A DNA stretch of 62,908 nucleotides, the filler included, from Choristocarpus tenellus KU-1152 (Eukaryota; Protista; Phaeophyceae), in NCBI GenBank assembly GCA_964200185.2. It is 6 parts of 6 records of this genome, joined end to end, with 100 filler letters (N's around TTAATTAATTAA, not from the genome) between each part and the next. Parts side by side here need not be neighbours in the genome. Positions count along the whole stretch, not along the records: positions 49,598 to 58,624 come from CAXNAD020004069.1; 5 more parts are not named here. One strand, given 5' to 3'. The position numbers were made by a program, and so were the translations under genes. A model generated the notes under the pieces. It searched no databases, was not told the origin of the DNA, and saw only the letters and a program-made list of their open reading frames with translations. Shown one piece after another: positions 1 to 62,908 of the stretch; within the stretch, counting starts at the first letter, position 1, and each line of letters begins with the position of its first letter.

Positions 1-836
1 TACACAGATTGAGAGCTCTTTCTTGATTCTATGGGTGGTGGTGCATGGCCGTTCTTAGTTGGTAGAGTGATTGGAGTGAAAGTATCTTAGAGGGTACGAG
101 TTTTGCCCTATTTGTCCATTTGGGGCTTGACTTCTCATGTTTTTTTTTAAATGTCTTTTTCCTACTTTGAAATATTTGGAGTACGTAAAATGTATGTTAT
201 GAAAAGGTGTGTCTAGAACAAGGATATTGACACTTCCTGACAAACAGGCTAGTCAAATTTTCATCAAAATCGCAACATTGGATTTTGACCTCAAAATGGA
301 CGCGCCTCTACCCTCTAAGATACTCTGGCTCATTGTCTGGTTAATTCCAGTAACAAACGAGGCCCCTGCCTGCTAAATAGGGGGGCGTACGCTTGCACGT
401 AGGCGCCCGCTTCTTAGAAGGGCTTTCGTTGACTAACCGAAGGAAGTTGGGGCAATAACAGACCTGTGATGCCCTTTGATGTCCTGGGCCGCACACGCGC
501 TACACTGATGCATGCAACGAGATTCGTTTGACCTTGGTCGAGAGACCCAGGAAATCTGTTGAACGTGCATCGTGATAGGGATAGATCATTGCAATTATTG
601 ATCTTGAACAAGGAATTCCTAGTAAACGCGAGTCATCAGCTGGCATTGATTACGTCCCTGCCCTTTGTACACACCGCCCATCACACCTACCGATTGAATG
701 TTTCAGTGAAGATTCTGAACCGTGTTGCAGGAGCTTCGCTGCTGCCACACCGTGGGAAGTTATCTGAACTTCAATATTTAGAGGAAGGTGAAGCTATAAC
801 AAGGTTTCCGTAGGTGAACCTGCGAAAGGATCATTA
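1..836 (+). rRNA. 18S rRNA: 18S rRNA gene, 3' portion; degenerate copy interrupted by a MITE at 74-331
   Basis: Conserved SSU motifs GGTGGTGCATGGCCGTTCTTAGTTGG, TTGTACACACCGCCC and AACAAGGTTTCCGTAGGTGAACCTGC...GGATCATTA (ends 836), with many substitutions at normally invariant positions. Confidence 0.95.
74..331 (+). mobile_element. MITE family A, copy 1 (258 bp), inserted in 18S rDNA
   Basis: TIRs GAGTGAAAGTATCTTAGAGGGTA / TACCCTCTAAGATACTCTGGCTC. ATTG is duplicated at 70-73 and 332-335. Removing the element rejoins the 18S GAGTGATT(T)GTCTGGTTAATTCC motif. Confidence 0.93.
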
Positions 837-1245
837 CCGATCGTTCTATGGCTGTATGGCTGAATGGCTGTAGAGCTGTATTGTAAAGATTGTGTAGGGA
901 GGGACAGTTTGGGCGAGGTGAGGGATGGTTTTTTTCCTTGGGCTCTCGCCGTCGATCGTTCTTCTGCTGCTCGAAATATTGCGAATCGATGCAAGGGGTG
1001 GGTAGTGCCTCGCAGGCGACGTCTGCTTTGTTGCGGGCACGGTTGAATCAAAAACACGCCCCCCCTATCTACTCTCAGCCGGGCTACGTGGGAGTCTGAG
1101 GTGTTGTGCAGCCACCTACGTCTTGGCCTGTGTCTATCCCTACCCCTTTCCGCCGTTTTGGATTTGTAGTCAGCTGGTAAACGGCGGGGGGGAGAAGGAG
1201 GGAGGGTGGGTAGGAGAGGTGGCGAGCGTGAGTAGAGGTTTGTGC
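837..1245 (+). other. ITS1
   Basis: Lies between the 18S end (GGATCATTA) and the 5.8S start (AAAAC.TTCAGCGACGGATGTCTTGG). Confidence 0.85.
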
Positions 1246-1403
1246 AAAACGTTCAGCGACGGATGTCTTGGCTCCCGCAATAATGAAGAATGCGGTGAAA
1301 TGCGATACGTCTTGCAAATTGCAGAATCCAGCGAATCATCAAAACTTTCAGCACACCTTGTACTCCTGGGATACGCCGAGGAGCATGCTTGTCGGAGTGT
1401 CTG
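1246..1403 (+). rRNA. 5.8S rRNA: 5.8S rRNA gene, degenerate, brown-algal type
   Basis: TTCAGCGACGGATGTCTTGGCTCC...GAAATGCGATACGTCTTGC...GCAGAATCCAGCGAATCATCAAAACTTT...GAGCATGCTTGTCGGAGTGTCTG; several conserved CpGs are mutated. Confidence 0.92.
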
Positions 1404-1735
1404 TCGACTCTGCTCCTCCCGACGGCCGTTTTAGCGTGTCTGCGTTTTTTGCGCTGGCAGGGCGTGTGGCTTTGTGGGAGGGACTGTGCGCGTTTCCGCG
1501 TTCATGATACGTGTTTTGCGGCATGCGCCGAAGGGAGGTCATGTTTTCTGCGCCTCCGCGCCCGTTCCACGTCCCTGGGGGGCGTTGGGCGTCCGAGCAG
1601 CTGACGGGGGTATCCTAGGAGGATCATCTATCGTTCCACGCTTCTTTGTACATTGGCGCACCTTGTGGGGAGTGGGGTGGGTGAAGTGCTACGTTTGCGG
1701 GGATGGGCGGCCGGGACCATGAGGGCGTTTTGCGG
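1404..1735 (+). other. ITS2, truncated; no 28S follows
   Basis: GC-rich spacer after 5.8S that switches abruptly to a TGTAAG-started retroelement end at 1736. Confidence 0.7.
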
Positions 1736-2780
1736 TGTAAGTAGCAGGGAACAGGAGCAGCAGTAGGGAGGTGGGGTGGGTCAGGGAGTATATAGACAGT
1801 TCAACTACAGGCAACAGTAGCAAAGTGCCAGCTCGACAAAGAACAGCATACAATATCCAACTCAAATGGTGTACTGCCACCTAATCGCATTGCGCACTTG
1901 AGCATGCAACTTCAGTTTCTTCAACTGTTTACATAGAAAGACAGGGACATCCTCTGAAATGGAAGAGAGTGGCTCCCATGTCCTCTCGTCCTCACTTAAC
2001 CCTAACCAATCCACCAAAACCTGGTATTCATCCTTTTACCCTATGCACTGCCAGAATATCAGACATTTCAAATTCTCCCTGGTTCTGCATGTACTGGAAT
2101 GTTGGCTTTATCTCTGTGGTCACGTTCAGCTCGTTGTCTGCATAGAACGACAACCTCTTTAGCCGCTGCACCATTGCTTCTCTGCAACGATGCCCAGCAT
2201 TGCCCATGTGTGCACACACCATCAGGCGTGTCCACAGATCCTTTGCCATATCAGGTATCCATTGTGGGGCTGTATCCTCAGCACCCACCTGCATCATGCC
2301 ATCCTGTTAATGATGTACACGATCAGCAGAGGTCATAAATCCTCCTCTTTCATGCACCGTCACACCTCCTAGGACCTTGCTAACCACTAGATGTGCCTCA
2401 TGCACCACCGCTCTTGATGGCCGGGTGTCCTCTCCCTGCACCTCCCTAGCTAGACACGGCTACAGCTCGCACCGCCACCTTATTCACCGTGGCCCAGTGT
2501 AGCTGTGTTCCTTTGAAAGAACTACTCAGAAATCCCAGCGGCTCATGGCTCACATTTTCTACTGCAATGCCTGCATTCAGCTCCTACCGAAGGATCTGTG
2601 TGACAAAACGCACCAGTGCTTGTCAGAGGCGTCTGGAGACATCAGCACTGCACACTCCTCCCTGGGGTGTGAGAGCTCTACCGCCTGTGAGACAAGGTTC
2701 GCCGCGCTGAAATCCGTCACCAGTCAGTAGCCCGAACCCTCAGGTTTGGGTAAAGGCAATATGCGAAAATTGTATCATCA
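1736..2780 (-). mobile_element. Internally deleted Gypsy LTR retrotransposon remnant with chromodomain
   Basis: Minus-strand fragments: RT start PKPEGSGY*LVTDFSAAN, RNase H-like PDASDKHW, integrase Zn motif RLMVCAHMGNAGHR, chromodomain QGEFEMSDILAV / EYQVLVDWLGLSEDERTWEPLSSI. Ends in CA at 1736. Confidence 0.8.
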
Positions 2781-2968
2781 CTACCCCATTCCACTCTGCC
2801 AACTCAACCCCCACCTAGTCTAGCCATCTCAATCCCACCCTCCTTTTCTCATCTCCTCAAGCAGATAAAGGTGTGATGGTTATCATGCCTTGTCTTTCTT
2901 TAGTCTCACTTTTAAATGTTGCTGCTTGCGGCAAAACCAGACCCCAAGCTCGTACCCTTGCGCACTAG

Positions 2969-4431
2969 GTTCCTCCCAGAACAGGGAGGTGGTGTGTACG
3001 CCTCAAGGTGGTGGTGCTATGTCTCCCCTGCCCATACGTCTGGGGTGCAAGCGCCAGCATGGATTGTGGAGGTGAATGGCGAGGAAACACCCACGCTTGA
3101 GCCTTCCTTAGTAAGGCGAGAAACCTCATGAACAAGGTACCGGCTAGGCTCAAGACGGTGAGTGACCTTTGCATGGGGTGGGAACGGAGGGAGTAAGGTA
3201 GAGTATGTTGGGGGTAGGTGCGTACGGTGTTGTGTGTGGGGGTGGGCGGGAATGGAGAGGTGGCAAAAGGGGCTTGAAGAGGGAAAGGGTTCGATTCTTT
3301 TCCTCCTTGAATTTATACGGAAATTCTATAGCCTGACACGCCTTGAGATGCCTTTTGTACGGCTCTTGGAGATGATGGAGTAGGTTGTGCATTGATGTTG
3401 AAGCAGTCTTGATGCTGGAATTAGGTCGTAAGGTCGAGGTTAGAAATGTTGATCATTGAGTGGAGATGAAGAGGATGTAAGTAGTGAGTATGCATTACTT
3501 TGAGGTGAGGTAGATCTCCACTTGCAAGTCATTCTAGTGGTTTGTGGTAAGACGATTTATCAACACATTCGATTCAGTGGTATTTATTCTTGGGAGTTCT
3601 CACTGGTATTCTCATGTGTTGGAGTGTCCATGGTACTTCGAAGTAGGTTGAAGATTTTAGTAGAAATTGGTATCAACTACTCGGGATAATTTCTGGGGTT
3701 TTTTCATCCTCTGACCCCCATACAAGTATCAATATGCATACCGCTTTCCCATCTCCCCTCCCCTTCCACCTTATCAGTCCTTGTTTTCGCTCACATGTTG
3801 CAATTGTGCAAAATAGGACAATAGTAAGGTGTATCCTATTTTGTGTATGTTAGATTATTGCTATTGGATCAGTAGTGAAGACAAGAAAATGTGGAGCCTT
3901 ACACGACCCCCTTTGCTGAACGTGAAAAGAATGGATGGATGAATTAGAAGAGTGACCTTGTGGGGTGTCTTCTTATTGCTTGTCTTGTTAATATTTTGTG
4001 CCATATACATAAGTCAATGGTTAAGTCAGAGTGGTTGAATGAAGAACCAAACCCATACACAATCAACATACATAATCCGGGTTTGCTATCTCCGTAGTTA
4101 CGTCACATGGACTCAATCAATTGCCATAATCCCACATAATCTTGTCAACACGGTGTCTACTAAGTCTTATACCTGTTCTTCCGCAATCTTTTTGTCAAGA
4201 TGTCAGCAAGTTGTAGTGCTGTGGGTATATACGTTCAAGGTTAATTCCACAGCAATCAACCATCTATTGCAGGTTTACTTGGATGCCAAGGTGGGGGCTT
4301 TCATTCTTTCAACTGATAACCAGTACTGGCCAACCCTAGAGGTTTGCCCAAAGGGTGACAGCTGGTCTAGCATGCTCCACTGCCAAACCAGACAGGCTTC
4401 CTGGGTGGGAGAGATAGAATTTGTAGGCTGA
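2969..4431 (+). pseudogene. C-terminal exons of a DEG7/Nma111-like HtrA-PDZ serine protease, frameshifted and 5'-truncated
   Basis: Exon 2969-3157 FLPEQGGGVYASRW...SPAH...WIVEVNGEETPTLE/AFLSKARNL...RLKT has a 1-nt frameshift near 3100. Exon 4273-4431 reads VYLDAKVGAFILSTDNQYWPTLE. Both match the DEG7/Nma111 C-terminus (GVYV.RW..GSP...WIVEVNG..TP.L..F...D..YWPT). Confidence 0.75.
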
Positions 4432-5308
4432 GATAGGGGAGGTTTTTCAAGGCTGGGAGTTATTTTCACAGATAGAGAATGGCGGTATGTGAGTCTGGGG
4501 GGGGAACTTGTGATACTGCCGTGTAGTGAGTGAAACTGGTTTTTGTACATGTCCGTGTATGTGCTCGCGTGCGTGAGTGCAAGCACGCATTCCTGTGTAT
4601 AATGTGTAATGTACTATTACTGATTAAGTATCACATTCTTTTGTTGATGCAACCTTGAGGTAGCACTACCCCGTACCTCTTATTGCTAGAGCAGTGATGC
4701 GGTCGGCACAGTGAATGGAGGAGAAGATGTTGGAAAATAGACATCTAGAGCTGGGGATGGCATCGCAAGATAAGAGACCAAGAGGATGAGGACCACATTT
4801 CGTCGATCTTAGTTTGTCGCCGTATTGGCGTTTATATGGTCTAACCCCACCACGCACCCCTCCATTATATTTTCGTTTCATGACAGTTACAGTTTCACTT
4901 GGTATTAAGTACTCGAGATTGTAGTTTATTGTGTAATTAGATTACTTTGCAAGGAGTGAACTCTTTGGCACGTAAAGCATCTCTTTTTTGTGCTCACCTG
5001 GTTGTTTTTTGTGTGGATTTCAACGGTTGCTTTTTATGCCTTGCCATCATGGCGGGGACAGGGGGGCAGAGCTTGAAGGTTTACATACACTGAATGAGGA
5101 GGCACTATCCCATTGCCCTGAAACCTAGCACATGCATGCACACCTACACGTACCCACTCACTAGTTCTTTCATCTGAGAGTAGCGTTGTCCTGAGGAGGC
5201 ATTTGGTAATTTCTACGTGATGGCACTTTGTGGAGCGCATTGGATACCATCAAGTGTATAAGTGCTCTGCTGCAGCACTAGTTCATACGCCTCTCTAAGT
5301 TGATGCTT

Positions 5309-5520
5309 GAGCCAAAGTGTATAAAAGGGTAGGTAGGGCCTTGTCCATTTGGGGGTCAAAATCCAAAGTTGCGATTTTTGGATTTTGATGTAATTTTGAT
5401 TATCGTGTTTGTTGGGAAGTGTCAATATCCTTGTTTCAGACACACCTTTTCATGACGTATACATTTTACCTACTCCGAAACATTTTGGAGTAGGAAAATG
5501 TAATAAAAATACCCCATGGG
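5309..5520 (-). mobile_element. MITE family A, copy 2, truncated
   Basis: Starts GAGCCAAAGTGTA and is collinear with the reverse complement of 74-331. It breaks off at a TGTTAAAG-started sequence that runs into the contig end. Confidence 0.85.
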
Positions 5521-5592
5521 TGTTAAAGAAACTGGTGTTCCCAAGACTGGTGTGTGTAAATAACTCGATTATTTCCTCATTATGTAGAACAG

Positions 5593-5692
5593 NNNNNNNN
5601 NNNNNNNNNNNNNNNNNNNNNNNNNNNNNNNNNNNNTTAATTAATTAANNNNNNNNNNNNNNNNNNNNNNNNNNNNNNNNNNNNNNNNNNNN
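5593..5692. other. Artificial contig spacer
   Basis: 100 nt of N around TTAATTAATTAA (stops in all six frames). Confidence 0.98.
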
Positions 5693-6424
5693 GTATGTCG
5701 GCCTTGGGGAAGCCCCAAAAAAGGGGGGGGGGGGGGGGGGGAAACAGCGGCAATGACAAAAAAAAAAGGAGGCATCGCTTGTTACAAAGGCCAACAAACA
5801 GCGTTCAAAGAAGGCGACAGATGCTTTGAAGTACTGCTACACACTAAAATGTTGCCATTAGTATACATGGAGTAGTAATCAATGTACGCAGCGAGATAAC
5901 GTGTGTAGAACAGTAGTGATTTTATTAGTGATAGAAAGGGACATCGGAATATAGTGATTTTGAAGTAACATTCTAGGAAACGTTTCGGTTGGAGATCTAC
6001 CGAATTGCACGAAAACGAGATTTTGGAGATTAGGAACTATCCCCCCCCCCCCCCCTTCCCTTATGTATAAAACTCATTCTTCTTGGTGAAGCAGAACACT
6101 ATCACGTAGCGTGCGAACAACCAACCCACAGTCCGTCACACGGTCCACGCACCTCTCTGCCTGCTGATGCCGACACCTCTCCCTCACTCGAACACTGTCG
6201 TCCCTGTCGACAAACAGGGTTGCTGACTTGGAAGCACCAGCCATCTCCTGCATGCAACGAGGACAAGAGAGGCAACCAGAGGTTTTCACGTAGGGCTCAG
6301 ATAATTTAGTGAGAGTACATGGGGAGAGGGGGAAATGTCGACACCTCGTCCTTACCGGTCAGAGCCAGGAGAGCAAACCTGCTGCGATGCATGCGGAAAA
6401 CACGAACACAAGATAACACCAGTG

Positions 6425-6682
6425 AGCAGCAGCAGCAGCAGCAGCAGCGCTGACAGAGCGGTTGGGATCACGTTGTTGTTTTTTTAACGTCGCCAGAAAA
6501 AAAAAAAAATAGTTCATTTTTATTTGTATTTTATTTTTTAATGTCGTGAGAGAAGTGGTTGTCTGAGGAACAATAAGTCGGCACACAGAAGAAGAAAAAG
6601 AAACAATAATCAGAAAAAATAAAAATTATATATATATATATATATTTGCATGAATTTGTGACCGGCCCTCTTGCTACTTTTT

Positions 6683-6721
<39 letters not shown>

Positions 6722-7201
6722 CTGTGTGCTTTGTTGTGCGACAAAACACCGGCCCCTCGAATGCCTCTCATGCTCAATGCGCAAGGAGCATTTATTGATG
6801 GATGATGTTACCAAACACAGAGATAAGGCAGTCCAAAAGCACAAAATGCACCGGAGTGCGTCGAACATGGATGGGGGGGAGAGGGGTAAACACTCTGGAT
6901 GCCACAGGGCAGTGGGTTGTTGTGCACTTAAGAGGCATGGTGATTGGCTATATAAGAGGAGGCTTGTGACCAGTGCCGATTGGTTCACCGCGTTGGTTTG
7001 AATCACGGGCTGGGTGCTCACATCACAAATTCCTGTCTTCTCATTGGTCAGCAATATTGCCCTTGAGCTGGGCCCCAAACAACCCTTACAACCCACCTCC
7101 TTACCTTGAGGACGTTAAGCTGGTTGCTGATCAATCATCTATTTTTTCTTATAATTTGGGCTTTTGTCCACTTCAATTAATAGTCTCAAGGAGTAAATAA
7201 T

Positions 7202-7235
<34 letters not shown>

Positions 7236-7643
7236 TATATTCAATGGAAAAACTGGTCTATAAATTTTCCCACCTCCCAGATATCACCGTAACCAGTGTA
7301 GTACGATCAGGCCACACATCATATATAGAGCTAGCCCACCACGAGCCAATAAAGACTGCTGCTGAGATAACATATACTCCATATACATTGAGGGTTGAAG
7401 TAAGGGCAGAGTGAACACACACACACGCACACGCACGCATGCACGCACAAATGCACACAAGGTCATCTCAGTGACTAGGTCATGACTTACAAGCCGCTCT
7501 ATTGGTCTCTATATACTCATGTTGTGTTGCATTATGCACTGTTAAGTAATAGTCCTCAGACTTGTAGGCATTTTAATCCACACATACAAGCACTTAGTAC
7601 ACCAGAAACATACGTCCTGTCATGTCTCTGTTTCTCTCTCTGC

Positions 7644-7680
<37 letters not shown>
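6425..7680. repeat. Cluster of microsatellites: (CAG)n ~6425-6448, (TG)n 6687-6720, (TAA)n 7204-7234, (TC)n 7649-7680
   Basis: Directly visible. Confidence 0.9.
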
Positions 7681-7682
<2 letters not shown>

Positions 7683-7684
<2 letters not shown>

Positions 7685-8275
7685 CCCGATGCTTGTCCTC
7701 CATATTTTTGAGCTCCTCTCGCATGGTACTTGCATCCACCATCGCTGCATGGGCCCTCTTTTGTTGCTTACGGCCCAATTCCTCTTCCCTCTACACCGCA
7801 TCAATTTGTTCAGTTTTTCATCCCCACAGCAACAGGAGAGGTCAAACAGGAAGGGTACCCTAGGGGTCATGGATCACATATAAATGCTACAGCAGTTTTT
7901 TTTCTTTTGAAAAGTGCACACTATGATTTGGGTCAAGGATCACGAAAACAACAATGGCACTTGTTTTTCTTGCATAAGAACATGTTGAGATTAGGATTAG
8001 GGCAAGTTTGCATCATATGTGAGTAGACCCAATGCTTGGAGAGCCGATATAGACCATGGATGGGGAGGACATTTCCAATATTTAAACATCAACCATGTTC
8101 CTTCGTACAAAGTAGGAAGAGGGCACTCCATGCACAACACACTTCTACACATGCACATTGCAACAAAATTCTCCACAACCGTCTATTGCCACCACTGCCC
8201 CACCTTGAGCTGATCGATGAGTCTTGCACAATCTCTTCTGGCTGACGTCAGCTCAAGCTCAAGGTCTTCCACCCT
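7683..8275 (-). CDS. Internal exons of a coiled-coil protein gene; full extent not resolved
   Basis: AG/GT-bounded phase-0 exons 8275-8204 (RVEDLELELTSARRDCARLIDQLK) and 7790-7683 (REEELGRKQQKRAHAAMVDASTMREELKNMEDKHRV). Confidence 0.55.
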
Positions 8276-9859
8276 CTGATGTAGTCGTTTCATCTCCTAT
8301 AGTTGGCACAAGCAGCCCCCAGTGGCGGGAACATAATTCTATTAGCACGATCGATTCGGTTCGAGAGCAGGAGAACCTCGTGTGAGCTTTCACGAGAGTC
8401 CCCATTGTTTTGAATAGCTTCGTCGAGTTTTTCGACTTTCTTGAACAGCGAAGGTGTAGCGTCGGATTTATGAGCTGGTATCCCAATAAATCAGGAAGAA
8501 ACTTAGGGGTGTTCCACTTCAAATCTAACAAGATCGCATAGATCGATACTTTCTCTTTACCATAGAAAACCACTTCTCAAAAAGGCTACGGTCACTACCA
8601 ACCTCGGCTGTGGGCACTTCAGCGGCGGGTTCTCGAAGCCAGACAACATCACGCCCCCGATAAAAGGAGAACGAAATACTTGACCTCACAACTCACTTCG
8701 GTCTCGGACATGTGTTGATATTTATACAAACGTCACTACTATTGTGCGACAGCTACAATAAATACTTCAAGCAATGCCACAGTCGAAAGCGCCAGAGTCG
8801 ACTCGAGTGGGCATGGTACAGCTTCACTCGACAACTGCAGTTACCCTAGGCTTCACTCTGTACAATTGACACATGCTGCGCTTGACCTCCCAAAAGTATT
8901 GCTGACAGTAGGTCTGGCGCAATTGTGTTGGGGCGAAGCTGAACCATATTGTTCAGAGACAAGAAGTAATGCCCGTTCAACAACAAGACACAAACGGCCT
9001 CAGTATCACCTTTTATCCCCATCCATTTCATCTTTCAAACGAATGTCTCATCCGGACACCGAAAATAGCAAGCGCTAAGAGTAGGTTAAGGACCCCTGAG
9101 ATGGACCCACTCTTACTGGTGTTCAAGATTCAAACCTCACCTCATCCACCCTTGGGTCAATTTTCCTCGAACTTCCCTTAGGCAGAAGTTCATTCGCAAC
9201 TCTCCTCGTAGATGATTTCAGGAGAGATTTTTCTTCCCACACATCTTCGTGACCCACATCCGCCCACAGCTGAGTCCCCCCCCCAAAACCTCGCCCAGCT
9301 CTACCGTGAGTTGGGGCTGTCCCTAAGCTTACAACCTCAAAACGTGTGTGACCTAGAGCCAGTCCTAGATCAAGCAAAGAGCTCATATCTTCTCCCATTC
9401 CACCGTCCTCTACTCCGCTATCCATTGAAGTGCTTTGAGGGCGTACGAGAAATGCAGTGTTGTCCTCTTGTAAGTTGTAGACTGATACCCTGTTTTACTG
9501 TCTCTTTCATGGATCAAACTGTTTTTGAAATTGAAATTTGGATGGAAAATTCAGACGCGCCAATCGCGCGCTCATTGGATTATTTACGTTTTTATTATTT
9601 TATATGTTGGTGTTCTTTGTCAGTGAGAAGAGTAGGAACGACAGTGGGGAAACACTTTCCTGTTAAGAATGCTATGTATTGATGATGGGGATTTTCTGTC
9701 TCAGAACCAAGGTTATTTTGGTTAGGATAATGACAGTGATTGTGAAGGCGGTCAGGTCATTCGGGCTAACCACCTGTGATTAAAGACATGGAAGACCTCA
9801 GCCTCCCCACAACACTGCAGATATAATGAAGATTCGGGGTTTGGGTGAGCACTGCGAGC

Positions 9860-10300
9860 AGACTGACAAGCTTATTTTCCTTGTAGAAATCATCAGCGAT
9901 GAAGCTGACATTAACACCGAAATGATCAGACGGGTGAAAAAAGTTTGGGGTTGTTTCCGCAAGAATAGCGAAATGTTTTACGGCAGGACGATTGGTGTAT
10001 TAGATGAGGTCAAGATTGGAATCCTCAAGGCTGAAGTGGTTCAATAGTTCTGTGATACAGACAATCCGAAAAGGTTCACTATATGAAACTTCGCTCTCAT
10101 CGTCACAAATTCCTCGTACACTGCCTCTCGGATTTCACACACAGGCATCGACCACACACAGTCTTACACAGGTATCCTTGTCAAGACTGATTGGGACGAT
10201 TGTGCGAAAACCGAGAAACCTATTCGTAGGTTCAGTTGTCTGGATGGAGGACGGGCGACTTCCAAAGCCGTTGGTGTTCGGGAGATGGAAAGTGTAAGCA
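9860..10300 (+). mobile_element. RTE-clade LINE, degenerate C-terminal RT fragment
   Basis: EMIRRVKKVWGCFRK...YGR...KIGILKAEVV and IGTIVRKPRNLFVGSVVWMEDGRLPKPLVFG resemble the RTE post-RT motifs. Confidence 0.75.
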
Positions 10301-10899
10301 AGGTAGGCAGGAAACGTTTGGGATGTCCCATCGGTACACCGCACATCCTTCTGCAAATGGGGGGCCAAAGCACGGGTCTCCCTTGCTTGTGGGATCTGTG
10401 CAAGCACAAGAAGGTGAAGAAGGTCAACCAGTGGATCAAGCCAGTCCTCTCAGACCAGCATAAGACAGTAGGGTGGGTTTCGTCATCAGCCAAATGCACA
10501 GGAGGGGGGGAAGTGGAGTATTTGCAGATGATCAATATCACTGGGTGCATGTGGGTGAGAAGAGGTTTTACATCCTCAAAGATGAGCAAGGTGAGTACCT
10601 TCACCTCACTGAGGACCCCCCAACCCCCCACGGGCACAGTATAAGCGTTGCATTGCGAAGGTAATGTTCTTTGCAGCCGTGGCCCACCCTAGGAAGCTCT
10701 CCAACAGGATCTGGCTAATCATGGACACCAGGGTCGCTCAGCGCTCCAGAAACACCACCTGAAGGGCACCAAGGTACTTATGCCAGCCATGGTGGATGGG
10801 GAGAGGTAAAATAAGCTCATGATGGAGGATATCATCCCTAATATATTAGGGCATAATATTGTATAATATTGTGGATGGTTCCCCACATTTCTGTGTAGA

Positions 10900-13800
10900 C
10901 TACCGTTTGACCTCCCTCCCCATCACCAGGGAGGGGGAGGGTCAACAGTCAGATCCTTGACAATCTGACCTACACTCCCTTCACAAGGGGGAGGAACATT
11001 AATCAAACCGTCTCCTTTGTTGCCAAAAGATAGCCTCTCACCTAGAACAAAGCTGTTCTCACTTCTGTCGCTACAGGGAGAGTTGTCAGATAGGGATGAA
11101 GTGGAAGAAAATATGAACAAATAGACTGTACATCTAATGGTGGGCCACCTGCTTCAGGATGGGAAAACTTGTCCTCAGAACGAGGGTCTGCATCAAGCTT
11201 CCCCCCCCTTTCACAAAGCAGGGGCAACCTCTCCTACTGAGGCAAGACTGGGGCCCTTAGTGGACAGCCAGGTCAGGTTACGTGTAGTAACTATGGCACC
11301 AGTTGAAGTAAGAACACGATAGGCATCACGGGGGTGATTGATCCCTGACCCCAGGTAAAACACCGTTGAACCTTTTGGAAAGTCATACGGGTCTTACTGA
11401 GTAGGCAAAAACCAGGTTGAAGAAATTGGTAGGTCAACAGGGGTGCAGGGGTGCCATACCACATTTCATACGGTGATTTACAACCAGGGTTTGCCGCGGT
11501 TGATGTGTGATTCAGCGAGTGATATAGTGTTGAGCTTCAGCCCATAGAGAGTCTATCTTGGAGACAGTGACATGGGGGAAAAGTAGTGGAGCTTGAAGGT
11601 GGGCAGCGAATGAAGCTTCACAACAATAATACCCAGCACACGTTCAGCAACCCCAATAAATCGAGGACTGTCTGCCGGTGTGGACTCCTGTTTAATCCCA
11701 CGTTCACGACAAAGAGCGCCGAAAGCACCCTCATAAAACTCCCCACCATTATCAGACCACACGCACATAACCCGAGAGGGAGTACGGTCAGCCCGGATAT
11801 CGGCCAGCTAATTCTTGAAGGCTTCGGCGGCATCTGACTTAGCACAAAGGAAATACAACCAAACAAAATGAGAATAGTTGTCCCGGATTATCATGGTGTA
11901 TCATTTACCGCCAATTGAAAGGGTGACCCTCTTCCCACTTAGATCGACAAAACCCCAACCCAGCTTTCTCCTCGCCCTAGTAGATATGCTGGACTGGACG
12001 CCCTTCCATATGCCCTTGCTCATAGAGCAGCCTGCACATGGCTCCAGCTTACCCACCAATGTAATGCCCATTGAAGTGGCGGTGGACTTGAGCATTGCCT
12101 CATGTACGTGGCCATGAGAGCAATGAAAGAGGTCAATGCCAACGTCGGTGTGGGGAGCGTGAGGTGCAAGCGAGGGGGCTATGGTAGCCTTCAAAGCAAC
12201 TTCAGCATTTTGACCCGGTCACGGCAATATGCGTTGACCATGGATGGTATAACGACAATTAGGATATCTTGTGATGATAAGTTTGCCATCAAGTAACGAA
12301 ATGTACTAGCTGTGCCAGTACATTTCGCACCCATATCTGCTGCGGCTTGGCAAGAAGAAAGGTTGAATCCAAGATTTGGGACATGTGCGACATTCTGAAG
12401 GAGTATATCTACTTCCTTATTGTCACGCGAGGGAAACAAGATGGTTAGATCATTATGACCGGCAATACAAAAGGAATTCTGACTGGCAGTAATTATGTTA
12501 CAGCATGCCCCAGAACTCACCTCCACAGGATGTGTAACTCAAATCCAATTACCTTAAAGCGATGCTATGGGGACGTTGCCCTTGGTAACAGTTTGTTGGG
12601 TGTCAGGCAGCCTTCTCTTGATACTCAACTAAGTGCTTAGCTCAAAGCTTGACTCATTGTTTCGTTCAAGATAAAAAGACTGATTTAAGAGGGGTAAAGG
12701 TTTTTGACCAAAAGCCCTCTTATTATTTTCATCATCCACCCAATTTCTTTGGTCTTCTATGCAACTGCTCTATACGTACTCCAATCATAAACCTTTGTTC
12801 TGCAACTTCTTAGGAATTTTGACATTTTCTTCCGTAATGTTACGTATGCATGATGAATCTTACTCTATATCTTCTACGAAATCAGCATTTATTCTGTAAG
12901 GCTACCAATGTGTTAATAATCTTGTATATTGTTCGCACTTGTTAGAACTCAAGAAGAAATGCTCGCGTTTGTTATAACACAAGAAGAATTGCTCGCGCTA
13001 TTCGCCTGTAATAATTACCCTTCAATCTGCCACACAGGGCTTGTAGTTAGTCATACACGCTATCATGTTTGTCATGTGACATGTAGCCGCACTGTCAAAA
13101 ATCCACTCTTCTCTTTCGTGGCCAACCCCAACACTTGACACCAAACATTCAATTACCCCACACTTGCCTTGAGCATTGCTGCTCGGAGAGTCATCAATGA
13201 TGGCCAGTAGTGCGTACCGCTCGTTGTTGTTGCTGCTGGTCGCAGTTTCCGCAGCAATGTGAGAATGTTTCGCCTTGGTCTTGTTCTTTTCTCTCCCAGA
13301 CTCCACCGAAGTCATGAAAACTGAAGTACATGTTGTAGCAGCATGATGGGCACGTCCACAACACTACTTGGTGCAAATGCACCTTGCGCAATCTCCCTTT
13401 TCGTGTCCATTCTTACCACACTTCTCACAAGGAATCTTCTCGGAACTTATAGGGTTGTAATTAGAACCATTTTTCTTATCTTCCACCACGAAATTTACGT
13501 TCCACCCCACGACCTTGGTTGTTACGATGAGAGTGACTCTTTCTCTGTGATTAGCTGCTAACAACCAAAGCGTGGCTGTTCTTGTGTCTTAACTCCTTCC
13601 CTTCATGAAGGGAAGCATATCACTCTCGGACTGTCTTCTCTACGTCTGCTCGACATAGTGTCCTCTGCAAGGCCATCATGCGTATCTGGGTATCGTAATC
13701 TGATTCGAGTGCGCTCAGAAACTGTAGGAGCAGCAGCTTGTCCGAGATAACGAGGTCCATCCTTCCCCGTAGGTCCTCCAATTGGGTTAAGGTCAGGAGA

Positions 13801-14320
13801 GGATTTTCCCCCTTCTCCACCTTCGAAGAGAAAAACCCACGGAACAAATGTTGGCTATTACCCACTGTATTAGGCATGAACCAATCATCTATTGCTTGGA
13901 AAGCTCGCTCGGGCTTTGGTGCGTATAGCACAGAGAGCCCTGGTGGTGGGTGCAACAAGAGCAACAGTAAGTGCATAGTAAGCCTCTTCGGCCATCCAGA
14001 TATCACTCGCACTGAACCCATCGAAGAGAAGTTCCTCATTGGAGCGTTCTTGTTTAACTGGTCTTTCACTTGTCAACGCACCCAGGCAGTGGGTATATCG
14101 ACAATGCACAATGAAACGCCTCCGACAGTCTTGGTAGTCCGAGTCGTCCAATAATTTTGGTGGCTGAGCCCTTGACCTCTTGGGGTGAACAGTATATGCG
14201 CCTGATCCCAAACTTATCGAAGGACCGGGCCTCCGGCTCACCCCACTTCTGACGCTTATGGCATCCAAACTGTTTTCCCTCTCTGGGAAATTTTCCCTCA
14301 ATATGGGTTCCACAGGACCC
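10900..14320 (-). mobile_element. Ty1/Copia retrotransposon remnant (gag, Zn knuckle, protease, GAG-pre-integrase, integrase)
   Basis: CEKCGKNGHEKGDC; WIFDSAATCHMT; LLQNVAHVPNLGFNL; FHCSHGHVHE...CAGCSMSKG; FVDLSGK; SDNGGEF...CRERGIKQE.TPADSP...GVAER, in Copia order with frameshifts and stops. Confidence 0.92.
12496..13013 (-). mobile_element. Solo LTR inserted in the Copia protease
   Basis: Ends TGTTACAG...CTGTAATA with TSD ATTA (12492-95 / 13014-17). Removing it rejoins the protease frame KPCVAD*RVITASQ. Homologous to 16750-17457. Confidence 0.85.
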
Positions 14321-14324
14321 TCTT

Positions 14325-16180
14325 CAACTGGTATTGCACTTCTAGCTTATGATTTCACTGTCAAACACAAGGCCAGTAAGCTAAATGTTATACTACCTGA
14401 TACTCTATCTCGTATTTTCAAGTTTGAGGAACAGGAGAAATCCGATGCGCCAATACTGGCACCCATCTCTCGTAATGTGCCTATCAATAACGTGCATTTA
14501 CCACACGTGTTCAAAAGGGTATGAGATATCTGCTTCTAACGTTGACCAAGCAACACCCGTTCTAAGTTGTCGTGAACTATTTACTAGTTACACTACTGTG
14601 TTCCAGTGGACCCGGAGCAATTGCATAAGGAGCAGAAATCCGAGTTCGGACAATATTTCAGGTATTTGCAGCCCCCCAACGTCGCCCCACCACCTGATAA
14701 GGAATCAACGACATCTAAATCGTATTTTTTCCTTCGTAGTAACTTACTATGTCATTCGTATTTACCAGGCCATATTCGTAAGAGGAGCATGAGATCAGTT
14801 GGTCATTCCTCGCTCGTTAGTCCGTCTGATACTCCACGGTTGCCAGGACCACGCATTGTCTGGAGCCACACTTTTATATTTCAAATCCACGTTCAATAAG
14901 GTTAGAGACTCGTATTGGTGGCCAACATTCAATATCGAAATTCGTACACGGTGCCGTGATTGTCTGCGATGCCAAACGCATAAGACTGCTCACAACAAAG
15001 CTACGCTTCCCCCATATCATACGCCTGTTGTCAGACCATTTCAACATGTTGCCATTGATTTGGTAGAGTGCAAAACACATTCCCTAGCACGAAATGGTGC
15101 GATAAGCTCGTATGTGTTGTGTGCCATTGATCACCCCACTCGTTTTGTTATGCTGAATCCTGTTTCAAACAAAGAGGCCACAACAATTGCTCGTACGCTC
15201 GTAGAACATGTATTTTCAATTTTCGTCCCACCTGAGCCGTAACACTCCGATCAAGGTACCGAATTTGAAAACAGTATCGTTGCAGAGTTGCAATCTGTCT
15301 TTGGTTACAAGAAAACCAAAACCACACCCCTTATCACTCTCAAGGAAATTCTGTGTTAAAGAGACTACATGGTAAGTTGCATTCTATGCTAGCAATGTAT
15401 TTATCTCTGTTGTTGAGGACAACTAGGCATCGTTACTGCCTATCGTATAATAAGCCCATAAGACAGCTTTCAGTGCAAGGTTGCATGAAACCCCGTTTTC
15501 CCTTCTGTTTGGAAGACAAGCTCGTTTACCTGTTGATATTATCCTACCAGATGTCACTACTGAAGAGTTTACTCAGCAAGCCAAAGATAACTTACAGCTT
15601 GCATTTGAGTGGGCACACCTTAACCTCCATGAACGCCTTCAAAATCAGGAATGTGCCAACCAACGTCTCGTAATCCTCGTTTTCGTATATAATGATAAAC
15701 CTCTAGTCCACATGCGAGTACTGATGGTCCAAATCCGAAGCTATTTTACCCTTGGAGGGATCCGAATGAAGTACGTTATAAGGTATCACTCGTCGTGTAC
15801 AGGGTCGTATTACCTGGAAACCCATGTTAATTTTCCGTTCATATGGGTAGAATGAATCGTTACTATCCTCAGCTCTAACCTCCCACACCAGACTTGAATG
15901 AACTGGATTAGTTGTTTTTTGGAAAACCATTACCATTACCAGATGTAGACCATCAAATCTCTCAACCCGTTGTTGGCCAGTACACTATTGATAGCAATAT
16001 TGGACTTAGACCTGATCCTAGTCGTCATTTATCGACAAATGGTATCTATCACCTTCGTATTTGTGGCTATGGACCGTCTTATGATATTCACAGAAGAACA
16101 GAACAGATCGCACAATAGGTCGAAACGATTGCAGCCTATCGTGTCGTTAATCGATTGGATAAAAAGTAAAATTCTCATCC
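14325..16180 (+). mobile_element. Ty3/Gypsy pol remnant (RNase H end, integrase, chromodomain-like tail)
   Basis: LLAYDFTVKHK...PDTLSR; YWWP...CRDCLRCQ; RPFQHVAIDLV; IDHPTRF; HSDQGTEFEN; ETPFSLLFGRQARLPVD; GYGPSYD. Confidence 0.92.
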
Positions 16181-16749
16181 TGCACAGTGTTCACTTGAGA
16201 CTTTGTATTTACTGTTACCATATTCTTCCATAATCTTTATATCATGAATTGTTGTAATATTATGATATCTTTTCAGTGAAGAGATTATTGTATGTAACTT
16301 CCCACCCCTTTCTCCCCGACAGCGTGTGTAGCCAACTCATCTAGAATACGTTCTGCTTGCTTAACCGGGTGCCCAAAACCTTCCATCGCAAAGTTGTTGA
16401 GGATATAACTACGAGGGTCAAAAGAGTCCTCGTAGTGAGTGCACTTTTGCACCTCCGCTGCAGCAGCAGCTACACCATTACTGGTGGATGAGTGTGGAAG
16501 GTGAGATGCTGCCTGCACTTCTGCAAACGTAACATCAAGAAGGAGGGCCTTTGTTATGGTAGGGAACCGATTCGGCATCCGCAAGTGCCCGAGCATGGAA
16601 GACCAGATCCATGCGGAAATTCCGGTCCACTGTAAAGGGGCTACCGTCCTCTATAGTGCAAGGGATACCCATTCCTTCCCAGAGTTGACTTAGACGCTTC
16701 GCCATCAGTGTGTATTGGCGGGCCTGTCCTCCTACCGTAGGGAAGGTAC

Positions 16750-17457
16750 TGTTTCAGGTGAATAGCGCGAGTATTGTGCCAAAGTATCTTAGAGGGTAGA
16801 GCAGCGTCCGTTTGAGGTCCAAAATCCAATGTTGCGATTTTGATGTAACTTTGGCTATCGTGTTTGGTAGGAAGTGTCAATATCCTTGTTCCGGAAACAT
16901 TCATGATACCTACTCCAAAACATTTCAGAATAGGAAAATATCATAAAAAAAAAACATAGGAAGCCAAGCCCCAAACGGACAAACAGGGCAAAACTCGTAC
17001 CCTCTAAGATACTTTCACTCATTTCTTCTCGCATTCTAACAACCGCGAGCAGTATACACGCGTGGGGAACCTTATAAAGAGGAACTCCGATTTGCTAAAA
17101 GTCTTAGAGTAAGGCCTGTAACTCGGGAATGTATACAACGGTTTTCAGATGTATTCCAACATCTATCTGTAAACCAGAAAAAATAAACGGTAGATGAGAA
17201 TAAAAGAAATAAAAGAGTGCTGGATAATCAATGCCCCTCTTTCCACTTTGCTTAGTTCCGATACCAAGTTCATATACTGATATTGATTGAGAAACGTACT
17301 TCTGTTCTGCTGACCTGACATTTGTTAACCTGCATTGGACCTCTGTCGACTGTTGGAGTACCCTGGGAGGTTTTGTACGAACATCAGTGTCATCTATAGG
17401 TCTAAGGATTGGAGCTATACATCCTGTGAAGGTAAGCTTCTGGAGCATGCTGTAACA
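16750..17457 (+). mobile_element. Solo LTR containing MITE A3
   Basis: TGTTTCAG...CTGTAACA with TSD GTAC (16746-49 / 17458-61). Both ends are homologous to the LTR at 12496-13013. Confidence 0.88.
16776..17020 (-). mobile_element. MITE family A, copy 3
   Basis: GTGCCAAAGTATCTTAGAGGGTA...TACCCTCTAAGATACTTTCACTC with a 3-bp TSD ATT. The reconstructed empty site matches the paralogous LTR. Confidence 0.92.
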
Positions 17458-17929
17458 GTACGTGCATGTCTCGTATCTACATTTTGCCTCCTGCACCCAG
17501 TCACCGGGTCCCTGTTCAATAGGGACTCCTCCCTCCCTAGGGGTCTGCTGGCAGTGGGTCTAAACTTTATGGGAGGGATCTGTCATGCTGGTTCCAGGGG
17601 TTGTGTAATTTTACTATTTTGCAGATGTGTCGGGGGAAAAAACAATGAAAACTATTCACAGGTCAGAAAAATTCCTAAAAATGTAACAGTTGTCGTAAAA
17701 TGTTAAAGACATTAAGCTATTTTATGCTGTACCACTGTCTTCCTGTACCTCCAACCTAGCTTAGTCCTGTACCCTAGGGTGAGGAGGTAGGGAAGCATCC
17801 CAAGAATCTAACAAGCCCCTCTTTGCCCATTACCCTGTTGTCTCCAGCTTAAAACGCATGAAACGTCTAGATAGGGCTACTTGCGTTTGTGATTGATACT
17901 ATCTGTCGTAGACGGGATTTGAGCGCCCC

Positions 17930-18113
17930 CTTTCTGGTGTAGCCTCCTGTCCCTCTCCCCTCTACCGTGTGCATAGCTAGCTCATCCAGAGAACTTCCCG
18001 CTTGCTTACCAAGGCGCCCAAATCTTTCCATCGCGAAGGTGTTGAGGTTATAACTACGAGGGTCAAAAGATCCCCCATAGTGGGTGCACTTCTGCGCCTC
18101 AGCTACAGCCAGC
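17930..18113 (-). mobile_element. Second short fragment of the RLE-type LINE tail
   Basis: Nucleotide similarity to 16310-16470 (TTCCATCGC.AAG.TGTTGAGG.TATAACTACGAGGGTCAAAAGA). Confidence 0.75.
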
Positions 18114-18489
18114 TGTTAGAGCCTGAATCAAATGCATCGTACTTCTGAGTTTAATGCGCAGTCTGCGTTGAAAAGAGAAGTCATAGTGCTGCAAAGCACC
18201 GATGTATTTGTTCTGTTGTAACTGAGGTCATTGATCGCTCAGTCAAGAATGATGTCATGTGAATTCAGTGTTCTTTCTCTTGAGATACTCAACGAAAGAT
18301 GTCCATCGTCTGTGGAGAGGCTTGTTACCTTGGTGGACAAGGGTTTCCGTGGATGGTTTAACTCTGAATATATCGCATCCAGGCGTGCATGGGGTCAATG
18401 ACAACCACGAAAGAAATAATAATCAACAATTAACGTACAACTGTGGTATTCTGCTGCTATAGTGTTGGCAGTCGCCTCTAGGATCAGAT

Positions 18490-18798
18490 CGGTCTTGATA
18501 AAAAAAAAAGGTTTCTCAACGAGTTAAATGACGATATGCGTATCAAATGAAAGCTCTTGATCTAAGCTATCGATTTCTGGAAAGGAATTATTTCGCATTT
18601 TTTTTGTTGGTAAGGTTAGATTTTAACCGAATATTTTCGGCACAACCTTGAAAATATTTCAGAATGAATTGTCACGACCAAAACAATTTTTGGGAAATAA
18701 TTTCTTAGCGTAAATCGATAGCCTAATTCAAGAGCTTTCATTTGATATGCTGATCGTCGATCAACTCCTTGGGCAACCTTGTTAAAATATCAAGATTG
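18490..18798. mobile_element. Fold-back non-autonomous element with long imperfect inverted repeats
   Basis: TATCAAATGAAAGCTCTTGA..AGCTATCGATTT pairs with AAATCGATAGC..TCAAGAGCTTTCATTTGATA; the arms extend to TCTTGATA / TATCAAGA. Confidence 0.75.
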
Positions 18799-18829
18799 GT
18801 AACCACAAAAAGGGTACGTGCGCGGGCCC

Positions 18830-19143
18830 TCGATTTAATAGTGTTTAAGCCACTCATAGGACACCGTGAATTGAACTGGATAGATATGCTCTGGGGGTGG
18901 GCGAAGCACTATGTACGAGGCCACTGTGACTATACGTTGCCTGGAATGAGAGCCAACATTTCTGTCAGATTTAAGGAGGAAGGGGGACTGTCCAGAGTAA
19001 TTTTGGAGAGGTTCTTCAGGAGGAGTATTGCTTACCACCTGATATATTCCAACGAGAAAGACATGGAGTGCACCAAATTGGACAGGGTGTACAAGACATT
19101 TAAGTCTTATAGGAGGCCTGCACCTTCAGAATACCTCATTTGA
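18830..19143 (+). mobile_element. IS630/Tc1/mariner-like (DDE_3-type) transposase, C-terminal remnant
   Basis: P..GHRELNWIDMLWGWAKHYVRGHCDYTL...RFFRRS..Y..IY...FKSYRR matches the P.FH.ELN.IE..WG.AK.Y.R..CDYT...YKSHRR motif. Confidence 0.78.
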
Positions 19144-19845
19144 CTTGGCATGGATTGTATGGTTCGGAGGCCTGGGCACCCATGAGTGAGCCTTAGTCAG
19201 CAAGTGACAACATCGCATAAACGGGAATTCATGGAAACACAATGGAGAGACAACAACCCCCATGTTCTCCAGGTGAAGATGGCGTCAAAATCATCCTTAC
19301 ATGCGCGGTTCGCGCGCGGACTACTTGATTTAAGTATTGTCCTGTATTTCTCACGATTATTACAAGTTGACCAACCAAGACCCATCAAATAAGGTTAAGC
19401 ATACAGTTTCCGTTGGTTTCCCCCTGACGCATCTTCAAAATATCGCGTAATAATAATAAGGTTAAGTATGCTGATGCGATTAGGCAAACGAATTTTCATG
19501 AAAAAAATTGTTGTTGATTTAAAGTTATTGCGCAACATTGATATAGGAGGCGACTGCCAACACCGTAAGAAGAAGAAAGAGAAAAAAAAAAGGCAAAAAA
19601 CAAAACAGCAGAACCACCTTGGATCAGTATGTGATGTAACTCAAGTGACGCATATACTATTCTCGTGTGTGGAATGCGGAGTGACTGTTCTGTACTACGG
19701 TGTTCTGATCGTAATTGATGCGGTGATGATGAACTAGTGACAGTAACGATCAGTGCGAAATGGACCAATCAACATTTAGTATTGACTGATGGTACTGTAT
19801 CGTTTCAAGAAAAACAAATGAGTAGCCCATGTTTCAACAGCAACT

Positions 19846-20690
19846 ACACCATTGATGATGGATGAGTGGGGTAGGTGGGAGGCCGCTTATACTTCTGTAA
19901 ACATAACATGGATGAGAAGGCCTTTGTCTCAGTACGGAGCTGATCCGGCGTCTGAAGGTGCCCCCGCATGGAAGACCGGATCCATTCTGAAATTCCTATC
20001 TACTGCCATCCTCCATAGTGCAAGGGATGCCCATTCCTTTGCAAAGTTGGCCCAGACGTTTCAATATTGGTGTGTGTTGGCGAACCTGTCCTCCAGCCCT
20101 AGGGCAGATACGTGCATGTCTGGTGTCTACATTTTGCCTCCTGTAAATCGTCACCGGGCACCTGTTCCATAGGGCCTCCTCTCTCTAAGATTAGGGTTAG
20201 GGTTAGATCTGCTGGTGGTGAGTTAAAGCTCAACGGAAGGGTTCTGGCATGCCAGCTCCAGGGGTTGTGTTGAGGCCCATGCATTTGCCCCCTGTCCACA
20301 TTGGCTCCGGTGGCGTGCCAGGGCTAGCAAGGAGCTTTCTTCCCTTGCTCCACTTCATCATGTAAGGTGGCCAATTGGGTCTGGAAAGAGTCGAAGTGGA
20401 TCCTGTTTAGGAGGTGGATGATCATATGTTGTGCCCTTGTAATCCTGGCATCATGGGGTTCCAGAGTGTGAACCTCTGAGGCCGGTGTGTGGTGTTGTTC
20501 CCCCCAGGTTACCCACCCTTGGCCAATAACTTCCGCCAAGTCTTCTGAGGAGACTTCTGTAGAGATTAGGGTGTGGATGGATGATCCCAGGGCCCTTACT
20601 CTGGGGTTCGTGCAGATGGCTTGTGAGAAAGACTCAACATGATGCCCTTGTTGCCTTGCCAGGAGGGTGGGGAGAGTAGCCACTAGTGAT
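19846..20690 (-). mobile_element. Third RLE-type LINE remnant (post-RT region, Zn knuckle, RLE start)
   Basis: LARHRSQCGQGANAW; CP...NVDTRHARICPRAGGQVRQH; paralogous to 16470-17600. Confidence 0.75.
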
Positions 20691-21443
20691 CCTGCGAAGG
20701 CTGCATGTTGGCGGTGCTTCGTAGAGGAGAGACGAAACCCCTTTCTTCGGAGCTGTGGGCATCTGTGCCTGTACTTGTTAGTACGTCTCTATCATGGAGA
20801 GATCAATTATCACACACCCCTTCAAAGAAGTATGTCTTACTGTGATCGTTCAGGGTGATGTCTTGTTTCGGTTGCACCAATACAGGGAAGCTGTCGTACT
20901 CCCATGTCAGAACTATTCGAGGGAAAAGCCAAAGGAGAGGCCGCTCTCCTTCTACTCTTCATATTTTTTTATGATTATTACTCTTCTTATATCCTTAACC
21001 CAATATTATACCGTTTAATCTTACTCAAGAGAATTTCCAAATATTGTACTAAAATGTTAGTAGTAATAAAATAATGATAGTACTTGAACTACAACAAAAA
21101 AAAGTACAACATACTATTTGTATGCGTATGAGTAGTTCATCATAATTGTAGTCCTTCCGCAACAAGAATAACCCAGCACTGTCCTTAGTAGTGAGAGAAA
21201 AGTTAGTTGTAAGGTCCGTTCATTCTGAATAATTCTCAACTTGCTCTTACACGTATACAAGAGGAGAAAGGGACTGAACATCTTTGAGCAGACAAGAACA
21301 GACACTATTACTGAGTGAGGAGATAACGGTGGAGGAAGTGGTTGAGGCGAAGGGTTTGCATCGAACAGTCCTCTCTACAACAACCTTACAAGGGACAGTT
21401 GTTGGTGAATCAATCCTCTCTCAAATATGGAGAGGAATAACAG

Positions 21444-24400
21444 ACCGTTCTGGGCGAAGCCGGGAGAGGACTTCGAGCTGCGAGTGATCGTCTATACGGT
21501 GAGAGTGAGGGTGAAGAAAAGGTGCCAATATTCAACAGTAGTTGGTATTTCAAGTCGCTTTCTCATCGACACCTATAGAGTCACATTTCCCTTGAATGTG
21601 CAGAGTATCTATCCAACATGAAGGATTGGAGTTAACCGATCATTCCTCCATCGTAGGTCAAGGATTGGAAACAGCCAGCGGATGAGACCTCGGGGCAGAC
21701 GGACATGTTCATCAGATGCAGGGCTCTCCATCATGGCTGGCAAAACACAGACACTCATCTTCAGGCCCTCAACTTTGCGAACTTCAATTGGCGCTTCAAG
21801 TTCCACCTCAGACTCCCTGATGCTGATACTTTGGACAATAATCTCACCTTCGAAGGCAAGACACGCCAAGCAGTTCATAGCTGGGGATTGGCCTCCCGAT
21901 ATCAGTTGGGACCTGTTTATGCGATTGTATATAGACCGCCAGAATTGCACGAAGCGAATCCTGGTCACCCTAGTGGAAAGCGAGTAACATGCAACTGAGC
22001 ATCATCAAGAGGAGGGAGAAAGAATGTCGCGCATGTCTAACTACTCCGTAATTCCCTTTCACACATAAACAATACCCCCTTGCCTGGAAGCATTCCATGC
22101 CGACATATTCCATCTTCACAAAAGCTTGTGTGTTGTGCTTGGAGAGTGTTCTATATTTTCTCCATCAAGGCAATGTACCACAGTAGGCCTTGTACGCTTG
22201 TATTTAAAACCCCATACATGACAGATGACTGAACTGATCCCATGTTCATCCCCCCAACCTTCAGTTTATGACTGGGACGCTTTAGGGAACACACTGTTGG
22301 GGTATGCTAATGTCGATCTCAAGGAGTTCTTGGACGTTGCGGAGCTGTACCGCGCCCCTCTGCACTTTTTCAAGCGAAAAATTGACAAACAGGTGCAATT
22401 GTGCTCCTCCACATATACATCTCGTATTTTGCACAGATCTTGTTTATGTAGGAGTATGATGGATGAGGTCAACAGTTATTCCCGTCCTCACCTTCGACTG
22501 AGACAGTTGTCTTTCAGTCCTGTCTTTCTCTTGTTTTATTGTACTGGACTCCAAGAAAATGTGTACACACAATCCCTGCAGAGTGAGGACTCCGTTTTTA
22601 ATTCGCTGCAATGAACAAAATCACCCTAAAGAGGCATTGCTGTCATCCCCCAGATCATGGCTGCCCGTGTTGAGGAACGTCGATTGCTTGAAGAGCAGAC
22701 AATGGCTGTCAAGGCCAAAGCTGCTGCCAAAGCTGCTGCCAAGAAGGCAGCCGAAGAGGCCAGTGAGCTTATGGAGGAGAACCAAGGACTAATGAGGGCA
22801 TTTAGTGGTGCGTATGGTGCAACGGGAAACCTGGGCATGGGCCTGGTTAAGGGTGTTGGAAATGTAGCAAATGCAACGGTTGGAACAACTGTCGGAGTGG
22901 TTGGGACGGTTGGTAGTGCTGTGGGGGACGTGACCATGGGTGTGGTTGGGGGGGTGGGTGCTGGTCTGAGTGGGATCGGCGCACGCCGTAAGAAGAAAAA
23001 GCCTAGCATGTGGCAAAACATCAAGACTAATATGGGCTTTGGGCCTCTACCTGCACACTCAGCCTGGGTTCCTGTAAAGCACCTCAAGCCAAGGTGGGTA
23101 GATGCAAAGTCATGTTCTTCATCGGATGTGAGTGTGCAGTGTGAGTGGATGTGAGTGGATGTGAGTGCGCATTTTCAGCACCACTGCCACCTCTGATATG
23201 CATTGCCGTGTGTTTAGACTTGAACGTTTTTTGTATCTCTTTTAGGTATAGAGTTTGAGTTGATTAGTTTCCAACTCATGTCTTTTGCTTGCAATGGCTG
23301 GGGTTGCCAAGCTCATGAATGAGCACACCAGGGACAGGTGTGTCATGTTGACATAGCAACCTATTTCATTGCTGGAAACAGAAATGTTATACGCTTGCAG
23401 TGCCCTTTGTGACACTCTTTTCTTCCTGACAGCATCACCAATCTCAATTGGACTTGCCCTGGGGTTCTGTATGGAATATGCCAAGGTAGTGTCCCATGTC
23501 TCCCATTTTCTGTGGATCAACAGTGCCCAAAAGGTGAACATATGGAGCATATTCCTGCTATATGTGCTATTTTAGATTCAGTTGACTAGTTACAGCATTG
23601 TTGGAGACACAATGATACCCTGGACCCATGCAGAGCTTGGTGAACGTCAGGATATCTATGGCAGGAAGAAGAGGTAGGGCAAGATTTTAGAGTCCTATGT
23701 CTCGTCTGGGATTTCATTTTTTGTGTAGCAACTGCAAATGGTGTAGAAATACCCTACCAGGGAGAGTATGAATGACATGTCGATCTGCATCTTGCATGGG
23801 TAGACAATCAGAGGCGAATAATAAGCCCACACGATGTCATCTTAGAATCAAGGTCAGCGTTAGGGTCTCAAAACAGCTAACCCTCATCATTTCACCCCCT
23901 CCACACACACACATGAATATGTCTCCTCTTGTAGGAAAGGAGGGGGCCTTGATCATGTGACTGTGGGGCAGTTGCTTATCAGTGTGGAGGTGATGCCCAA
24001 GGTTGACGCGAAGAGACTCAACAATGCAGGGGGAAGAGGCTTACCAAATGAGTTTCCAGTCCTTGAACCGCCTGAGGGCAGGCCTGACCCGATGAAACTT
24101 TTTAACCCCCTTGAGGTGCTCAAGGCGTGTGTGATGGACGGACTTATTGGAAAGTTTGCTAGTATAATAGCACTACTTGCTATCGCCTACATCTTCTGCT
24201 TCACGTTCCCTACCATTGTGGCAATCATCGAGCTGGTGGACGACCTACCATTCGGGGGCTGGATCCTCTTTGGACTTTTTTTGTGGCTCATTTGTGTGAC
24301 CTCATTTGCCTGTGGTCAGTGTGCAAAGGCCTGTGGGTGTAATGAACCGGTGAGCCAGGTTGACACTCCTCATGATGTGTGCACCACTGAAAAAATATTT

Positions 24401-24778
24401 TGCAGAACCTTCCACTACTACTACTACTGTATACTTTCATGATAGTTTGAATGAAGAAGGGAGGTTTGCTTTGATAGGATGACGCCAAGATCTAGTGAGT
24501 ATCAAAAGAAAGTGTCAGGAGTTTTCTGTTGGCTCAATGTAACATGCAGATCTTCACCTTGATTTTGGTGCATCATGTCCCCCCCTTTTGTTCTTGTCAC
24601 AACCTTTATCGATTGAAAATGATCATGGCTTGTATTGAAACTTCTTTTGCTTAACCCCCATGACATTTAGTCGCTGCAGAATTGGACCAGTGCTCTGCTA
24701 ACCTCAAATTTGCTCTACAACCATTTCCGTGTCATGCTGCCAACCAAGGATGACGATGATGATGACTGTGAAGCTTGA
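21444..24778 (+). CDS. Ferlin-like C2-domain membrane protein, 3' exons
   Basis: Exons 21444-21498, 21657-21855, 22265-22392, 22654-23093, 23935-24349 and 24680-24778 splice in frame. Motifs FELRVIVYT, TDTHLQALNFANFNWRFKF, VYDWDALGNTLLG and GQLLISVEVMP...GGRGLPNEFPVLEPPEGRP match the last ferlin C2 domain and Ferlin_C, followed by hydrophobic helices. Confidence 0.8.
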
Positions 24779-26975
24779 TGACCCAAGAAGGGTAACCATA
24801 CTTGTCCGGGATGCGGATCAGACAAGGGATATAAAGTCCAAAGATCATACCAACAGTTTCCATGGTTTAGACTCACTTCTAGGCGACGGGAATTTATTGT
24901 AAGATTCAATAGTGCAGTGGTGGTTCGTATGTTGAACATGGCAGTGAGCACTATGAAAAGTTCTCCTTGAACTCAGAATTGAGGAAGGTGCAACAGCGTT
25001 GATATGATCTTGAGTTAGCTTGTGCGTTTACTTCACAATGTTTGTGCTCTTGGAGAGCCCTGCCCGCCTTGTGTCAAAGTATGCACATCTATGTGTTTGA
25101 TATTGCAAGCCCCATACTCCAGGGACGATATGCATTGAGGTTTATATCCCACAACCTGTAATACTTTGAAGGTATTTAATTATTGTGTATGGAGTACATA
25201 AAAAAAAAACATACCCGATAGCATTATGATAACCTTAACCTTCACTGATGGTTTAGGGGAAGGGTGGGGGGACATTGAACTGTTGTGGAAGTTGGAGGGG
25301 TTCTAGATCCTTTGTTGTATTCGCCATGTCAGAGTTTCTGCGTTTTATGGTAGAGTTGAAGCTACCCCCTGACCAACTGCAGCTCCTCAGTACTCACGAT
25401 GGGCAGGTGGACCTTGCTCTTGTAGAATCAGTAGGTACCTATTGCCTATGTATCCCCTTGCCTCTTAGGTTTAGTAGTGCATCTTAGGTATGAATGTTCT
25501 ATGTATGTGATGGACTCTAGCCCTTCTTTGGCTTCCTACCCCTGGTGACCAGAAATATGTGAAGACCAAAGGGGAATAGTACCTGGCCAGCAGTCTTGAG
25601 TTTTTTTCTTTTTTACTTATTTCTGGAGGTAGACACCTCTCTTCTGGCATATCATACGTATGTGTACCTTTTGAGCCACAAAGCTATCCCCTTGTTGTGA
25701 TATTAGATAGCCAAATCTTGGAATTTCTGTTTCTTTTAATACTCTTTTGTATGTAAGCATGTCTCCCATTGATGTGAGAGTTCCCAGCAAGACCGTAAAT
25801 ACTGGGTGATATTAGTTCTTCTACTGGCCTTCCAGGCCTTGTTCGTTGATGTTTGGGTCACTGAAGAATTGTAGTGTTGAAGTGCTTTGAACTCACGCAA
25901 TATAATCATTTCTTGAAATCTCTACACGGGCTGCCATCTCTCATCCACCTCTTCGTCCACGCCCTCCTCTTCACCATTCTCTTGTACATCCTCCTATCCA
26001 TCTCTAACACTCGAGGAATGTCATCATCAGTCCAAGGGAGAGCAATGGGGTCCTCCTTGCCAAGGTTTACCCCATGCAGGATGACATGCATTTCATGAAC
26101 AACTGCACATGGTGGGAAACCCCCACGTATCCTGGATTTTGATGCTCCAAGCTGCAGCATGCAAGATTCCGCTGCTTCATTGGACGTTGTCAGGTCAAGA
26201 TCATAGTGCCCATGATTTAGCAATCCGAAAACAGACAGCTCAACTTCTAAGTGCTGGTGTGCCACCGCTATGACCCCCAAGCCATAAAAATTGAGAGGCA
26301 GGGAAGGTTGCATCTTAGGGTCATGGCGAGAAATGGTAAGAACACACCATTTTATACAACTGTAGGAAGAGTTTTTGCGAATTGTGGTTTCACTCTGTGT
26401 GTGGAAAGAGGGAATATCAATTTTGCATACCCTCTCGTCCACATAAAGCTTCGAAATGAGTATTTTTGCACGTCCCCTGCATGACAAGTATACCTGTAGG
26501 GTGGCAGGACCCTAATCTTTCAATGCACCACACAGCGTTCATAGATTTTGAGGGATTTACTAGTGAAGCAGCAAAGTGGACTTGCTAAATAAAATTTTGC
26601 CTCTCAAAAACGAAAAAAAGTGTCCCAGAAACCGAATTCCGTTTCCTACTATTTCCTCCCGTAATGATACCTTACTATACATGATCCATACGTCCTATGG
26701 AAGTATCTTATATTACTACTACTCTGGAGTAGTAGTATATACATACTATCAGGACACGCACACACATATAATCTGTTACCTGCTGCTGTAGAAGAAGTCG
26801 TACACACAGCAGAAAATATCCAGGTAATACATCATCCTTGCAACATAAAGTTGAAGTCCATGGCGGGAGGACTCACACGTTTTGATCTCGTAGTTGAAGT
26901 TCATCATGTACGCTGCTCCTATCTGCTTGTTGAAAGTCACGAACTCGGTGAAGTCGTCATAGTAATACCACTAGT

Positions 26976-27240
26976 AAGTCAAAGTAAACTAAAAAAGGTA
27001 CACAGGTTTTACCCAAATAAATTGCGTTTTAACTCTGTTTTTCCATAGCTTGCAGTTCACCCATATTTCTATGGATGAAGCTCTAAGCGTGATTTGAGAG
27101 CCTTTATTTCTCTATTGTTTGAAACTATTCCAACACAATTCAGAAAATTTCTTACACAATTTGTAAAAAAATCGAATTTTGTACCTATCCGTCAGTATCC
27201 CTCAAATGCAACTGTGGGTAGCTGTCGCTTGCTTCGACTC
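26976..27240 (+). mobile_element. MITE family C, copy 1
   Basis: AAGTCAAAGTAAAC...GCTTCGACTC with a 3-bp TSD AGT; collinear with 48999-49259. Confidence 0.8.
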
Positions 27241-27449
27241 AGTACTACATAGTATTTGAATAGCAAGAAGGCGTTCATTTGCACTTCTTCACCTACTACT
27301 TGTTCATTATCAATAAAGTGATATATCTTTTTTTGTTGTTTTCCCAATAATCACAACATACACAACGCTAAGTATACATGTACAGTAGGTGCCCCGATTT
27401 TGTTCACCCATGGGCATGCCCAAAAAAAGCGGTACATAATTGATGTAGT

Positions 27450-27549
27450 NNNNNNNNNNNNNNNNNNNNNNNNNNNNNNNNNNNNNNNNNNNNTTAATTA
27501 ATTAANNNNNNNNNNNNNNNNNNNNNNNNNNNNNNNNNNNNNNNNNNNN
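27450..27549. other. Artificial contig spacer
   Basis: N-run with TTAATTAATTAA. Confidence 0.98.
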
Positions 27550-30500
27550 CCCCCTCATTGAAATATACATGTTTTCTGTGCATGCTCGATGGCTGTGCTG
27601 CACACCTGATGGATTGGATAAGTGTTTTATCTTTCAGTTTGAGATTTGTGACTTGTCTTGAAGGAGCTCGAGGTGTCTCTGGCAGTGACTTAATTTGTTT
27701 GTGTTTATGTATGTGGGATCCTGTGTTGGCATGTGTAACGCCCGCTTGGTCTTCTGTGTTTGCCTGCCAGACTCAGCTGCCTGCACTTGTGGTTCTGCTT
27801 GTGCAGTGCTTCTGTCGTGCCCGTTTTGTTATCCCACCTGGCCCATGTGAGCCTTCTGAAGGTGGTCGGGCGAAAGTGGTCCGGTTGCCATCATTTTTCG
27901 TTTTGTCTCAAGTGATCTGGGCTCATCGTGTAGCATGCCCTGTCATTGTGGGACCTAGTTTAGTATGCTTTTGTGGGAGAGGGGGGAGGAAATTATGTAG
28001 AAAGAGACGTGGTGCTCAAGGGAGAAGCAACGGTGTGAATGGCAGATAATAAAAAGGGGGAAAGGTTGGTACAGTCAGATAATGAATTGGTCATAATTTA
28101 GAAATGAGACGACTTGAGCCCAATAAGAAAAAGGGGAAAAGGGGGGGGTGACCAGTGACTGCGAGGCATATGTTTAGGATACTCATCTGGTGACCTGTTT
28201 GCTGTTTCGTGATTTCATGCATATGTGACTGTGGCACAGCTTCAGAGAAATGTTTTCTTTGCTGTAATTTCTTTTTTCACTTTCCCCTTATGTTGTCTCT
28301 GATGTAAAGGGATGCTTCAGTATTTTTGTGCATGTTGGTTAGTGGAGGGTCTCATCCAAAAATCGTGCAACACACACAACACTCCATATGTGTGGGATTT
28401 GTTTGGCTGCGACTGTTTGGCTTGTATGTATATACAGATATGCACCATTGTGTAACTTATCTATTATTTTGTGACATCTCCCTTGTTGTGGCAGGAGGGT
28501 GCACATTGTGCAGTGGTGGTACGCAGGTCATCGGACCATTGCCATGATCTTTGTCTTTGTTGGATTGATTTGTGGTGGTGTGTTGATGCGCTTGTGTTCT
28601 GTGATGATGGATGCAGAGGTTCACGCTGACTGACTAGGGAGGCACTCTTTCTGATAGTTTTGCCCTCTCCCTGGTGTTCCTCAATGACCTGTTTCTTCTG
28701 GAGAGCAAAAGCAAAGCGTTTGTTTATCTTTGTACTAATTGTTCTCAGAGTTGTTCAGCCAGAGTCGTGGTGGCTTGGTGCTGCTTGTTGGGTGTTGGGT
28801 CGTGGTGGCATCCGCACTTTTTCATGGCTATGAACTCCTTTGGTTAGCGTGAACATTGTGAGTTGAAAATTGAAAAAAAAAAATGTGACGCAACCATCTG
28901 AGGTAGAATGCACCGTTTTTTTTGTAGGGAGGGAGAGGGAGGAAGGAATACTTGAACATGATTGGGTTGATACTAATTTACACATTTGACTGTTCAGTAC
29001 ACTCGCCATAAACAAATATTATTTTTACTGTATATACTTTCGATTTTTTTAAAAACTGGGTACTATTAGTGGTATCAGTAGTGTAGTATCAATATGTTTT
29101 GTTCATTTTGGTAAGCGACGCACGGGCTGGGGCGCGATTGTGTTCTTATCTCATCAAGATACTTCATTTCATCATTCTGGCTCCTCTCTCTCTACCGGGT
29201 GCCACAACCATCAGTTTCTACAATAGTACCACTGAAGTTGGAAAAGCAATCACTAAAATACAAGATTTTTGTTACTAAAAATATACATGTAATAAAATAA
29301 AAGCAACTGGTTGATATATCAATCACATCAGCATGTCAAGATATAAATTGTACCAATGCAAGGATTGTCCCTGAATCGGCACAAGATCTCTTAGTAGCTG
29401 ACGCAAGTTCCTACACAGATCAATATTGGCACAGCAGCCTTGCTGGTCAGGACTGCTATGCACTACTCCAAACAACGTACCCCAGTAGTAGTCGTCACTG
29501 GCAAGATCTCTCGCTGTACCACTACTCACCATAGAGTGTGATGCTTGTAAGCCAACAGCAGGAAGCAACTTTACTTCCTGATATATTAATATAACTACTT
29601 CGTTTAACGTATAATATACACAGATTCAGTAGATCGTTCTGTATTTTGGGATTTCTTTTGTGTGGAAGAACAGTTTCATCCTGTGTTGAATATCCCTTGC
29701 ACTCGAGCAGAGGCTAAGCAGTACATTGGTGTACCAACTCTGAAGAAAAATATCAAAAGTGCAACTACCAACTACTCGGGAAAAAAAACCCCTAACGTAC
29801 GTATGGTACATGTAACACAATATTGTCAACAATCTGCTCTCCAACTCCGGATATATTCCCAAAGAAAGGTGATGTTACACACATCGACTAATCATCTTTA
29901 AAATAGACCTGAGGTAGGTCATTTACCATCAGTATGATGCCATTTTGAAAGGGCTAAGGTCGACAGTGACCGGAAACGTTTCACTTTCTCAGAATGCGAC
30001 TTCCAGATGACCAAAATCTCAGCCTAGTTCTTGGTGCATATTTTGGTACAGTTCTGACCTGGTGTACAATCAGAGTGAGGAAGAAAGCAAAAGGCCCCAG
30101 CAACTGGACCATTCTTATATTGCGTTCATGTACTGTGTATATTTGTTAGAAAATGGTAAATAAATTCCCCCTACTACACGAAAAGATCAACAACCAAAAT
30201 GCAAAGAATAAATAAATCTAGGCTCAACCTAGGATACATGTTGCACATCTCCACTACTAGCACATCTTTGAATCAATTAACACCACATTTTCTCTTGCCA
30301 AACTTTTGCAGGTTCAGTGTCCAGTCAACAGGCTCCTCCACACTTCTTCCTGTCGGTGTTTTACCGTTTTCAAAACTCCGCTTGCTACACAGATGAACAA
30401 AAAATCTCTCCACTGAGGGTGGATAATACATAACCAAATGACAATAAAAAACACATCAGTCTGTCTTGTCTGCAACAGGCACACAGACATACGCAAAGAC

Positions 30501-30830
30501 AGGCACAATACCTGACCTGAAAAAAAAGGCAAGCAGTGAGGGGATCTACATCAAGCAGACACAATAAAAAAATAACTCTCCCCAAATCAGTACAAAACAT
30601 TGCTCAATGTATCCCCATGTCTTCTCGTTTTTCCAAAATAAATTCATGTCAAGACAGCGCTTCATGACCTAGGCTACATCTCACTTCAACATGTCTCCTC
30701 AATCTCCATGAAATCAAATTGCATCAACCAAGACCTCATTGTTAAGAAAGGGTCTCACTACAATGCACCCCAATCACCTGTTCAAAAGCCATGTCTACTG
30801 CACCTCTCTCCCACTCCGAACCCACCCACC

Positions 30831-33800
30831 CTACTCCCCCTCATCATTCTCATCAGCACTTATCCACACCTCTTCTTCTTCACTCTCACTCTCTTCCTCC
30901 TCCAGCCCCAGAGCCGAAATCACAGCTTCTGGACCCTTCAGTGAGAGCCGGTACTCCAACCTCACCTTCTCCCTTTGCAGTCCATCACCCGCTGCCCCCC
31001 CCCACGCCTCCCTTAGTGGGGCACACACGGGTGGAACTGACTGAGAACGTGCTGCCATTGCATCCTCCACCCCCCCCAACTCGCTCCCCACAGCAACCAC
31101 CTCACCAACTCCTGCCAAGTCTCCGTTGGCATCGTCTGGCCCCTGTAGCACATTCGCTAGAACTGCTGCTGCACTGACGCCAGTGCCGTTCTGTGCATTG
31201 ATTGTCTTTGACCACAGGGGTGATCTTGATGGTAGCGGTGAGGAGGTGACGGGATCTTCTGACTGGGCTCGAGGGCTACCCTCCCCCAACGCCAATCCCA
31301 ACCGTCCATGTGCACGGATCATCTGTCGTCCCCGTGGTGGTGATGGGGGCTTGACACCATCTGCAATGTCAACGGATGCTACCAAGGCCTTTGGTGTCAC
31401 CGCACCCGAAGGTGTATCTTCCTCCTTCACAGTTGACTTCTTCGCTCCCTCTGCTGCCATGTTCACACCTCTCTTGGCCGCCTCTCCTACAGTATCTGTA
31501 CCTGATGTGAGCTGTGAAGAAAGAGACATTTTCCCATCCGCCCCCACCCTGCTTAGACTTTCACTTCCACTCTTTACTTCCCCTCCCCCAACGCTTGTTC
31601 TGTCACCAACGCCGTTGCGAACTTCACACCTACCGCTACCTTTGCTGTGATGACCACTCCTAGAGAGAAAAACCATTTCCTCCCAGGCACTAAGCTTCTC
31701 GTCCCAGTTCTGTTTTTGCTCCTTCAAATTAGATGTTTTTCCTCTATTGGGAATAGGTACTGCGGCTCCTGTGCCCTCAGATGCAACACAAGGTGCATCC
31801 CTCTGTGGCTCAGAGACCTCTCCCTCAACACCTCCCCCCTTGTCTACTGCCTTGAAGTGTGGTGAACCCCACTTGGGAAGATCCCGGACATTCACAGCCC
31901 CTGGCCTTGGTCCACTCCTCCCCTTAGTGCCCCCACCTCTACTCACCCTCCTACCCTTCCTTTCATCCTCAACTGTTGGTGCCTTTGAAAGTGGGGGAGG
32001 TGGAGGGTTTTCAACAGAACTAGGAGTGGACAAAAAGGGCATGGTGATTGGTGGGTCGTTTGTTCCTGTTTCACCCTTCATACCTATGCACTCTGCACCA
32101 TCAACACCTTCAGCAGGACGGCCATTGCTTGATTATCGAGGACAGGGAAGGGGGTAGAGTTGCCCCAGGATGGTCATTAGTAAGAGTTAACAAGAGGTAT
32201 AGGCAATGAATTGTTAGCTGATTGTGGCAGCAGCAGACAGAGGAGAGGTGACAGGGGATGTGGGAAACTGAACAAACATTGGGGGGGCAGAAGCAAACCT
32301 CTACTCTTATTGGTTGGCAGGGTTGTGTTAAAACACAGAAAACAAACTTGAGAAATGTGTACCAAAAGATCACTGCTGCAGTGCTTAGAGCATACATGGG
32401 CACCAGTACTGACCATGTTTGTCACCTCCTTGCTTGTTCCAATAACTTGCTGATGGTCAACTACATGCCTTGTGAACATGTGATATTTCAAGGTACCGGA
32501 AAATACTATAGCTTCTCTAAAAAACAATTCAGCTTCACAAAATACATGTGTGCTGACAGGGTACTACAATGCCTCAAGTTAGAGCAAATACATCGAATTG
32601 TTCCAGTATTGGGTACCACAATACAACAGCAGATGAGGATGGGGAAATGATGGGGCATAAAATCTTGATGAAAATGCATGTCCTAAACATCTCAAGTCTA
32701 TTGACTCAACTTAGCTTTGCCGTTCAACTACTCCCAACCACAGCAGAAGAAGACGGCTTCCCATTCTTCACAGTCCCAACTCTAATACGCCTCTCTACAC
32801 TGAAAAACCTTCAAGACAACATCAACGGCAACACTGAACACTGAACCACTTACGATGCACAACCATTTCTTACATACTCCCATCGCACCATACATCTCCA
32901 TCCTCTTCACCCACAGATAAACAACCCCTTCCCCGTCCAACCTTACCTTGCAACGGCTTCCCGCCCCTCACTCCCTCCCTGGTTCCTGCCCTCATCCCCA
33001 CCCCTGCTTCCACCATGGCTGACACTATTGCCGACTTTCGAAACCCCCGAGTAGTAACGGTTACCCTCATCTCCAAACTCCCCAGCAGCTATCAATGCCT
33101 TTTCCACGACAGCACGTACTTCAGACTTACGAGCTAAGCGGAGGGGAGTGAGCCCGCCCTGAGCTCGTGATATTGGGCTCGCCCCATGCTTGAGTAACAA
33201 CTCTGCAGCACACTGTATGGGGACACATACACAATTGAGAGGCACAGTCGGGGCAGGAAGGTTGATATAATATAAGATAAGGGAAAGGGAGAGCAAAAGG
33301 TCACATCAAAATGTCACACCTCCCTTTGTCTATAAATGTGTGTGTGTGTGTGTGTGCTTGTTTTTGTGCACATTGTTTTTTGTTCAAGACTGGTTCGCTT
33401 TACAATCACAAAAAAAAATCGTTTTATCGCTCCCTTCAGATTCAGCACCTTATGTCCATGCTTGCACGCCCAGTGGAGTGGTGTGTTGAAGAACTTATCT
33501 CTGACATCAACATGAGCCCCATTCTCAAGAAGCACCTTCACAACCTAAACAAGGAGCATTGATGGAGTGTCACCACCAAAATAACAAGGTACAAACAAAA
33601 GGCATTGGGCAAGGGATGGCAGGGGGAAAGCAAGGTGAGCAGAGTGAGTGGGGGTGGGGCGTAATATGGACAAGAAATAGGATGAATTATAGTACATGGC
33701 AACTGTATCATAAAAAAAAGAAAAAACGAAGCATTAAAAGAGGAGGAGCAAGAGGAGGATGCAGTGACTACGATATAATCAAAGCTTCAACCACTTCTGC

Positions 33801-36800
33801 TGATTTGGACAAGACAAGTGATTCAACAAAGGATACATTATATTCTCAAGCCTAAACAAAGAAAACAATGACATCAAGACGATCATGTCCAACCCCCCCA
33901 TAAAATCACTCGACACCACCCCAAACAAGATATTCCTCTTGTACAACAATATATTGCAACGTTTAGCCCACCTGCACATGCCCTTTTGCTGCTGCTCTAT
34001 GGAGAGGCGTTGTCTGAAAGTGGTTGCATGCATTTAAATCTACCCCTGGAGGAGGGCTAGCAGGTGAAACTGATATGTTCTTCCCACCCCCCTCTCCATC
34101 ACCCCTCTTCTCTTCATTGCCACCAAAGTCCCAACCCCAATCACCAGAACTTTCAGCGCCCAACTTAATTTCCACCCCGCCCATGTCCTCTTCCTCAGGA
34201 AGGGTCTTGAAAATTTTCCCTCCATATCCCTGCTTCTGTTTCTTTTGGGACTTCAACAGCACAGCGATAACCTCATCATGACCTTGTGAGCATGCTCTAT
34301 GGACTGGTGTAAACTGATATTGAGGTGGGGGGGAGGGAAGCACAGACACACGCATAGAGATGTTTGAGGCAGATGGATCAAGTGACAGTGGCAAGTGTAT
34401 TACACAGAAGAACGAACCATCAGTTGCGTTGTTGAGCAGGATGCTTTGTAAGCAGATGTCACAGCAGGACAATTGCCTTCCCTGCTAAAGGTGTACCTCT
34501 GCAGAGCAGAGTCATTTTGCTAGAACAAGGGCTGGCCGTTCTCCTCCCCTGCCTCACCTAACCCCATCCTCCATCTAGAGCCGTCCTTCTGTGGCTCCTT
34601 GTCTTGGTCAAAAGGACCCTCAAACCTAGCCAACACCCCAAGCATCAGACCTAATCCATGCCCTCTATATGAATACTGCTCCTGCTGCCACCTTTCGCCT
34701 AACAGGATTATTTCCCTTGTGGTCTACTCCCCCTACTCCCGCGGTTTCAGTTCCCCCTCTGCATTGACCACCTCCCTCCTCAGACAACCCACTCCATGTT
34801 ACAGTCATAAACCCCTGCCATTCACTGTCCCTCATCCTGTCTCTGCCCCGGAGCTTCAGGGTTTGTCACAGAGTCCAACCCAGGGATATCACCTTCCAGT
34901 AGTCCTGGGCTTCCACCTCTGCCCCGTGGTCAAGGAGGGCCGAGACCACTGCTGTGTGTCCACCCTGGCAGGCGAAGTGGAGAGAAGTGTTGCCGTTCTC
35001 ATCCCTTGCACTTGTCTGTGCACCCCCATCCAGGAGCAGCGCCACACAACGCTCATGTCCACCCCGAGCAGCCCACATGAGTGGAGAGTTTCCATCATAA
35101 TCCACACCCTTGTCTCACCAGTTACGTGGTGGAGCAAGGCGTACAGGGGGGAGGGAGGGGGAGGGGCATGGCATTAGTTCATTGATGGCGATCCACACGA
35201 GCGTGCTCTGGTTAGCAAGATGGACAGGCGAGACATGGTTGTTGCGAGGGAGAGAGGCATGGTGGAGTGGGGGTGCAATCAGTGAAAATCTTAGTATTAG
35301 GACAAAATGTGCCTCATGGCGTGAAGATTTCTCTTCCAGGATCTCCATGTAGATAACATCAGCACAAATCAGAAATGGCATAGAATAAAATGTTGACCCT
35401 ATGGAGGGAAGAACATTATGGAGGCCAGGTCAGGCCAGTAAAATGACAGCCTTGTGGTCGATTTTTTACACTCCCTGACATTTTCTCAGTTTTAACACCT
35501 CAACTTTAGGGGTCATGTATTACTCTCACAAATACATTCGTAGATGAAAACAAGCCAACTGGCAGGCATAAATCATGGTACAATAAATGTACACAATGCT
35601 AAGCTCTCTTGGCTGCTCTGGCAAACCTTTGCATCACTATCGTCCCTCCCCTCCCCCCCCCCATCCCAGCTCCTGTCTTTGTGGAGCAGTTGGTTGCCTT
35701 ACTCACCCACGCAATAGCATTCAGCACTCTGCAAAAAACAGAACCACCAAGGAGAGGTGATGAACATCTATGGAGGTGTGTACTGGGCACAAAAAATCCA
35801 TCAGTCCAAGTTTGACATAAATATTAGACTCAAAGTCTAATATTGACATGCAAGACAACTACAACAAAGTCTGGAGACACAAACACGTACTTTGCAACCC
35901 TATCTATCATACAAATACCCCACAAACGACTTCCTCATGCAGGGGAATGTCAACTGCACCAAGGCACAGGCACCCCGGCAAAATCTTGTGCCATGTGTGC
36001 ACCCTTAACTTCAGACAGAAAAAAAATAACCTCCTGCTGTGTTCGTGTGCTCACATCAACTTCTGCTCGGTGCCCCAGAAGAACTGCAATCACGTCCTCT
36101 TTCCCCATTCTTGCAGCCCAGTGCATGGCTGAGAGTTCCTCCTGATCCATCTCATCTGCATCAGCACCCCCTTCTAACAGCACCCTTGCTATGGATGTGT
36201 GTCTGATGTGGCGGTAGGTGTGTGTAACAGCTGCAGTGAGGTGTGTGTCAGCAATGCGAGGTTTTGCAGTGAGAAAGGTGGTGGGGGCGGCTCTGAAATG
36301 TGAGCCACAAGTAAGGGTGACAGGGATAGAGGTGTGATGGGTTGAAAATATGTCCTAATATACAAGGCATTCCAATGGGTGTGGGGTTGTTGTGGTGTAG
36401 GCGCCAGTACTATGGGTGGAGTTGCAATGGTTGAGAAGGCCTTTGCAAAGGGGAGATGAATGGAGTGACGGTTCGGTGCTTGATAAGCGAGGATAGTTGG
36501 TATGAGAAGGGTCACTGGAATGACAAGATATACTGCTGGAAAGAACAGTGTCATTCAAGTTAGGCACGACGAGGAAGGCAGAGAGGAAATGATGAATGAC
36601 CAGGGCAGGAATCCAGACTCATTGTAACATACGTCAAGTTGTAGGGTGCAGACACCTTGCTAAGTATGTTGACTCCAGTCACGCATTCAGGTTTTTCTGT
36701 TGGGGAGGTATATGACGGGATAGGCAGGACAAACAAACCTACTAGTGGCATCATTCTCACCCTAACTGTGCCGCCCACATGAGAGGGGTAAGACATTCCC

Positions 36801-37498
36801 GACGGTCACGAAGGTCCGGGTTCGCTCCTTCCTTCAGGAGCAGCTCGACTTGGTATGCGCACGGATGTTTGTGCAAGGGATGGTGAGGCATCAACGAGAA
36901 AAAGAGAGAGGGGTGTCCCCCATGGAGCAAGATCTTACCAGCGTTCGATAACCTTAGAGCTGCGAAAGCTGAGCCGGGGATGGGGGCGGTTTATCTTACC
37001 CACAGATTGGTGCCCCCTCATGCTAGCGAGATGGAGCATGGTATGACCTTCCAGCTAAGACACGAAACAAAGAAGGAGAACCGTTTAGGAGTTGGGAATG
37101 AGATTCGCTGGGACTGAAGGGCGCACGGTGGTGTTGACCATGCTGGGCAAGTTCAACTTGGGGAGGATATGAACAAAGGTCACACCACTTGAGCAAGTTG
37201 GCACTAGCAAGAGAATGAAGGACTAAAACTTACCATCCTAATATCAGTGCTAGTGGCACGAAGTCGGATGAAAAAAACTCAAGAGAAGGGATAGAGAAAA
37301 CATCTCTTGAGCCATCACTCTCACGACATATTAGCCTGTCTTGACCCCTCACACACACACCTTGTGCTTTTTATCGGGGTTGCCCCCATTTTCCAGGAAT
37401 TTCAACACAGCATCGACATTGCCACTCTCTGCAGATCGAAATATATTGGGACGAGAAGACCTAGGCGGTGGGACTTTCTCCTCCTTGGCGACTCCCAT
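30831..37498 (-). CDS. Multi-exon ankyrin-repeat protein with a long low-complexity C-terminal tail
   Basis: ATG at 37498 (MGVAKEEK...IFRSAESGNVDAVLKFLENGGNPD). Later exons: GHTMLHLASMRGH, SAMHWAARMGKEDVIAVLL, GNSPLMWAARGGHERCVALLLDGGA, GNTSLHFACQGGH, TPVHRACSQGH, TTPLHRAAAKGH, NTPLHWACKHGH, GLTPLRLA. Large last exon ~30831-32160; exact 3' end uncertain. Confidence 0.88.
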
Positions 37499-38291
37499 TA
37501 TAGGAAGAAGATAGAACCCTGGCCAAGTAGAAATAGCAGTGGCAGCACACTATTGAGGACAATCGTACCCTGTTGAGTCCTCAGAGTGCACGCTTATTGA
37601 TTGATTTGGCAGTGTGGTTACCTATACGGCTACAGTGACTGCCAAACTTCCACTGCCCTTGCCACAAATAACTAAGCAAAGCAACTACTCTACAACATCC
37701 CATCTCCTAATATCTCCTAATTGATTATGTACTACAGATTACTTAGTAGTAGGATTATTTGTATTGTGGGAAGTGTAAACTTTGATAGGATATTCAAACA
37801 AATCAAAAATTATCACAAAAATTATTACCCAACAATATGACGGACACCTTTCTTGGGGTGGATGGGAGATATTTTTTTCAAAAAGCAAACCATGACGTAC
37901 TTTAGATGTTGGTGACCACATCCAACCCACATCCCGCACACATGGGATTGGGTACAAAGTATCTCCAACAAAGGAGTGACAATATTTCAAAACAACACAT
38001 AATAAGAGTTGTAAGTAGTAGTATTATAGTACTTCCAAATAATATATCGTATGTCAGAGGGGTTGAAGGTTGAAGTTGAAGGAGGAGCAGTATTTTGGTT
38101 TGAACCAGATGATACGATATCGAGTTCGACAAAGTACACCACCATAAACAACAGTGTCAAGGTATTTTAACCCAGACCATACGCAATACGTAACATCACA
38201 GTTCCTAGGTACGGCGACCCTTGTTACTTCTATTGATTAGTAGTAGTGCCAAGTACGTAGGAAGTAGATGTGTTTAGGTGGCTGATTGTGG

Positions 38292-38519
38292 TCACTTTCT
38301 TTCCCAGGTGAGCTGCGTCTGTTGTGACTTCCCAAGTTCCCAAACTTCCATGATGAATGAGGTGTTTGGTTCCACATGCCCTTCACACATGTACCTGTAC
38401 CAACTGCTTTTTAGATCTTCTGCATGTATGTACGTACGTAAACCCCGTTTTTCACTTGGGATGTCAAAACTCCCATCAAGGATTTTCTTGGAGGTACTGC
38501 ACTGCAACCTTCCTCCCAT
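38292..38519 (-). pseudogene. Possible degenerate SET/PR-like fragment
   Basis: YIHAEDLKSSWYRYM...EPNT resembles the SET/PR motif YIDA.D...NW.RY.N...EPN, but catalytic residues are not conserved. Confidence 0.25.
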
Positions 38520-40129
38520 ACATCTTATGGGTGGTATTCAGATTGGATGGACTGAGTGTGACGCTGAAAATTTCTTCTTTGTTCCCTTTTTCCCGGTCAC
38601 CTGGCGATGCTGATGGAATTGTTCACACCATTCAATGGTGACAATCGATGCGTACATTATATGCACGTGTAACACACTGCCAACCATCACAATGTGTACA
38701 CTCGGTCAAACAATATCCTCGCACAGGACGAATCAGAGTGAGGGCTGGTCATATCATCTGGTTCCTCATGAAAGGTAGGCACTGTTGGACTTGTCAATGC
38801 CAGCAATCTGTTACGACGCACAACCCTAGTGTGGGTCAAAAAGGAGAGGCCTTTCATCTGGTAGTTGATATAATGTGATAGGCAAACATGACTTGTAAAA
38901 CATACTGACACCTATTAAAAAAAAAACATATTGACACTTTATCCCAGTCAATTTTGGGTCAAGCCCATCCTCAATCCCTCACTCCCTTCTCCACTTTTCT
39001 TTTTTTCTGTTCGTTTTNNNNNNNNNNGTCAAGCCCATCCTCAATGAAAAGCTCCATCCTCAATTTTTGAAATCGGCTGTTCGATGTCTACAATAGGACT
39101 TCATCCCTGTACTCTCTTACACACTCAACTTTTTTGTAGCAAGTCTGATGATCTGTCACACTCGCTAAAATGATATTCAGAGTACCTAGAAAATTAGATG
39201 ACCAGAATTATTGTTACAGCTACTCACTAAAAATGTGTTCTAAACTGTGTTAATGGCGTCTGCCTGTCCCAGCTTTTATTGGGTGACTGTGCATTATGCT
39301 TGGGTGTTTCTCTTTGTTGCCCCTTTTAACTACATAGAGCCTTCCTCTTCCATTTTCTTGATTTCTAGAGAATTGTATGTTATTTCCCAAGAAGAGTCTT
39401 ACTACTTCTGCACCTTTTTGGGCCCATCTTTGGGAATCCTCAAACCACCAATGTGAAGATAATATTACTTGTCATCAAATCAACCCAAAAGCAGTGCAGG
39501 TGCATAATATTACTAGTATGTTGGAGGACGTTTTATCAGGTCAGGAAAAAACAGGAAGGGACCAGTCAAGAGCTGGACCAGGTTTCAAGGTTTCCTTATG
39601 TTCACACTACACATGTATGCACCAACCTTAAACGTTCTGCCAGGCCCACTTTTCAGATGACAGGTTCAGTAATAAAGAAGAGGCTGAGGGTATCTATCTG
39701 AGCTGAAGAAATGACATTTAATATTCCCACATGTATTTGGGATATTTTGGGACATTTTGTACTGGGTTGGCCCTACCTATCTTGACCTCGACTTTCCACC
39801 AAAGTACTTTTTATTCATTGTTGTCGACTATTTCAACACAGCCACACTCTGGGCCGGCCCAGGACCAGTATGTTGACAGGTTCAGGCCACGGACTGGGAC
39901 GCAGCCATGCTAACTGCCTGGACTGATGAAAAACCCTGGGATCTTGTCACCCATACCACTAAAGTGAATGGTTCTTTTTGGAAGTACTGTAACCCTATTT
40001 GGTCTACGTTTTTTTGTTTTTGTACAGAATGGAGTTGGGCTTTTTGAGTATCATATTTCCCCACTTTTTGGGGTCAGACGGGGGATCATGAAGTTTGGGG
40101 CTGACACGTGGCACAGGATCAAAACAAAT

Positions 40130-40365
40130 GAGCCAAAGTATCTTAGAGGGTAGGGCCTCGTCCATTTGGGGGCCAAAATCCAATGTTGCGATTTTGATGT
40201 AATTTTGGTTATCGTGTTTGTTGGGAAATTTCATTATCCTTGTTCCGAACACACCTTTTCCGAAACATTTTGGAGTAGGAACATGTCATAAAAATACGCC
40301 ATGGGAAGTCAAGCCCGAAATGAACAAACAGGGCAAAACTCGTACCCTCTAAGATACTTTCACTC
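40130..40365 (-). mobile_element. MITE family A, copy 4 (236 bp)
   Basis: GAGCCAAAGTATCTTAGAGGGTA...TACCCTCTAAGATACTTTCACTC with a perfect 4-bp TSD AAAT (40126-29 / 40366-69). Confidence 0.95.
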
Positions 40366-42716
40366 AAATTGCATTCTGTACCAACCATCAACTCCAAAAT
40401 GTGTGTCAAAATTGTTGAACTACAGGTAGTAGGTAGAGCGTTCTGATTGCACAGTGGTTCGTGGAAAATGCTTCAATTTATACTGGCGGTTTGTACCCCT
40501 TCAACACCAGAATGTTTATGAAGAAAAATAAGGTTTTGATTATTCAAAGTTCATGTGACAAGTGCTAGAGATTGTATACCTGTAATTTTCTATCATCTGC
40601 TACTGTGTTAGTATCACAAATTGTGAGAAACTCAATCAAGGCGAAAAGGAAGAATATTGAGGTGGGTCCAACACAACAAGAAGATTCGAGCGAGGAGGCA
40701 GAACAACGACCAGTGGGATACTAAACCCAAACAGTGAGAAACAAGACACGAACAGGAGGCATGTGCAATTAGTTTTATGTACGTGCAACAAACAGTTATT
40801 TAGAGTAGGTGGCAAGCATAGTATGAGAAGTGGTGCCTCTGACAATGGGTTGGTATAAATCCCACGCTAAAATGACTAAAAAATATGTATATTTCGAAAT
40901 AGTGGAATAGGAGGGAAGGGGACGTCTGACAATAGTTACTATAAGTTGAAACCTGGGATTGAATGAATCGTGCTGTTGCACGGTGGCAGGTTGGTTGTGA
41001 TGAAGGGGTGTCACAGTGCAATGAAGCACCGGTGAATTCATGATGATGAACCTAGTGACATGATGTGCATAGCCAAAGGTTATTTGGTAACATGTTGTGG
41101 ATATTATTTTGAGACGCTGAAAGGAATAAATTTATGCTCTAAGTAAAGGCTTGAGTTGTGCGTATTCCTAGAGATGCTTGAAGGAAGAAGTACATGCTCT
41201 GAGTAGAGGCTTGGCACCTTGTGAAGAAGGGTTCTGATGATGTGAAGATCAAAGAAGACGAATGTCAGAGAGCATAATAATATAATGTTTGGGACAATTC
41301 ATATGGCACATACGATGCTTATATGTTTGACAGATCTCGACTGTTCCATATTTCCTATGCACCATGATGTTGTAACAATATTTGATTATTATGCTATCTA
41401 TGATCAGGTGTTAATGATGTAAATGTCAGTAACGACGAGCACCGATGTGCGACTCGACAGTCAGTATGAACCGGTAATACTGTATTTTATATATTATGCC
41501 CTCTGACAGTAATCCTGTATCGTATCAAGTACACAAAAGATTATTAGCCTATGTTTTAACACTACTATACGAATCAAATATGTACCACTTCGAGTGTAGT
41601 GGTAACTAGGAATATCTTAAACACGTAAGAACAGTTTAGTTTACTTGAGTGCAGCAGAGAAGGTGGAACAATGCCCATGAGGCAAGACAGATGCTGCAAT
41701 AATGCCGGCCTCCAGAATAGGAAAAGCACCATTCATTATGGTAAAGATAGATGGGCCAATAAATAAGTTTGGTGATGTGAAGTGCGAGAAAATTACGAAA
41801 GAGGAAGCCGAGGTCTCTTCTCCTTTTCCTGGTGCAGGCAACGGCGCAGCACATCGATCTGTTGTCAATGCAAAGTCAACCCAACTGAGAGGTAGGCGAC
41901 GTTTGTTGCATTTTAAGGATCCCAACAAAAAATAAAATATGCCATTTTGCGCAAGTCCAGAAAGAGCCTTTACTTCATTGTGGTGTCACTTTGTGCGTGG
42001 ATAGGGTGTACACTATTGTGCTCATAAAGCAATTAAACAGAATATATTGCACAGGTTAAGAAAGATGGCTTAGAATACAAAAAGGATCTAAACCCTCCTA
42101 CCTCTCGATTGATTTGGCTCTGCACGCATTGAGATCAATTTCAGTTCTCTTCCAACAAACTTCACTCACCACGATAAAAAGTTCCGAGACAATGAAAATA
42201 CTTCCAACCAAGTAAAACGAGCAGAGCAAGGACATCAGATGCCATCTTGTTGTGTACTTCCCCATCCTCATTATTTGACCAGTACTCATACATACCCGAC
42301 CCCTCATAAATTTGGAGCCAGTTCTCAAGGGAATTAAAAAGATGTTTACTCTGGCAACAAGTGACTGTGGCAGGTGGTGGTCTTTCATTTGGCTGATACC
42401 TCGATTCATCAGGACCACACACGTTGATCAGTTATTCCGCTGGTAAATGAAACTGAGGATGAAGTTAGTTGGTCAGTGGAGCCAACGTATTAAGGAAGTG
42501 TACACACAGATGCATAATCAATTGTGAAAATGCCTGATATTCCTGGGTTGCACGAGGACCATTGTGGGGAGCAACATCCTTTTACTGTGAGTTGGCCTTC
42601 AGGAAGAGCTGGGCATAAATTCGAACAATGTAACCCCGTTCCTACAAGGCATTTTGCTTTCCCACAGCCTTGGCAACAGTACAGCCTTCAAGCCTTCTCA
42701 GATTACCGAAACTGGA

Positions 42717-42907
42717 GGGTCAAAGTATCTGTGGGGGGTGGGGGGGTGTCGGCGTCCGTTTTTCACCCTGTTTTCGATTTTCACTTTTTTGGTGTGATTT
42801 GGTCGCACGTGTTGGATTTGAAATGTCAACAAAAAAAAGTTGTTTGACCGAAATGGACACCCCCTCACAAACCCCCCCCCCCCCCCCACCCCCAGATACT
42901 TTGACCC
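42717..42907. mobile_element. MITE family B, poly-G/poly-C subtermini
   Basis: Perfect TIR GGGTCAAAGTATCTG / CAGATACTTTGACCC with a 3-bp TSD GGA. Confidence 0.9.
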
Positions 42908-43337
42908 GGACACAGAGCAAGATGTATCCAGTATGGTTGCCACCCATATTTCTACATTTTGAAACAAAAATTCTCTCTGTTAATGACACTTGCGATGTGT
43001 GTGGTGAAAACCTCTTTATACGCAAACAGGTGCACACGACCAGTAATGTTTACTGAGCACTTCAAGAGTCTAAGAAGTTGTGGCAAGGTAGGGCAAAAAG
43101 ATGTCTGACTTCAGCTTGTAAAGATGCCCTTCCAAACTACCACAGACACCTCTCATGACATCCAGCACAAAGCTGCAAAACCCAGCACATACAGGCATGC
43201 TATTGGTACCTCAACAGCATTAGCTGAATCTCCTGCCAACCCAAGGATCGCCACATGTCAGCACCACATGTGTGCTTGAGAACATCTTGACCATGCATGC
43301 ACAAGATGGTTTAACATTCACAGCCATTGCAACTCTA

Positions 43338-44499
43338 TCACGATGCTCCCACTTCAGCGGCCACAATGCGAGGCTGTGGGGGAATGACTTCGGCCTTCTT
43401 GACACTCTTGATCATGCCATACTCCATGAGCCCGTTCTTAAAGGCCTGGTGCATGCGCTCAATGCACCAAGCATCTCGAACTGTCTTGTAATACGAACGG
43501 GGCACCCGAAGCCACGGCCATGGGCGCACAATCCCAACCCACACTGCACAGGAGTTAATCACAAAAGACATTTATGGGTTGTGGTGGCAGGGTAATGGTT
43601 GAAACACACACGGGCTTGATGTGGTTGCAAGAGATACATTGACAATTTGCAAGAGCAAGATCGTTGAGATACAAACTGTGACAAAGTGGACTATAAATCA
43701 CATCAAATGGCTATCATGCAGGGGACATACTCTAGTAGTGCTGTGAATCGAAAGCATTCATAGTTGCATGCGTTCAAAAAAATCAGAAGTTTTATAGACT
43801 CGGTAATAATCAAATTGTGCACAAAGCACTAAGTATTGAGTGTAGCCGGGCTCCTTGAGCGGAGCACACAAGCACACGAGAAAGTAACCAATCAAGAAAA
43901 ACCTCTCCATTTCTTGTTTCAATTGATAGCAATGTAATTGAATCATCCCGATTGAACCGCTGCAATCACAGCAATACACAGCGATAAGTGTACATTCAGA
44001 TGCAAAACCTCTCTCAACACCCCTACCACAGTGAACGACCATAGGTGGCTGCTTGTATGCTATAGAAATGAGGTAATTTTCAGAAGAGAATCTACGTAAG
44101 ACAATGCAATCTGCCACAACCTTGAGTATGCTGTGACGACTACCTATGGAAAGGGTTATTGCGCACACACGACCTCAAAAACACCATATATCACAAGACA
44201 CTGCTTCGCCAACATTCCCAATCCTTCTGACTCCCGACCCCTGGTGGATACAGTTTATAGGCTAGAGAAAACTTGCTGAATAGCAAAGATACGGCTTTGT
44301 GTTCTGAGAAAAGTTTGTTCCAGTCAAAAACTATTCTGACTTCGGTATGCGGTAAGCTGAAATAAACATCCGCGCTCTAATCTAACATGCCCGAGACTAA
44401 CTCGCCTGAGTGCCTCCAGGTAGGGAGAGTCTCCTCTGCCCAGTCTGCACTTTCAACCTGCTCTAACTCGCCTGTACCCTCCATCAGCTTGCCATAATC
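43338..44499 (-). CDS. Cyanobacterial-type MPBQ/MSBQ methyltransferase (tocopherol/plastoquinone synthesis), last two exons
   Basis: Exon 44499-44406 (DYGKLMEGTGELEQVESADWAEETLPTWRHS) plus exon 43543-43338 (VWVGIVRPWPW...YYKTVRDAWCIERMHQAFKNGLMEYGMIK) match the algal/cyanobacterial C-terminus DW...T..SWRHSIWVG..P...YKT.R....ERMH.AF..GLM.YGM. The 5' part is lost at the contig end. Confidence 0.8.
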
Positions 44500-44615
44500 C
44501 TGTACCAAAATTAGCATAGGAGGCAGAGGCAAAAGGGGGGGGGGGGGGGATGGGGCCATGAAAGATCCAGAGAAAATACTCGCCTCATCTGCGGGCACAC
44601 CAGATACAAACATGG

Positions 44616-44715
44616 NNNNNNNNNNNNNNNNNNNNNNNNNNNNNNNNNNNNNNNNNNNNTTAATTAATTAANNNNNNNNNNNNNNNNNNNNNNNNNNNNN
44701 NNNNNNNNNNNNNNN
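44616..44715. other. Artificial contig spacer
   Basis: N-run with TTAATTAATTAA. Confidence 0.98.
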
Positions 44716-45276
44716 GTCCCCCCCTACGGTTAGGTTGCAGTGTCGACACCTCAGTAACTGAGGTATTATTTAGAAGACCATCAACCTCCAATGACAGGTC
44801 GTAATTGAGGCATGCTCTCTTTTCAGGCGTTTGAGAGTGCCCCAGACTCATATCTCCAGTTTCAACTGATGGATATCCATAGCGACTGGGGTCGTAAGGT
44901 ATTCGCTGAAGCATTTCACAAGGATTAGGAAATCAAGTCCAAGCAAAACCTGAGGGTACTCTGTAAGTTTCCTGGTGCCTACGAACTGTTTAGACAATGC
45001 AGGTCTATGTTGAGACTTTCTACTGTACTATAGTTAACTATACAACGTTTCTACTCTGTACTATACAATATACTCTGTATACACTATTACAGTATATCTG
45101 CATGTTATTTGTACTATTGTAGTGCTCGTGCTCTCTTCTTGTACATGTAGAGGGTATTATTATTTATGGTAAGATTGAGATGATGACGCAAAATATATAT
45201 GTATCACCTAGACGGATGTAAGCGTTACAATCATCGTGCGTTGTCGTGCAGCAACACGCAGAGTGTTTTGATACGG

Positions 45277-46193
45277 TCAGTTCGTCTTGACCTCCGCATT
45301 CCCAAACACGCGTGGAAAGGACTTCACCTTAAGAGTTATCTTTATCAAAAGATCTCTCTTTGTCATCCTCGTTGTGGCCTCCTGCATGTCAAATTTGTGC
45401 CATCTATCTTTCCAACCGAGCTCGACTCTCCTTTGTTCGCCAATAATTCTTTCCACGGGAGGTTCGTAATATTTCCAGGAACCACGGTATTTAAATGTAC
45501 CGCTCCTAACACGGGGCTGCTCACCTTGATATGTGGCATGAACCACACGAATTTCCTCTCCGACCCTTATGTTCTAACCACCTCTCATCGCAGTAGTCAC
45601 CATTCTACTTGAACTACACATTTTTGAAGGTCGATTCGGTTCAATCCCCCTGTTCTTAACCTTTGACGAGGGAGCCCAGTATACTATCCTCGTCTCATCA
45701 CATTACGCAAATTTATCCCAAGCATTTCATACATGACCCGGCCAGGAGATTTTAAAGCTGTAGGGGTGCTCTATCGACTTGAATTGTTCTTCGTACTGAA
45801 TCGTGGCGAGGTCCACTACAGCAGAATCGGGACAGGCCGCTCTTTGATAGGCATCTCCTTCCATTGTTCGGAAGAAGATAGTATTGTCAGAGCATGCGCG
45901 CCTTTCATTATCGTGTAAGCGCTCAATATATCCCATTCCTTCTTCCTTTTGTCAGGACCTGGTTGTTCAATGGCAACGATTAAATCTCCCATGGAGCCTC
46001 CACATCTTCGAGCGGGATTGCCTAATGGCGAATTCAGTAGGGCAGGCATACACCAACACCTCAATGTGAGTTTGTAGACCCGTTTCAAATCACTTGCGGA
46101 AAGAGGTCGCCATTGGATTGATCCTGGGATGCGGTAGATTACGAGTTTCGAATCAACATTGGGGTTATGAGTATTACTGCGGGCATAGGGCAC
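45277..46193 (-). pseudogene. Unidentified decayed coding exons with weak SRA/YDG-like resemblance
   Basis: Protein-like frames LVIYRIPGSIQWRP...KGAHALTILSSS...ILL*WTSPR and NIRVGEEIRVVHATYQG...GTFKYRGSWKYY, with internal stops. Confidence 0.25.
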
Positions 46194-47244
46194 ACCCTAA
46201 CATTGAACAAGGCAAAAACATAGTCTTGTTAGCTGTGCCGGAATTTCCGAATGTCAGGCCATGTATGCCTCCTGCTCTACAATTAGGACTGTTGTGCAGA
46301 AAGGTGGATTGCCCATGAGTGCGATCCCCCTCCGCTGACACAGGTTCCACGGGTATAGAGTATGTTGGGAGTGTTCTTACCCACCACTATCTCTTGTCCT
46401 GTCAGAAGAAACTCCTGCAACTCTCTCATACACGGCACACAAAAAAATTAAAAATATTAAAATTGGGTTGTATGTTTCAAACTTCCGTGTGGAAGGGCGT
46501 AAGGTTAGGTGAGAGAATACATTGTGTCGACAATTGTACATGGAAATTGTGGGAAGACGAATTACAACATCACGTTGATATTCAGAGAATAATCTGTTCA
46601 CCTTGCCGATCCCAGTTCATTAGTATAGAACTAGAATTTGTGTAATCCGCATCAAATGCAATGTCAAATTTTGCCCATCTGCTAGTGCTCATTTGATTTT
46701 GCTGATTTTAAGTAGTTTCTACGGGCATATTTTCATTGTCTATTTATCAATGATCATTGCTGCTGCTCCAGGTAATTGTGTGCATAACACCCTTTGATAC
46801 TGGCATCCGCCAAATAAGAATCTCACTATGGTTGTGCCACGAAGGAGCTCCTCTCATTATGTGTTTGCCCATATACGATTTTCCCATTTTCTTGGGAATA
46901 GAAATTGATACGTGCAAATGCTAAACACATCAAGAGATCAATTTTCATGTTGTGTGACCACAGTCTTTGAGATTGGTTGGGTTGGTCAACTTGACGAGTC
47001 GGTGCCAATCATCTGATTGGGAAAGAGAAAGAGGAAGGAGTCAAGGGAGAAGTTCAGGGGGCGATCTAACCATTTGCATAGCCGATAGTATGTTGTTGGC
47101 GAATGGGATATATTCAATGAGCTTCCTATACTAATGTGCCAGGGAAATGAATTTCACCCCTTCATTAAACATATCTTCTTGGAGAGAGGGTTGTGGCCCC
47201 CATAACCATCTCATATATATATAATATATATATTCTGTTGTCAG

Positions 47245-48929
47245 AAAATGCAGACCTTTGGTCTCGTACTTTGGAAAGTACTGCATAGATCAATCCGATT
47301 ACTGCAGCACAAGAACTAAGGAGTGCAGTTGTTGTTGCAAAGTTTGGCTGAGTCCTGAACAGAAAAGATTATATCCGAAGTATGATAGGAGCTGAGAAAC
47401 GCTTTTTCAGTTCTTCTGGAAGTTACTCAGTGATAGGCACAGTCCCAGATAGGATTGAACAAGCGCAATACCTCTTCTCCAAAAAAAAGGTTTAAAGTAT
47501 CAAGTATGGGCTTGGGTTAGGACTTGAAGTACAGTAGAAGACGAAAGGATTTCGAATTGAGGAACTCTTGGACTGGTGCTAACAAGAGCGGTAAGGTGGA
47601 TTTTGGAGAGGGATTTATGGTGATGTTTCATGCATATATACTACTTCTCATATAAGGGAGATTACTGTCCTAAAGGGTGCTTGGGCTCAATTTCAAGGTC
47701 TCATGGATGTCAATATCACTACGTCTATCGCCATCTCTCACCACTGTAAACTAACTCACTCTGACCACTTGGTGACAGTGAAAAACATTCTTGTTCTGGC
47801 AAGCGGATACATGAGTGTGTGTGTGACACTAATGCTTGTTGTCTCAATGCAACTACTCTATCCCTTGACTGCATCACCTGTCTCTATCAGAAAGGAGAGA
47901 GTGACAACTGCACGAGGCACGATTGTGTTTTTTGTAGTTGCAGAGTCGATGGTCAACAGGTAAATGGCCAGGTGATCAGAGGAAGGCCAAGGATATCAGA
48001 CTGATATATCTGTAAAACGTTTTGATGACTTAATGGCAACTGTGATTGTCAATTCACCAGTCAACTGGGACAACTATTTATCCAATCTACGGCAAAGTAT
48101 AACACATATTCCAGAGTGAAGGCAATCGGGACAATTTCTTGTGGATGAATTCGTGTAACAAACAGCATACAACGCTTCCCTATTTTCACTTTTGTCATCT
48201 TACGGCTGTAACAGTCTTGATCTGTTTGCTGACCTTCTCACTTCTTTGCCATCAGATCACTGAGCTGACAACAGAGCGGGACAATCTTCGCAGGCGAGTC
48301 ACTGAAGCTCTGGACTTTGCTGAGGTAGGCCAAACACAAATTCCCTTAATATATTTGCCCAGTTGTGAAGGAAAGCATGTCAACATTTGGGGAAATATAT
48401 AATACAGCAGGTGGTCACAAAACCTATCTAGCAATGTCCTCCTTCTGGTGTCTTCACAAGTGGGCAGGGTAAGGTGCTCATAGAAGCACACTGCTCAAGT
48501 GAGTACCCACAAAAGGCAGTCCATGGGCCTTTTTCCTCCCTCTGAGTCTAAGGAATGCTTGTATGCATGGCATGCATTTTCGTTTCCAGCTTTCACCCCT
48601 GGGAAAATAAATACCTGTCGCCCTGTGAGGCGTAATCCATCTAAAAACATCATGAGGATTCACAAGGCAATCTATCCTATTTCTAGGAACATGGTCAAGG
48701 TCACAAAATGCGCCCTCTCTGTTTGCCATGTCTACATTGCATAATGGACATACACACAGACACACAAAATGTGCTTGCATATGAATCTACCCACTTGATA
48801 TCCCACGCCGCATTTCAATATTTAGGAATGTGTGGACCGTGTGGGTATGCTGAGGAAAGAAGTTGGCTCAACTGTATCGATGGAGGACCATGTGAGAGAT
48901 TTGAAAACATGATTGCAAAAGCAGAGTGA
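47245..48929 (+). pseudogene. Decayed multi-exon coiled-coil gene fragments
   Basis: Clean exon 48256-48324 (ITELTTERDNLRRRVTEALDFAE). The exon from 48826 reads ECVDRVGMLRKEVGSTVSMEDHVRDLKT*. The exon-like block from 47245 has several in-frame stops. Confidence 0.35.
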
Positions 48930-48998
48930 AGCTTGACTGAGGAAAGTGTAACTGCCCAGTAAAACTACAGTCCAACCCTAGAACTGAATTGAGGTAGA

Positions 48999-49259
48999 GA
49001 GCCGAAATAAATGAGAGGTGCCCAGGTTTGGCCGTTTTTCTTTTTATGCCTGTTTTTCGATCTTTTGCAATTCATCCATATTTCTATGGATGAAGCTCCA
49101 AGTTTGACTTGAGGGTGTTAATTTCTCTGTTGTTTGAAAATTTTCCGATACAGTTCAGAAAATATTCTGTACACATTTGAAAAAAAGAAACCAAATCTAG
49201 TACATATTTGTCAGCATCCTTGAAATGCAACTCTGGTTACCTCTCGTATACTTTGACTC
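48999..49259 (+). mobile_element. MITE family C, copy 2
   Basis: GAGCCGAAATAAATGAGAGGTGCCCAG...CTGGTTACCTCTCGTATACTTTGACTC with flanks AGA/GGA; collinear with 26976-27240. Confidence 0.82.
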
Positions 49260-49392
49260 GGAACGCATTACCAAATACCCTCTCATCCCAGGACATTCCC
49301 AAAGACTCCCTGCGATTCCCAACTCTTCCCTCGCCCCCCGCCCTTCCAAAAATATAACCTTTTATTTGCTTGCTCTCTGTACCTGATGTTGA

Positions 49393-49450
49393 GGGTCAAA
49401 GTGTCTGGGGGGGGGGGGGGGGGGGGGGCTGTTTTTTTCCCCCCACCCCC
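49393..49450. mobile_element. MITE family B, partial left end
   Basis: GGGTCAAAGTGTCTG followed by a long G run near the contig end. Confidence 0.6.
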
Positions 49451-49497
49451 TCACGGAGTCGTCCTCCACTGTCTGTGGGACAAGGTAGGAGCGTAGG

Positions 49498-49597
49498 NNN
49501 NNNNNNNNNNNNNNNNNNNNNNNNNNNNNNNNNNNNNNNNNTTAATTAATTAANNNNNNNNNNNNNNNNNNNNNNNNNNNNNNNNNNNNNNNNNNNN
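49498..49597. other. Artificial contig spacer
   Basis: N-run with TTAATTAATTAA. Confidence 0.98.
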
Positions 49598-49821
49598 TCT
49601 CTGACCCACTATATGAGTCTCTGACCCACTATATGAGTCTCTGACCCACTATATGAGTCTCTGACCCACTATATGAGTCTCTGACCCACTATATGAGTCT
49701 CTGACCCACTATATGAGTCTCTGAACCACTATATGAGTCTCTGACCCACTATATGAGTCTCTGACCCACTATATGAGTCTCTGACCCACTATATGAGTCT
49801 CTGACCCACTATATGAGTCTC
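49598..49821. repeat. 20-bp minisatellite (TCTCTGACCCACTATATGAG) x11, truncated by the contig start
   Basis: Head-to-tail copies with one variant (CTGAACCAC) and no spacers. Confidence 0.97.
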
Positions 49822-49900
49822 CAGTCCATCCAGGAATTCCTCTTTGCCTGTGTGTGTGACTAGACACCCGAAACTTTCCACCACAAAGGTGTATATATAC

Positions 49901-50172
49901 TATTTTGCCCACCGACATTTTGCAGATGTCATGGAGGGAATAAGAAGAAAACAGGGTAAAGAAGCAAACAAGCACAACAACATTGTATTTCTTACAGGAA
50001 AGTTCTTCAAATACACTTTGTGAATATCTGCAAAATGTCAATAAGGAATCCAAACAAAGGATTGTCTTGTGAGCAACAGATATCTGCTATTGTGTTTGTT
50101 ACTTTCCTTACCTTATGTTTTTCATTATTCCTTCCATGACAACATCCGCAAAATGTGATTGGGAACACAATA
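49901..50172. repeat. Imperfect long inverted repeat, degenerate fold-back element
   Basis: ACATTTTGCAGATGTCATGGAGGGAATAA..AAAACA..GGTAA pairs with TTACCTTATGTTTTT..TTATTCCTTCCATGACAACATCCGCAAAATGT. Confidence 0.75.
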
Positions 50173-52146
50173 AGACACATTATTCATTAACATCTGAAGT
50201 ATTGTATTGCTTTCTCCTGACAACCTTATCACCACAAAAAAAAGCCTGGGACCCCTCACACTAATGCAAAAACTAAAAATAAGAATTTCTTGTAATAATA
50301 ATATATATGGGTCAACTGGTGGTTTCTACTCTCAGACTAAGGTGAGACGTGAGGTAGTAGGAAGATATTAGTAGCTATAGTTACATTTAGTCTAAGGATT
50401 CAACCAACTCTACTTGTTGAATCGAAGCATATGAACAGCATGCAAGGTGAGGCGCACAAAGCATCTAGTGTGGTGGCGACAGTGAGGAAACACCAAGTGC
50501 CACAAGTTTCAAGTGAATTGAGCACATGTGTGTGGATGGCGAAGCCAATGAGCCAATAGGTCTTAATGCCCACCCTGACCACCCTTTGATTTTACAAATC
50601 AAACTGACAACACTTTCTATTGTATCTTATCACTGGGGAATGAACAAGACCAGAAAATATTAAATCTTAAACATGCTAAACGCTTGGACATGAATCTGTT
50701 TTTTTGCTGTGTTACCTGACCAATCTGCACAAGATTCCGACAAAAACCTTGAGTAGCAACATCACTACTTAGGTACACAGGGTCCCTCTACTAGCCACGC
50801 ACATCTGGGTCACAGTTTATAGAACCTCAATATAGTACACTATTACTGTAGAATATAATGAAAAACACTGCAGATGATGAGAAAAGACAAAGCGAGCACA
50901 CGTTTTGCACCTTGCTAAAAAACCCCATGAAATTGAGTACATACATACCTATCGCAATCATATGGATCAACCATAGGCAGCAATGTGTACAACAAGTCCA
51001 CCACAAGGTTGAGTATAATCAGATTAAAGAGACTTTTGGTTGTGTATCTTCAATATAGGTAGTATGGCTAGAGGTGTTTGGCACCCAAGGCGAGTTTCGT
51101 AAATCATAGAGCAGAACAAAGCCATCTCCAGAATTAGTTCCCGTAGAACCTTTCCACTGCTGTTGTGGGTGGACATGGGACTAATGTGACATACAAGAGT
51201 GTGTTTCTTCACTCTCCTGTTTTAAAAGTACCTCAAAAAGAAGCCAGGACTGGGTGGAGTGTTGTGGAACTTATGTCTGTGGTACTCCATTTTGACACCA
51301 GAACTATTACGTTAAAGAGACGACTAACACGCAAGAATCAACAATAGGTTGATGCCTGTGTACAGATAATAATTGTCTTGTCCAGGATGTCAGCACTGCT
51401 ATTCTTTTGAAGAGGGAAACCCTGGAAAAATAGTGTGTATGCTGTTACATACAGAACCCCATTTAGTACATACGACAAATGGCCAAGTAATTCAGTAAGG
51501 ATATGTAAAGGGTCGCATGTGAATCCACTTGTGCACATGCAAGTGGGTTCAGTGAACTTTCAACAGTCACTATACCACACACTCTACATCATATCCACCT
51601 GACCTAAAGGAAACTATTCCTCCAACATCCTCACATATTCTTGAAGGTGGTGGTGGTGGTGGTGGTGGTGGTGGCTCGCTGGTTCCCCTCAGCATTAGTC
51701 ATGAAGACACTCCTTGCATGTACACGTGCCTTAACGTGTATACAAAAAAATCATGCAGAATCTTGGACTGGGTTCAGGAGGACAGGAAGGGAGACTATGG
51801 TAAGAGTAAAGCATGTTCATATACCCCCTGAATTCTACCATGCAGCCAATAGATTTCCAATTATTTGTGTTTCCAAGGGGTGAGGGGGGGGGACATGATT
51901 GGTGAACATGTTCTATTGAGGTCATGACTTGGGTAGCATTGCTATTTCCTTGCACATTAGTGCATGTGAAGTAAATCATACAACAAAAAATGATAATGCC
52001 CTCATTCACAAAACGTAAGCCCTGGTTAAGGTTATCCTTTAGAAAAAATATGTTAGTCAACAAAGGGCATACTAATACTACACAGTAGGACTACTGCAGC
52101 TGTAAAAAAGTGGATTTCAGCCATGAGACACAGGGACCTACAGATA

Positions 52147-55100
52147 TCACAAGATGGCCCATTCCTCTTGCTGGTTCCGAAGACTTTGGTATATTTCTCC
52201 AACCCTCCTCATGAGAGATAGGGCTTCCCTCCTGCCAGACCCTGTCACCCCTTCTCTTTTCCTTGATATTGTCAATTCCTGAACCACATCGCCTGCTTCA
52301 GTTACAGCCTCCCCAATCAAGTGTAAACCCCGTGCTGACTTTGCAGCAGCATCAGCCCTCCTGAGCACCTCCTTGCCACCCCGCCTCCCTTTGCTTGCAG
52401 GAAAGCCCTCACTGCCCACCTCACTCATTGAGAGCGATAGTACCCTGTTCAGCAATGCCTCACGCACAAGTACTGCCATTACTTCATGCGAGCAGGACAC
52501 ATAGAGATCCACTGTCCGAAGCCCTGCTTCCCCCACCTCTATCTGAGCCCCAGCTTTTGACGATTCCCGTGCTCTCACCAGGGCAACCTGCCCTGCCACC
52601 CTCAAGGCAAATTCAGTGTACCCCCGTCCCCATGTCACACCTCCTGCAGTCTCCTCTACATCTCCTCTATGTTGGAGACCCTGAGCACCCCCACTTGCAT
52701 GTGCATTAGCTGCTTCTCCATCCTGGCTACCACGGGCAGCCCCGTTTTTTAATGCAGAAGCTTCCTGTCCCAAAATCAGAGGCAGTAATGAGTTGATTTG
52801 ACCAGTAAGGCAAGCCAGGCGTAGACATACAGTGCCCCAGGATGAAGAGAAAGGTCGTGCCAGTGCAGGATCATTCCCAAAGCCCTTCCCTGCCACTGCT
52901 CCTTCATGACGACTAAATGTGTCTCCAATGGTCATGTCAGGTCCACAGAAGCACTCTCCCCGCCCCAAGGCTGATGCCCTAACAGCAGCATCACTGCCTG
53001 GAAAAGGCATCACAGGGGAACCCCAATCAAGAAGGTCAAAGCGTTTGCTGCCAAGTTCTATACACAAGCCACTGGCTGCACTAAGCCCACCATCCTTGTG
53101 AAAATGTCTGCCATCATTAGGAGCATTCCTGTTGCTTGAAGAGTAGTCTTGGGCATCATTGCCAAAGCGCAGTTGAAGCCACAATTTCACTTCCACAGGT
53201 TGAGGGGAGGGGAGGGGGAACGATGAGGATGATGTCCACTCTTTCCCTCGTTGTAGTGCAGTTAGCGGGACTGGGGTGCACACTGACCATGCTTGACCCT
53301 CCCCTTCACCTGGTCGACCACGAGTTGACATGATGCTCATAGCAATACACCAACGTCCTTCACAACCAGACCATGAATGTGGGAGAGACCCTCGACCTCG
53401 GCCTCGGAGCCACAGTCCCACAGTAAGCCTCACCCGGATTTCTTGACCTACTCCATTGACAGGTAATCCCACACTGACCCTATTTAGAAATTCATTGTCA
53501 GCACTCATGGATATCTTGTGGCTGATACCCCCAGCCCTCACCCAGTCAAAGCTGTTTCCATGACCTTTCCTGCCAAGCCTCCAGCTGCCCTCCAGGCGAG
53601 ACCATAGGAGGGCAGGAAGGAGTTCTGAGGCGTCCTTGAGGGCCCGAATTTCACTGTCCCTTCTAAAAGATTCAGAGGAGAGGGCTGAACACTGATTGCC
53701 AATAGCAGACAGTCGCTGAAGCTGTCCCTTAACGCGGCGTTCAACCCCAGCACTACCCCCAACCCTCACTCCACCCTTGCCGGTATCCAAGGTCCACCCT
53801 TCAAGCTCTTCCATGGACCTGGGGGAACGGAAACCCCTAAGCTTCCCTCTTTTTGAAAGGATCAAAATCAGGGTGCTTGATGGGACTGCCATTGCTGTGT
53901 CTCCTACTGCTGCATCTGTCCCTCCATTGACCTTTGACCTCACTCTTGCGTCAGTAAGGTTGTTGACATTGGCAGCTACAGGAGGGGGGACAGACATACT
54001 TCCGGCTAAACAGCCTGAGCTTCTCCTTGAGAATTCATCTGGGTCCATGAATTGGATTGAAGTCACAGTTACAGTGTCACAAGGAAGTGGCAAGCGTATT
54101 GGGCACAAAGCTGCTCCCCAATTAGAAGTGATGCATCTACTACCCCCTTTCTCACTGTGCAATCTTTTGTCTTGAATTGCAGTACCAGTGGTAAGAGGGG
54201 TGGCAAACGTGGCTCCCATGTGACAGTGCACAAGAAATCCTGGAACAGAGCAAACAGAGTCGACGGCGAACGGGAGATTGACCCGTACCTCACGCAACAT
54301 ATCGGAGGGCATCCTTGCTGCTCTGAATGACCCTTCTGCTACAGTATCTATTTGATTTGCTTCCATCGATCGCTCGAGATTTGCTAAATGGATTTGCAAT
54401 ACTGCCCCTGCAACCCCTATCATCAGCAAGCCCATGGCACCACCCTCCAGACAGAGAAAGGGCAGGATGCTAATGATCGGCTGACCAAGGTTAGCAAGGG
54501 TTCCTCCCACAACACCTGGACACCGCCGAAGTGGGCTCCAGCGGACTATCCCGTCCGAGTCACCAACCAGGACCACTGCTGGCGGGGATACATCCCCCTC
54601 ACTAGTAGCCAGTGGAAAGGGTGCGGATAGTGCAAGGCCCACACCAAACATAGCACAGAATACCTCTCGAGGCAACGGAAAGCACTTTCCATCCCCATCT
54701 GCCAATCCAGCGAGGGCGTCATTATCGCTCATCCATACCACTGATACCATTGTCGGCGCCGCTCCATCTAGCCCTTCGAGCACATCGACTCTATCTCCCG
54801 CATGGTCCCCCAGCTTCACGTCGTCGGCTAGTGCATACAAAGCCGTGCGATCGAGTATCCCGGCAGCGGCTGCCCTCCATCCGGAAGACACGGCCACGCT
54901 CCTAACGCCAGGGTGCACACACACCTCCCAGCACTTCCTCGATGCACGAATCACAAGCCCTCCCCAGGAATCATGACAACCTCCTGAATCCCTCACGTCG
55001 CTGGTTGGGGTTGCTGACTGAGTAGATGGGTCGACCAAGGTGGGTGCCAAGTCATCGTAAATATCTACCATGTCGTCTCGCTTACGCCTACGTCCTCGGC

Positions 55101-55548
55101 ACCCTTCACTGTGCGAAGCAGCATCAGGTGCTGCAGCACGCCTATCCTTGCGACCTCGCTGCCCCTCGCCCATATCTTGATCACGAAAAATGTCTTTGAA
55201 AGGCAGAGCGTGCAGGCCCCCATCCCTACAGGCCACAACGCACAGCAGTCCTTGCCCTACGAACTTGGCCGGAAGCCCCGCAAAGTCTACCACTGGCGAT
55301 TCGAACTCGATCACACGGAGAAGACGGCGTCCCCGGAAGATATGCAGAATGCAAGGTTGAGCTCGAGCTCCAAATAACACATCAGTTAGAGGAGGATGAA
55401 CCTGGTGGGTTTCAGAAAATCTCTCGACACAGAATGCCCGGACCAAGGCTGGGGGCGTGACGGCAATCGTGGTATTCACCGCAAGGAGCGCCGAAAAGGG
55501 TTGAGTAGATTTCATATTTTCCTCTGAAGTCCCCACCATCATCAACAC
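52147..55548 (-). CDS. FAAP100: Fanconi anaemia core complex-associated protein 100-like, intronless (first ATG at 55542)
   Basis: Uninterrupted 1133-codon ORF with blocks collinear to recalled human FAAP100 from the N-terminal beta-propeller to the C-terminal YxxLR helix (see finding). Confidence 0.75.
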   Translation of the reverse strand: MLMMVGTSEENMKSTQPFSALLAVNTTIAVTPPALVRAFCVERFSETHQVHPPLTDVLFGARAQPCILHIFRGRRLLRVIEFESPVVDFAGLPAKFVGQGLLCVVACRDGGLHALPFKDIFRDQDMGEGQRGRKDRRAAAPDAASHSEGCRGRRRKRDDMVDIYDDLAPTLVDPSTQSATPTSDVRDSGGCHDSWGGLVIRASRKCWEVCVHPGVRSVAVSSGWRAAAAGILDRTALYALADDVKLGDHAGDRVDVLEGLDGAAPTMVSVVWMSDNDALAGLADGDGKCFPLPREVFCAMFGVGLALSAPFPLATSEGDVSPPAVVLVGDSDGIVRWSPLRRCPGVVGGTLANLGQPIISILPFLCLEGGAMGLLMIGVAGAVLQIHLANLERSMEANQIDTVAEGSFRAARMPSDMLREVRVNLPFAVDSVCSVPGFLVHCHMGATFATPLTTGTAIQDKRLHSEKGGSRCITSNWGAALCPIRLPLPCDTVTVTSIQFMDPDEFSRRSSGCLAGSMSVPPPVAANVNNLTDARVRSKVNGGTDAAVGDTAMAVPSSTLILILSKRGKLRGFRSPRSMEELEGWTLDTGKGGVRVGGSAGVERRVKGQLQRLSAIGNQCSALSSESFRRDSEIRALKDASELLPALLWSRLEGSWRLGRKGHGNSFDWVRAGGISHKISMSADNEFLNRVSVGLPVNGVGQEIRVRLTVGLWLRGRGRGSLPHSWSGCEGRWCIAMSIMSTRGRPGEGEGQAWSVCTPVPLTALQRGKEWTSSSSFPLPSPQPVEVKLWLQLRFGNDAQDYSSSNRNAPNDGRHFHKDGGLSAASGLCIELGSKRFDLLDWGSPVMPFPGSDAAVRASALGRGECFCGPDMTIGDTFSRHEGAVAGKGFGNDPALARPFSSSWGTVCLRLACLTGQINSLLPLILGQEASALKNGAARGSQDGEAANAHASGGAQGLQHRGDVEETAGGVTWGRGYTEFALRVAGQVALVRARESSKAGAQIEVGEAGLRTVDLYVSCSHEVMAVLVREALLNRVLSLSMSEVGSEGFPASKGRRGGKEVLRRADAAAKSARGLHLIGEAVTEAGDVVQELTISRKREGVTGSGRREALSLMRRVGEIYQSLRNQQEEWAIL

Positions 55549-56377
55549 AACTGTGGTTGTGGAAGAGACGGGGAGAAAAAAGGTTTGGGTTTGGTACTAT
55601 TTGACTACTACTACTACTATTGGTGTTACTACTAAGTGTTGAGTGTAGTAATCACATTGTATTTTCCACTATATCCAAATAAGTATTTTCCTATGTAACA
55701 TTATATTCATATACCATCAACCCTATCAATCCACTTGGCATTCTGACCTTCAAGGTGACCTGGCGACTCATCTTTCAGGTATGAGTGCATTACCAACGCA
55801 TTAGGTGTGAGGTGCAATCTACAGCCATGGTAGTCACTGACCCAAAGGAAATATGTTCTTGCCTTGGATATATATGGTGCTTTTATCCTGCTATAACGTT
55901 TTGATTACAACTACGAACCCCAGTGTTAAAAGCGTCGTTCGTACACTCCAGGAGCGTTTCCTACAATTTATGGCAAGGATAAGGATCAAAGAGCTATCAA
56001 TCAATACTGAGCCGCCACCACGACTACCTTTGGTGCTGGCTGGCATAGCACTTGTGCTATTGGTTGGCCATGCAAACATGATGCAAGTCTTTGGGTAACC
56101 ACTTTCGATGGCCCTATGCGAACCTTTGATAGCAGCCAGACTTTCGTGACTAAGGGTGGTCTAGCACAAGGTTTGCTGAAGCGACAGTTCCGTTACTTGT
56201 TGGGGCAAAGGAAGGGCCTGTTTGACGCTCAAGTGTACACTTGGAGGTGTTGCTTCATCTTAGAGAAGATTTGCACTTTTGTACCGTTCTTGCCTCTGAT
56301 GTAATCAATCCTCGAGCAAGTAACTTGTGTTTAGTGTGCAATGTCAAGGTGTATGTTGTGTGGTCGTCACTATCATC

Positions 56378-56590
56378 GACCCAAAGTATCTGGGGGGGNN
56401 NNNNNNNNCGCATATGTGGTGGGGGGGGGGGGGGGGGGGTCTACACTAGGGTGTCCATTTGGGGCAGAATCAGGAAAAATGCATTTACATTATCCATCCG
56501 ACGTATACAACCAAATCGCCCAAAAATCCACGACATGAAAAATTGACCCCGAATGGGCAGCCATCACCCACCCCCCCAATACTTTGAGTC
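56378..56590. mobile_element. MITE family B copy with an internal N gap
   Basis: GACCCAAAGTATCTGGGG...CCCCAATACTTTGAGTC; reverse-complement similar to 57091-57271. Confidence 0.85.
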
Positions 56591-57090
56591 ATTTCTTGAT
56601 ATTATCCTTTTGACTTTTGGCTGGAATGGATTGCTTTGAAATAAGGGTATAATTAGAAGATTTCTAGCAGAAATTTATGTGAAAACAACACCCATGAGTC
56701 AAAACCATATTCATTCATCCTCATCAACCCTAGTTTCCCTTCTCCCTGGCTAGGGTAAGTCTGTAGTGGAGGGCTACATGGAATTGGGCGGAAAATAGGG
56801 AAGCATTTTTTCTTGGTGTATGTAGCCCCAGTTGATTATCAAAGTTTCTCATATTTGCCAACTATGAACAGATAGCTTCACATGGTTTTCAGCAATTAAG
56901 AGAGCAAGTCGAATAATAGCTATATGTTGCCCTCCTTGTTGATGCAGACAATGCACATCACGGACACATTTGTGCCATCCCAAATGATCAACTTCAAAAT
57001 ATTTAGATATGTTAGAATTCCAAATCTTTCCTTCATTGTGCACTATTCCAAATAGCAACCCTCCCTGCTCTCACTGTTGACCATACTTGT

Positions 57091-57271
57091 GGCCAAAAGT
57101 ATCTGGGGGGGGTGGCGACTGTCCATTTATTTGGGGCCAATTTTTTCATGTCGCGAATTTGGGGCGATTTGGTTGCATACGTCGGATGGGAAATGTAAGT
57201 ACACCTTTGCTGGTTACATCCCAAATGGAAACCCTGGTGTAGACCCCCCCCCCTCCTCAGATACTTGGATC
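57091..57271. mobile_element. MITE family B copy
   Basis: GGCCAAAAGTATCTGGGG...CAGATACTTGGATC with TGT duplicated on both sides. Confidence 0.87.
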
Positions 57272-58379
57272 TGTGACGCTTTTTTGCTGTCTAGTGATAA
57301 GTTGAGGGGGCAATAGTCTGCAAGGCTTCAGGATCAATTTTCTTATCGCAGTAGTGTAGGTTGATCTGGTCCCTTTGACTCTCAGGGAGAACACCATTTC
57401 TGGAGAATACTTTTGGGGTTATTTGGATCTCATTACTTGCAAGCCTTACTGGGTTGTTGGCTCGTGATACTTACTCGTGTGGGGGAGGCAAAAAAATGTG
57501 TTCCTCGGAATTTCAAGGTGTGTGCTCCACTGATGTGAAGGAGTACACTCGACTCATATCGGCAAGTGTGTGACCCACTGAAATTCTGCAACACCATGTG
57601 CTCAACCAATGGGTTTATGTGCCACCAACCCTATAAGACTGAGAGCTTACAGTTACCACATGAATAGAAGTACAAGGTCCCTACCCTTGCAACAAGACAC
57701 ACTTATTTCACCCCCACTAATAGCAGTGTTACCACATCCTTTGTACACACTGGAGAGACCTCAAACCTGTCCACTTCTCTCCCATGCAAGCATAGGAGAC
57801 AATGCTGGGATGATTTTGTATTGTTTCACTACATCACAGTGTGACTACGTCTAGAAATAGGCTTACCTGAAATGAAATAACACCTGTGGTAGAAGGGTCT
57901 AGGGTTTACCTTGGAGATACATCAACTATCTGTATTTTGATGTTATAGTATACTGTATTAGGGCAACAAAGAGAGAGGCGTGGGCATGCCTTCTGTTTCA
58001 TAAAGTTCAATTTCTAGAGATGACTTATGTGCAAAGGAATAAAAAGAAAAAATGCAAGGATTACATTATAGGACGTACTCTACTTGTTGTGAACGTAGCT
58101 TTGGACCTGCTCTCAATTTGTGTTACTCAGTCCCTAAGTTTATTTTGTTGATTTCATCAACTTGAGGGTCAGATAAAGTGAAAGCACAAATAACAGCAGT
58201 CGTGCATTGCCATTTCAATAGCGCTTGGAAGACTGATGGGAACTGATTATTCATGTGGCACAATTAAAGATCCATATAGTCAGTGTAACCACTAAACCTG
58301 GTATGGGTGCCCTTGCATTTCTCTTAGGGAGAGTACTACCTGAATCATATATTCATCTGGTGTCAAGTACACAAGCTAT

Positions 58380-58624
58380 GGCTCAAATTATCTGTGGGGA
58401 GGGGGGAGGGATCTACACCAGGGTGTCCAATTGCGTCCTGACCAGGAGAGTGAACTTGCATTATGACTCAAAGTATCTGGGGGTGTGTGTGGCGACTGTC
58501 CATTCGGGGCCCAGTTTTCCATTTCGCGATTTTTGGGTGATTTGATCGCATGCGTCGGATGGATAATGTAAGTACACTTCTCCTGGTTAGGGCCTGAATG
58601 GACATGCTGGTGTAGAGCGCTCCC
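58380..58624. mobile_element. Two nested MITE family B copies in opposite orientation
   Basis: The host copy starts GGCTCAAATTATCTG at 58380 and is interrupted at 58465 by GACTCAAAGTATCTGGGG, which runs to the contig end. Confidence 0.8.
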
Positions 58625-58724
58625 NNNNNNNNNNNNNNNNNNNNNNNNNNNNNNNNNNNNNNNNNNNNTTAATTAATTAANNNNNNNNNNNNNNNNNNNN
58701 NNNNNNNNNNNNNNNNNNNNNNNN
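58625..58724. other. Artificial contig spacer
   Basis: N-run with TTAATTAATTAA. Confidence 0.98.
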
Positions 58725-59931
58725 AGAAGGGGGAACTCACATTTTCTCCCTCCTCTGCTAGCCCATGTTCTACCCCCACCTCCACCACTACAAATCTTCG
58801 TTACACTCTATTCCTATCCTAATCCCCCATCTCCTTCTCTTGGGCCTTCTCCTTGTACACCCTGCCTCTGCTATCCTTCTCCACCAACCCCCATTTCTGG
58901 TGCAACCCCAAACGTTGTACCAGCCGCCAAAGGATAGCTTTCCCTGCCCCCCCCCACTACCTTACCTCTGTACCTTCTTGATCTTCACCTACCTTGCCAG
59001 GCTATTAGAGGTCATCTCCCTCTAGCTTGCTCGGAGGTTGCCTTGGTCTCCCCTCCTCGTCCAGTAACCCTGGTTCTCAGACTTATTTTTACTAACTGAA
59101 TTATGTTCCTAATCTCTTCCTACCACTCTTTTCCGTTAACATTCCTCTCTAACTACTCCTTCTTTTTCATTCCACTGCCTTCCATTGTTCTGTGCCCCCA
59201 GCAAACCAGCCGCCCAAAAACTCCGATTACTTCATAAACTATCACTTCAGTGTTTTTAACTGTGCCGACGGAACTAGAACGTTCTGGTTCGAAAGTGTTG
59301 ACGGTAAACGTATGTAACAGTGGATCGAAATAATGTCGGATGGATATGTCAATATGAGTAGTCATACATATATATTATGTAGCATAGCCACAAGCTGGGA
59401 GAGGACGTGGATTATTTCATCGAGGATGCATTTTTCCCAAAATGGTGCTCGGAAAGTGCGGATATGTTTTTTTTGAAAATATTGCAGCACTTTTTAAGGG
59501 CCCTAACTAGAATGGGAGTCCATGCCGAAGGTGATTGTGTTAATAGAGGAATATCGAACAGCATCCAATATCCCAATACCACCAAAATGGATGTTGAGGT
59601 ATGTTTGAGAAATGCCATCGTGGTTCTTCATCTCTTCTTTATTTAGTCTTCAGAATAATCCTCACCTATTAAGAGACGAAGTTTGGATTCTTGTCGTCAC
59701 ACTCCAATAAAATTAGGAATTCAATTAGTAGGTATATCTTCTGGGAGTCCTCACGCCAATATCGATAACTTAGAACTAAGGTATATCTTCTCCCCATTTC
59801 GGGGCCAAGACGATTCCTTCACAAACTTCAGGACAAGGTTTTTCGTCAATCACCTTCCAGATTCTCACTTGACACACCTCAGTACCTCTTCTACACACTC
59901 CACCCATTCAATTCCTCATTCTCTTGAGGCA

Positions 59932-62633
59932 ATGAAGTTTGTCACGATTGGCATTGTCCTTGGCTGTTTATATATAGTTTCGGGTGACGAGGTGCCAGAT
60001 ATTTTGGAAAGGCACAATGAGAAAAGGTGATTCGTTTGCGAAGCAACGTCACATGGTACAGCATTTTAGCGTTTTGTTTATAATGCGTGAGTATTACGCT
60101 CTAAACTTTTTACATAGTAGGCACAATCCCTACATTATTTCAGGAAACTTTCCGTCATTCAGCCTTCGATCAACTATCTTGTACAGGTGCCTACATGAAG
60201 CCGATGATCTTACTCACAACTCCGATCTGGTTACTGGGTCTCAGTTATGTTCTCTTTCACTCGGTTAAGGAGAAATTATCAATTTAATGCTCTTAATCCA
60301 AATAGTTGAATTCATGCACTAAACCTCGCTTTGTACATGCCCGCTTGAGTCGGACCTCTTTTTGAAGTTCCCAATTGTCCACCACCTCGATCGTAATTCT
60401 ACTTCTGATATTATTTTTGCATGTGCAACAGATATGGGCTACTCATCTCGCAACAACAAACAGCTGTTCAGGTTTAGTACACGATACCAGCGGTTTTGGA
60501 GAAAATATTCACGCTTGTGGCACTTCCAATCCAGATAGTGCTATTCCTTGTGCTACAGCCTCAGCCGCTGTTGACAGCTGGTACAGCGAGATACAATTCT
60601 ATAACCAGGGTGATGGATTCTCAAGTGCCACTGGACACTTTACCGAGGTAAGTAGGTATGTGTTTGTGTTTCAAAGATAAAAAATAATCACAGCTGTCAA
60701 GTAAGGACGCAGCTGGCGCATCCTGACCGCCAGATACACCTATCTTCCTTCGAATTGCCGCTTCTGAAATTTTAGGTTCAGTAAAACTTGATTTGCACTG
60801 AATTTTATTCTGTCACACCCTTCAATATTCGTGTAGGTGGTTTGGAAAGCAACCACGAGTCTTGGATGTGCAAGATCTGATTACTGCACGGGAACAGGGG
60901 ATCTTGCTGGACTCAGCTGGATGTTTGTGGTTTGTCACTATAATCCACCTGGCAACTCTGTGGGTTTCAATAAACAAGTTCTTGCCACTCCACTAGCCAC
61001 TTGTAATGGTGGAGGATCTGGTGATCCTCACATGTCCGGGTTGAAAGGACAGAGGTTTGACTTCTCTGGAGTGAGCAACTCGTGGTATGCACTGCTCCAT
61101 GACAAAAAGGTTAGCCTCAACATGCGTGTTACGGCTCCGGTTCCTGGCCTCGATCTCATCACATACATAACGGGGATCGGTATGGTCCTCACTGGTTATG
61201 ATGGTGAAAATCACACTGTGGTCATTACCGTTGAGCGTCCAGAGGACCTTCAACCGGAGTGTCCGAAGGACCAGGTTCCATGCATTGCAGACGGTGCTCT
61301 ATCTGTGATCGTTGATGGTGACAAGGCTGGACTAGGGAAGGTGCGTTTCTTAACTTCTGTCTTCCTGGGATTTGTACTTGTGTTTAAGGTGTAGGCTTCA
61401 ACTTCTTTCAACATACTTCCAATAGTTGTGTTCATTCATGACCAATGAATCAAAGTGTAGTGGAAGAAGTATTGAAAGGCGGTACATGAGGCCGTATTTG
61501 ATTTATTGAGTTGGTTATAAAGCGAATTTACAAAGTATCCAAAGGTAGTTGTGCACATTCCTCTTGCTTTGATGTCCCATCATGAAATTTTGTATGCTCT
61601 CATGAACATATCATAATGAGTTCCATCGTTGCTATATTTGTTGTGCTACCACACTATAGGTAACTCTTGGTGGTGGCGTTAGCGTCACTGCTGTCAACCT
61701 TCCTGGAGAGTGCAGGCCTTTTGGGTTTGAACAGTACTGGCTAGAGAAAACGAAGCTCTCTGAAAACATTGATGTGGATCAATCCCGACGCCTTTTCTCT
61801 GACGTGCCAGTGGAGGATTGGATTCTGAACGAAACCAAACAAACAAACCCTGTTGAATGCGAGGAATACGTTCTCAAAGCAGCAGCAGATGGCACCCTAT
61901 TTGACTTGCAATCTGAGCACACCTCATTCCAGATAACATCACCTGAGTTGTCCCTACGTATCAATCATGGAAAGATCCACCAAGTGGCAATGCGTGACCC
62001 AACTGACAAGTTCGACCTTCCTGATCACATAGCTTATTAGATGAACATCATTATTGAGGAGATCAATCTGGATGAGGATCCTCAGGTATGTACTCTGGGG
62101 AACAGAAAAAATGATTGGTTTAGTATAGAAGCGTTTCTTATAATGTTAGACTCGAATAGCAAATATATGTATTGTAGAGATGAGTTGAAATCGATTTGAT
62201 TCTCATTTCTCGAACAATTCAGTATCAATGTTAGATAATACATTCATCAATTTTGCAATGTGATCATGGCAATGTACCTCTTGATTACTAGACTTTAAAG
62301 TCTCGAAATAGGCAGTGTAGAGATCAGATGATAGGGGGAGTATATTTTACGTTCAAACAAGTACTTTCACTTTAAACATTTTTTTAATAATAATACAGAG
62401 ATACGTTTGTTGCGTATGAGTCACATTGTAAGTATGAATTCCATGTTACAAGAGGTGATGTGGTGCTTTATTGCAAATGTTGAACTGTGCAGGGTATTTT
62501 GGGTGAAACTGTTCATCCAACTGTGAACGAGATGGGAGAGTTTATCATGACAGGACCTGGCGCTATTCATGGAGAGGAAGAAGACTATGTAGTGACAGAC
62601 CCTCTTGCATTGGACTTCATTCTCCACATGTGA
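59932..62633 (+). pseudogene. Secreted CAP/SCP/PR-1 domain protein fused to a GDPH (VWD/root-cap-like) domain; probably inactivated
   Basis: Exons 59932-60026, 60187-60244, 60432-60647, 60837-61340, 61660-62085, 62493-62633. Signal peptide MKFVTIGIVLGCLYIVSG; CAP motifs HNEKR, GENI, AVDSWYSE, GHFTEVVWKATTSLGCA, VVCHYNPPGN; then GDPHMSGLKGQRFDFSG. Lesions: intron 2 donor reads TTATGT and there is an in-frame TAG at 62038-62040. Confidence 0.85.
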
Positions 62634-62908
62634 ATAATATCATCGCCAGCAATTGCTTGGTTTTCCTACCTACATTATGTGCAAGGAGTGAATCAAGTAG
62701 TGAAGAGTTGAGCTTGTATTGACTCGAGTGAGAACTGATATGTTGCATGTCTTTCATTTTTTTGCAGTTCTCAAGTTTGAAAATTTCAGTCCAAAGGTAG
62801 TTGCTTTCCTGCTGGGTTTTTATTCAGTGTCGATGTTTTCCAGGTGTTGTTAAAGTATGCCCAAAATCATCAAAGAGGATAAAGGTGATAAACCCGGCGA
62901 GATTGCTT

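What the first reader, a model, noticed from the sequence alone, without database searches (positions are those of the whole stretch)
52147..55548. FAAP100-like Fanconi anaemia core-complex gene in an alga, as a single 3.4-kb exon
Seen: an uninterrupted 1133-codon ORF. From my recollection of human FAAP100, blocks match in order (ORF vs human): LLCVVACRDGGLHAL vs LLYALCARRGLYCL; FPLPREVFCAMFG vs FTLEDALFGLLFG; AVVLVGDSDG vs PVVLCGLPDG; LANLGQPIISI vs LHHLEEPVIFI; LLMIGVAGAVLQI vs LVAFGHHGRMLAI; LCPIRL vs LCPASL; LILSKRGKL vs LALSAKGRL; RRVKGQLQRLSAIGNQCSAL vs QKIKELLSGIGNISERVSFL; GLCIELGSKRFDLL vs GVCLPLSRHTVDML; EIYQSLR vs QVYRQLR. Established: FAAP100 forms the FANCB-FANCL-FAAP100 catalytic module and is mostly described in animals. 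Inference: this stramenopile may keep an ancient FA E3-ligase module that has gone unrecognised. The lack of introns, while neighbouring genes are intron-dense, also suggests retroposition or unusual gene history.
Basis: partly seen in the sequence, partly recalled or inferred. Interest (0 to 1): 0.8.

Follow-up and report, generated by a model that had tools for sequence, protein, structure and literature searches.

The report
FAAP100-like scaffold gene in brown algae
A brown-alga gene with no recognisable sequence family folds, over its whole C-terminal half, like human FAAP100, a scaffold of the Fanconi anaemia DNA-repair ubiquitin ligase that a 2025 paper calls an orphan with recognisable homologs only in vertebrates.

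Summary
The ORF is real: 52147-55548 on the minus strand, 1131 aa from the first ATG (55542). It is one exon and sits on a 9-kb contig of a brown-alga assembly. HMMER finds relatives only in brown algae and three sister classes (Chrysoparadoxa, Phaeothamnion, Tribonema). No Pfam family, including FANCAA and the FANCB families, and no PDB sequence matches.

Three other searches point to FAAP100:
- Protein-language-model features give FAAP100 clusters as the nearest (0.95).
- An AlphaFold2 model of residues 556-1131 (pLDDT 70.6) shows a long helix, beta-sandwich, alpha/beta domain and helical bundle. Its best PDB match is chain P/Q of the human FA core complex, which I read as FAAP100 (Foldseek E 1.8e-10; VIA Z 13.0 against 9.7 for the next of 48,161 chains). 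The match is collinear with chain residues 447-866.
- The three best shape matches in the ESM Atlas are all FAAP100 clusters.

The presumed FANCB chain scores far lower. The N-terminal propeller, the partners (FANCB, FANCL) and expression were not tested.

The single-exon state is shared by Discosporangium, Ectocarpus and Ascophyllum, so it is old and not a recent retrocopy. dN/dS among Ectocarpus species is 0.33-0.43.

Verdict: probably a very divergent FAAP100 orthologue. The call rests on fold and not on sequence statistics.

The parts
52147..55548 (-). Whole open reading frame as listed, from the GTG, stop codon 52147-52149 included
52150..55542 (-). Most likely coding sequence, 1131 aa from the first ATG, single exon (P0001)
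   Evidence: the same product is called in assembly GCA_964200185.2, and the N-terminus aligns with full-length homologs
53818..55542 (-). Residues 1-575: mostly beta-strand N-terminal half with low-complexity inserts. Presumed beta-propeller (WD40-like), not modelled with confidence
   Evidence: strands only, pLDDT under 50 for most of it; nearest feature clusters are all beta-propeller families, 0.79-0.83, a lead only
53581..53754 (-). Residues 597-654: one long helix, the counterpart of the coiled-coil helix of FAAP100. Together with the preceding 556-596 it is the best-conserved stretch of the family
   Evidence: H42-99 of the model, pLDDT about 90 over model residues 51-70, falling towards its C-terminal end; alignment starts at model 41 = chain 447; conservation 0.50-0.60 against 0.27-0.37 in the other domains and 0.11 in the linker
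53038..53526 (-). Residues 673-835: beta-sandwich domain
   Evidence: strands E118-E280; also matches ApaG, GAE and Ig-like sandwiches
52492..52992 (-). Residues 851-1017: alpha/beta domain with two disordered inserts
   Evidence: H296-H382, E348-356, E422-462
52153..52485 (-). Residues 1020-1130: C-terminal three-helix bundle
   Evidence: H465-489, H500-542, H546-575

Best explanation
The gene encodes a very divergent orthologue of FAAP100, the non-catalytic scaffold of the FANCB-FANCL-FAAP100 hub of the Fanconi anaemia core ubiquitin ligase. It is inherited vertically in brown algae and their sister classes.

[quoted passage not shown] This is the same order as the C-terminal four of the five FAAP100/FANCB domains. 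The model's best match among solved chains is a chain of the human FA core complex that I read as FAAP100, over chain residues 447-866. That stretch is the Pfam FANCAA region.

Inferred: the N-terminal half is the WD40-type propeller. The long helix pairs with a FANCB-like partner into a coiled coil that docks the RWD domains of a FANCL-type RING ligase. The complex supports monoubiquitination of FANCD2/FANCI during repair of DNA interstrand crosslinks, or in meiotic recombination control. The strongest conservation in the family falls on the linker and the long helix, the part that carries FANCL in the human complex. This fits a conserved protein-docking role.
For: (1) Language-model features of the whole protein: the four best sets of clusters are FAAP100 (PF15146), score 0.94-0.95, 217-224 of 256 features shared. 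FANCB clusters score 0.88. (2) AlphaFold2 without templates, residues 556-1131, 30-sequence alignment: mean pLDDT 70.6, pTM 0.61. (3) Foldseek against PDB: 7kzp_Q and 7kzp_P (human FA core complex) E 1.8e-10 and 7.7e-10 over about 580 columns. The next unrelated hit (ApaG) is 5.8e-5 and BBS9 is 3.4e-4. (4) VIA-align: 7kzp_P Z 13.0, 337 residues aligned, model 41-555 to chain 447-866. It is top both among Foldseek's 1000 and among all 48,161 PDB representatives, where the next is Z 9.7 on a 76-residue helical hairpin. The chicken FA core chain 9a0j_P gives Z 8.6. (5) ESM Atlas shape search: rows 1-3 are all FAAP100 clusters, TM by query 0.47-0.49 over 353-363 residues. The next row is 0.37. (6) The five-domain order of FAAP100/FANCB (WD40, long helix, beta-sandwich, alpha/beta, helical bundle) and FANCL docking on the coiled coil are described in 10.1101/854158 and PMC7467173. 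FANCAA covers the C-terminal 432 residues of human FAAP100 (PMC12126235). (7) The gene is real and constrained: 25 relatives, a tree congruent with the species tree, and dN/dS 0.33-0.43 among Ectocarpus species.
Against: No sequence-level link. Pfam FANCAA and the three FANCB families give nothing, at E up to 10 for 9 family members and E up to 1 for P0001 and 10 further relatives. Profiles of 9, 21 and 30 sequences find no FA protein in the PDB at E up to 10. An exhaustive HMMER profile search of 1.84 billion representatives finds only brown algae and three sister classes.

TM-scores stay under 0.5 and the rmsd is 9.9 A, so the domains match but their mutual orientation does not. The model contains long helices, for which Z around 13 can arise from common arrangements, according to the tool's own note.

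The N-terminal half could not be modelled. Fold search gives entry titles only. That chains P/Q are FAAP100 is my reading, from numbering up to 866 (human FANCB has 859 residues, from memory) and from the authors' 'P100' shorthand. FANCB, FANCL, FANCD2/I and UBE2T were not looked for in this genome, and expression was not tested.
Confidence: 0.65

Rival explanations
1. It belongs to the FANCB/FAAP100 structural superfamily but is not the FAAP100 orthologue. It could be the FANCB counterpart, or a single undivided paralogue that pairs with itself in place of the animal FANCB-FAAP100 heterodimer.
For: [quoted passage not shown] FANCB clusters also appear in the feature search at 0.88, as does an oomycete cluster of 1277-aa proteins in which some members carry FANCB_N, at 0.90. 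The exhaustive search found no second, paralogous family in brown algae.
Against: Every ranking puts FAAP100 first. Foldseek gives 1.8e-10 against 1e-2 (probability 0.35) for 7kzq_O, presumably FANCB. No second FA-core chain type appears among the top 50 of the exhaustive VIA search. Atlas shape rows 1-3 are all FAAP100. Human FANCB and FAAP100 share no detectable sequence similarity (PMC12126235), so failing to find a paralogue by HMMER says nothing. The self-pairing fold gave no verdict.
Confidence: 0.17
2. It is an unrelated scaffold that merely shares the widespread propeller / coiled coil / GAE-like beta-sandwich / platform-like alpha/beta / helical layout. That layout is also seen in BBSome subunits BBS2/7/9 and, in part, in coat appendage domains. 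The protein would work outside DNA repair.
For: BBS9 (6vbu_9: Foldseek 3.4e-4, VIA Z 8.0), the COPI gamma appendage (9qpq_H, Z 9.2) and AP2 alpha ears (Z 7.5-8.0) appear among the matches. PTHB1 clusters score 0.80 in the feature search. There is no sequence-level tie to any FA family.
Against: These matches are six orders of magnitude weaker in Foldseek and 4-5 Z units lower. They cover one or two domains, or have rmsd 14 A, whereas the FAAP100 match is collinear over four domains. BBS and coat families have sensitive Pfam models, and none hits.
Confidence: 0.13
3. It is a decaying or non-functional retrocopy, or a contaminant contig.
For: A single 3.4-kb exon on a short 9-kb contig with repeat-rich flanks.
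Against: The frame is intact over 1131 codons. Full-length intact single-exon orthologues exist in Discosporangium, Ectocarpus (three species) and Ascophyllum. dN/dS is 0.33-0.43. The nearest relative is Discosporangium and the tree follows brown-alga phylogeny.
Confidence: 0.03

Closest known systems
Human FAAP100 (FA core complex-associated protein 100; Pfam PF15146 FANCAA; chains P/Q of PDB 7KZP)
   Same: The C-terminal half has the same four domains in the same order: long helix, beta-sandwich, alpha/beta, helical bundle. It is the best structural match in the PDB and in the ESM Atlas, and the nearest in language-model features. The N-terminal half is beta-rich, as expected for the WD40 domain.
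   Different: About 14% identity in the structural alignment and no HMM match to FANCAA. It is 250 residues longer (1131 against 881), with low-complexity and disordered inserts. Relative domain orientation differs (rmsd 9.9 A). Partners were not shown.
FANCB (Pfam PF28327, PF28312, PF28318)
   Same: Same five-domain layout as FAAP100, so also the same as this protein. It appears lower in the feature search (0.88).
   Different: A much weaker structural match (Foldseek E about 1e-2 for the presumed FANCB chain; not in the top 50 by VIA). No Pfam hit.
BBSome subunits BBS9/PTHB1, BBS2, BBS7
   Same: Propeller, coiled coil, GAE-type beta-sandwich, platform-type alpha/beta and a helical end in the same order. 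These are weak structural matches (Z 8.0).
   Different: Matches are far weaker and geometrically poor (rmsd 14 A). No PTHB1/BBS Pfam hit. Different cellular process (ciliary trafficking).
Appendage ('ear') domains of COPI gamma and AP2 alpha
   Same: A beta-sandwich followed by an alpha/beta platform (Z 7.5-9.2 over about 200 residues).
   Different: Covers only two of the domains. No long helix, helical bundle or propeller. No sequence relation.

Membership tests
FAAP100 (Pfam PF15146 FANCAA / IPR029251) | Significant match to the FANCAA profile HMM | tested here: not met
   hmmscan against Pfam-A gives 0 families: P0001 at E up to 1, all 9 members of A1 at E up to 10, and 10 further relatives at E up to 1.
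FAAP100 (Pfam PF15146 FANCAA / IPR029251) | C-terminal domain order: long coiled-coil helix, beta-sandwich, alpha/beta domain, helical bundle (10.1101/854158; PMC7467173) | tested here: met
   AF2 model of residues 556-1131, pLDDT 70.6: H42-99, strands 118-280, alpha/beta 296-462, helices 465-575. Collinear alignment to 7kzp_P residues 447-866, Z 13.0.
FAAP100 (Pfam PF15146 FANCAA / IPR029251) | N-terminal WD40 beta-propeller | tested here: inconclusive
   The full-length model is poor (pLDDT 36), with only beta-strands predicted in 1-575. Feature search of residues 1-555 returns only beta-propeller families, but at 0.79-0.83, which is chance level.
FAAP100 (Pfam PF15146 FANCAA / IPR029251) | FAAP100, and not its paralogue FANCB or another family, is the best structural match | tested here: met
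   Foldseek 1.8e-10 against 1e-2 for 7kzq_O and 5.8e-5 for the best non-FA chain. Atlas shape rows 1-3 are all FAAP100. In the exhaustive VIA search it is top by 3.3 Z units. Caveat: the identity of chains P/Q is inferred from residue numbering and the 'P100' nomenclature.
FAAP100 (Pfam PF15146 FANCAA / IPR029251) | Forms a heterodimer with FANCB and carries FANCL on the coiled coil | not testable with these tools
   No brown-alga FANCB or FANCL sequence could be obtained. A self-pairing fold of residues 591-1025 gave no verdict.
FAAP100 (Pfam PF15146 FANCAA / IPR029251) | Co-occurrence with FANCL, UBE2T and FANCD2/FANCI in the same genome | not testable with these tools
   Only this 9-kb contig is available, and no eukaryote genome collection can be searched with a family profile here. 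The literature search found nothing on the FA pathway in brown algae.
FANCB (Pfam PF28327, PF28312, PF28318) | Match to the FANCB_N, FANCB_middle or FANCB_C profiles, or FANCB as best structural match | tested here: not met
   No Pfam hit. FANCB clusters score 0.88 against 0.95 for FAAP100. The presumed FANCB chain has Foldseek E 1e-2, probability 0.35.
BBS2/BBS7/BBS9 (PTHB1) family | Match to the PTHB1/BBS profiles, or a BBS subunit as best structural match | tested here: not met
   No Pfam hit. 6vbu_9: Foldseek 3.4e-4, VIA Z 8.0, rmsd 14.4 A. Feature score 0.80.

The most novel reading that the evidence does not exclude
Brown algae and their sister classes keep a single FANCB/FAAP100-type scaffold that pairs with itself. 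This would be the undivided ancestral form of the hub that later duplicated into FANCB and FAAP100 in the animal lineage, and it would put the FANCL-docking hub of the Fanconi anaemia ligase at or near the last eukaryotic common ancestor. A milder and much more likely version is that this is a true FAAP100 orthologue. FAAP100 would then not be the orphan with recognisable homologs only in vertebrates that recent literature describes, but an ancient eukaryotic protein hidden by fast sequence divergence.
Probability: 0.1. Interest if true: 0.8.

Novelty: new member of a known kind. Interest (0 to 1): 0.62.

Why it matters
FAAP100 became a bona fide Fanconi anaemia gene in 2025. [quoted passage not shown] A 2014 survey lists no FAAP100 or FANCB in Arabidopsis, yeasts, fly or worm (PMC4132730). 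A structurally recognisable FAAP100 in brown algae, a lineage that separated from animals near the root of eukaryotes, would mean that the FANCB-FANCL-FAAP100 catalytic hub is ancient and is missed because it evolves fast. It would name an uncharacterised, conserved gene (Ectocarpus Esi_0010_0048). It would also offer a genetically tractable multicellular alga in which to test what the hub does outside animals, in crosslink repair and in meiotic crossover control. Finally, it shows that this family needs fold-level searches: ordinary HMM searches fail even with an exhaustive database.

Tried and rejected
- Sequence routes all failed to reach FAAP100:
  - Pfam scans of 19 family members.
  - phmmer and three profiles against PDB sequences. 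The only hits were chance coiled-coil matches such as SIKE1 at E 0.025.
  - The exhaustive 1.84-billion-protein profile search.
  - Two further word-index searches with alignments A2 and A3.
- Full-length AlphaFold2 with 9 sequences was unusable (pLDDT 36) and was not searched.
- Feature search of the N-terminal half gave only generic propeller leads.
- Complex prediction, two copies of residues 591-1025: score 0.01, 'no answer'. It is neither support nor evidence against self-pairing.
- I could not obtain a human FAAP100 sequence from any tool.
- Rejected readings: a contaminant or a decaying retrocopy (intact orthologues, congruent tree, dN/dS below 0.5), and a BBS or coat-appendage relative (much weaker matches, no Pfam hit).
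Full report
**What is there**

The piece 49598-58624 is one whole 9027-bp contig, CAXNAD020004069.1 of assembly GCA_964200185.2. On its minus strand lies one uninterrupted frame, 52147..55548, of 1133 codons counted from a GTG. The first ATG is at 55542 and gives 1131 aa (P0001). The public annotation calls the same product, and its N-terminus aligns with full-length homologs. G+C is 52-57% inside the frame and about 39-48% in the flanks. No other gene is called on the contig, and the flanks hold only short ORFs and repeats.

**Relatives and gene history**

The word-index search found eight other proteins, the named ones all from brown algae: Discosporangium (44% identity), several Ectocarpus species, and unnamed Logan assemblies. 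An exhaustive HMMER profile search of 1.84 billion cluster representatives found 25 proteins at E up to 0.001. The named ones are brown algae (Nemacystus, Ascophyllum, Scytosiphon) plus Chrysoparadoxa australica, Phaeothamnion confervicola and Tribonema minus, which are sister classes of brown algae. Nothing outside this group was reached.

A maximum-likelihood tree puts the window's protein next to Discosporangium (support 100). This pair is sister to all other brown algae, and the three other classes lie outside. This is a quick tree, the outgroup branches are long, and the root is at the midpoint. The pattern is vertical inheritance. The source is probably a relative of Discosporangium, which is an inference.

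The gene is one uninterrupted ORF in other genomes as well:
- Discosporangium: L002 1396..5097, 1233 codons.
- Ectocarpus siliculosus: L003 5107..8868, 1253 aa from an ATG.
- Ascophyllum: L004 6001..9486.
- Two further Ectocarpus species, whose frames stay open 313-331 codons upstream of the annotated start.

The single-exon state therefore predates the deepest split sampled within brown algae, and it is not a recent retrocopy. Nei-Gojobori dN/dS among three Ectocarpus species is 0.33-0.43 over about 940 codons. The gene is under purifying selection but evolves fast.

**Sequence-level tests of the FAAP100 idea were negative**

- Pfam-A, which includes PF15146 FANCAA and the three FANCB families, gives nothing for P0001 at E up to 1, for the nine members of alignment A1 at E up to 10, or for ten further relatives at E up to 1.
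- phmmer and profiles of 9, 21 and 30 sequences find no Fanconi protein among PDB sequences at E up to 10. The only hits are chance coiled-coil matches.
- Two more word-index searches with alignments added nothing.

By the usual definition, a Pfam match, the protein is not a recognisable FANCAA member.

**Fold-level and feature-level tests were positive and concordant**

1. Language-model features. The ESM Atlas search with the whole protein returns FAAP100 clusters as the four best family sets (0.94-0.95, 217-224 of 256 features shared). Next come an oomycete cluster partly carrying FANCB_N (0.90), FANCB clusters (0.88) and PTHB1/BBS9 (0.80). The tool states that about 1 in 100 shuffled proteins reaches 0.95, so this is a lead and not proof.

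2. The structural model. AlphaFold2 without templates on the full length with 9 sequences failed (pLDDT 36). On residues 556-1131 with a 30-sequence alignment (A3) it gave mean pLDDT 70.6 and pTM 0.61. The predicted elements, in protein numbering, are:
   - two strands at 558-572;
   - one long helix, 597-654;
   - a beta-sandwich, 673-835;
   - an alpha/beta domain, 851-1017, with two disordered inserts;
   - a three-helix bundle, 1020-1130.

3. Foldseek against 350,542 PDB chains. Chains Q and P of 7KZP, the human FA core complex, come first (E 1.8e-10 and 7.7e-10, about 580 alignment columns, 14% identity). The best unrelated chain is ApaG at 5.8e-5, BBS9 is at 3.4e-4, and 7kzq_O, presumably FANCB, is at 1e-2 with probability 0.35.

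4. VIA-align. 7kzp_P gets Z 13.0 (337 residues, rmsd 9.9 A), aligning model 41-555 with chain 447-866. In the exhaustive comparison with 48,161 representative chains it is again first. The runner-up has Z 9.7 and is a 76-residue helical hairpin matching only the terminal bundle. The chicken FA core chain 9a0j_P scores Z 8.6.

5. ESM Atlas shape search. The first three rows are all FAAP100 clusters (TM by query 0.47-0.49, 353-363 residues aligned). The fourth row drops to 0.37.

The literature gives the reference architecture. [quoted passage not shown] FANCL docks its RWD1 and RWD2 domains on the FANCB-FAAP100 coiled coil (10.1101/854158; also PMC7467173). The Pfam FANCAA region is the C-terminal 432 residues of human FAAP100 (PMC12126235), about residues 450-881. 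This coincides with the chain range 447-866 matched by the model.

**Caveats on the structural evidence**

- Fold search prints entry titles, not molecule names. I take chains P/Q as FAAP100 for three reasons: the numbering runs to 866 while human FANCB has 859 residues (from memory); the authors abbreviate FAAP100 as 'P100'; and the Atlas shape search, which does carry names, independently says FAAP100.
- TM-scores are below 0.5 and the rmsd is large. The individual domains and their order agree, but their relative orientation does not. This is expected for a monomer model compared with a chain inside a 1.1-MDa complex, but it also weakens the statistic.
- The tool warns that models rich in long helices can reach Z of about 13 by common arrangement. 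Here the match spans a sandwich and an alpha/beta domain as well, and it stands 3.3 Z units clear of the next chain.
- As far as I know, the AlphaFold2 weights predate the first FA core structures, and no templates were used. The fold is therefore unlikely to be recalled from the matching entry.

**What was not shown**

- The N-terminal half (1-575) is beta-rich in the poor model. Its nearest feature clusters are all propeller families, but at chance-level scores. A WD40 propeller is likely but unproven.
- No FANCB, FANCL, FANCD2/I or UBE2T from brown algae could be obtained. The existence of the module rests on inference.
- A self-pairing fold of residues 591-1025 gave 'no answer' and is not evidence either way.

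**Mechanism proposed**

Residues 556-654 are the best-conserved part of the family: the last strands, a GKGGVR-containing linker and the first half of the long helix. Mean identity to the query there is 0.50-0.60, against 0.27-0.37 in the other domains. In the human complex the equivalent helix forms the coiled coil that carries FANCL. I therefore propose the following, with about 65% confidence for FAAP100 orthology and somewhat less for the function. The protein is the scaffold that pairs through helix and sandwich with a FANCB-like partner. It dimerises through the sandwich and alpha/beta domains. It presents a FANCL-type RING ligase to FANCD2/FANCI.

The rivals are:
- A FANCB counterpart, or an undivided single paralogue (0.17).
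- An unrelated scaffold that shares the propeller / coiled-coil / GAE-like / platform-like layout of BBS2/7/9 and coat appendages (0.13).
- A dead retrocopy or a contaminant (0.03).

**Comparison with what is known, and novelty**

A 2014 survey lists no FAAP100 or FANCB in Arabidopsis, yeasts, Drosophila or C. elegans (PMC4132730). The 2025 paper establishing FAAP100 as an FA gene calls it an orphan with 'recognizable homologs only in vertebrates', though it also mentions a few FAAP100-like proteins carrying portions of FANCAA in invertebrates and some plants (PMC12126235). Literature searches found nothing on the FA core complex in brown algae. The Ectocarpus orthologue Esi_0010_0048 is annotated only as hypothetical.

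I file the protein as a probable new, very divergent member of a known kind. The claim rests on fold and not on sequence statistics. It becomes firm only with a profile-profile hit and with the partners in hand.

Noticed in passing
L003 5107-8868; L005 and L006 upstream of 1501; L002 1396-5097: The public gene models of the orthologues are N-terminally truncated: Ectocarpus 941-955 aa and Discosporangium 1056 aa. The frames stay open 177-331 codons further upstream, and in E. siliculosus an ATG at 5107 gives 1253 aa that align with full-length relatives.
   Followed up: yes
window 49598-49861: The contig begins with a tandem array of a 20-nt unit (at least 13 units, 99-100% identical), running to the contig edge. 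It is possibly a satellite, and it may explain why the assembly broke there.
   Followed up: no
window 56427-56578, 57129-57256, 58402-58624: The flank 5' of the gene holds dispersed copies, direct and inverted, of a roughly 100-150-nt repeat, 75-82% alike, with G/C homopolymer runs. There is a short run of N near 56400. It is probably a small non-autonomous repeat element, and no coding potential was seen.
   Followed up: partly
window about 55602-55620: A short (TAG)n microsatellite, read on the gene's strand, lies about 60-80 nt upstream of the ATG at 55542.
   Followed up: no
model me2e22b2218f3 (P0001 residues 556-1131): After FAAP100, the recurrent weaker structural matches are BBSome subunits (BBS9) and the COPI gamma and AP2 alpha appendages. 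BBS2/7/9 have the same propeller / coiled coil / sandwich / platform / helical order as FANCB and FAAP100. This may hint at a deep common origin of these scaffolds.
   Followed up: no
Protein-atlas search result for P0001: A cluster of 78 proteins of about 1277 aa, mostly from oomycetes, is among the nearest in feature space (0.90), and 13% of its members carry Pfam FANCB_N. Stramenopiles may therefore also hold a FANCB-like gene.
   Followed up: no
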